Positions 1-32,000 of a stretch of 32,000 nucleotides of DNA are shown here, piece by piece. A program made the translations under genes and the position numbers. The notes beneath the pieces were generated by a model. That model searched no databases. It was not told the origin of the DNA and was given only the letters and a program-made list of their open reading frames with translations. Numbering within the stretch: position 1 is the stretch's first letter; each line of letters begins with the position of its first letter. The stretch is from Candidatus Saccharimonadota bacterium (GTDB taxonomy: Bacteria > Bacteroidota > Bacteroidia > Cytophagales > Amoebophilaceae), in contig NZ_OW441264.1 in NCBI RefSeq assembly GCF_936981045.1, positions 300,001 through 332,000 on the forward strand, written 5' to 3'.

Positions 1-106
1 GGTGTACTTAACGAACTTAAGGAAAGGGGTGTAGAAGATATCCTTATTGTCTGCGTTGATGGCCTAAAAAGCTTCCCTTCAGCCATAAATACCGCTTTTC
101 CTAATA

Positions 107-347
107 ACGTGAGTTCGGGATTTATTTGACTGATTTACAACAATTTAATATCAATTATTTAGTTAATATTTGCACCTATTTAACAAGTTTTTATATCTAA
201 TTTTATAAATATAATATATATAATAAACTGATTACCAGAATTATTTGTTATTCAACTACCTATTTAACTGTCTAATAAAACAAATTTTATAAATTTTCAT
301 TGATATTGATTATCAAATGAAAAAATAATCTAATCCCGAACTCACGT
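107..347 (+). repeat. MITE-like element, copy 1 (241 bp; '+' = arbitrary forward orientation)
   Basis: Starts ACGTGAGTTCGGGATTT and ends CTAATCCCGAACTCACGT, giving a perfect 16-nt terminal inverted repeat ACGTGAGTTCGGGATT. Flanked by direct TAATA (102-106) and TAATA (348-352). Removing the element plus one TAATA restores the IS256-A reading frame. The element is AT-rich with no ORF. Confidence 0.9.
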
Positions 348-488
348 TAATACACAAGTTCAGGTCTGTATAGTACATCAGATACGCAACACACTCAAGT
401 ATGTAGCTAGCAAAGATGTAAAATTTTTTTAACTGATTTAAAGCAAATATATCAAGCTTCAAGTAAGGAAGTTGCTGAACATTATCTA

Positions 489-737
489 TTGGAACTGGAA
501 GAAAAATGGGAAAAAAAGTATCAGATGGTTACCAAATCTTGTCAAAATAATTGGGAGCATTTATCTGCTTATTTTAGGTATTCAGGTCCTGTCAGAAGGC
601 TAATTTATACAACCAATCCCACAGAAAGCTTGCACAGGCAGATTAGACAATTTACTAAGAAAAAGGGGGCATTTACCAGTATAAATTCCTTGTATAAATT
701 AGTATATTGTGCCATAAAAAAGATGGAAGAAAAGTGA
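489..737 (+). pseudogene. C-terminal fragment of IS256-family (type A) transposase
   Basis: The ORF-track protein contains ..RRLIYTTNPTESLHRQIRQFTKKKGAF.., the conserved C-terminal IS256 block. The upstream parts of the same gene lie in other frames and are split by MITE-1. Confidence 0.8.
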
Positions 738-796
738 ACTATGCCCGTGCGAGAATGGGCTTTGTCCACTTAAGTGTGTAAGTTATTTTTTTGGTT

Positions 797-985
797 TTAT
801 TCAATTCTGTTTTCAAATTTAATTAAAAAATGTGCCATAGCCTCGCTCCAGTTATGAATAGAGGTGGTCCATTTTTTAGTCATGTAGTTAATAGTTAGAT
901 ATAATGTTTTAAAAACAGCTAGATCGTTAGGGAACACTCTTTTATTTTTGGTAACTCTACGAAATTGGCTATTTACAGATTCCAA
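797..985 (-). pseudogene. IS256-B transposase, C-terminal segment (frame-shifted from the rest)
   Basis: ..ESVNSQFRRVTKNKRVFPNDLAVFKTLYLTINYMTKKWT..NWSEAMAHFLIKFENRIE is the IS256-type C-terminus. It lies in a different frame from ORF 973..1545. Confidence 0.8.
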
Positions 986-1545
986 ACATTTGTTGTGTAA
1001 ATGACCTTACGTATGGCATTAGGGTACTGTAAAAATACCATCAGATTATCCCAGTTAGCATACCAAGATTGGGCTATTTGTGGGTATTGTTGATTCCACT
1101 TAGTAGCAAAAGCTTCTAAGGCCATCAATGCTTTTTGCTCGGTAACTGCTGTATAAATTGGTTTTAAATCAGCAACTAATACCTTTCTATGTTTATAAGA
1201 AACATACTGCAAACTACCCCTAATTGCATGAACAATACAGAGCTGATGTTCCGTTTTTGGGTATACAGCAGCAATGGCCTCAGACATGCCTGACAAATTA
1301 TCTGTACATGCAATGAGCATATCGTTCATACCCCGATTTTTGAGTTCTGTTAAATTGCCTAACCAAAATTTAGCCCCTTCATTTTCACTCATCCAAAGCC
1401 CTAAAACATCCTTTATGCTAGATCTATCTATACCTAAAGCGACATAGACTGCCTTTTTGATGATGCGCTTATCTTGTCTAACTTTAACTACAAAGCAATC
1501 AAAAAAACAATAGGATAGACTGATTCTAAGGGACGATTTTGCCAT
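973..1545 (-). pseudogene. IS256-B transposase, central catalytic segment
   Basis: ..FFDCFVVKVRQDKRIIKKAVYVALGIDRSSIKDVLGLWMSENEGAKFW...LIACTDNLSGMSEAIAAVYPKTEHQLCIVHAIRGS...VIYTTN carries the DDE-type IS256 blocks. A further frameshift sits in a T-run (7 T here versus 8 T at 10652-10659). Upstream, 1546-1645 still encodes SDIQIQIQELYGAEVSESLISNITDSV. Confidence 0.8.
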
Positions 1546-1751
1546 ATCTTAACATCTTCAACAACAGAGTCTGTGATGTTACTTATCAGGCTTTCACTTA
1601 CTTCTGCGCCATATAATTCCTGTATTTGAATCTGAATATCTGACAACCTAAGTTCGGGATTAGCTTGTTAAAAAATAGCTTTAAAAAGCTCCTTTGTGTT
1701 TTAAATTTGGAGATAAAAAAATACTAACCAGATTATCCAAAGGAGCCAGTT

Positions 1752-2000
1752 ATGAATGTAGAAAAATTAGTTGAAATATATTATGCTGTTGATGAATTTC
1801 TCATAAAGTTTATGCCGTATATGGAAAAACAACTGTTAACCAACTCTAAAAGAAAACCCACTAGAACTTGTTCATTAACTTTGAGTGAAATAATGACTGT
1901 TCTTATTGCCTTTCATGTGATTGGTTTTAGAAATTTTAAGTCTTATTATATTCATTTACAGCAATTTCATTCTAGTAAATTTGGAAAGTTAGTAAGCTAG
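1752..2000 (+). CDS. IS982-family transposase, N-terminal part (ends at in-frame TAG)
   Basis: MNVEKLVEIYYAVDEFLIKF...SLTLSEIMTVLIAFHVIGFRNFKSYY...KFGKLVS* matches the IS982-type N-terminus (xxVDDF, SxSEIxTxxIxF, and the LPSY-xRF region where the stop sits). An AGGAG Shine-Dalgarno sequence lies 7 nt upstream. Confidence 0.8.
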   Translation: MNVEKLVEIYYAVDEFLIKFMPYMEKQLLTNSKRKPTRTCSLTLSEIMTVLIAFHVIGFRNFKSYYIHLQQFHSSKFGKLVS

Positions 2001-2027
2001 AATAGATTTATAGAACTGATCCAAAGA

Positions 2028-2633
2028 ATGTTAGTTCCCTTGTACTGTTTTACACAAAGTTTTTCTAAAACAAAAACAGGTTGTTATTTTATGGATGCAA
2101 CAGCCATCAAGGTTTGCCATATCAAAAGAGCCTATACGCACAGGGTTTTTAAATCGATTGCTACTAAAGGTAAAACCAGCATCGGTTGGTTTTTTGGATT
2201 AAAGTTGCACTTGATAGTCAATGATTTAGGAGAAATTATGAATTTTCAACTGACCACAGGTAAAACTAATGATAGGCTTCCTGTAGAAAATTTATGTAAA
2301 CACTTGATGGGTAAAATGTTTGCCGATAAAGGTTACATAAGCAAAGATTTATTTAAAAAACTGATCGAGAAAGGCGTGGAACTCATTACCCAGATCAGAA
2401 AAAATATGAAAAATGCTTTTATGCCACTTTGGGATAAACTGATGCTTAGAAAACGATCTATAATTGAAACTATTATAGATCAGCTCAAAAATATTAGCCA
2501 GATAGAACATTCCAAGCATAGAAGCATACCTAATTTTCCAGTCAATTTGATAGCTGGAATTACAGCTTATGCACTAAAAGAGAAAAAACCTTCTATAACT
2601 AATATATATATGACTGGTTCACAACGCGTCTAA
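2028..2633 (+). CDS. IS982-family transposase, catalytic C-terminal part (same frame as 1752..2000)
   Basis: ..YFMDATAIKVCHIKRA...GWFFGLKLHLIVNDLGEI...FADKGYISKDLFKKLIEKGVELITQIRKNMKN...RKRSIIETIIDQLKN.. shows the D, D and E blocks characteristic of IS982-family DDE transposases. Confidence 0.85.
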   Translation: MLVPLYCFTQSFSKTKTGCYFMDATAIKVCHIKRAYTHRVFKSIATKGKTSIGWFFGLKLHLIVNDLGEIMNFQLTTGKTNDRLPVENLCKHLMGKMFADKGYISKDLFKKLIEKGVELITQIRKNMKNAFMPLWDKLMLRKRSIIETIIDQLKNISQIEHSKHRSIPNFPVNLIAGITAYALKEKKPSITNIYMTGSQRV

Positions 2634-2741
2634 TCCCGAACTGAGGTTATAAGATACTACTCTTTTTCTTGAAAGATCTCGCAAATGTCGTCATATTGTA
2701 GCTTCGCTCCCATTGGGCCTCTAATGCTTTATAATCTAGTA

Positions 2742-2981
2742 ACGTGAGTTCTGGATTAGATTATTTTTTCATTTGATAATCAATATTGATAAAAATTTAT
2801 AAAATTTGTTTTATAGACAGTTAAATAGGTAGTTGAATAACAAATAATTCTTATAATCAGTTTATTATATATATTATATTTATAAAATTAGATATAAAAA
2901 CTTGTTAAATAGGTGCAAATACTAACTAAATAATTGATATTAAATTGTTGTAAATCAGTCAAATAAATCCCGAACTCACGT
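2742..2981 (-). repeat. MITE-like element, copy 2 (reverse orientation)
   Basis: Collinear with the reverse complement of copy 1 over its full length. It carries the tip variant ACGTGAGTTCTGGATTAG. The flanking pentamers TAGTA and TGCTA are not identical. Confidence 0.85.
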
Positions 2982-3117
2982 TGCTAAGCCAACACAATCA
3001 TTGTGTATTCTTTCTTCCATGGCTAAAACCTTTATCTGTTAAGTATGTAAATTATAACTTTTTAAAGATCTGACACAGTTTATCGAACACTTCCATACGC
3101 TAGGTGCATTGCTGCAG

Positions 3118-3961
3118 GGTTCTGTCGCTTCTATATTTTCGTTAGTAACGTCTTTTCTTTTAAGTGAAGTTTTGGATATATATTGGTTATTATTCGGCCA
3201 TTAGCATAACAAAATTCTCAAAAGTAGAAAGATGATTTTTAGCTCCGATTACTTGTCCTTTTTGAATCATACGAATGTTTTCTATCCCTGCAATGGTAAT
3301 GGCTGCAGCCTTAAGACACTTAAAACTAAGCATAGGTTTTAGCCGTTTTTTGATAAACCTATGATCTTGTTCAACTCTATTATTCAAGTATTTGTTTTGA
3401 AATATTTGAATGGTATGATCTTGATCAAGTTCTGTATTGATCGCATCAAGGGCAGCTTTATTACTACCGCTTTTGTCAATTACTACTTTCTTAGGAATAT
3501 TATTTTCTGTGATCGCCTTACGAAAAAAAGAAAAAGCTGCAGACTTGTCTCTATGCTCAGATAGAAAAAAGTCAACTGTATCACCATAACGATCTACTGC
3601 TCTATATAAATAGATCCACTTCCCGTTTAGTTTAACATAGGTTTCATCCATTCTCCAACTACCACCAACTGGTCGCTTTTTTTTTCTTACTGCTTCATCT
3701 ATAAGAGGAACAAACTTAATAACCCATCTTTGTAGCGTAGAACGATCAACTCTTGCGCCTCTCATACGCACCATCTCTTCCAAATCTCTATAGCTCAAGG
3801 AAAAACGACACTTCATCTAGACAAATAATAGGATGACTTCTGCTGAAGAACAATAGCCTTTAAAATAAGGTAATAATTTGGGCGAAATATTAAACATAAT
3901 AACTACTTTTTTAAATACCGATACTAAAATAATCATTTTTTAGAATAAACGAGACAGAACC
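3118..3961 (-). mobile_element. IS6-family IS (844 bp)
   Basis: The inverted ends are GGTTCTGTCGC (3118-3128) and GAGACAGAACC (3951-3961). A single transposase frame fills the element. The size and layout are typical of the IS6/IS26 family. The 8 nt flanking each side differ, so there is no target duplication. Confidence 0.85.
3190..3897 (-). pseudogene. IS6-family transposase with one in-frame TAG (codon 27)
   Basis: From the ATG at 3897 the frame reads MFNISPKLLPYFKGYCSSAEVILLFV*MKCRFSLSYRDLEEMVRMRGARVDRSTLQRWV...WRMDETYVKLNGKWIYLYRAVD...DKSGSNKAA...VEQDHRFIKKR. This is collinear with IS26-type Tnp (FKG..IIL.AVRWY..Y.LSYRDLEEM). The track ORF 3190..3816 is the part after the TAG at 3817-3819. 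Confidence 0.85.
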
Positions 3962-4013
3962 TTCATGAGCGTATCAATATGGGCTTGTTATGCATACCGG
4001 AAGCAATTAAGGA

Positions 4014-4045
4014 TTTGAATAATGTCCGAATTTATAATATATTTG
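4014..4045 (+). promoter_or_regulatory. Candidate Bacteroidota-type promoter of the rpmB operon
   Basis: TTTG at 4014-4017 is followed 20 nt later by TATATTTG (4038-4045). This fits the published -33 TTTG / -7 TAnnTTTG consensus. It lies 25 nt upstream of the rpmB ATG. Confidence 0.35.
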
Positions 4046-4070
4046 TAGGTATTTTAAAGCATATAGAAAA

Positions 4071-4328
4071 ATGGCAAGAATTTGTGATATAACGGGAAAA
4101 AAGCCTATTGTAGGGAATAATGTATCCTATGCAAATAACAAAACCAAAAGATGGTTTTATCCAAACTTGCAAAGGAAACGTTTTTATGTTCCGGAACAGG
4201 ATATTTGGATTCCATTGAAGGTTTGCACTTCTATTATTCGTACCATCAATAAGAAGGGGATTTATGCGGTGTTAAAAGAGGCCAAGCAGAAGGGGACTTT
4301 GTCCAAGCAATACCACTGGTTGGTCTAA
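4071..4328 (+). CDS. rpmB: 50S ribosomal protein L28
   Basis: MARICDITGKKPIVGNNVSYANNKTKRWFYPNLQRKRFYVPE.. is the canonical L28 N-terminus. Confidence 0.95.
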   Translation: MARICDITGKKPIVGNNVSYANNKTKRWFYPNLQRKRFYVPEQDIWIPLKVCTSIIRTINKKGIYAVLKEAKQKGTLSKQYHWLV

Positions 4329-4370
4329 ATAAGTAATCACTTGAAACTTGATAAATAGTAGTAAAGCAAA

Positions 4371-4556
4371 ATGGCAAAGAAAAAAGGCAGTAGGGTTCAA
4401 GTAATCTTAGAGTGTACAGAGCATAAAAGTAGTGGAATGGCAGGCATGTCGCGGTATTGCACGGAAAAGAATAGAACGACTACTACTGCACGCATGGAAT
4501 TAAAAAAGTATAATCCTATACTTAAACGTCATACCCTTCATAAGGAAATTAAATAA
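4371..4556 (+). CDS. rpmG: 50S ribosomal protein L33
   Basis: [19 protein letters not shown]...[34 protein letters not shown] is the L33 signature. It lies immediately after rpmB. Confidence 0.95.
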
Positions 4557-4565
4557 TCACCCATT

Positions 4566-4724
4566 ATGGCAAAGAAAGTAGTGGCAACCCTTTCTAAAGG
4601 AGATGCAGTCAAGTTGACCAAGCTGATTCAAGTAAAAAAATCAGCAAAAACCGGGGCTTATACCTTTCGTAGCAGAATTGTACCCTCCGAAGCAATAAAA
4701 GAGATACTATCTAGTAGAACATAG
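4566..4724 (+). CDS. Small conserved protein (DUF4295-like), 52 aa; not in the ORF track
   Basis: From the ATG at 4566 the ORF reads MAKKVVATLSKGDAVKLTKLIQVKKSAKTGAYTFRSRIVPSEAIKEILSSRT and ends at TAG 4722-4724. It starts 10 nt after rpmG. A small basic ORF in exactly this rpmG-ftsY position is typical of Bacteroidota. The family name is from memory and was not searched. Confidence 0.65.
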   Translation: MAKKVVATLSKGDAVKLTKLIQVKKSAKTGAYTFRSRIVPSEAIKEILSSRT

Positions 4725-4836
4725 CCATTGGTCTCTGCTAGCCTTAATAACAGATCGTCTCTTGCCTTGTATATTGCGCAATAGACTGATTCAGCAATCT
4801 ATAGTTTTGCATAGGCAGGAAAATAAGTTACTTGCT

Positions 4837-5790
4837 ATGAGTATTTTTGATTTTTTTTCTAAGCCAGCCACTCCTAAAACACATTTAGTAGAAGTGCTTT
4901 CTAAGACGCGTCAGTCTTTTTGGAGTAAGCTTTCCAAAATTATCGCTGGAAAATCTACCGTTGATAGTGATGTGCTGGATAGGTTAGAGGAATTGCTGAT
5001 TGGTTCAGATGTGGGTGTATCTACAACCCTTAAGATTATAGGTGCTATAGAACAACGTGTAGCACGGGATAAATACCTTACCACAAGTGAACTAGACCAA
5101 ATTTTACAGTCTGAGGCGGAGCAGCTTTTACATGTTGCACCTATATCGAATAAGGATGCTATTGCTCCTGTTCATCCGCACATCATACTTGTAGTAGGGG
5201 TGAATGGTGTAGGTAAAACTACTACCATTGGCAAACTAGCTGCACAGTTTATAACCCAAGGCAAAAAAGTTATACTGGGTGCTGCAGATACTTTTCGTCC
5301 GGCGGCGGTAGAACAGCTTACCATTTGGGGCAATCGCATAGGGGCAGAAGTAGTAGCACGAGAGATGCAATCAGACCCTTCATCCGTTGCATATGAAACG
5401 GTACAACAGACTATACGAAATAATGCAGATGTGGCCATTATAGACACGGCGGGCCGGTTACATACCAAAGTACATCTTATCAATGAACTAGCTAAAATTA
5501 AACGAACCATTCAAAAGTGTCTTCCTGGAGCTCCACAAGAGGTATTATTGGTGCTGGATGGCACAAATGGACAGAATGCCTTCCTTCAAGTAGAAGCTTT
5601 CACAGCTGCTGTAGCCGTAACCGGAATCGTTGTAACCAAACTAGATGGAACCTCTAAAGGAGGCATGGTACTGGGTATAGTAGATCAGTTTTCTATTCCA
5701 ATTAAATATATTGGTGTGGGCGAAAAAGTAGAAGACTTAAGGCCTTTTGATCCCCATGCATTTATCACTTCCTTATTTCATAAATGGTAA
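4837..5790 (+). CDS. ftsY: Signal recognition particle receptor FtsY
   Basis: GVNGVGKTTTIGKLA (G1), DTAGR and TKLDG motifs are present, with a NG-domain layout. I place the start at ATG 4837 (MSIFDFFSKP) rather than the TTG at 4762 used by the track. Confidence 0.93.
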   Translation: MSIFDFFSKPATPKTHLVEVLSKTRQSFWSKLSKIIAGKSTVDSDVLDRLEELLIGSDVGVSTTLKIIGAIEQRVARDKYLTTSELDQILQSEAEQLLHVAPISNKDAIAPVHPHIILVVGVNGVGKTTTIGKLAAQFITQGKKVILGAADTFRPAAVEQLTIWGNRIGAEVVAREMQSDPSSVAYETVQQTIRNNADVAIIDTAGRLHTKVHLINELAKIKRTIQKCLPGAPQEVLLVLDGTNGQNAFLQVEAFTAAVAVTGIVVTKLDGTSKGGMVLGIVDQFSIPIKYIGVGEKVEDLRPFDPHAFITSLFHKW

Positions 5791-5964
5791 AGAATGTATA
5801 TTTTATTTTTTTTGCTTGATAAAGAAGTGTGATATAAATTTTTACCACTGACTTGAACAGGTACTAGCCCAGGCTTACAAAAAGCGGTTAATGGATGGTT
5901 GGTATGCCCCCACGCTTATGGCTGCCGACAAAAAATTTGGCGCGCAGTAAAATTAAGGCAACCA

Positions 5965-8900
5965 CTAACCTTTTTTGCCCGGCTGCCCTTCCGTATAGGA
6001 CTTTAATGGCAATTGTACATAAAAAGGTGCATGGAACAAGAAAGAAATAATTTCTTGACTTATGGTAGCCGTGAATTTTCTAAACAAGTGATAGGCTTCA
6101 AACTTAAAGGTTATAATAGGGTCTTGCCTTTCATAGATGGCATTTTGAACCGATTGCTTTAAATCATCCATAACCCGTAAATGACTTTTCCAATGTTGAT
6201 CAATTACATGAAGGACAACCATGCATGCTAAATTTTTAACCAGCTCTCTTCCACCAGACGCCATAAAGAGTGTAGGGTACACAGTCGCTCTAATGTACAT
6301 TTTACCATCAAAAAAGGGAACTTCCACACGATCACTACTGCCTATAACAGACGCCTTAAAATAGGAAAATAACCTCTCCTGTAATGCTGTAGTGCGTTGG
6401 GAATATGTCTTTGCCAGTTGCTGATAGATAGCCTCTATAAGGACTTCTTTCTTTTTACCTGCAAAAAATGATTCTGAAAAGGTATCTCCAAATACAGCAG
6501 AAAAAATGGGATTTAGAAAACTTGCTTCTAGTTTACTATCTTCATGCTCTATAATGTTGGTCACCGTATCGTAGAGCATATTGATAATATCCACTTCAAC
6601 CCCTTTGCCTAATAAAGCACGGTTCCGCCTCTGATAAACTGCACCACGATGGGTACCCATTTCACGGTCATACTCTAACAAACGCTTGCGCATAGCAAAG
6701 TTATTCTGTTCTACCTTTTTTTGTGCCCTTTCGATAGACCTGCTGACCATACCATGTTGAATGACCTCTCCCTCTTCCAAACCAATTTTATCCATTATAG
6801 CCGCAATTCTATCAGAACCAAAGAGACGCATTAAACTATCCTCTAAGGAAAGAAAAAACTGAGAAGAACCTGGATCGCCTTGTCGCCCAGAACGGCCACG
6901 CAACTGCCTATCGACGCGTCTTGATTCATGACGTTCTGTACCAATAATGGCCAACCCACCAGCTGCTTTTGAGGCCTGGTCCAACTTAATATCCGTACCG
7001 CGACCCGCCATATTTGTGGCAATCGTAACGGTACCAGCTATACCAGCTTGTGCCACTATTTCCGCTTCTTTTTGATGGTGTTTTGCATTTAAAATCTGAT
7101 GGGGAATTTTACGAAAAGCAAGCATTTTGCTGACCAATTCAGATACTTCTACAGAAGTAGTACCCACTAAAACCGGTCTCCTTTTGGCAGATAAGGAGAC
7201 TATTTCTTTAATGATGGCATTAAATTTTTCCCGTACTGTCTTGTAAACCTTATCTTCTTTGTCCTCTCGCAACAATGGCCTATGGGTGGGAATAGGTACT
7301 ACCGCAAGGCCATAAATATCCCAAAATTCCTCCGCATCCGTCTCGGCTGTACCAGTCATACCGGCTAACTTATCATACATATGGAAGTAGCTTTGAAGGG
7401 TAATAGAGGCATAGGTCTGAGAAGGTTTTTCAATCTTAACACCCTCCTTGGCTTCTAAGGCTTGATGGAGGCCATCTGAATATCTACGGCCATCCAATAC
7501 CCGACCGGTTTGTTCATCTACAATTTTTACTTTACCCTTGGATACAATATAGGCCACATCTTTTTCAAATAAGGCATATGCTTTTAACAACTGATGCAAG
7601 GCATGAATACGTTGTGCTTTTACCTTATAAGTTTGCTGAAAATAAGAACGCTTAGCGAGGCTTTCTTCATGGGTCAAAGCAGTATCATTCTCAATAGCCG
7701 CAATATGAGCTGCTACGTCTGGCAATATAAAGAAAGAGGGATCTTTTTCTTGTTCGGTTAGATAGGTGAGCCCTTTTTCAGTGATCTCAACATTGTTATG
7801 CCTTTCATCAATGGAAAAGAAAAGGGAGGCATCTGCTTGAGGCATCATCTTAGCATTTTCCTGTATGTAATAAGATTCTACATTGTCTAGGATTTGACGC
7901 ATGCCTTTTTCACTAAGAAATTTAATTAAAGGCTTATACTTAGGCAATCCCCTATAGGCACGAAAAAGAGCTAGCCCTCCTTCCTCTATATTGCCTGCTT
8001 TTATTTTTTGCTTTGCTTCTTGTAGCAGCTTAATCACTAGTTCCTTTTGTAGTCTATAGAGCTGTGCAATTTTAGCAGCCAACTCTTTATAAATGTGCTC
8101 ATCACGCTCTTCTACGGGACCTGAAATAATAAGTGGTGTTCTAGCATCATCAATAAGGACAGAATCAACTTCATCTACAATAGCAAAATAGTGCGCACGC
8201 TGTACCAAATCACTGGCATCTGTTACCATATTATCCCTGAGGTAGTCAAAACCAAATTCATTATTGGTACCAAATATAATATCGGCTTGATAGGCACGTT
8301 GCCGCTCAAGGGAGTAAGCAGGATAGCGATCTATACAGTCTACTGTAAAACCATGGAATTCAAAAATAGGCGCCATCCATTCTGTGTCTCTCTTGGCCAA
8401 ATAGTCGTTTACGGTAACCACATGGACGCCTGCATTGCTTAATGCATTTAAAAAGGCAGCTAAGGTGGTAATCAGGGTCTTACCCTCCCCAGTAGCCATT
8501 TCAGCTATTTTCCCTTGATGTAAGACCATCCCTCCTATTAATTGCACATCGTAGTGAACCATTTCCCAAACAACCATACGCCCACTTACTTGCCATTGAT
8601 TCTGCCAAATGGCTTGATCGCCCTCTATGGTCACGTAAGACTTACGGGCAGCAATGGCTCGATCATGGTCATTGGCGGAAACGCTTAACTGACTATGATC
8701 TCTAAAACGGCGAGCGGTTTCTTTGACAATGGCAAAGACACGTGCCAATACCTGATCTAAAATGGATCCCAATGCTACTCTGTGGTGTTTTTTTAACTGC
8801 TCTAGCCGCTTGTAATGGTCTACCCTGGCGTGAACTGTAGCCAAAGCATCGGTTAGCTGTTCATCTGCTGATCTACTTAGCCGCTCAATTTCAGATGTAA

Positions 8901-9081
8901 TAAGTTGCAAGTGCGTGTCTATCTCTCCACGAACAGCCGTAACCTCTGCCCGTAATTGATCATGAGAAAGAAGCTGTAACGACTGATAAATTTGGTTGAT
9001 TTCAGGTATTTTTTGATTATAAAAACGGAGTTGTTGCTCTTTCTTTGAAGTAAAAATTTTAGAAAAAAGTTGATAAAGCAT
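5965..9081 (-). CDS. secA: Preprotein translocase ATPase SecA (1038 aa)
   Basis: MATGEGKTL (Walker A), DEVDSVLIDDARTPLIIS, GTERHESRRVDRQLRGRSGRQGDPG. The stop codon is TAG. Confidence 0.97.
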   Translation of the reverse strand: MLYQLFSKIFTSKKEQQLRFYNQKIPEINQIYQSLQLLSHDQLRAEVTAVRGEIDTHLQLITSEIERLSRSADEQLTDALATVHARVDHYKRLEQLKKHHRVALGSILDQVLARVFAIVKETARRFRDHSQLSVSANDHDRAIAARKSYVTIEGDQAIWQNQWQVSGRMVVWEMVHYDVQLIGGMVLHQGKIAEMATGEGKTLITTLAAFLNALSNAGVHVVTVNDYLAKRDTEWMAPIFEFHGFTVDCIDRYPAYSLERQRAYQADIIFGTNNEFGFDYLRDNMVTDASDLVQRAHYFAIVDEVDSVLIDDARTPLIISGPVEERDEHIYKELAAKIAQLYRLQKELVIKLLQEAKQKIKAGNIEEGGLALFRAYRGLPKYKPLIKFLSEKGMRQILDNVESYYIQENAKMMPQADASLFFSIDERHNNVEITEKGLTYLTEQEKDPSFFILPDVAAHIAAIENDTALTHEESLAKRSYFQQTYKVKAQRIHALHQLLKAYALFEKDVAYIVSKGKVKIVDEQTGRVLDGRRYSDGLHQALEAKEGVKIEKPSQTYASITLQSYFHMYDKLAGMTGTAETDAEEFWDIYGLAVVPIPTHRPLLREDKEDKVYKTVREKFNAIIKEIVSLSAKRRPVLVGTTSVEVSELVSKMLAFRKIPHQILNAKHHQKEAEIVAQAGIAGTVTIATNMAGRGTDIKLDQASKAAGGLAIIGTERHESRRVDRQLRGRSGRQGDPGSSQFFLSLEDSLMRLFGSDRIAAIMDKIGLEEGEVIQHGMVSRSIERAQKKVEQNNFAMRKRLLEYDREMGTHRGAVYQRRNRALLGKGVEVDIINMLYDTVTNIIEHEDSKLEASFLNPIFSAVFGDTFSESFFAGKKKEVLIEAIYQQLAKTYSQRTTALQERLFSYFKASVIGSSDRVEVPFFDGKMYIRATVYPTLFMASGGRELVKNLACMVVLHVIDQHWKSHLRVMDDLKQSVQNAIYERQDPIITFKFEAYHLFRKFTATISQEIISFLFHAPFYVQLPLKSYTEGQPGKKG

Positions 9082-9131
9082 CTTTATATGAGTGCAAAAA
9101 CAGTTATAGGCTTAGATGGTAAGATATAAGG

Positions 9132-9204
9132 TGGTGATGAGAGGACTCGAACCTCCGGCCCACGGATTTTCAGTCCGATGCTCTACCGACTGAGCTACAT
9201 CACC
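9132..9204 (-). tRNA. tRNA-Phe (GAA)
   Basis: The reverse complement GGTGATGTAGCTCAGTCGGTAGAGCATCGGACTGAAAATCCGTGGGCCGGAGGTTCGAGTCCTCTCATCACCA folds as a cloverleaf. The anticodon loop is CTGAAAA and the T-loop is GGTTCGAGTCC. CCA is not fully encoded. Confidence 0.9.
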
Positions 9205-9326
9205 AACATAATCAAGGGACAAGAAATTTACTGATTTTATCATGCTTATACAAATTAATTTAACATAAAAATGAGTTCTTTTGGACCTGTTTTCAGAAAC
9301 AAGCTGATGATGGCTTGCTTCATAAG

Positions 9327-10068
9327 TATACTGGACTGAAAAAATCGGACAAAAATATTTTAATTTATTTTCCGTATCGTTTAGTTTTAGAGTCATACAA
9401 TAAATTAATCAGATGGGTAGAAATAAGATTAGGCATTTTAGTTCGGAAGAAAAAACTAAGATAGTATTCGCTTTACTAAAAGAAGATTTAACGCTAGTTG
9501 AGCTGTCTTCCAAATATGGCGTCACTAGTAAAACCCTTCAAAATTGGAAGCGTCAATTTTTAGAGAATGCCTCTATAGCCTTTGATCCATCCAAGGTTGT
9601 TAGTGTGTATAAAGAGGAAATTAGCACACTTAAGCATCAAAACGATGCACTTGCGAAGGCTTTAGGAAAGGCTACCGTTGAGCGAGATTGGGCAGTGGGC
9701 AAGCTAAAGAGCTTGGATTTACCAAATAAGCAAAGTCTTGTCACATGCAAGCTTCCCAATTTATCCAAGGCAAGACAATGTGCATTATTATCGATACATC
9801 GCTCTTTGATATATTACAAAGCTAGGGAATTAAGTGGTTGTAATACATCTGTTTTAAACAAAATAGATTCAATCTACAGGGAACATCCGGAATATGGTTA
9901 TCGCTATATATACAATCAGCTACAAGAGGATGGCTTTAATGTAGGCAGAGATCGTGTGCTTAAGTATATGGGTGTACTGAATATATCGGCTGTTTATCCA
10001 CGTAAGAAGCCCTCTATTTCTTGTAGAAATGCTCAGCATAAGGTCGTATGTTTATAGAGGAAAAAAAT
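9327..10068 (+). mobile_element. IS3-family IS 'type D', copy D1 (left end plus 5' part, truncated)
   Basis: Begins TATACTGGACTGAAAAAATCGGAC, the same terminus seen at 13022, 28146, 27118 (rc) and 17148 (rc). It stops abruptly where the IS256-B left terminus begins (10069). The IS3 sequence does not resume after that element. Confidence 0.85.
9413..10057 (+). pseudogene. IS3-family transposase (HTH/leucine-zipper OrfA region fused in frame to start of integrase region), truncated
   Basis: MGRNKIRHFSSEEKTKIVFALLKEDLTLVELSSKYGVTSKTLQNWKRQF... is the HTH_Tnp_1-like part. It is followed by LSKARQCALLSIHRSLIYYK...YGYRYIYNQLQEDGFNVGRDRVLKYM, the start of an IS3 OrfB. The DDE core is missing. Confidence 0.8.
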
Positions 10069-10138
10069 GGGTCTTTTGTTTTAAGTGTGTAAATATTTTT
10101 TAGGATTTATCTTTACCTAAATCGTAACACTTAAAACA

Positions 10139-11056
10139 ATGAAAAGAAAAGAGACAGTTAAAGATGGGATAAGCAAGGCCATAGATGTACTGATAGAATC
10201 AGGTGTAGACCTTTCCAGACTTTTTGATCAAGATGGCTTACTCAAACAATTAAGTAAGCGTCTTGTAGAAAAAGCATTACAGTCAGAAATGGATTACCAT
10301 TTAGGTTATAATAAGTATGCACGTAGTGATTCAGAGAATGTACGTAATAGATTATCCAGTAAGCAAGTTATTACTGATAATGGCGTTATATCGGTTGAAG
10401 TACCCAGAGATAGAGCATCGACTTTTGAACCTATTTTATTGCCTAATCGTCAAACAAGAATTCCTGGTTTGGATGATAAGATCTTATCTTTATATGCTAA
10501 AGGTATGAGTCTGTCAGATATTCAGATTCAAATACAGGAATTATATGGCGCAGAAGTAAGTGAAAGCCTGATAAGTAACATCACAGACTCTGTTATTGAA
10601 GATGTTAAGATATGGCAAAATCGTCCCTTAGAATCAGTCTATTCTATTGTTTTTTTTGATTGCTTTGTAGTTAAAGTTAGACAAAATAAGCGCATCATCA
10701 ACAAGGCAGTCTATGTCGCTTTAGGTATAGATAGATCTGGCATAAAGGATGTTTTAGGGCTTTGGATGAGTGAAAATGAAGGGGCTAAATTTTGGTTAGG
10801 CAATTTAACAGAACTCAAAAATCGGGGTATGAACGATATGCTCATTGCATGTACAGATAATTTGTCAGGCATGTCTGAGGCCATTTCTGCTGTATACCCA
10901 AAAACGGAACATCAGCTCTGTATTGTTCATGCAATTAGGGGTAGTTTGCAGTATGTTTCTTATAAACATAGAAAGGTATTAGTTGCTGATTTAAAACCAA
11001 TTTATACAGCAGTTACTGAGCAAGAAGCATTGATGGCCTTAGAAGCTTTTGCTACT
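10139..11056 (+). pseudogene. IS256-B transposase, N-terminal 306 codons (then runs into MITE-3)
   Basis: This is the longest version of the type-B protein (MKRKETVKDGISKAIDVLIESGVDLSRLFDQDGLLKQLSKRLVEKALQSEMDYHLGY...). The last 11 codons of track ORF 10139..11092 (NVSSGLDYFFI*) are MITE-encoded. Confidence 0.85.
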
Positions 11057-11057
11057 A

Positions 11058-11297
11058 ACGTGAGTTCGGGATTAGATTATTTTTTCATTTGATAATCAAT
11101 ATTAATAAAAATTTATAAAATTTGTTTTATAGACAGTTAAATAGGTAGTTTAATAACAAATAATTCTGGTAATCAGTTTATTATATATATTATATTTATA
11201 AAATTAGATATAAAAACTTGTTAAATAGGTGCAAATATTAACTAAATAATTGATATTAAATTGTTGTAAGTCAGTCAAATAAATCCCGAACTCACGT
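11058..11297 (-). repeat. MITE-like element, copy 3 (reverse orientation)
   Basis: Full-length, with tips ACGTGAGTTCGGGATTAG and AATCCCGAACTCACGT. The flanking pentamers TACTA and TATTC differ. They correspond to two IS256-B positions that lie 240 bp apart in copy B1. Confidence 0.9.
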
Positions 11298-11505
11298 TAT
11301 TCATAACTGGAGCGAGGCTATGGCACATTTTTTAATTAAATTTGAAAACAGAATTGAATAAAACCAAAAAAATAATTTACACACTTAAGTGGACAGAGCC
11401 ATATTTAGCAATCCCTCATCTTTTATACCCTAAAAAAGGGCTACCCACTTAGGTCAACCGTAACGAATAAAGAAAAGGAAGGGTATTAAATATCTAATAG
11501 CTACC

Positions 11506-13005
11506 ATGCACAATGCGGTTAAAAAACTTGGTAAAGAAACCATTATATATGGTATAAGCAACATTATCGTACGCGGATGTGCGTATTTGGCTTTACTACT
11601 TCAAACCAATGTACTGACGCCCAGTGCATATAGCATTATTATAGAATTCTATGGAAGTTATATTGCTTTGGGCCACGTCATCTATGATTTGGCCATGGAT
11701 ATGACCTATTTTAGGTATGTACATACATTAGGCAAACAATATACCTTCAATATAATTGTAACTATATTACTGGTTACCAGTATTATTTTTTCAACCTTAC
11801 TCATCATATATACCCCACAAATCGCAAAAATAACCAACCACTTAGCCCATATACGTTATTTCTATTATATGGCTGGTATTCTTATGCTAGATACCCTATT
11901 GATGATGCCCTATGCGAACCTACGTGTAGAAAAAAAGACCTTTTGGTTTCTGGCGGTGAAATTTTTACAAGCTTTTGCGAATCTTACTTTTTCTTTTATT
12001 TTACTTTATTGCCCTCTATATTTAAGATATATAGAATATTTAATGTATAGTGGTTTAAATGTAACCCTATATTTAAATGGGTTAGATGCTGTTTTTATAG
12101 CCAATTTATTGTCTAACCTAACCGCTTTAGCCTTTCTACTACCAAATTTTAAGGGATTTTATTTAATCTGGAATAGCCGTACAACTCGGGCAATAGGCGG
12201 TTATGCAGCCACTTCTTTTTTTACAACGTTGTTTTTTAGGATGAATGAGACACTACCTCTTTTATTATTTCGACAATTGGTTCCTAATAATTTTTATAGC
12301 ACCCATACAAAGGAGGAAATGTTAGGCAACTTTGGCACCTCCTATAAGCTAACTCTATGTATAACATTAGGGATTCAAGCCTTTAAACATGCTGCAGAAC
12401 CATTTTTTTTTGCCAACTCAGGTCGCAAGGAGGCGCTAAAGCTATATAGCCAAACGATGCATCTATTTATACTAGCATCCTGCTTCTGCCTATTGCTTTT
12501 TAGTTTAAATATAAATTGGGTGGCAAAAATCCTGATTCCGAATGCAGGTTATCGTCACACCATTGACACCGTATCCTACTTAGCATTTGCACATATTCTT
12601 TTAGGTGTCTATTACAACTTTAGTGCGGCCTTTAAACTGAGCGATCATCCACGATATAATACTTGGATCAGTGCATTGGGCAGCCTAGTGATTGGGTTTA
12701 CAGCACTTCTATTGATACCGAGATGGGCCCATTGGGGCTGCGTATACGCCTCTATCAGTGGTGTAACTGCTATGGGGCTACTGGGGTATTATATGGGTCA
12801 AAAATGTTATCCAATACCTTATCATGCACATGGTTTTTTACTTCTTTTGCTTACCTTTTTAGTATTGGGGAAAGTTTCCTTATGGCCAGCCCAACTCGCT
12901 TTTTTAGGCACAGGGTGGGCCTATATATTCCTTCATATAACGATTTTGGCCACCTTTTATATCATATCCATTGGATGGAAAAAGTTTATTAACCTTACAA
13001 AATAA
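11506..13005 (+). CDS. Polysaccharide/oligosaccharide flippase family protein (Wzx/MOP-like), 499 aa
   Basis: A multi-pass hydrophobic protein. Its N-terminus KKLGKETIIYGISNIIVRGCAYLALLLQTNVLTPSAYS...MDMTYFRY resembles Bacteroidota 'polysaccharide biosynthesis protein' flippases. The family call is from pattern memory only. Confidence 0.65.
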   Translation: MHNAVKKLGKETIIYGISNIIVRGCAYLALLLQTNVLTPSAYSIIIEFYGSYIALGHVIYDLAMDMTYFRYVHTLGKQYTFNIIVTILLVTSIIFSTLLIIYTPQIAKITNHLAHIRYFYYMAGILMLDTLLMMPYANLRVEKKTFWFLAVKFLQAFANLTFSFILLYCPLYLRYIEYLMYSGLNVTLYLNGLDAVFIANLLSNLTALAFLLPNFKGFYLIWNSRTTRAIGGYAATSFFTTLFFRMNETLPLLLFRQLVPNNFYSTHTKEEMLGNFGTSYKLTLCITLGIQAFKHAAEPFFFANSGRKEALKLYSQTMHLFILASCFCLLLFSLNINWVAKILIPNAGYRHTIDTVSYLAFAHILLGVYYNFSAAFKLSDHPRYNTWISALGSLVIGFTALLLIPRWAHWGCVYASISGVTAMGLLGYYMGQKCYPIPYHAHGFLLLLLTFLVLGKVSLWPAQLAFLGTGWAYIFLHITILATFYIISIGWKKFINLTK

Positions 13006-13021
13006 TAGCTGGTCAAGGAAT

Positions 13022-13156
13022 TATACTGGACTGAAAAAATCGGACAAAAATATTTTAATTTATTTTCCGTATCGTTTAGTTTTAGAGTCATACAATAAAT
13101 TAATCAGATGGGTAGAAATAAGATTAGGCATTTTAGTTCGGAATAAAAAATTAAGA
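13022..13156 (+). mobile_element. IS3 'type D' left-end fragment (D2, 135 bp)
   Basis: Near-identical to 9327-9461, covering the terminus through the first codons MGRNKIRHFSS. It is cut off by MITE-4. Confidence 0.85.
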
Positions 13157-13393
13157 ACGTGAGTTCGGGATTTATTTGACTGATTTACAACAATTTAATA
13201 TCAATTATTTAGTTAATATTTGCACCTATTTAACAAGTTTTTATATCTAATTTTATAAATATAATATATATAATAAACTGATTATAAGAATTATTTGTTA
13301 TTCAACTACCTATTTAACTGTCTATAAAACAAATTTTATAAATTTTTATTAATATTAATTATCAAATGAAAAAATAATCTAATCCCGAACTCA
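13157..13393 (+). repeat. MITE-like element, copy 4 (forward; right tip lacks last 3 nt)
   Basis: Starts ACGTGAGTTCGGGATTT and ends ..CTAATCCCGAACTCA, followed by unrelated sequence. The left flank is IS3 and the right flank is the IS5-like remnant, so this is a chimeric junction. Confidence 0.85.
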
Positions 13394-13450
13394 TTTTATT
13401 ATTTATTGGTTTTCAGGTTTATTTCAGTTCATTTTTGATAGACCATTCCC

Positions 13451-13636
13451 CTAAACACCTTTTAATATGATATTTGGAGACCTGTATAAGTTATAGGCTA
13501 TTGCGTCCAAAACGTGTTGTGTATGGGTTTTAGCAAGACCTATATAATGCGCTCTTGAACTTCGGAACCAACTTTTGATACTTCCAAATACGCGTTCTAC
13601 CTTATACCGAGTTTGAGCCATTGCACGCCGGAACAG
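13451..13636 (-). pseudogene. IS5-family transposase, C-terminal 61-codon fragment
   Basis: The minus strand reads LFRRAMAQTRYKVERVFGSIKSWFRSSRAHYIGLAKTHTQHVLDAIAYNLYRSPNIILKGV*. The R..VE..FG.lK....AxYxGL.K........A.NL.R tail is typical of the IS5 family. Confidence 0.7.
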
Positions 13637-14467
13637 GTGTGCAACAAATGGGGTGTAAGTCCCCTGACTCTAATTTGTCTATTTCGGGAGTCTAGCAGGA
13701 GGTTGGATTTGTGGGGTGATTCACAGGTTTAAGTTACCTTTAAATGCATCTGCAAAATAGCGAGCTGCAACAAAAGTGAACCCAAATTAGCCTCGTTAAG
13801 CCGTTTAAGCGCATTTGCCGACTGTCTAGTGGCTACAGGAAGGCTGATAGTAGGATGGAAAAAAATAGACCATGACCATCATACAAGTGCCGGGGTGTTA
13901 GGGGTTGCACGCTATGAATGTTTCACATCGTAGTCCGGGAAATCTGATATGAATCCAGTAGGCTACTGGAAACTTTATTGTGTAAGTAAAGCGAAATCAA
14001 TAAACGTGAGTTCGGGATTAGATTATTTTTTCATTTGATAATCAATATCAATGAAAATTTATAAAATTTTTTTTATAGACAGTTAAATAGGTAGTTGAAT
14101 AACAAATAATTCTTATAATCAGTTTATTATATATATTATATTTATAAAATTAGATATAAAAACTTGTTAAATAGGTGCAAATATTAACTAAATAATTGAT
14201 ATTAAATTGTTGTAAATCAGTCAAATAAATCCCGAACTCACGTAATAAGGGTGATATCAGAAGTCCGCGGGGTCCATAATACCGTTCGTATTGATTGGGA
14301 AACCACTCAAGAGGAAAGGGACCCTACTTCAGTTAACGAGTTTAAAAGAGTTGAGAATGTCTGATTGCCCTAAAGCTATGAACGGAACATTAAAAGTTCG
14401 GCAACTCCAAAGAACTCTATATCTTAAATCCAAGCAATGTAAGGAAGTCAGATTTTATAGTCTATAT
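13637..14467 (+). mobile_element. Group II intron, 5' fragment G1 (ribozyme domains plus first 37 codons of the RT/maturase), interrupted by MITE-5 and truncated by IS982 copy C2
   Basis: Begins GTGTG (GUGYG consensus) at 13637. About 580 nt of non-coding, comparatively GC-rich sequence follow. Then the ATG at 14357 opens MSDCPKAMNGTLKVRQLQRTLYLKSKQCKEVRFYSLY, matching the typical N-terminus of bacterial group II intron reverse transcriptases (..LQ..LY.K.K.....RFY.LYDK). Domains V/VI and the rest of the ORF are absent. Confidence 0.75.
14004..14243 (-). repeat. MITE-like element, copy 5 (reverse orientation), intact insertion
   Basis: Perfect tips, flanked by direct AATAA (13999-14003) and AATAA (14244-14248). 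It lies inside the group II intron fragment. Confidence 0.92.
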
Positions 14468-14574
14468 ACCTGAGTTCGGGATTAGCTTGTTAAAAAATAG
14501 CTTTAATAAAGTTCCTTTGTTTTTTAAATTTGGAGATAAAAAAATACTAACCAGATTATCCAAAGGAGCCAGTT

Positions 14575-14823
14575 ATGAATGTAGAAAAATTAGTTGAAAT
14601 ATATTATGCTGTTGATGAATTTCTCATAAAGTTTATGCCGTATATGGAAAAACAACTGTTAACCAATTCTAAAAGAAAACCCACTAGAACTTGTTCATTA
14701 ACTTTGAGTGAAATAATGACTATTCTTATTGCCTTTCATGTGATTGGTTTTAGAAATTTTAAGTCTTATTATATTCATTTACAGAAATTTCATTCTGGTG
14801 AATTTGGAAAGTTAGTAAGCTAG
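14575..14823 (+). pseudogene. IS982-family transposase, N-terminal part (copy C2)
   Basis: Differs from 1752..2000 at only 5 of 82 residues by my manual comparison. It ends at the same TAG. Confidence 0.8.
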
Positions 14824-14884
14824 AATAGATTTATAGAACTGATCCAAAGAACGTTAGTTCCCTTGTACTGTTTTACACAAAGTC

Positions 14885-15454
14885 TTGCTAAAAAAAACAG
14901 GTTGTTATTTTATGGATGCAACAGCCATCAAGGTTTTCCATATCAAAAGAGCCTATACGCACAGGGTTTTTAAATCGATTGCTACTAAAGGTAAAACCAG
15001 CATCGGTTGGTTTTTTAGATTAAATTTGCACTTGATAGTCAATGATTTAGGAGAAATTATGAATTTTCAACTGACCACAGGTAAAACTAATGATAGGCTT
15101 CCTGTAGAAAATTTGTATAAACACTTGATGGGTAAAATGTTTGCCGATAAAGGTTACATAAGCAAAGATTTATTTGAAAAACTGATCGAGAAAGGCGTGG
15201 AACTCATTACCCAGATCAGAAAAAATATGAAAAATGCTTTTACGCCACTCTGGGATAAACTGATGCTTAGAAAACGATCTATAATTGAAACTATTATAGA
15301 TCAGCTCAAAAATATTAGCCAGATAGAACATTCCAGGCATAGAAGCATACCTAATTTTCTAGTCAATTTGATAGCTGGAATTACAGCTTATGCACTAAAA
15401 GAGAAAAAACCTTCTATAACTAATATATATATGACTGGTTCACAATACGTCTAA
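14885..15454 (+). pseudogene. IS982-family transposase, C-terminal part (copy C2, frame-shifted relative to N-part)
   Basis: Same protein as 2028..2633 with several substitutions. It is in a different frame from 14575..14823. Confidence 0.8.
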
Positions 15455-15458
15455 TCCC

Positions 15459-16396
15459 GGAGTCTTTTGTTTTAAGTGTATAAATATTTTTTAGGATTTA
15501 TCTTTACCTAAATCATAACACTTAAAACAATGAAAAGAAAAGAGACAGTTAAAGATAGGATAAGCAAGGCCATAGATGTACTGATAGAATCAGGTGTAGA
15601 CCTTTCCAGACTTTTTGATCAAGACGGCTTACTCAAACAATTAAGTAAGCGTCTTGTAGAAAAAGCATTATATGCTAAAGGTATGAGTCTGTCAGATATT
15701 CAGATTCAAATACAGGAATTATATGGCGCAGAAGTAAGTGAAAGCCTGATAAGTAACATCACAGACTCTGTTATTGAAGATGTTAAGATATGGCAAAATC
15801 GTCCCTTAGAATCAGTCTATTCTATTGTTTTTTTTGATTGCTTTGTAGTTAAAGTTAGACAAGATAAGCGCATCATCAACAAGGCAGTCTATGTTGCTTT
15901 AGGTATAGATAGATCTAGCATAAAGGATGTTTTAGGGCTTTGGATGAGTGAAAATGAAGGGGCTAAATTTTGGTTAGGCAATTTAACAGAACTCAAAAAT
16001 CGGGGTATGAACGATATGCTCATTGCATGTACAGATAATTTGTCAGGCATGTCTGAGGCCATTGCTGCTGTATACCTAAAAACGGAACATCAGCTCTGTA
16101 TTGTTCATGCAATTAGGGGTAGTTTGCAGTATGTTTCTTATAAACATAGAAAGGTATTAGTTGCTGATTTAAAACCAATTTATACAGCAGTTACCGAGCA
16201 AAAAGCATTGATGGCCTTAGAAGCTTTTGCTACTAAGTGGAATCAACAATATCCACAAATAGCCTAATCTTGGTATGCTAACTGGGATAATCTGATGGTA
16301 TTTTTACAGTACCCTAATGCCATGCGTAAGGTCATTTACACAACAAATGTTTGGAATCTGTAAATAGCCAATTTCGTAGAGTTACCAAAAATAAAA
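15459..16396 (+). mobile_element. IS256-family IS 'type B', copy B3 (internal deletion, 3'-truncated by MITE-6)
   Basis: The left terminus matches 10069 onward. About 210 bp are missing relative to B2 (B2 has EKALQSEMDY...KILSLYAKGMSL, here EKALYAKGMSL). There is a TAA at 16265-16267. It shares the 1-nt frameshift at ~16346-16358 with B1. It ends at ..ACCAAAAATAAAA next to the MITE. Confidence 0.85.
15530..16267 (+). pseudogene. IS256-B transposase (copy B3, deleted and prematurely stopped)
   Basis: Track ORF of 245 aa, collinear with B2 apart from the internal deletion. Confidence 0.85.
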
Positions 16397-16637
16397 AAGT
16401 GAGTTCGGGATTTATTTGACTGATTTACAACAATTTAATATCAATTATTTAGTTAATATTTGCACCTATTTAACAAGTTTTTATATCTAATTTTATAAAT
16501 ATAATATATATAATAAACTGATTACCAGAATTATTTGTTATTCAACTACCTATTTAACTGTCTAATAAAACAAATTTTATAAATTTTCATTGATATTGAT
16601 TATCAAATGAAAAAATAATCTAATCCCGAACTCAGGT
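16397..16637 (+). repeat. MITE-like element, copy 6 (forward), chimeric junction
   Basis: The left tip variant is AAGTGAGTTCGGGATTT. The right tip is CTAATCCCGAACTCAGGT, so the last 7 nt match the IS982-type tip (rc ACCTGAG) rather than the usual CTCACGT. The left flank is IS256-B3 (TAAAA) and the right flank is IS3 (ATTGA). Confidence 0.88.
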
Positions 16638-17148
16638 ATTGATTATAATTGTAATGGAAAGATTTTTTAGAACCCTAAAATATAATTGCATATTTATCAA
16701 TGATTTTAAAAATATTAAAGTGTTAAAAGAGGGAATTAATAGGTACATTACCAAGTATAATTATAAAAGATTCTATTCTAGCATTAACTATCAAAAACCT
16801 ATGAACGTGAGTTCGGGATTAGATTATTTTTTCATTTGATAATCAATATCAATGAAAATTTATAAAATTTGTTTTATTAGACAGTTAAATAGGTAGTTGA
16901 ATAACAAATAATTCTGGTAATCAGTTTATTATATATATTATATTTATAAAATTAGATATAAAAACTTGTTAAATAGGTGCAAATATTAACTAAATAATTG
17001 ATATTAAATTGTTGTAAATCAGTCAAATAAATCCCGAACTCACGTTATGAGTGTTTATCTTAGGTATTTAAAAAATGGGGGCTAGAAAATGGGAAAAAGT
17101 AGGAAACAAAATTAAGGAAAATTTGTCCGAAGAAATCAGTCCAGTATA
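16638..17148 (+). mobile_element. IS3 'type D' 3' fragment (D3: end of integrase ORF plus right terminus), interrupted by MITE-7
   Basis: 16639-16803 encodes ..MERFFRTLKYNCIFINDFKNIKVLKEGINRYITKYNYKRFYSSINYQKPM, the IS3 OrfB C-terminus (compare 27181..27453). After the MITE it continues to ..GAAGAAATCAGTCCAGTATA, the inverted copy of the left terminus. Confidence 0.85.
16805..17045 (-). repeat. MITE-like element, copy 7 (reverse orientation), intact insertion
   Basis: Perfect tips, flanked by direct TATGA (16800-16804) and TATGA (17046-17050). The uninterrupted paralogous site exists in IS3 copy D4 (~27210-27230, minus strand). Confidence 0.92.
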
Positions 17149-17150
17149 CA

Positions 17151-17432
17151 ATTCATAGCGTGCAACCCCTAACACCCCGGAACTTGTAAGATGGTTATGG
17201 TCTATTTTTTCCATCCTACTATCAGTCTTCCTGTAGCGACTAGACAGTCGGCAAATGCGCTTAAAAGGTTTAACGAGGCTAATTTGGGTTCACTTTTGTT
17301 GCAGCCCGCTATTTTGCAGATGCATTTAAAAGTAACTTGAACCTGTAAGTCGCTTCACAAATCCAACCTCCTTCTAGACTCCTGAAATAGACAAATTAGA
17401 GTCTGGGGACTTACACCCCATTTGTTTCACAC
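17151..17432 (-). mobile_element. Group II intron, 5' fragment G2 (first ~283 nt only)
   Basis: The reverse complement begins GTGTGAAACAAATGGGGTGTAAGTCCCC and is collinear with 13637-13919. I counted 11 substitutions in the first ~110 nt by manual alignment. It is truncated where the IS3 D3 terminus begins. Confidence 0.8.
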
Positions 17433-17675
17433 CTGTGCCGGAGTGCCATTAGAAATCCGATACATATGGCTGATAACGAGCAAACCTACAATCAAACGAA
17501 TAGGTAAAGGAGGTTGGCCAGGACCATGGCTAAAATAGCGGTCTAAATCTGATATTAGGGAGTGCCAAGGAATGGAATCAGCTAACTGAAATAAAGCCTG
17601 TTTGGGATTAAGAAAACCAGATAAGCGTTGCTCAAATAACCTATCACAATTATGATATATTCTCTTAGATTTCAT
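17433..17675 (-). pseudogene. IS5-family transposase, N-terminal fragment (interrupted by group II intron G2)
   Basis: MKSKRIYHNCDRLFEQRLSGFLNPKQALFQLADSIPWHSLISDLDRYFSHGPGQPPLPIRLIVGLLVISHMYRIS.. matches the InsH-type N-terminal domain pattern (..idW..l...l...y...GrP..pirlmvgLLll.h.y.lS). The last codons of the track ORF run into the intron. Confidence 0.7.
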
Positions 17676-17858
17676 CCTTATTTTGCAAGGTTTTTATACA
17701 AAATAACGCAAAATTTGGTTATTCTACAATACAAATTTAATCATATTTATCTTGATTAACAAATAAATATATAATATTTCAGGGATGACTATTTAACTAC
17801 CCGCTCAACTGGGTGATATACAATCGCATTTGCACAGAACGAGTGCGTAGTTCAAGCT

Positions 17859-18911
17859 TCAATGCATAATTTGTAGCCTATCCAGGGCTTTTCTATATTT
17901 ATAGGCATTTTTTAAATGTGCACTATAATGACGCGCAAAGTAATGCAACCCTGAAAAATCTTCTTTCGCTGAAAAAAAAAGATAATCATGTGGCACATAA
18001 TTGAGTACCGCATCAATCATAGCCACGCTGGGTAAACCAATAGGTCCAGGTGGTAGACCTTTCTTACGATAAGAATTATAAGGCGAATCGATATAGGTAT
18101 CTTGTTGCAACACTCTGTTAATAAGCAGTTGCTTTTCTCTCAGTGCATAGATAAGCATTGGACAGGATTGAAGCGGCATATTACGTTTTAGTCTGTTTAG
18201 ATAGACCCCTGCAATCATAGCTGCTTCTTGTGGATCATTTGTTTCCGCTTGCACGATAGAAGCCAAAATAGAAACATCAATTGGACTTAATTGTATTTTT
18301 TTTGCTTTATGCATCCGTGTTGTGTTCCAAAAACGTTGATAAGCCAGGTGCATTTTTGATAAAAGTTGTTCTGCAGTAATGGTCCAGTATACCTCATAGG
18401 TGTCTGGAATAAACATGGTTAATACATTTTCTGGCGTAAATCCATAGGAAGATAACTTTTTAGCATCATGTAGCAAGTTGCATAGTGCTTCTTTGTTTAC
18501 ACCTATACGGCTGATCAGTTGGTCTACTAACGAAGTTGTATTGGCCGCGGTGGAAAAAGTAAGCTTAACGGGATGCTGCATACCACCACGCAACATCCTG
18601 ATCAATTGCCAATTGGTTATATTACCCATGAGTCGATATTGGCCGGGTGTATTTTTAGGATGGTACTTCAACAAATAGACTGCCCATAAAAAGGCAGCTC
18701 CATTTCTTATATATCCTTCATTTTTTAGTTGCTCTTTGAGTTGGTAGCGTGTACACCCTCTTGGAATAAGCAATAAACAACTGGTTGCATGGACATTAGG
18801 CAGACCAAGTATCGCATATAAAGTAACGCAAATCAAAAAGGTAATCGCAACCATCCATTGCATCCTTTTTTTAAAAAAGAAAGCAGTATAAATGGAGGTA
18901 AGATCTACCAT
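17859..18911 (-). CDS. mltG: Endolytic murein transglycosylase MltG (YceG-like)
   Basis: An N-terminal TM segment, then ..ILASIVQAETNDPQEAAMIAGVYLNRLKRNMPLQSCP...SPYNSYRKKGLPPGPIGLPS..., which are the YceG family blocks. Confidence 0.9.
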   Translation of the reverse strand: MVDLTSIYTAFFFKKRMQWMVAITFLICVTLYAILGLPNVHATSCLLLIPRGCTRYQLKEQLKNEGYIRNGAAFLWAVYLLKYHPKNTPGQYRLMGNITNWQLIRMLRGGMQHPVKLTFSTAANTTSLVDQLISRIGVNKEALCNLLHDAKKLSSYGFTPENVLTMFIPDTYEVYWTITAEQLLSKMHLAYQRFWNTTRMHKAKKIQLSPIDVSILASIVQAETNDPQEAAMIAGVYLNRLKRNMPLQSCPMLIYALREKQLLINRVLQQDTYIDSPYNSYRKKGLPPGPIGLPSVAMIDAVLNYVPHDYLFFSAKEDFSGLHYFARHYSAHLKNAYKYRKALDRLQIMH

Positions 18912-19020
18912 AGATTAATAGACAATTATACAATCATTGAACAACTAGGTAAAAGACAGATGAAGTCCATAAAGCGCAATCTGAAAACCACCAATTTTTA
19001 CGCCACTGTTTGATTTGCGC

Positions 19021-20145
19021 CTATAGGGTATACTTATATCTCCAATGTGCTGCCTTACCATGCTCCGCTATATAATCCATGCGTTCTGTACGTATTTGTA
19101 CTTCTAATTGTCCATATTTATAGGTTTCAAAGGTAAGATGAAGCGATTCGTAGCTACTGTCTCTTGGTGTACTGACCCAGTCCCTCATAATATTGCACAT
19201 TGGCTTATAAAGATTACTAATGATACTAAGCATTCTCCAACAAGCTACTTTTTCCTCTTGTAACGTTTTACCATCCATATTGGTTAGAATGATTCTGATG
19301 GCAGTAAGGTCATGTACTTGGTCAAAGCTAATCTTTAATTTTTTAATTTTATGCCAAATAGAATAAACAGATTTAATCCGTTTTTTTATGATAAAATGAA
19401 TGCCACGTGTTTGCAGAGCGGCTTGAACTTCCTCAGCAATAAGATTTAGCTTTTGTTGCCTTTTCATTTTAGTCATCCCAAGTTTGGCAGTGATGGCATA
19501 GTAACTAAGTGTATCTGTATGCTTTAGCCAAAAATCTGCTAATTTGGTTTGAATATCATACATCCGCATTCTATGCGAGAGTGGGATATAAAAATATTTT
19601 AGATCAAGCAATAGTTGAGCACTAGAATGGACCAATTCTGAATCTAGATTTTCCAAAGCTACACCGCTACAATGTACACGAATGATGTCACACATTTGTA
19701 GCAAAATGGCTACAATATGGTGGCAATTTATATCAGGATGATGCGGATAATTACGAATGGTATCATTACGCAATCTATAGCGCTTTAGTGCTTCCAGTTC
19801 CTTCAATATGGAGGTTGCTTTTGCGCCAAATCGCTTTTCAACAGCTTCTTCTTTAATCAATCCTGCTAAAAAAGCTGGTGTTAAGATCGCGGCTATAGCA
19901 GTAGGCAGATCTAAAGACATCTCCGTAGTAGCAATGATCGCTACTTGTAGTGACTCTTTTACCGAAGGCTTGAATGTAGCTTTGTCTACTTGCTCTCCAA
20001 AGTGCTCTGCCCATTGATATGCTTCCTGGATAATGGAACAGGATTGTTTTATGTCATTTGCATGCTGGCTTACCGCTCTTGCAAGTTGATGCAGATTCCA
20101 AGCGTTGACATCAGGGACTGTATGCTTTTTCATCATTCTGTACAA
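19021..20145 (-). CDS. RelA/SpoT-homologue, N-terminal half only (degenerate HD domain plus (p)ppGpp synthetase domain), 374 aa
   Basis: Synthetase blocks are KRIKSVYSIWHKIKK, HDLTAIRIIL, SSYESLHLTF, LEVQIRTERMDYIAEHGKAAHWRYK. The ORF ends 6 codons later at a TAG. The region equivalent to the HD hydrolase site reads ..KPSVKESLQVA...AILTPAFLAG.. and lacks the H and HD residues. No TGS or ACT region follows. Confidence 0.8.
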   Translation of the reverse strand: MYRMMKKHTVPDVNAWNLHQLARAVSQHANDIKQSCSIIQEAYQWAEHFGEQVDKATFKPSVKESLQVAIIATTEMSLDLPTAIAAILTPAFLAGLIKEEAVEKRFGAKATSILKELEALKRYRLRNDTIRNYPHHPDINCHHIVAILLQMCDIIRVHCSGVALENLDSELVHSSAQLLLDLKYFYIPLSHRMRMYDIQTKLADFWLKHTDTLSYYAITAKLGMTKMKRQQKLNLIAEEVQAALQTRGIHFIIKKRIKSVYSIWHKIKKLKISFDQVHDLTAIRIILTNMDGKTLQEEKVACWRMLSIISNLYKPMCNIMRDWVSTPRDSSYESLHLTFETYKYGQLEVQIRTERMDYIAEHGKAAHWRYKYTL

Positions 20146-20437
20146 TCAAAAAAAAATTACATTGGCCAGTTCCACAAGCTTATGCGTTTAGGTGATCGGC
20201 TTACCCCTAAGGTAAGCTCTCTATTTTAAAGTTACAAACTAATCATGCGAACAGCAAAAATAATCTTATAACCTAAGTTCGGGATTAGCTTGTTAAAAAA
20301 TAGCTTTAAAAAGCTTCTTTGTGTTTTAAATTTGGAGATAAAAAAATACTAACCAGATTATCCAAAGGAGCCAGTTATGAATGTAGAAATAATTAGTTGA
20401 AATATATTATGCTGTTGATGAATTTCTCATAAAGTTT

Positions 20438-20626
20438 ATGCCGTATATGGAAAAACAACTGTTAACCAACTCTAAAAGAAAACCCACTAGAACTTGTTCA
20501 TTAACTTTGAGTGAAATAATGACTGTTCTTATTGCCTTTCATGTGATTGGTTTTAGAAATTTTAAGTCTTATTATATTCATTTACAGCAATTTCATTCTA
20601 GTAAATTTGGAAAATTAGTAAGCTAG
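20438..20626 (+). pseudogene. IS982-family transposase, N-terminal part (copy C3, 5' frameshift)
   Basis: Identical in sequence to residues 21-82 of 1752..2000. It ends at the same TAG. Confidence 0.8.
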
Positions 20627-20665
20627 AATAGATTTGTAGAACTGATCCAAAGAACGTTAGTTCCC

Positions 20666-21259
20666 TTGTACTGTTTTACACAAAGTCTTTCTAAAACAAA
20701 AACAGGTTGTTATTTTATGGATGCAACAGCCATCAAGGTTTGCCATATCAAAAGAGCCTATACGCACAGGGTTTTTAAATCGATTGCTACTAAAGGTAAA
20801 ACCAGCACCGGTTGGTTTTTTGGATTAAAGTTGCACTTGATAGTCAATGATTTAGGAGAAATTATGAATTTTCAACTGACCACAGGTAAAACTAATGATA
20901 GGCTTCCTGTAGAAAATTTGTGTAAACACTTGATGGGTAAAATGTTTGCCAATAAAGGTTACATAAGCAAAGATTTATTTAAAAAACTGATCGAGAAAGG
21001 CGTGGAACTCATTACCCAGATCAGAAAAAATATGAAAAATGCTTTTATGCCACTCTGGGATAAACTGATGCTTAGAAAACGATCTATAATTGAAACTATT
21101 ATAGATCAGCTCAAAAATATTAGCCAGATAGAACATTCCAGGCATAGAAGCATACCTAATTTTCTAGTCAATTTGATAGCTGGAATTACAGCTTATGCAC
21201 TAAAAGAGAAAAAACCTTCTATAACTAATATATATATGACTGGTTCACAATACGTATAA
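20666..21259 (+). pseudogene. IS982-family transposase, C-terminal part (copy C3)
   Basis: Same frame as 20438..20626. It is near-identical to 28795..29388. Confidence 0.8.
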
Positions 21260-21562
21260 TCCCGAACTGAGGTGCTTACTAATAATGGCAACCCACCCAA
21301 ACCCACATGCATGTTTCATTAACATTACTTTTCATAAAAAAACTAAATGGCCGAAAAAACGGCTTGTTTTAAATTTCTTTGTGGCATACAAATTCTATTT
21401 ATTAGACAACGTGATAAAAACCTATTTCTGTTGTAGTGCATCTTATACATTTAATAATTATTTATTTCAATAACCATTTGGCTTACCTGTACTGGTTTAT
21501 TTGTATTTTCAAAGGGTCTCATTATCTTTATAAATAGTTTAAAAATCTACAATTTTTAATGC

Positions 21563-22486
21563 ATGGTTACAACTATTTCAGAGAACTACCATATGCCAGT
21601 AATGGTAGATGAAGTGATGAAAGGATTGGCTATAGTACCAACAGGGCACTATGCAGACCTTACTTTTGGAGGAGGGGGCCATGGAAGAAGAATAGTTGAA
21701 TCGCTTTCCAGCGGCTATTTATTTGCCTTTGATAAGGACCCAGAGGCTGCTAAAATGGCCCTCTTGTTTAGAGGTAAGCCTTTCACCTTTATCAGAACAT
21801 CATTTCGGTTTGTAAAGGAGTTTATAAACTTTTATGGAATCAGACAATTAGATGGTTTACTGGCAGATTTAGGCACCTCTTCGCACCAAATAGATACCCC
21901 AGAACGTGGTTTTTCTACTCGATTTGATGGCGTATTGGATATGAGGATGGATCCAAATGTCGCACATTCGGCGCAGAGGGTGGTGAATACCTATTCAGTA
22001 GAACAGTTGGCTTATATATTGCATTTTTATGGGGAAGTGGTCCGCTCAACTGCTATTGCCAAGGCCATTATAAAGGCACGCAACCGTGCACCTATTGCAA
22101 CGACCTATCAGTTGAAAGCTATTATTGAGCCATTTGCCCCTAAACTAAAAGTAAATCAGTACCTTGCAAAGGTATTTCAAGCCTTTCGTATTGAAGTGAA
22201 TGATGAGCTTGGTGCATTAGAGAGGTTGTTAAAGCATAGTGTTGAATTGATTAAACCTAAAGGGCGTTTGGCCATTATTGCTTATCACTCTTTGGAGGAT
22301 CGATTCATTAAAAACTTTTTTAATACAGGAAATGTGTTGGGACAAGTGCAAAAAGATGCTTATGGTAATCTAGTACGTCCTTTTGTTCCACTACAAAAAA
22401 AGCCTTTTTTACCTTCTATAGAGGAGGTAGGTAGAAACAGTCGTGCCCGAAGTGCACGATTACGGGTAGCTGTACGTGTTGCATAA
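21563..22486 (+). CDS. rsmH: 16S rRNA (cytosine1402-N4)-methyltransferase RsmH (MraW)
   Basis: YHMPVMVDEV.., DLTFGGGGH, DLGTSSHQID, IAYHSLEDR, NSRARSARLRV are the canonical RsmH motifs. Confidence 0.93.
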   Translation: MVTTISENYHMPVMVDEVMKGLAIVPTGHYADLTFGGGGHGRRIVESLSSGYLFAFDKDPEAAKMALLFRGKPFTFIRTSFRFVKEFINFYGIRQLDGLLADLGTSSHQIDTPERGFSTRFDGVLDMRMDPNVAHSAQRVVNTYSVEQLAYILHFYGEVVRSTAIAKAIIKARNRAPIATTYQLKAIIEPFAPKLKVNQYLAKVFQAFRIEVNDELGALERLLKHSVELIKPKGRLAIIAYHSLEDRFIKNFFNTGNVLGQVQKDAYGNLVRPFVPLQKKPFLPSIEEVGRNSRARSARLRVAVRVA

Positions 22487-22537
22487 CCCTATTGAACTAG
22501 GGGATATAAGATCTATCGATCTTTTAATGAGCATGAA

Positions 22538-23272
22538 TTGATAATGGTTGTAGCGTTTTTTGCACTTTTTCTTTCAGCATTACTAGGTGGCCTAGTCGTT
22601 ATTGCGCAATGTTCCATTAACATTTTACCACATTTGCTAACTTTTTCGGGTGGTTACTTATTGGCAAACACTTTTTTGCATCTAATGCCTGAGCTCTTTA
22701 TTTCTAAGGTTATGGCCATTCATGTTGGGGGCTATATCATGATTGGATTTTTTTTGCAGCGTTTTATTGAAACCTTTAGCGCTGGCGTAGAGCATGGCCA
22801 TTCTATTGCTCCAGCTTCAGGCCACTATTGTGTAAAAAACTATAAAATACTTTCTTTTTTAACTTCTATAGCATTGCATGCGCTCTTAGATGGTACCCTT
22901 TTGGCCCATGGTCATGCCGATCATGCTACCCAAGAGGGGCTTTTACTTGGCATGATGCTTCATAAATTTCTAGAGGCGGTTGCTTTAATGATTGTGTTGA
23001 GTGGATTTACCCTATCCGTACGACGGATGTTGTTCTATTTAACGCTGTTTGCTTTAGCCGCTCCAGTAGGGTTGTGGCTAAGTAGCTATGCCAACCATTA
23101 TATTTCTGATTATGGTAGTATCATATTATTATCCATTGTAACCGGTAATTTTTTATACATTTCGGCTACTATGCTTTTTGAAGCAAGTCCCAATCATCAT
23201 TCGAACCAGCTTACGTTGTGGATCAGTTTACTTGGAGCTACCCTCGCGGCATTGGTCGAATTTTTATTGTAG
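22538..23272 (+). CDS. ZIP-family divalent metal transporter (ZupT-like)
   Basis: A multi-pass membrane protein with HLMPE, a His-rich loop (EHGHSIAPASGH, HGHADH) and HKFLEAVAL. The track start is a TTG, and ATG 22544 is an alternative. Confidence 0.72.
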   Translation: MIMVVAFFALFLSALLGGLVVIAQCSINILPHLLTFSGGYLLANTFLHLMPELFISKVMAIHVGGYIMIGFFLQRFIETFSAGVEHGHSIAPASGHYCVKNYKILSFLTSIALHALLDGTLLAHGHADHATQEGLLLGMMLHKFLEAVALMIVLSGFTLSVRRMLFYLTLFALAAPVGLWLSSYANHYISDYGSIILLSIVTGNFLYISATMLFEASPNHHSNQLTLWISLLGATLAALVEFLL

Positions 23273-23397
23273 TTGGCTAGGTTGAGGCCTATCTGTGTCA
23301 GGTCACTGGCAAAATGGGTAGTGCTGTCAGAAGGCTGAGTAGATGCCTTGAAGCTAGAAAAGAATAGGTTAAGTTTTATATATGCAGTAACTCATCC

Positions 23398-25398
23398 ATG
23401 GAACAGTCCGATATCAGTCAGGAAATCAAACGTTTAGTAGATTTAATGCACTACTACAATGAATGTTATTTTCAAAAGGGGATTGCTGAAATCTCCGATT
23501 ATGCATATGACCAATTATTGGAACGGTTGACTCAATTGGAGCAGGCCTACCCGCATTTAAAGCGCCCTGACTCTCCAACTGAAGTGATTGGAGATCGACC
23601 TTCTAAAGGTTTTGCAGTGGTCTATCACCAAACCCCTATGCTCTCTTTAGCTAAAACCTATTCAGAAAAAGAAATAGAGCAATTTGTTGTAAGGGTAAAA
23701 AAAATGCTTCCAAATGCAACTGTAGATTTTATATGTGAACCTAAAATAGATGGCGTTGCATTAAGTATCCTTTATGAAGAGGGCGATTTGGTACGTGCGG
23801 TAACACGTGGTAATGGTCAAAAAGGAGATGATGTAACCCACCATGTGACCCAATGTTTGCACTTGCCCCAAAAAATTCAAGGTGCCCCATGTTCCTCATT
23901 TGAAGTACGTGGGGAAGCCTTTATGTCCAAAACTGTTTTTAAAGCATTAAATAGTAGACGTAAAGCAGAAGGAGAACCCTTATGGGCTAATCCCCGTAAC
24001 CTTGCAGTAGGCACATTAAAAACATTAGATGTAGATTTAGTTAAGGAACGTCAATTGACATTTTATGGGTATAGTTTTTATGCCTCATCTTATCATTGTG
24101 CTACTCAAGAAGCAGCTCTAGTGTTGCTAGATAGACTAGGTTTTTCTATTGCACCTACTTATAAAGTATGTCATAATGTTATGGAAATAATGACCTACAT
24201 CCATTATTGGGCGCAACATAGAAAAGAATTACCTGTCGATATAGATGGAATCGTGATAAAAGTAAATAACCTCCATCAGCAAGGTATTGTGGGTATGACT
24301 TCAAAATCGCCCCGTTGGGCCATTGCCTATAAATATCAACCAGAGATGGCCTATTCCACCTTAAACAAGGTCAGTTTTCAGGTAGGCAGAACAGGTGCGG
24401 TTACGCCAGTAGCCCATTTTAGTCCAATTCCATTGGCGGGCACTATGGTGCGTCGTGCATCTTTGTATAATGCAGATGAACTAGTTAGGCGAGATCTTTA
24501 TTTGGGCGATACGATTTTTATTGAGAAAGGAGGGGAGATTATTCCCAAGGTAGTAGGTGTAGATAGGACGCGCCGCAATACAACCAGCAAGCCCATTGTT
24601 TTTATTGGTGCTTGCCCTGCTTGTGGCACACCACTCCATCGAGCACCAGGAACAGTTGCTTACTATTGCCCCAATAAGCAACAATGTTTGCCGCAATTAA
24701 AAGGCACCTTATTGCATTTTTCCCATCGAAAAGCTATGGATATTGGTACATTAGGACCTAAAACGTTTGATGCGTTGTTGGAGGCTAAATTGGTGCAAAC
24801 TGCAGCAGATCTTTATAGATTGCGTTACGAGGCGGTCAATAGTTTGGAAGGATTTCAAGCGTTATCCACACAAAAATTATTATCTAATATTCAGACGTCC
24901 AAAACAAAACCTTTTGATAACGTATTGTTTGCTTTGGGCATTAAACATATAGGGGAGACGGTAGCCAAGAAACTAGCTGTACATTTTAGGTCTATGGAGC
25001 GTTTGAAAAGGGCTACTGAAGCAGAGCTGTTACAGTTACCAGATATTGGGGAGAAAATTGTGCAGAGTATATTGGATTACTTCCAGGACCCTTACCAACA
25101 AGCCATTCTTCGTGGGCTTCAAATTGCGGGACTGCAGTTTGCGCTACCAGAAACAGTTGATACCTTCTTGCCTTTATCCTCAAAAAATTTTGTTATTTCG
25201 GGTACCTTTCAAAAATTTACAAGAGAGGAATTGACTAAATTAATTGAACAAGCAGGAGGAAGGGTATTGTCTGCTATGTCTGCTAAGGTCGATTATTTAG
25301 TAGCAGGGATCAAAGCTGGTCCATCAAAGTTGGCCAAGGCAATGCAATGGACGATTCCCATTTTAGAAGAAAATGATCTTATAAAGATGATACAATGA
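23398..25398 (+). CDS. ligA: NAD+-dependent DNA ligase LigA
   Basis: The adenylation motif is CEPKIDGVA. OB fold, Zn finger CPACGTPL...YCPN..C, HhH repeats and a C-terminal BRCT domain (FVISGTF...LVAG) are present. Confidence 0.97.
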   Translation: MEQSDISQEIKRLVDLMHYYNECYFQKGIAEISDYAYDQLLERLTQLEQAYPHLKRPDSPTEVIGDRPSKGFAVVYHQTPMLSLAKTYSEKEIEQFVVRVKKMLPNATVDFICEPKIDGVALSILYEEGDLVRAVTRGNGQKGDDVTHHVTQCLHLPQKIQGAPCSSFEVRGEAFMSKTVFKALNSRRKAEGEPLWANPRNLAVGTLKTLDVDLVKERQLTFYGYSFYASSYHCATQEAALVLLDRLGFSIAPTYKVCHNVMEIMTYIHYWAQHRKELPVDIDGIVIKVNNLHQQGIVGMTSKSPRWAIAYKYQPEMAYSTLNKVSFQVGRTGAVTPVAHFSPIPLAGTMVRRASLYNADELVRRDLYLGDTIFIEKGGEIIPKVVGVDRTRRNTTSKPIVFIGACPACGTPLHRAPGTVAYYCPNKQQCLPQLKGTLLHFSHRKAMDIGTLGPKTFDALLEAKLVQTAADLYRLRYEAVNSLEGFQALSTQKLLSNIQTSKTKPFDNVLFALGIKHIGETVAKKLAVHFRSMERLKRATEAELLQLPDIGEKIVQSILDYFQDPYQQAILRGLQIAGLQFALPETVDTFLPLSSKNFVISGTFQKFTREELTKLIEQAGGRVLSAMSAKVDYLVAGIKAGPSKLAKAMQWTIPILEENDLIKMIQ

Positions 25399-25946
25399 TG
25401 CGTCTATACTTAAGTTTTAAGTTTTTTGTTTTAGGCATTGTTACCCGTTTTGTCTCAAAAAATAAGACTGCTGTGCGCAGTAATGTAGGGTTAAACCAAG
25501 CAACCACCATAGGCGTACTGTATAGCTATGAGGGTCCCGCCAAGCATGAAGTTGTACAACGTTTTATTCGAGATTTAAAAAATTTGGATAAAAAAGTTAG
25601 TGTGCTTTGTTACACTACAGCAAAAGACTGCGTACATGCCAGCAGTAATTTACGCTATGCTTTTGGACATAATGCCATTACTATTTTGGGGAAGGTAAAA
25701 AGTGACCGTATAAAAAAGTTTATAGAGACTTCTTTTGACTATTTGTTTCACTTAGATTTGCATACGAATGCAGTGTTAGATTGTATTGTAGCCAAGCATC
25801 ACACCAAATGCCGTGTAGGTCATTTTGACCCTATGCGTAAAAATTTATTTGAAGTGATGGTACAGGTAAGTCGGACCACTCCAGTTGAAGACATTAAAAG
25901 GCTGGCCCGTCAGATGTTGCACTATACAGGATGTATGGAGGGGTAA
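25395..25946 (+). CDS. Hypothetical protein (183 aa), start overlaps ligA stop (ATGA)
   Basis: The 4-nt overlap with ligA suggests translational coupling. The composition is coding-like. I recognise no family. Confidence 0.5.
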   Translation: MMRLYLSFKFFVLGIVTRFVSKNKTAVRSNVGLNQATTIGVLYSYEGPAKHEVVQRFIRDLKNLDKKVSVLCYTTAKDCVHASSNLRYAFGHNAITILGKVKSDRIKKFIETSFDYLFHLDLHTNAVLDCIVAKHHTKCRVGHFDPMRKNLFEVMVQVSRTTPVEDIKRLARQMLHYTGCMEG

Positions 25947-25968
25947 AGAATGTAAAAGTGTGATATAA

Positions 25969-27099
25969 ATGCCTATTATGGATATCTATTTAGATCATGC
26001 AGCTACTACCCAATTAGATCCAGAAGTATTGGCCTCTATGATGCCTTATATGGCCAATTTATGTGGCAACCCTTCTTCTGTGCATCGTTATGGTTGCCAT
26101 GCAAAAGCAGCCATTGAAAAAGCCAGAAAAAAAATAGCTGGATTATTCGATGTTGCGCCTTCTGAAATATTGTTTACCTCTGGAGGCACAGAGGGGAATA
26201 ATATGCTATTAAGGGGGATTATAGATGCCATGCACATTATGCATGTGTTGACTTCTCCATTGGAGCATCTTGCCGTACGGATGCCACTAGAAGCGTTAGC
26301 CAAGCAGGGGAAGATTAAATTATCCTATGTGCGGGTCAACCAAACTGGAGACTTCATGTTGGATGAAGTAGAGCAGTGGCTAAAGGGACATCCTCATGCT
26401 TTGGTGAGTTTTATGCAGGTCAATCACGAAATCGGCAATATAACAGATATCGTGGCCATGGGGCAGCTTTGTCGAAAATATGGCGCATTTTTGCATTCAG
26501 ATACGATTCAAGGCATCTATTGTTGTATTGCTGATTTCTTATCTTGCCACCTTGCCCTTGTCTCTGCCCATAAAATACATGGACCTAAAGGTATTGGCTT
26601 TGTCTATGTTGATGCTAAAGTTTCTGTTGCACCCCTTATTACTGGAGGTAGTCAAGAGTTAAATATGCGCGGAGGCACCGAAAATGTAGCCCATATTGTT
26701 GGAATGGCTAAAGCATTGGAAATCGCTTTCCGAGATAGGGGAAAAGTGGTTGCACATTTGTTAGCTATTAAGCAGCATATGATCGCGTTACTAAAAACAC
26801 ATATGCCCAATATAACCTTTAATGGCCATAGCGAAAGCTTAACCCAAAGCAGTCCCAACCTATTAAATATTTCATCGCCTGACTGGAAAGAGCATAATAT
26901 GCTGATTTACAATTTGGATATTCATGGTATAGCGGCTTCTACAGGAAGTGCTTGTACCAGTGGTAGTGCTTTGGGTTCGCCCGTTATAGCTGCTTTGCAA
27001 AAAGAAACCAACCATGCCATACGTTTTTCCTTCAGCAAATATACTACCTGTGCAGAAGTTGAAGAAACAGTTGCCCTTTTGGTGCAACTAGTGTCCTGA
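25969..27099 (+). CDS. Cysteine desulfurase (class V aminotransferase, NifS/IscS-like)
   Basis: LDHAATT, FTSGGTEGNN, SAHKIHGPKG (PLP lysine), RGGTEN and GSACTSG (catalytic Cys) are present. The stop codon lies inside an IS3-derived 20-mer (see findings). Confidence 0.9.
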   Translation: MPIMDIYLDHAATTQLDPEVLASMMPYMANLCGNPSSVHRYGCHAKAAIEKARKKIAGLFDVAPSEILFTSGGTEGNNMLLRGIIDAMHIMHVLTSPLEHLAVRMPLEALAKQGKIKLSYVRVNQTGDFMLDEVEQWLKGHPHALVSFMQVNHEIGNITDIVAMGQLCRKYGAFLHSDTIQGIYCCIADFLSCHLALVSAHKIHGPKGIGFVYVDAKVSVAPLITGGSQELNMRGGTENVAHIVGMAKALEIAFRDRGKVVAHLLAIKQHMIALLKTHMPNITFNGHSESLTQSSPNLLNISSPDWKEHNMLIYNLDIHGIAASTGSACTSGSALGSPVIAALQKETNHAIRFSFSKYTTCAEVEETVALLVQLVS

Positions 27100-27180
27100 A
27101 AAAATCGGACAAAAAAGTATACTGGACTGATTTATTCGGACATTTTTTTCTTAATTTTATTTTCTATTTTTTCCCATTTG

Positions 27181-27453
27181 CTAGTCCAGCAATTTTACAT
27201 GGTTAAGATAGACGTTCATAGATTTTTGATAATTAATACTAGAATAAAACCTTTGGTAATTGTATTTAGTAATGTACCTGTTAATTCCCTCTTTTAACAC
27301 TTTAATATTTTTAAAATCATTGATAAATATGGAATTATATTTTAGGGTTGTAAAAAATATTTCCATTACAATATTATCAATGCTTCTACCTCTGCCATTC
27401 ATAGAGATTTGAATATTATGCCTTTTTAATAAGTCTGTATGCTTAACAACCAC
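27181..27453 (-). pseudogene. IS3-family integrase C-terminal remnant (copy D4)
   Basis: ..NGRGRSIDNIVMEIFFTTLKYNSIFINDFKNIKVLKEGINRYITKYNYQRFYSSINYQKSMNVY.. is paralogous to 16639-16803. Confidence 0.8.
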
Positions 27454-27874
27454 TTAATTCCCTAGCTTTGTAATATATCAAAGAGTCATGTATCGATAAT
27501 AATGCACATTGTCTTGCCTTGGATAAGTTGGGAAGCTTGGATCTGACAAGACTTTGCTTATTTAGTAAATCCAAGCTCTTTAGCTTTCCCACTGCCCAAT
27601 CTCGCTCAACGGTAGCCTTTCCTAAAGCCTTCTCAAGTGCATCGTTTTGATGCTTAAGTGTGCTAATTTCCTCTTTATACACACTAACAACCTTTGATGG
27701 ATCAAAGGCTATAGAGGCATTCTCTAAAAATTGACACTTCCAATTTTGAAGGGTTTTACTAGTGACGCCATATTTGGAAGACAGCTCAACTAGCGTTAAA
27801 TCTTCTTTTAGTAAAGCGAATACTATCTTAGTTTTTTCTTCCGAACTAAAATGCCTAATCTTATTTCTACCCAT
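27443..27874 (-). pseudogene. IS3-family transposase OrfA-region (copy D4)
   Basis: 143 aa, near-identical to the first 143 residues of 9413..10057. Confidence 0.85.
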
Positions 27875-27902
27875 CTGATTAATTTATTGTATGACTCTAA
27901 AA

Positions 27903-28142
27903 ACGTGAGTTCGGGATTAGATTATTTTTTCATTTGATAATCAATATTAATAAAAATTTATAAAATTTGTTTTATAGACAGTTAAATAGGTAGTTGAATA
28001 ACAAATAATTCTGATAATCAGTTTATTACATATATTATATTTATAAAATTAGATATAAAAACTTGTTAAATAGGTGCAAATATTAACTAAATAATTGATA
28101 TTAAATTGTTGTAAATCAGTCAAATAAATCCAGAACTCACGT
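27903..28142 (-). repeat. MITE-like element, copy 8 (reverse orientation)
   Basis: Full length. The left flank is TAAAA (27898-27902) and the right flank is GATTA. Its private variants (..AAATCCAGAACTCACGT tip, CTGATAATC, ATTACATAT) are shared only with copy 9. Confidence 0.9.
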
Positions 28143-28208
28143 GATTATACTGGACTGAAAAAATCTGACAAAAATATTTTAATTTATTTTCCGTATCGTT
28201 TAGTTTTA
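28143..28208 (+). mobile_element. 66-bp segment containing the IS3 'type D' left terminus, inverted relative to the adjacent IS3 copy D4
   Basis: GATTA + TATACTGGACTGAAAAAATCTGACAAAAATATTTTAATTTATTTTCCGTATCGTTTAG + TTTTA matches 9327-9389 in plus orientation, whereas D4 is in minus orientation. Confidence 0.85.
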
Positions 28209-28506
28209 ACGTGAGTTCTGGATTTATTTGACTGATTTACAACAATTTAATATCAATTATTTAGTTAATATTTGCACCTATTTAACAAGTTTTTATATCT
28301 AATTTTATAAATATAATATATGTAATAAACTGATTATCAGAATTATTTGTTATTCAACTACCTATTTAACTGTCTATAAAACAAATTTTATAAATTTTTA
28401 ACCTGAGTTCGGGATTAGCTTGTTAAAAAATAGCTTTAAAAAGCTTCTTTGTGTTTTAAATTTGGAGATAAAAAAATACTAACCAGATTATCCAAAGGAG
28501 CCAGTT

Positions 28507-28755
28507 ATGAATGTAGAAAAGTTAGTTGAAATATATTATGCTGTTAATGAATTTCTCATAAAGTTTATGCCGTATATGGAAAAACAACTGTTAACCAACT
28601 CTAAAAGAAAACCCACTAGAACTTGTTCATTAACTTTGAGTGAAATAATGACTGTTCTTATTGCCTTTCATGTGATTGGTTTTAGAAATTTTAAGTTTTA
28701 TTATGTTCATTCACAGAAATTTCATTCTAGTGAATTTGGAAAGTTAGTAAGCTAG
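28507..28755 (+). CDS. IS982-family transposase, N-terminal part (copy C4)
   Basis: 82 aa. It ends at the shared TAG and is in frame with 28795..29388. Confidence 0.8.
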   Translation: MNVEKLVEIYYAVNEFLIKFMPYMEKQLLTNSKRKPTRTCSLTLSEIMTVLIAFHVIGFRNFKFYYVHSQKFHSSEFGKLVS

Positions 28756-28794
28756 AATAGATTTGTAGAACTGATCCAAAGAACGTTAGCTCCC

Positions 28795-29388
28795 TTGTAC
28801 TGTTTTACACAAAGTCTTTCTAAAACAAAAACAGGTTGTTATTTTATGGATGCAACAGCCATCAAGGTTTGCCATATCAAAAGAGCCTATACGCACAGGG
28901 TTTTTAAATCGATTGCTACTAAAGGTAAAACCAGCACCGGTTGGTTTTTTGGATTAAAGTTACACTTGATAGTCAATGATTTAGGAGAAATTATGAATTT
29001 TCAACTGACCACAGGTAAAACTAATGATAGGCTTCCTGTAGAAAATTTGTGTAAACACTTGATGGGTAAAATGTTTGCCGATAAAGGTTACATAAGCAAA
29101 GATTTATTTAAAAAACTGATCGAGAAAGGCGTGGAACTCATTACCCAGATCAGAAAAAATATGAAAAATGCTTTTATGCCACTCTGGGATAAACTGATGC
29201 TTAGAAAACGATCTATAATTGAAACTATTATAGATCAGCTCAAAAATATTAGCCAGATAGAACATTCCAGGCATAGAAGCATACTTAATTTTCTAGTCAA
29301 TTTGATAGCTGGAATTACAGCTTATGCACTAAAAGAGAAAAAACCTTCTATAACTAATATATATATGACTGGTTCACAATACGTCTAA
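28795..29388 (+). CDS. IS982-family transposase, C-terminal part (copy C4)
   Basis: 197 aa carrying the DDE blocks described for 2028..2633. Confidence 0.85.
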   Translation: MYCFTQSLSKTKTGCYFMDATAIKVCHIKRAYTHRVFKSIATKGKTSTGWFFGLKLHLIVNDLGEIMNFQLTTGKTNDRLPVENLCKHLMGKMFADKGYISKDLFKKLIEKGVELITQIRKNMKNAFMPLWDKLMLRKRSIIETIIDQLKNISQIEHSRHRSILNFLVNLIAGITAYALKEKKPSITNIYMTGSQYV

Positions 29389-29451
29389 TCCCGAACTTAG
29401 GTTGATATTGATTATCAAACGAAAAAATAATCTAATCCCGAACTCATGTTA

Positions 29452-29510
29452 ATCCAAATTTCACTTAAAAGAAAAGCCTATACTAAGGAAAATATAGACG
29501 CGACGGAACC
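29452..29510 (-). mobile_element. Solo IS6-family end remnant (~59 bp)
   Basis: ATCCAAATTTCACTTAAAAGAAAAG...GAAAATATAGACGCGACGGAACC aligns with the reverse complement of 3118-3176, the left end of the IS6 element including its GGTTCTGTCGC repeat, with several substitutions. Confidence 0.7.
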
Positions 29511-29585
29511 GTTTTTTCTTATGTATGGGGTCCTTTTGAATATGGAAAATTATTGTTCGTATGACGGATACGGATATAAAGTAAT

Positions 29586-30041
29586 TTATATTCCTTGCAT
29601 ACTTTCGTAATAGCTGTCTGCCAGCAGATTGGTATAGCTACTAGCTACAGCGAGCTGATCACAACGTTCATTCTCATAGTAGCCAGCATGGCCCTTCACC
29701 CAACGAAAATGAACAAGATTTTTTTGATAGACTATCCAAAAACGTTTCCATAGATCAGGATTTTTTTTATTTTTAAAATCTATTTTGATCCAATTTTTAA
29801 GCCATCCTTTTTCTATAGCATCTATTACATATTTGGAATCGGAATAGATCGTAACCTCTTGTTCGGTCTGCTTTAAGGCTTCTAAGCCTATGATAACAGC
29901 TAACAGTTCCATTCGATTATTGGTTGTTTTTCTGTAGCCTTGGGATAGTTGTATCGTATAGTTATTGTGCTTTAGGATAACGCCATACCCACCCGGACCT
30001 GGATTACCTCTAGAAGCACCATCTGTGTAGATATGAATCAT
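29586..30041 (-). CDS. rnhA: Ribonuclease HI
   Basis: IYTDGASRGNPGPGGYG, TNNRMEL, YSDSKYV and WVKGHAG...NERCDQLA are the RNase H catalytic DEDD blocks. Confidence 0.93.
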   Translation of the reverse strand: MIHIYTDGASRGNPGPGGYGVILKHNNYTIQLSQGYRKTTNNRMELLAVIIGLEALKQTEQEVTIYSDSKYVIDAIEKGWLKNWIKIDFKNKKNPDLWKRFWIVYQKNLVHFRWVKGHAGYYENERCDQLAVASSYTNLLADSYYESMQGI

Positions 30042-30069
30042 CTAAAATAATTGTAATGGCCATAATCGC

Positions 30070-31794
30070 TTAAAATTTAAAGTCGACACCCGTTACATCC
30101 CAGTTTTCTATCACATTAATTTCCTTTTCGTAAAAAATTACTGGGTTCGGCTCAATGTTTTGAAGTACATCCCCAGGCGACCATTCCTCTTCCCCTTCAT
30201 TGAGCACCAATAAACGCATTCTATAGGAACCAGGCATAATCATTTTAAATTGGTAACTTTTTGCATTCCGAATGGCATCTACGCATTCATCTTTTTGATT
30301 CAGTAACTCAATAATGAAATAGGCCGTAGTGGTCTCTACAATTCCTGAAATGGTTCCTGTTTCATCTTTTTTTCTAAGTGGATAGGTTTGACTAATCTTT
30401 TTATGGGTTGATTGATCAAATGCCATACAAGCACCTGGTTCTATCTGTAAAGCAACCACCTGCTTTATACTTTTACCCTTATGGTCTCTTTCTTCCTCTT
30501 GTATGGCAAACTGCATGATCTCTTCTGGAGTGAAATGTTTCCGTATGGTCAGTTTGGTTCGATTTCCGTTCCACGTCCATTCCCCTTGCTTAAGTGCAAT
30601 GTTCTGTTGATTTTTACATTCAAAATAAATTAATGCTTCGTTAAATTCTTTGATGGGTTTGTTAAATACAATGGATTCTGTAAAATCAGGCAGTATAGAA
30701 GGAAGTACGCGTGGCGATAGGCTATAGCTTAGACTTGTTTTGTCTGTTTTTCCTTCCTTGAAGTGAATAAGTATATTTTTTTCTAATGACCTATGCAAAG
30801 CATCCTCAGCCTTTAATTTAACCTTCAAGGTATCTCCTTCTAGGAGACCAAAAGTATTGTAAATAGCGATTACTTTAGGTGATTGCTCTGAAAGAAAGCT
30901 ATAGATTGCTGGCTTCCCCTTTGTCCCTACCGTTTGAAGGGGTATCACTTGATAGTTGGTTATGGCTTTGTTAAAAACTATTTCAAAAAATCCTTTTTGG
31001 GGCGTACTACGTAGTAATTTTAAATCACGCACATCAGCTGTTATAAGCGGGAGTACAATATCTTCTCGAGCGTCGTTCAAATCGATGGGATTTTTTAAAA
31101 ATCCATAGTTATCTTTTTCATAATCAATTTTATAGGTGTTGTCTTTCCCAGTAGTAGCCCGTATATAATACTTGCCCAAGTGTATGCAGCTTATGGTAAA
31201 ATTTCCATCTTGATCAGCTGTGGTATAATAATCCGGTATACCTTTTTCCTGCCATTCTTTAGGATCTCGTTCTGCACTATAGAGATAGACCCTCACATCC
31301 CCTATTGGTTTATTGGTTAATAGTGCTTTTATTTTTCCCTTAACGGTAATGGGATCTATAAAAGAGCCTGTACTAAAGGTTAACACCTCACCAGTAGCCT
31401 TGGTACCCTCATGTGTGTCTTTAACTGCTTTACTAAAGTGGATGGAGTAGGTAGTTTCCTTTTTTAGAGGAACATTTAGCTTAAGTTGTAAGGTTTTTTC
31501 ATATACGGTATAGGTGTAGGGCTGTTTATTTTTCGGTTGATCTAACTTGGGCATAATCAGCAAATTATTGTAAGGGTTTTCAACAGCAATATCTTTATTG
31601 AAGGTAAGTCGGATGATTTTACGCTTAAAATTTAATGCGCCGCCTTCTGGAAACGTACGAACTAGTTTAGGCGGGCTTTCATCAGGAGGGCCACCTTCTG
31701 GTTCCTGTACCGAGACACAGGAAACAATAGGCACGAGTAATACATACCTGAAATGAAACAGCCGCAAAATTGCGGCAATGAATTTAAGCATCAT
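30070..31794 (-). CDS. Putative lipoprotein with Ig-like and carboxypeptidase-regulatory-like beta-sandwich regions
   Basis: I place the start at ATG 31794: MMLKFIAAILRLFHFRYVLLVPIVSC, a signal peptide with a lipobox-like IVSC. ..VKGKIKALLTNKPIGDVRVYLYS...ADQDGNFTISCIHLGKYYIRA resembles CarboxypepD_reg-type folds. The family assignment is tentative. Confidence 0.6.
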   Translation of the reverse strand: MMLKFIAAILRLFHFRYVLLVPIVSCVSVQEPEGGPPDESPPKLVRTFPEGGALNFKRKIIRLTFNKDIAVENPYNNLLIMPKLDQPKNKQPYTYTVYEKTLQLKLNVPLKKETTYSIHFSKAVKDTHEGTKATGEVLTFSTGSFIDPITVKGKIKALLTNKPIGDVRVYLYSAERDPKEWQEKGIPDYYTTADQDGNFTISCIHLGKYYIRATTGKDNTYKIDYEKDNYGFLKNPIDLNDAREDIVLPLITADVRDLKLLRSTPQKGFFEIVFNKAITNYQVIPLQTVGTKGKPAIYSFLSEQSPKVIAIYNTFGLLEGDTLKVKLKAEDALHRSLEKNILIHFKEGKTDKTSLSYSLSPRVLPSILPDFTESIVFNKPIKEFNEALIYFECKNQQNIALKQGEWTWNGNRTKLTIRKHFTPEEIMQFAIQEEERDHKGKSIKQVVALQIEPGACMAFDQSTHKKISQTYPLRKKDETGTISGIVETTTAYFIIELLNQKDECVDAIRNAKSYQFKMIMPGSYRMRLLVLNEGEEEWSPGDVLQNIEPNPVIFYEKEINVIENWDVTGVDFKF

Positions 31795-31812
31795 TAAAGT
31801 ATAAGCTTTGTC

Positions 31813-31889
31813 TGGTGGAGAATGGGGGACTCGAACCCCCGACCTTCTCGATGCCATCGAGACGCTCTAACCAACTGAGCTAATCCCCC
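31813..31889 (-). tRNA. tRNA-Ala (GGC), CCA encoded
   Basis: The reverse complement is GGGGGATTAGCTCAGTTGGTTAGAGCGTCTCGATGGCATCGAGAAGGTCGGGGGTTCGAGTCCCCCATTCTCCACCA. It has the G3:U70 identity pair, anticodon loop ATGGCAT and T-loop GGTTCGAGTCC. Confidence 0.93.
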
Positions 31890-32000
31890 TAGCATGGGCA
31901 CCATGCAACGATACCAATATTTCTTAAATAAATCAAGTATAATCTACTTTTTCAGCTGTAATAGCAGTGATTTTATACTAGTTGTAGCATGTAAGTGGCC

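Follow-up and report, generated by a model that had tools for sequence, protein, structure and literature searches.

Nine MITE copies matching MITECca01, with ends like those of ISCca4, in 32 kb of repeat-dense symbiont DNA

The stretch of DNA analysed here (the window) is 32 kb long, and host genes make up 48% of it. These comprise rpmB, ftsY, secA, the gene for a 499-aa membrane protein, mltG, a relA/spoT-like gene and rsmH, followed in the inventory by genes for ZIP, ligA, a class-V aminotransferase, rnhA, a Big_5 protein and two tRNAs. The SecA protein (5965-9081) has 1038 aa, and its SecA_DEAD match extends over residues 7-587 for a profile of 290 positions, which points to a large insertion over and above the preprotein-binding domain normally found there. 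The 499-aa ORF (11506-13005), whose predicted product is a membrane protein of the multi-pass type, finds nothing in Pfam at E≤0.001 and lies between IS256/MITE debris and an IS3 copy. The relA/spoT-like gene has 76% DNA identity to a flank in Cardinium cBtQ1. An IS of the IS982 lineage adjoins the 5' end of this gene both in the window (19021-21273) and in cBtQ1 (locus L046, 1119-3600), in opposite relative orientations; this arrangement could reflect a common hot spot, or an ancient insertion that was followed by an inversion.

Scattered through the window are nine copies of a MITE, referred to here as c1 to c9. A search for the 16-mer terminal inverted repeat (TIR) of the element, ACGTGAGTTCGGGATT, allowing up to two mismatches, returns 25 matches in the 32 kb and none in 100 shuffles. 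Eighteen of them are the ends of the nine MITE copies, six are the ends of three complete ISs and one belongs to a truncated IS, these four ISs being copies of ISCca4. The MITE copies lie at 107-347 (c1, +), 2742-2981 (c2, -), 11058-11297 (c3, -), 13157-13396 (c4, +), 14004-14243 (c5, -), 16397-16637 (c6, +), 16805-17045 (c7, -) and 27903-28142 (c8, -). The ninth, c9 (+), is split by a 1002-bp ISCca4 copy (28401-29402) into a left part of 192 bp (28209-28400) and a right part of 47 bp (29403-29449). The original prediction, made from the letters of the window, had described nine collinear copies of about 240 bp in both orientations, and this is borne out at base level; its coordinates hold as well, apart from the end of c4, which had been placed at 13393, whereas the degenerate right TIR of this copy (CTCATTT) reaches 13396.

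Once oriented, the copies are 240-241 bp long, collinear throughout and 95.8-100% identical in pairwise comparison. The pair with 100% identity, c1 and c7, occupies two different sites, each with its own target site duplication (TSD), which indicates that the MITE has been active recently. The repeat ACGTGAGTTCGGGATT stands on both ends of the element, in agreement with the common 16-nt TIR noted before, and it is perfect in c1, c3, c5 and c7. The right terminus of c6 (16622-16637) reads ACCTGAG instead of ACGTGAG, with the C at position 3 that is typical of ISCca4, and is the product of either a point mutation or a conversion from an IS end. The earlier description of the copies as very AT-rich and free of ORFs is upheld: the MITE is about 80% A+T, and no ORF of 80 aa or more is found inside any intact copy. 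When the nine copies are masked, a BLAST search of the window detects no further MITE fragments, the only matches being of 14-15 nt and all to IS termini.

All nine copies sit in mobile or remnant DNA, so that the prediction of an element always embedded in mobile DNA and never in a housekeeping gene could be confirmed copy by copy. The first, c1, lies within a transposase gene of the IS256 family, since its reconstructed empty site matches Transposase_mut positions 214-271 at E=5e-17. The second, c2, has ISCca4 on one side and an IS6 copy on the other; c3 has IS256-B on both sides; c4 adjoins IS3 on its left and, on its right, the remnant of an IS5/IS1182-like transposase (DDE_Tnp_1_6, E=4e-9), whose DNA is 82% identical to repeats of Cardinium cBtQ1. 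The site of c5 is within a group II intron, between a D1-D4 segment at 13647-13775, which narrowly misses the gathering score of 49 (47.2 bits, E=2.6e-8), and an ORF at 14291-14473, which has no Pfam match and which we take to resemble the N-terminus of an intron-encoded reverse transcriptase. Of the remaining copies, c6 stands at an IS256-B/IS3 junction, c7 and c8 are each within an IS3 copy, and c9 is at an IS3/IS6 junction. The absence of all nine from host genes (0/9; P ~0.003 under uniform insertion) is the pattern expected from purifying selection.

The group II intron DNA of the window comprises two D1-D4 segments, at 13647-13775 (+) and 17294-17422 (-), with scores of 47.2 and 40.2 bits respectively against the threshold of 49. 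A related pair of repeats (13804-13919 and 17151-17265) is found near them. The first of these introns has been interrupted by c5 and then cut by ISCca4 at 14468.

On sequence grounds, the nine repeats are copies of an element that is already catalogued as MITECca01, and the finding is correct but not new. MITECca01 was described in 2022 by Halter, Hendrickx, Horn and Manzano-Marin (Microbiol Spectr; PMC9769881) in Cardinium cOegib (ENA OW441264), the symbiont of a dwarf spider. The sequence in Fig. S1 of that paper was machine-read, with 234 of 240 letters recovered, and can be aligned with each window copy over its whole length at 92-94%; the residual 6-8% consists mostly of single-base dropouts in homopolymer runs, as fits the machine reading of a PDF, and nothing substantive differs. 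According to the same paper, MITECca01 is about 240 bp long with inverted repeats very like the ends of ISCca4 (IS982 family), and no mobile element of cOegib is more abundant: its 169 copies account for 3.5% of the chromosome and are mostly intergenic or disrupt other mobile elements (PMC9769881). The published element and the window copies are alike in their 240 bp, their collinearity, the perfect 16-nt TIR ACGTGA(G)TTCGGGATT and the lack of an ORF, and also in high copy number and nesting; in both cases ISCca4, IS6, two IS256 types, IS3 and group II introns are found alongside. Identical 16-nt repeats that resemble those of ISCca4 (ACCTRAGTTCGGGATTAGC) but are shorter, the mark of MITECca01, are present in the window copies. 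The IS repertoire of the window likewise fits the IS table of cOegib, whose mobile elements are IS6, IS982, two IS256 types, IS3/IS150, IS5 and group II introns (PMC9769881).

MITECca01 was not detected in other Cardinium genomes (PMC9769881). The MITE end pattern finds no match in 185,579 representative genomes (cOegib not being among them), and its three matches in JGI metagenomes are all chance matches of 20-23 nt on unrelated contigs (GC 59%, 60% and 37%), which agrees with the lineage-specific distribution claimed in PMC9769881. That paper is silent on direct repeats or TSDs, a target motif, recombination and inversions of MITECca01, and the later papers that cite the element add nothing on mechanism. 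As for the original prediction, its picture of a nested, MITE-like element with 5-bp AT-rich duplications stands on every tested point; what it missed was the catalogue name and the link to ISCca4.

The proposed parent, ISCca4, is represented in the window by four copies, all on the + strand: IS_a (1646-2647, 1002 bp), IS_b (20271-21273, 1003 bp), IS_c (28401-29402, 1002 bp, the copy inside c9) and IS_d (14468-15470, the end being approximate), which has lost its right terminus. The ORFs of these copies match Pfam DDE_Tnp_1_3 (PF13612) at E=1e-69, which we take to be the transposase domain of the IS982 family. That family, as listed in ISfinder, is presumably defined by a length of about 1 kb, a transposase of DDE_Tnp_1_3 type and termini starting with AC; the IS of the window has this domain, a length of 1002-1003 bp and the ends ACCT…AGGT. 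Its three complete copies are 95.5-96.3% identical to the published ISCca4 sequence as machine-read from PMC9769881, where ISCca4 is assigned to the IS982 family and is reported from cOegib in 68 copies, 7 of them intact.

The transposase gene carries the same in-frame TAG (…GKLVS*NRF…; 1998-2000 in IS_a) in all four copies, together with a 1-nt insertion and hence a frameshift in IS_b and a 2-nt deletion in IS_d, so the source of the transposase has to lie in another part of the genome. At the TAG site the published ISCca4 reference appears to carry a sense codon, the machine-read text being ambiguous there. It seems that a nonsense-mutant ISCca4 lineage has spread or been homogenised and acts as a second, 1-kb non-autonomous element. 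The nearest relatives of the transposase (76-86% aa identity) are all from Cardinium, namely cBtQ1, the Tipula unca symbiont and cBcalN2, and the next-best matches, at about 55%, are in unrelated MAGs. Together with the relA/spoT-like gene and the IS repertoire, these relatives point indirectly to Cardinium as the probable source of the window. The comparison with the IS982 transposases of cBtQ1 and the Tipula unca symbiont gives only 76-86% over the C-terminal 200 aa, and the 'ISCca4' of cOegib may therefore count as a separate IS under the thresholds normally applied in naming. In cBtQ1 itself two IS982 sub-lineages coexist, with the termini ACGTCAGTTTTGGATTAGAA and ACCTGAACTCTGGATTAGAT.

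None of the three complete ISCca4 copies of the window has a matching TSD. At the copy in c9 (28392-28409 and 29395-29412) one T is absent and there is no duplication: the junction reads …TTTTTA, the IS and TGATATTG, compared with an uninterrupted …TTTTTATTGATATTG. The point of insertion is in the 5' arm of the subterminal hairpin of the MITE. Reverse-complementing the right flank of IS_a, TATAAGAT (2648-2655), gives the left flank of IS_b, ATCTTATA (20263-20270). These two copies lie 18 kb apart in the same orientation; the target may have been palindromic, an old rearrangement may be involved, or the match may be due to chance.

The MITE copies themselves do show duplications of their targets. 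Three of them are bounded in situ by the perfect 5-bp TSDs that had been predicted, TAATA (c1), AATAA (c5) and TATGA (c7). Identical 5-mers 240 bp apart occur at a fraction of 0.0022 (0.22%) of window positions, which gives P ~9e-7 for at least three such cases among nine. Two further TSDs are recovered from the 66-bp segment between c8 and c9 (28143-28208), an inverted terminal piece of IS3. An intact IS3 copy matches this spacer at 9324-9389 in forward orientation and the left flank of c8 at 9385-9584 in reverse, and the two matches overlap by 5 bp, TTTTA. When the spacer is re-inverted, TAAAA stands on both sides of c8 and TAATC on both sides of c9, just as the original prediction had it for the undoing of a local inversion. 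Perfect 5-bp TSDs are accordingly seen in 5/9 copies, of which three have them as they stand and two once the 66-bp inversion is reversed.

Empty sites inside the window, also foreseen, exist for c7 and c8 in IS3 and for c6 in IS256-B. The IS3 paralogue of the c7 site (27117-27381, in the rve_3 domain) is uninterrupted and has a single TATGA, the IS3 copies at 9385-9389 and 13080-13084 are without the c8 insertion, and the IS256-B copy at 758-1545 is without those of c3 and c6. The 5-mers that flank the other MITE ends without a partner are TAGTA, TGCTA, TACTA, TATTC, TAAGA, TATTA, TAAAA and ATTGA, most of them TAnnA-like. When TSDs and these orphans are taken together, 9 of the 13 flank 5-mers fit TAnnA/TnnTA, against a background of 5.3%. 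The element thus combines TIRs with a TSD of fixed length, as a MITE is defined, with the 5-bp TSD present in five of nine copies and an empty-site paralogue holding a single 5-mer.

Exchanged flanks (REARRANGEMENTS) are found in 6/9 copies, that is, in one inversion pair (c8/c9) and in four hybrids: c2 (TAGTA / TGCTA), c3 (TACTA / TATTC), c4 and c6 (TAAAA / ATTGA). The MITE has, on this evidence, taken part in rearrangements. The four hybrids had been singled out before as junctions of unrelated sequences with non-matching flanks, and so they are, although c3 has IS256-B on both sides: its flanks break off at what would be positions 1100 and 861 in the reference copy, and 234-239 bp of IS256-B are absent between them.

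How these flanks came about can be approached from the patterns that they form. Intramolecular transposition driven by a transposase, as opposed to homologous recombination of independent insertions, predicts the c8/c9 pattern X[MITE]rc(Y)...rc(X)[MITE]Y exactly, and it predicts the one-sided deletion at c3, with its missing IS256-B DNA and a TAnnA-like 5-mer on each flank. The two copies of the inversion pair are moreover each other's closest relatives (98.3% identical), and the 134 bp beside the spacer are identical in both. The same flank patterns are, however, also predicted if two independent copies, inverted or direct, undergo homologous recombination, and the differences between c8 and c9, which fall at 3-4 sites in the right 50 bp and at none in the left 190 bp, suggest a mosaic and not a simple replica. 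Intramolecular transposition is a tentative explanation of the hybrid flanks and the inversion, and one that we hold to be less likely than not. We know of no established mode of transposition for enzymes of the IS982 family.

The case for ISCca4 as the source of mobility starts from the ends of the two elements. The termini of ISCca4, ACCTRAGTTCGGGATTAG…CTAATCCCGAACTNAGGT, differ from the MITE ends at one or two positions only, and the MITE ends match the ISCca4 ends of the window at 14-15/16 nt and at up to 18/20 nt. At TIR position 3, all MITE ends but one have G (ACGTG), whereas all ISCca4 ends of the window have C (ACCTN). The elements differ further in that ISCca4 has 1002-1003 bp and a DDE_Tnp_1_3 gene, and their interiors are not detectably homologous. 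Local alignment of the MITE interior with ISCca4 scores 18, compared with 16.0 ± 1.8 for shuffles, of which 53/300 score at least as high. A BLAST search of the element against the masked window and 78 loci from Cardinium and elsewhere returns matches of 13-15 nt and two imperfect ones of 17-22 nt, none of them significant. With similarity confined to the outer 18-24 nt, the alternative that the repeat is a piece of a longer ORF-bearing element fails; for the same reason descent from ISCca4 by internal deletion is not demonstrable, and it is the ends alone that point to it.

The second line of evidence is the target. The TSDs of the IS982 lineage were surveyed in 47 left/right TIR pairs bounding 996-1037 bp, of which 45 are in Cardinium loci, with two loci scored twice, and two are in unrelated MAGs. 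A perfect duplication of at least 5 bp is present in 26 of the 47 pairs, and 22 of the 25 Cardinium TSDs show the TAnnA/TnnTA pattern, with the consensus T-A-W-T-A. The termini, the length of the TSD and the target pattern are therefore common to the MITE and the parental IS lineage, and the equal TSD length and target pattern support trans mobilisation, being what one kind of enzyme inserting both elements would be expected to leave. For the autonomous partner, matching ends are present in the window itself, and the 5-bp, TAnTA-type TSD is seen for the IS lineage elsewhere in Cardinium, not at the ISCca4 copies of the window. Trans mobilisation of MITECca01 by intact ISCca4 copies had already been proposed in PMC9769881.

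It is very probable that the nine repeats are MITECca01, a MITE with ISCca4-like ends that was most likely moved in trans by the ISCca4 transposase and was later rearranged. From the shared ends and targets we infer the ISCca4 transposase as the mobilising enzyme, as we also infer the mechanism behind the rearrangements. The MITE is gene-less, and its 16-nt TIRs are near-copies of the ISCca4 ends; the DDE transposase of an intact ISCca4 elsewhere in the genome would bind these ends and move the MITE in trans. Insertion would take place at AT-rich, TAnnA-like sites, where repair of the staggered cut would leave the 5-bp duplication, and the insertions that survive would be mainly those in dispensable DNA such as other ISs, a group II intron and intergenic remnants. 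The copies would later rearrange by homologous recombination or by intramolecular transposition, with local inversions and deletions as the outcome.

A bolder account, which we consider unlikely as a whole, combines two claims: that MITECca01 is an unrelated AT-rich sequence with acquired IS982-type ends, and that inversions and deletions are driven to a large extent by the MITE copies and not by the ISs. Its first part draws on the interior without homology and on the ACGT signature of a sister lineage that is said to be absent, and its second part on the exchanged flanks of six of the nine copies. The sister lineage in question is found in cBtQ1 and the Tipula symbiont, where the IS termini read ACGT; as an ISCca1-type lineage it is reported to be absent from cOegib (PMC9769881). 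With both ACGT and ACCT ends represented in the IS982 lineage, both variants are evidently in use within it.

More improbable still is an origin of the MITE, or its mobilisation, through another ACGT-ended element of the IS982 lineage (the cBtQ1 and Tipula unca type) in place of ISCca4, which would make the MITE a relic of a lost IS or an element that is inefficiently cross-mobilised. The MITE termini do start with ACGTG, the ACGT-ended lineage makes the same 5-bp TSD, and the right IS end of cBtQ1, ACGTGAGTTTCGGATTAGAC, agrees with the right MITE end at 14/16 and 17/20 nt, which is about as good as most ISCca4 ends (14-15/16, 17-18/20). The central block of the TIR, GTTCGGGATT, is nevertheless that of the ISCca4 of the window, and the cBtQ1 and Tipula types differ there (GTTTTGGATT / GTTTCGGATT). 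The best single match to a MITE end is, moreover, the left end of ISCca4, ACCTGAGTTCGGGATTAGCT, at 15/16 and 18/20. The lack of ISCca1-type copies in cOegib (PMC9769881) also tells against such a source, as do the identical MITE copies at different sites, whose recent activity needs a resident enzyme.

A sequence with a chance inverted repeat could in principle have multiplied by segmental duplication or gene conversion in repeat-dense DNA with evident recombination, in which 6/9 copies have no matching flanks in situ, but this is ruled out for practical purposes by boundaries that are base-exact at the TIR in 9/9 copies with flanks unrelated between copies, by the three TSDs in situ (P ~9e-7) with two more after a single inversion, and by empty sites with a single 5-mer.

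A structural or regulatory role of the MITE was likewise considered and rejected. The folding z-scores of -4.7 (DNA) and -4.8 (RNA) are due to the pairing of the TIRs and one small subterminal hairpin; the element has no Rfam match, and the Bacteroidota-type -7 motif TAnnTTTG occurs on neither strand.

A second published element, MITECca02, 174 bp long, is called 'very similar to MITECca01' in PMC9769881. The two have the same family of termini. As we read Fig. S1 of that paper, the right ~69 bp of MITECca02 correspond to the right end of MITECca01 (…AACAAATTTTATAAATTT…AATAATCT), and its left 105 bp are the left end of ISCca4. To judge by the printed sequence, MITECca02 has the appearance of a chimera, with its initial 105 bp from the start of ISCca4 and its other ~69 bp from one end of MITECca01. 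The MITECca01-derived ~69 bp are the end that is drawn on the left in Fig. S1 of PMC9769881, reverse-complemented. No MITECca02 is present in the window, where each left end of ACCT type continues into a full or truncated IS.

MITEs derived from ISs are known from other bacteria, examples being the Correia elements of Neisseria and RUP of Streptococcus. The window MITE resembles bacterial elements of this kind in general (Siguier et al. 2014) in its length below 300 bp, in TIRs that come from a resident IS, in a TSD of the length made by the parental IS, in its lack of coding capacity and in its high copy number. It differs from them in that its host is a maternally inherited intracellular symbiont, and in that its insertions are overwhelmingly in mobile elements and not gene-adjacent, with no regulatory role found.

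MITECca01 was already published in 2022, under this name and with a copy number and a likely parent (PMC9769881). What the window adds to that account is incremental: a 5-bp TAnnA duplication in common with the IS982 lineage, the frequent exchange of flanks, the spread of a nonsense-mutant ISCca4, and an interior with no detectable homology. A 5-bp TSD at TAnnA-like targets, as in the IS982 lineage, is the signature expected of mobilisation in trans. The exchange of flanks, seen in the 66-bp inversion, the internal deletion of an IS256 and the junctions of IS256 with IS3 and of IS3 with IS5, indicates that the MITE helps to rearrange and erode the mobilome of a reduced symbiont genome. If the bolder account of acquired ends and of MITE copies as drivers of rearrangement were true, MITECca01 would provide a useful model of how MITEs originate and of faster genome erosion in heritable endosymbionts.

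What the first reader, a model, noticed from the sequence alone, without database searches (positions are those of the whole stretch)
1646..2647. The MITE tips share the core and offset of the IS982-family element's tips: candidate autonomous partner
The IS982-like tips are ACCT[A/G/C]AGTTCGGGATTAG in all four copies. The MITE tips are ACGTGAGTTCGGGATT[T/A]. Both start with AC, and both carry the same 11-nt core AGTTCGGGATT beginning at nucleotide 6. One MITE end continues ..ATTAG exactly as the IS does. MITE copy 6 (16397-16637) has a right tip CTCAGGT, which is the IS982-type tip (rc ACCTGAG) instead of CTCACGT. No other IS family in this window has similar ends. That makes the IS982-family transposase the most plausible mobilising enzyme for the MITE. 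A caveat is that I could not see target duplications flanking the four IS982 copies, whereas the MITE makes 5-bp ones.
Basis: partly seen in the sequence, partly recalled or inferred. Interest (0 to 1): 0.62.

Follow-up and report, generated by a model that had tools for sequence, protein, structure and literature searches.

The report
Known Cardinium MITE and its IS982 helper
The 1-kb jumping gene at 1646-2647 and the 240-bp gene-less repeats around it do share their end sequences, insertion-site preference and 5-bp target duplication, so the small repeat almost certainly borrows the big one's enzyme, but this pair (ISCca4 and MITECca01 of a spider's Cardinium symbiont) was published in 2022.

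Summary
The genome (1,137,202 bp, 36.71% GC) matches Cardinium cOegibbosus. Halter et al. 2022 (PMC9769881) named the 240-bp repeat MITECca01 (169 copies) and proposed the IS982-family element ISCca4 as its parent and helper. Earlier agents of this scan reached the same verdict on other windows of this genome.

All 25 core hits in the window belong to 9 MITE copies and 4 IS copies. Genome-wide, no other element class carries the core.

What I add:
The IS also makes 5-bp duplications. Eight of 11 reconstructible empty sites show a 5-bp overlap, and the IS and MITE flanks have the same C-TAWTA-G target logo. Most IS duplications have been separated by recombination between IS copies. The duplication of the copy at 1646 (TGACA) is now split between it and a copy 785 kb away.
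- **Intact helper genes exist.** Six intact 293-aa transposase genes lie outside the window. All four window copies are broken.
- **The MITE family is not lineage-specific, contrary to the paper.** Decayed full-length relatives (~70% identity) occur in 8 of 16 other Cardinium genomes.

Mobilisation itself remains untested.

The parts
1646..2647 (+). ISCca4 (IS982 family) copy 1, 1002 bp. The transposase frame runs 1752-2633 and is broken by TAG at codon 83 (1998-2000).
   Evidence: Tips and frame. It is 99.1% identical to the IS consensus. Its left flank ends in TGACA inside an IS256-type element. The matching TGACA half-site lies next to the IS copy at genome 1086063.
14468..15459 (+). ISCca4 copy 2. 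The right end is truncated at element nt 993, so there is no right tip. It has TAG at codon 83 and further stops.
   Evidence: The same truncated copy with the same flanks occurs 3 times in the genome, so it is part of a larger duplicated segment.
20271..21273 (+). ISCca4 copy 3, 1003 bp. A +1 insertion at CDS nt 13 shifts the frame.
   Evidence: Flanks are TTATA and GCTTA, so no duplication is visible.
28401..29402 (+). ISCca4 copy 4, 1002 bp, with TAG at codon 83. It sits inside a MITE copy.
   Evidence: The left and right flanks come from two different sequence variants of the MITE and there is no duplication, so the flanks were recombined.
107..347 (-). MITECca01 copy, 241 bp, with 5-bp duplication TAATA.
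2742..2981 (+). MITECca01 copy, 240 bp, with no intact duplication (TAGTA / TGCTA).
11058..11297 (+). MITECca01 copy, 240 bp. It cuts off the 3' end of an IS256-type transposase frame (10139-11092).
13157..13396 (-). MITECca01 copy, 240 bp. One tip is mutated (..CTCATTT).
14004..14243 (+). MITECca01 copy, 240 bp, with 5-bp duplication AATAA.
16397..16637 (-). MITECca01 copy, 241 bp. Its AG-end tip is the IS type (ACCTGAG) and its other tip is mutated (AAGTGAG).
16805..17045 (+). MITECca01 copy, 241 bp, with 5-bp duplication TATGA.
27903..28142 (+). MITECca01 copy, 240 bp.
28209..29449 (-). MITECca01 copy split by ISCca4 copy 4. The MITE parts are 28209-28400 and 29403-29449.

Best explanation
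[quoted passage not shown] The ~240-bp repeats are MITECca01, a non-autonomous element that carries the same 16-18 nt terminal inverted repeat.

Proposed mechanism:
1. The DDE transposase made by the few intact ISCca4 copies binds the shared tips (AC-S-T-N-AGTTCGGGATT).
2. It pairs two ends and inserts the DNA between them at a C-TAWTA-G site through a 5-bp staggered cut.
3. Repair of the staggered cut leaves a 5-bp duplication.
4. Any DNA bounded by two such tips is moved in trans, whether it is a MITE or a full-length IS with a dead gene.

Shown here: the shared tips, the shared target logo, the shared 5-bp duplication, the intact transposase genes, the absence of any other element with these tips, and the recent near-identical copies.

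Inferred, not shown: binding of the tips by this transposase, and actual mobilisation. Whether transposition is cut-and-paste or copy-and-paste is unknown for the whole IS982 family (PMC7335449).
For: - **Family.** The intact ORF scores 265.8 bits on NF033520, the IS982-family transposase model (cut-off 130), and 233.9 bits on PF13612.
- **Tips.** classifies every core site in the genome. The MITE left tip is ACGTG in 144 copies and ACCTG in 21. The IS left tip is ACCTG/A in 47 copies and ACGTG in 8. Both elements fit the family consensus AC(N)6T(N)5TT (PMC7335449).
- **MITE duplication.** 73 of 157 MITEs have an exact 5-bp duplication against 6 expected from shuffled flank pairs.
- **Target.** The IS and MITE flank logos agree position by position. 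T at -5 is 0.76 vs 0.78. A at -1 is 0.90 vs 0.82. T at +1 is 0.79 vs 0.86. C at -6 is 0.41 vs 0.36. G at +6 is 0.41 vs 0.36.
- **IS duplication.** Uninterrupted paralogous copies of the host repeats serve as empty sites. They give a 5-bp overlap in 8 of 11 left/right pairings, with one each of 6, 7 and 8 bp. Four of those 11 pairings join the left flank of one IS copy to the right flank of a different copy, which shows the flanks were exchanged by recombination.
- **Related strain.** ISCca4 copies in strain cBtQ1 have a 5-bp duplication in 5 of 7 and 6 bp in 1.
- **Enzyme supply.** There are six intact 293-aa ORFs in the genome. The nearest are at genome 339972-340850 and 348768-349646.
- **Trans action.** 16 of 29 full-length IS copies share TAG at codon 83 and 6 share a +1 insertion at CDS nt 13, all at different loci. 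Defective copies were therefore amplified.
- **Recency.** The median distance to the family consensus is 1.7% for the MITE and 1.1% for the IS. Many MITE copies are identical to the consensus.
- **Published.** The same conclusion is in PMC9769881.
Against: - No experiment shows transposition of either element.
- The MITE interior has no detectable similarity to the IS. Only the tips match. Descent from the IS by internal deletion therefore rests on the tips and on the intermediates described in the paper.
- The commonest MITE tip (ACGTG) differs at position 3 from the commonest IS tip (ACCTG).
- Only 3 of 29 IS copies keep an exact duplication on their own two flanks (1.5 expected). The 5-bp figure for the IS rests on 11 reconstructed sites and on the flank logo.
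- Two other Cardinium genomes with dozens of IS982 copies (G012 and G021) have few or no MITE matches. An active IS does not by itself produce a MITE burst.
Confidence: 0.86

Rival explanations
1. The tips are shared only by common descent, and the MITE copies are now immobile fossils that no present-day enzyme moves.
For: Most IS copies are dead. 84 of 157 MITEs lack an exact duplication.
Against: Six intact transposase ORFs remain. Many MITE copies are identical to the consensus and the median divergence is 1.7%. MITEs interrupt IS copies that are themselves about 99% identical to the IS consensus.
Confidence: 0.08
2. A transposase of another IS family in the genome (IS6, IS5, IS256, IS3, IS110, IS4 or IS481 types) moves the MITE, and the resemblance to IS982 ends is incidental.
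For: The genome holds about 300 IS copies of many families (PMC9769881). The window itself holds IS256-, IS6- and IS3-type fragments.
Against: Every core site with 0-1 mismatch is a tip of the MITE or of an IS982-type element, apart from 4 stray or decayed sites. The sites with 2 mismatches lie inside other repeats and do not follow an AC end. The MITE and IS982 flanks share the same target logo and the same 5-bp duplication.
Confidence: 0.03
3. The MITE copies spread by segmental duplication or recombination rather than by transposition.
For: Recombination between repeats is frequent here. IS flanks have been exchanged and one truncated IS with its flanks occurs three times.
Against: 73 copies have exact 5-bp duplications against 6 expected. 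The copies have sharp common boundaries and sit at a specific target motif in unrelated flanks.
Confidence: 0.02

Closest known systems
MITECca01 and ISCca4 of Cardinium cOegibbosus-W744x776 (Halter, Hendrickx, Horn, Manzano-Marin 2022, Microbiol Spectr; PMC9769881)
   Same: It is the same genome by size and GC: 1.14 Mbp and 0.3671, against 1,137,202 bp and 36.71% here. The ISCca4 left-end sequence printed in the paper's Fig. S1 is the same. The MITE length of 240 bp and its 16-nt inverted repeat agree. The copy number is the same: 169 in the paper, and 169 interior hits of at least 170 nt here. The proposed helper is the same.
   Different: - The main text of the paper that I read gives no duplication length or target motif. 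Here it is 5 bp at C-TAWTA-G for both elements.
- The paper counts 7 intact ISCca4 copies. I find 6 intact full-length ORFs, 2 of them in copies that lack the right tip.
- The paper says the MITE is absent from other Cardinium strains. I find decayed relatives in 8 of 16 other genomes.
ISCca4 and ISCca1 of Cardinium cBtQ1 (ISfinder entries listed in Fayad et al. 2020, PMC7335449)
   Same: They are 999-1000 bp with a 291-aa transposase that is 79-84% identical to the one here. Their ends start with AC. Their duplications are at TAWTA-like sites.
   Different: Their tip core is AGTTT[T/C]GGATT with ACGTCAG, not AGTTCGGGATT. ISfinder lists duplications of 6 bp (ISCca4) and 4 bp (ISCca1), whereas the cBtQ1 copies I read show 5 bp in 5 of 7.
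Other bacterial MITE and IS pairs, such as RUP with IS630-Spn1 in Streptococcus pneumoniae and Nezha with ISNpu3-like elements in cyanobacteria (from my own knowledge, not checked here)
   Same: Each is a short, gene-less element with the terminal inverted repeats and target duplication of a resident IS, amplified to high copy number and presumed to be moved in trans.
   Different: They involve different IS families, tips and duplications. None is in a maternally inherited endosymbiont.

Membership tests
IS982 family (the 1-kb element) | The transposase matches the family's curated protein model. | tested here: met
   NF033520 scores 265.8 bits (cut-off 130). PF13612 DDE_Tnp_1_3 scores 233.9 bits over profile positions 4-155 of 155.
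IS982 family (the 1-kb element) | About 1 kb long, with one transposase gene of roughly 290 aa. | tested here: met
   Copies are 1000-1003 bp and the intact ORF is 293 aa.
IS982 family (the 1-kb element) | Terminal inverted repeats with AC ends and the conserved pattern AC(N)6T(N)5TT (PMC7335449). | tested here: met
   ACCTGAGTTCGGGATT and ACCTCAGTTCGGGATT both fit, and the two ends match in 17 of 18 nt. Distant family members from a cyanobacterium and a Chloroflexi genome carry ACGTGAGTTCGGGATAAG.
IS982 family (the 1-kb element) | DDE catalytic triad. | tested here: inconclusive
   The DDE-domain profile is matched end to end. Candidate motifs start at residues 112 (YFMDAT), 190 (FADKGY) and 237 (IIETII). 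I did not align them residue by residue to a characterised member, and no structure of the family exists (PMC7335449).
IS982 family (the 1-kb element) | Short direct target duplication, of variable length across the family. | tested here: met
   The overlap is 5 bp in 8 of 11 reconstructed sites, with single cases of 6, 7 and 8 bp.
MITE (the 240-bp element) | Shorter than about 300 bp with no coding capacity. | tested here: met
   The element is 240-241 bp and AT-rich. No ORF of at least 80 aa lies within any copy.
MITE (the 240-bp element) | Terminal inverted repeats and a target duplication. | tested here: met
   The inverted repeat is a perfect 16 nt, ACGTGAGTTCGGGATT. An exact 5-bp duplication is present in 73 of 157 copies against 6 expected.
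MITE (the 240-bp element) | The ends match an autonomous IS in the same genome that has an intact transposase. | tested here: met
   The ends match ISCca4 in 16-18 of 18 nt. Six intact ORFs are present.
MITE (the 240-bp element) | Mobilised in trans by that transposase. | not testable with these tools
   This needs a transposition assay or insertion polymorphism in reads.
MITECca01 (published element) | Same sequence, copy number and genome as in PMC9769881. | tested here: met
   Fig. S1 prints ACGTGAATTCGGGATTAGATTATT. Ours is ACGTGAGTTCGGGATTAGATTATT, which matches in 23 of 24 nt; the supplement is machine-read text.

The most novel reading that the evidence does not exclude
MITECca01 did not arise in the cOegib lineage, as the 2022 paper proposes. 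It would instead be the recently re-expanded branch of an old MITE family that is found across the genus Cardinium.

Evidence so far:
- Full-length, co-linear relatives at about 66-73% identity occur in 8 of 16 other Cardinium genomes, with 1 to 13 matches each. They keep the tips, the subterminal blocks (TATTTTTTAATTTGATAATCAAT and TGTAAATCA..AAATAAATCC) and 5-bp duplications.
- Three old copies lie in cOegib itself.

If this holds, a non-autonomous element has persisted beside IS982-type elements through the diversification of the genus. The 169-copy burst would be a reactivation rather than a birth.
Probability: 0.8. Interest if true: 0.3.

Novelty: already known. Interest (0 to 1): 0.17.

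Why it matters
The central claim, that the MITE borrows the IS982-family transposase, is the published reading for this genome, so it adds nothing new in itself.

The details added here are useful to specialists in three ways:
- They give the pair a defined insertion signature (5 bp at C-TAWTA-G). This makes annotation and the dating of insertions easier.
- They explain why the IS copies look as if they lack duplications: recombination between copies has scrambled this repeat-rich genome.
- They correct the published view that the MITE was born in this one lineage.

The shared inactivating lesions in 22 of 29 full-length IS copies are a natural indication that trans-mobilisation operates in this endosymbiont.

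Tried and rejected
- **Direct duplication test on IS copies.** Comparing the two flanks of the same IS copy failed: 3 of 29 match against 1.5 expected. I replaced it with empty-site reconstruction from paralogous host repeats, including pairings between different IS copies.
- **Genome-by-genome co-variation of MITE and IS tips.** I rejected this idea. In G013 the IS tips are ACCTGAGTTCGGGATT while the MITE copy there has ACGTGAGTTTTGGATT. Both core types occur in IS and in MITE copies somewhere in the genus, but not matched genome by genome.
- **Interior similarity between MITE and IS.** There is none beyond the tips.
- **Clade structure of the position-3 tip variant.** The variant does not mark a clear clade. 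The nearest-neighbour same-label fraction is 0.24 against 0.11 for the MITE (p about 0.03) and 0 for the IS.
- **Literature.** The Siguier et al. 2014 review (PMC7190074) is not held. I took the family features from Fayad et al. 2020 instead. The 2025 Cardinium review (PMC12342168) does not mention the MITE or ISCca4.

Full report
**Identity of the sequence**

The window is bases 300001-332000 of a single-contig genome of 1,137,202 bp with 36.71% GC. The transposase of the 1-kb element finds its nearest relatives (79-86% identity) in Cardinium endosymbiont genomes. A literature search led to Halter et al. 2022 (PMC9769881). That paper describes Cardinium cOegibbosus-W744x776 and matches this genome in several ways:
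- Its size is 1.14 Mbp and its GC content is 0.3671.
- It has a 240-bp element, MITECca01, in 169 copies.
- It has an IS982-family element, ISCca4, whose printed left end is the sequence seen here.
- It proposes ISCca4 as the MITE's parent and helper.

My count of MITE interiors of at least 170 nt is also 169. The finding is therefore a rediscovery of a published element pair. Two earlier follow-up reports of this scan, on other windows of this genome, reached the same verdict.

**Check of the observation**

The 11-nt core AGTTCGGGATT (up to 1 mismatch) occurs 25 times in the window against 0.32 expected. All 25 sites are tips:
- Eighteen belong to nine MITE copies. One of these copies is split by an IS.
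- Seven belong to four IS copies. One of these is truncated at element nt 993 and lacks its right tip.

The IS tips are ACCT[G/A]AGTTCGGGATTAGCTTG on the left. The right tip, read inward, is ACCTCAGTTCGGGATTAGACG in three of the four copies and begins ACCTAAG in the copy at 28401. The MITE tips are ACGTGAGTTCGGGATTAGATTA and ACGTGAGTTCGGGATTTATTTG. The core starts at nucleotide 6 in both elements.

The other mobile elements in the window are of IS256, IS6 and IS3 types, and none of them carries the core.

**Genome-wide picture**

There are 383 exact core sites. Pairing neighbouring sites gives 29 full-length IS copies of about 1002 bp. It also gives 164 short elements, 163 of them 230-259 bp long, of which 157 could be oriented for the MITE analyses. 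BLAST with the IS consensus finds many more interrupted or truncated copies. It also finds a second, older IS982 subfamily that is 87-89% identical to the first. That subfamily has left tip ACGTCAGTTCGGGATTAAATG and is degraded in every copy.

I classified every core site with up to 2 mismatches by the 14 nt that follow it. All sites with 0-1 mismatch are MITE or IS982-type tips, apart from four stray or decayed sites. The sites with 2 mismatches lie inside unrelated repeats.

**The transposase**

The intact ORF of 293 aa scores 265.8 bits on NCBIfam NF033520, the IS982-family transposase model (cut-off 130). It also covers the Pfam DDE_Tnp_1_3 profile end to end. The tips fit the family pattern AC(N)6T(N)5TT given by Fayad et al. 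2020 (PMC7335449).

All four window copies are broken. Three have TAG at codon 83, a tyrosine codon (TAC or TAT) in the intact copies, and one has a +1 insertion at CDS nt 13. Genome-wide, six copies have an uninterrupted full-length ORF. The nearest lie 8 kb and 17 kb beyond the window's end. No repair is therefore needed for an assay.

For the MITE, 73 of 157 copies have an exact 5-bp duplication against 6 expected from shuffled flank pairs. For the IS, only 3 of 29 do, against 1.5 expected. Three further lines of evidence resolve it.

1. *Flank logos.* The nucleotide frequencies in the five positions on each side of the IS are the same as those around the MITE: T-A-W-T-A, with C enriched at -6 and G at +6. 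A motif that fills exactly five positions on both sides is what a 5-bp duplication leaves behind.
2. *Empty sites.* Many IS copies sit inside other repeats, and the uninterrupted paralogues of those repeats serve as empty sites. Joining IS left flanks to IS right flanks and asking which junctions exist elsewhere in the genome gave 11 pairings. Eight overlap by 5 bp, and one each by 6, 7 and 8 bp.
   - Clean same-copy cases are TATTA at genome 339955, TAATA at 347433 and TTATA at 814429. The last is an IS with an intact ORF inserted into a copy of the older subfamily.
   - Four pairings join flanks of different IS copies. The copy named in the finding (1646-2647) ends its left flank in ..TATCTGACA, inside an IS256-type element. 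The copy at genome 1086063 has the right flank TGACAGACTCATAC... Twenty-two uninterrupted copies of that IS256-type element read ..TATCTGACAGACTCATAC... The TGACA duplication was therefore made and later split by recombination between IS copies.
3. *Related strain.* In strain cBtQ1, whose records are named, ISCca4 copies show a 5-bp duplication in 5 of 7 and 6 bp in 1.

**Further support for action in trans**

Of the 29 full-length IS copies, 16 share the TAG at codon 83 and 6 share the +1 insertion at CDS nt 13, all at different loci. Copies that could not make their own enzyme were amplified. This is expected if the enzyme acts on any pair of tips, although gene conversion between copies could also spread a lesion.

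The median distance to the family consensus is 1.7% for the MITE and 1.1% for the IS, so both expansions are recent and of similar age.

The position-3 variant is exchanged between the two elements, mainly at the ends that share 18 nt. The form ACCT occurs at 21 of 177 MITE tips of the AG type but at only 6 of 174 tips of the other type (Fisher p = 0.004). The form ACGT occurs at 8 of 61 IS left tips and 1 of 50 right tips.

**Limits**

- The interior of the MITE has no similarity to the IS. Descent by deletion is therefore not visible in the sequence itself.
- No experiment exists.
- Two Cardinium genomes with dozens of IS982 copies have few or no MITE matches.

**A point that differs from the paper**

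The paper states that blastn found the MITE in no other Cardinium strain and infers a lineage-specific origin.

- *First search.* A search of 47 other Amoebophilaceae genomes with the MITE consensus gave matches in 11 of 16 other genomes of the same genus. Several of these were full-length (1-240) matches at 66-73% identity, with E-values down to 8e-29.
- *Alignment.* The alignment shows conserved tips, conserved subterminal blocks and co-linearity over the whole length.
- *Profile search.* A sequence profile built from 13 copies found full-length matches in 8 of 16 other Cardinium genomes, with 1 to 13 matches each. The profile's source genomes match it by construction.
- *Independent genome.* A copy in G013, a genome that did not contribute to the profile, is complete. 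It has tips ACGTGAGTTTTGGA and a perfect 5-bp duplication AATTA.
- *Old copies at home.* cOegib itself holds three copies at about 70% identity, with near-identical sequence on both sides.

I conclude, at about 80% confidence, that the family is old in the genus and that cOegib shows a re-expansion. An attempt to show that MITE tips track the IS tips genome by genome failed, and I make no such claim.

**Verdict**

Interest is low. The only modestly new items are the shared 5-bp C-TAWTA-G signature, the recombination-split duplications, and the older relatives of the MITE in other strains.

Noticed in passing
window 1998-2000, and the same codon in the IS copies at 14468 and 28401; genome-wide: 16 of 29 full-length ISCca4 copies share TAG at codon 83, a tyrosine codon (TAC or TAT) in the intact copies. 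Six more share a +1 insertion at CDS nt 13. All are at different loci. Dead copies were therefore amplified, either by trans-mobilisation or by gene conversion.
   Followed up: partly
window 973-1645 with genome 1086063-1087065: An IS256-type transposase fragment (973-1545, minus strand) is cut at ..TGACA by the IS982 copy at 1646. The other half of that IS256-type element, starting TGACAGACTC, lies next to another IS982 copy about 785 kb away. This is the signature of rearrangement by recombination between IS copies.
   Followed up: yes
window 28209-29449: A MITE is interrupted by an IS982 copy. The two MITE halves belong to different sequence variants (..TTTTTA on the left, TGATATTGATT.. on the right) and there is no duplication. 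The IS copy at genome 400387 has the same right flank and an apparent 7-bp duplication, TGATATT. The flanks were probably exchanged between two IS copies that had each inserted into a MITE.
   Followed up: partly
genome 741256-742249, 813606-815605 and 989790-990689 (outside the window): There is an older IS982 subfamily, 87-89% identical to ISCca4, with left tip ACGTCAGTTCGGGATTAAATG. All of its copies are degraded, and one is interrupted by an intact ISCca4 with duplication TTATA. The paper's table lists no ISCca1 in this genome, so these copies were presumably counted as ISCca4.
   Followed up: partly
genome 226405-226583, 586334-586512 and 623453-623631 (outside the window); L083, L124: Three copies of an old MITE relative (about 70% identity) lie in cOegib. 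All three are preceded by ..CCTGAAGTATTA, and the same left flank precedes relics in two other Cardinium genomes. The three cOegib copies also share the sequence that follows them. The relic seems to travel as part of another repeated element.
   Followed up: partly
all MITE and IS tips genome-wide: The C/G variant at tip position 3 is shared between the IS and the MITE, mostly at the ends that are identical over 18 nt. It occurs at 21 of 177 MITE AG-end tips against 6 of 174 tips at the other end. It is only weakly clustered among related copies. This suggests short-patch exchange between IS and MITE ends, or recurrent mutation.
   Followed up: partly
window 11506-13005: A 499-aa ORF has no Pfam match at E <= 0.001. 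It lies between a MITE (11058-11297) and a repeat shared with 9324-9461.
   Followed up: no
window 9316-9461, 13011-13156, 27107-27162 and 28135-28280: A repeat starts ..TATACTGGACTGAAAAAATCGGACAAAAATATTTTAATTTATTTT. At two of the four sites it lies next to an IS3-type frame (9413-10057 and 27443-27874), so it is probably the end of that IS.
   Followed up: no
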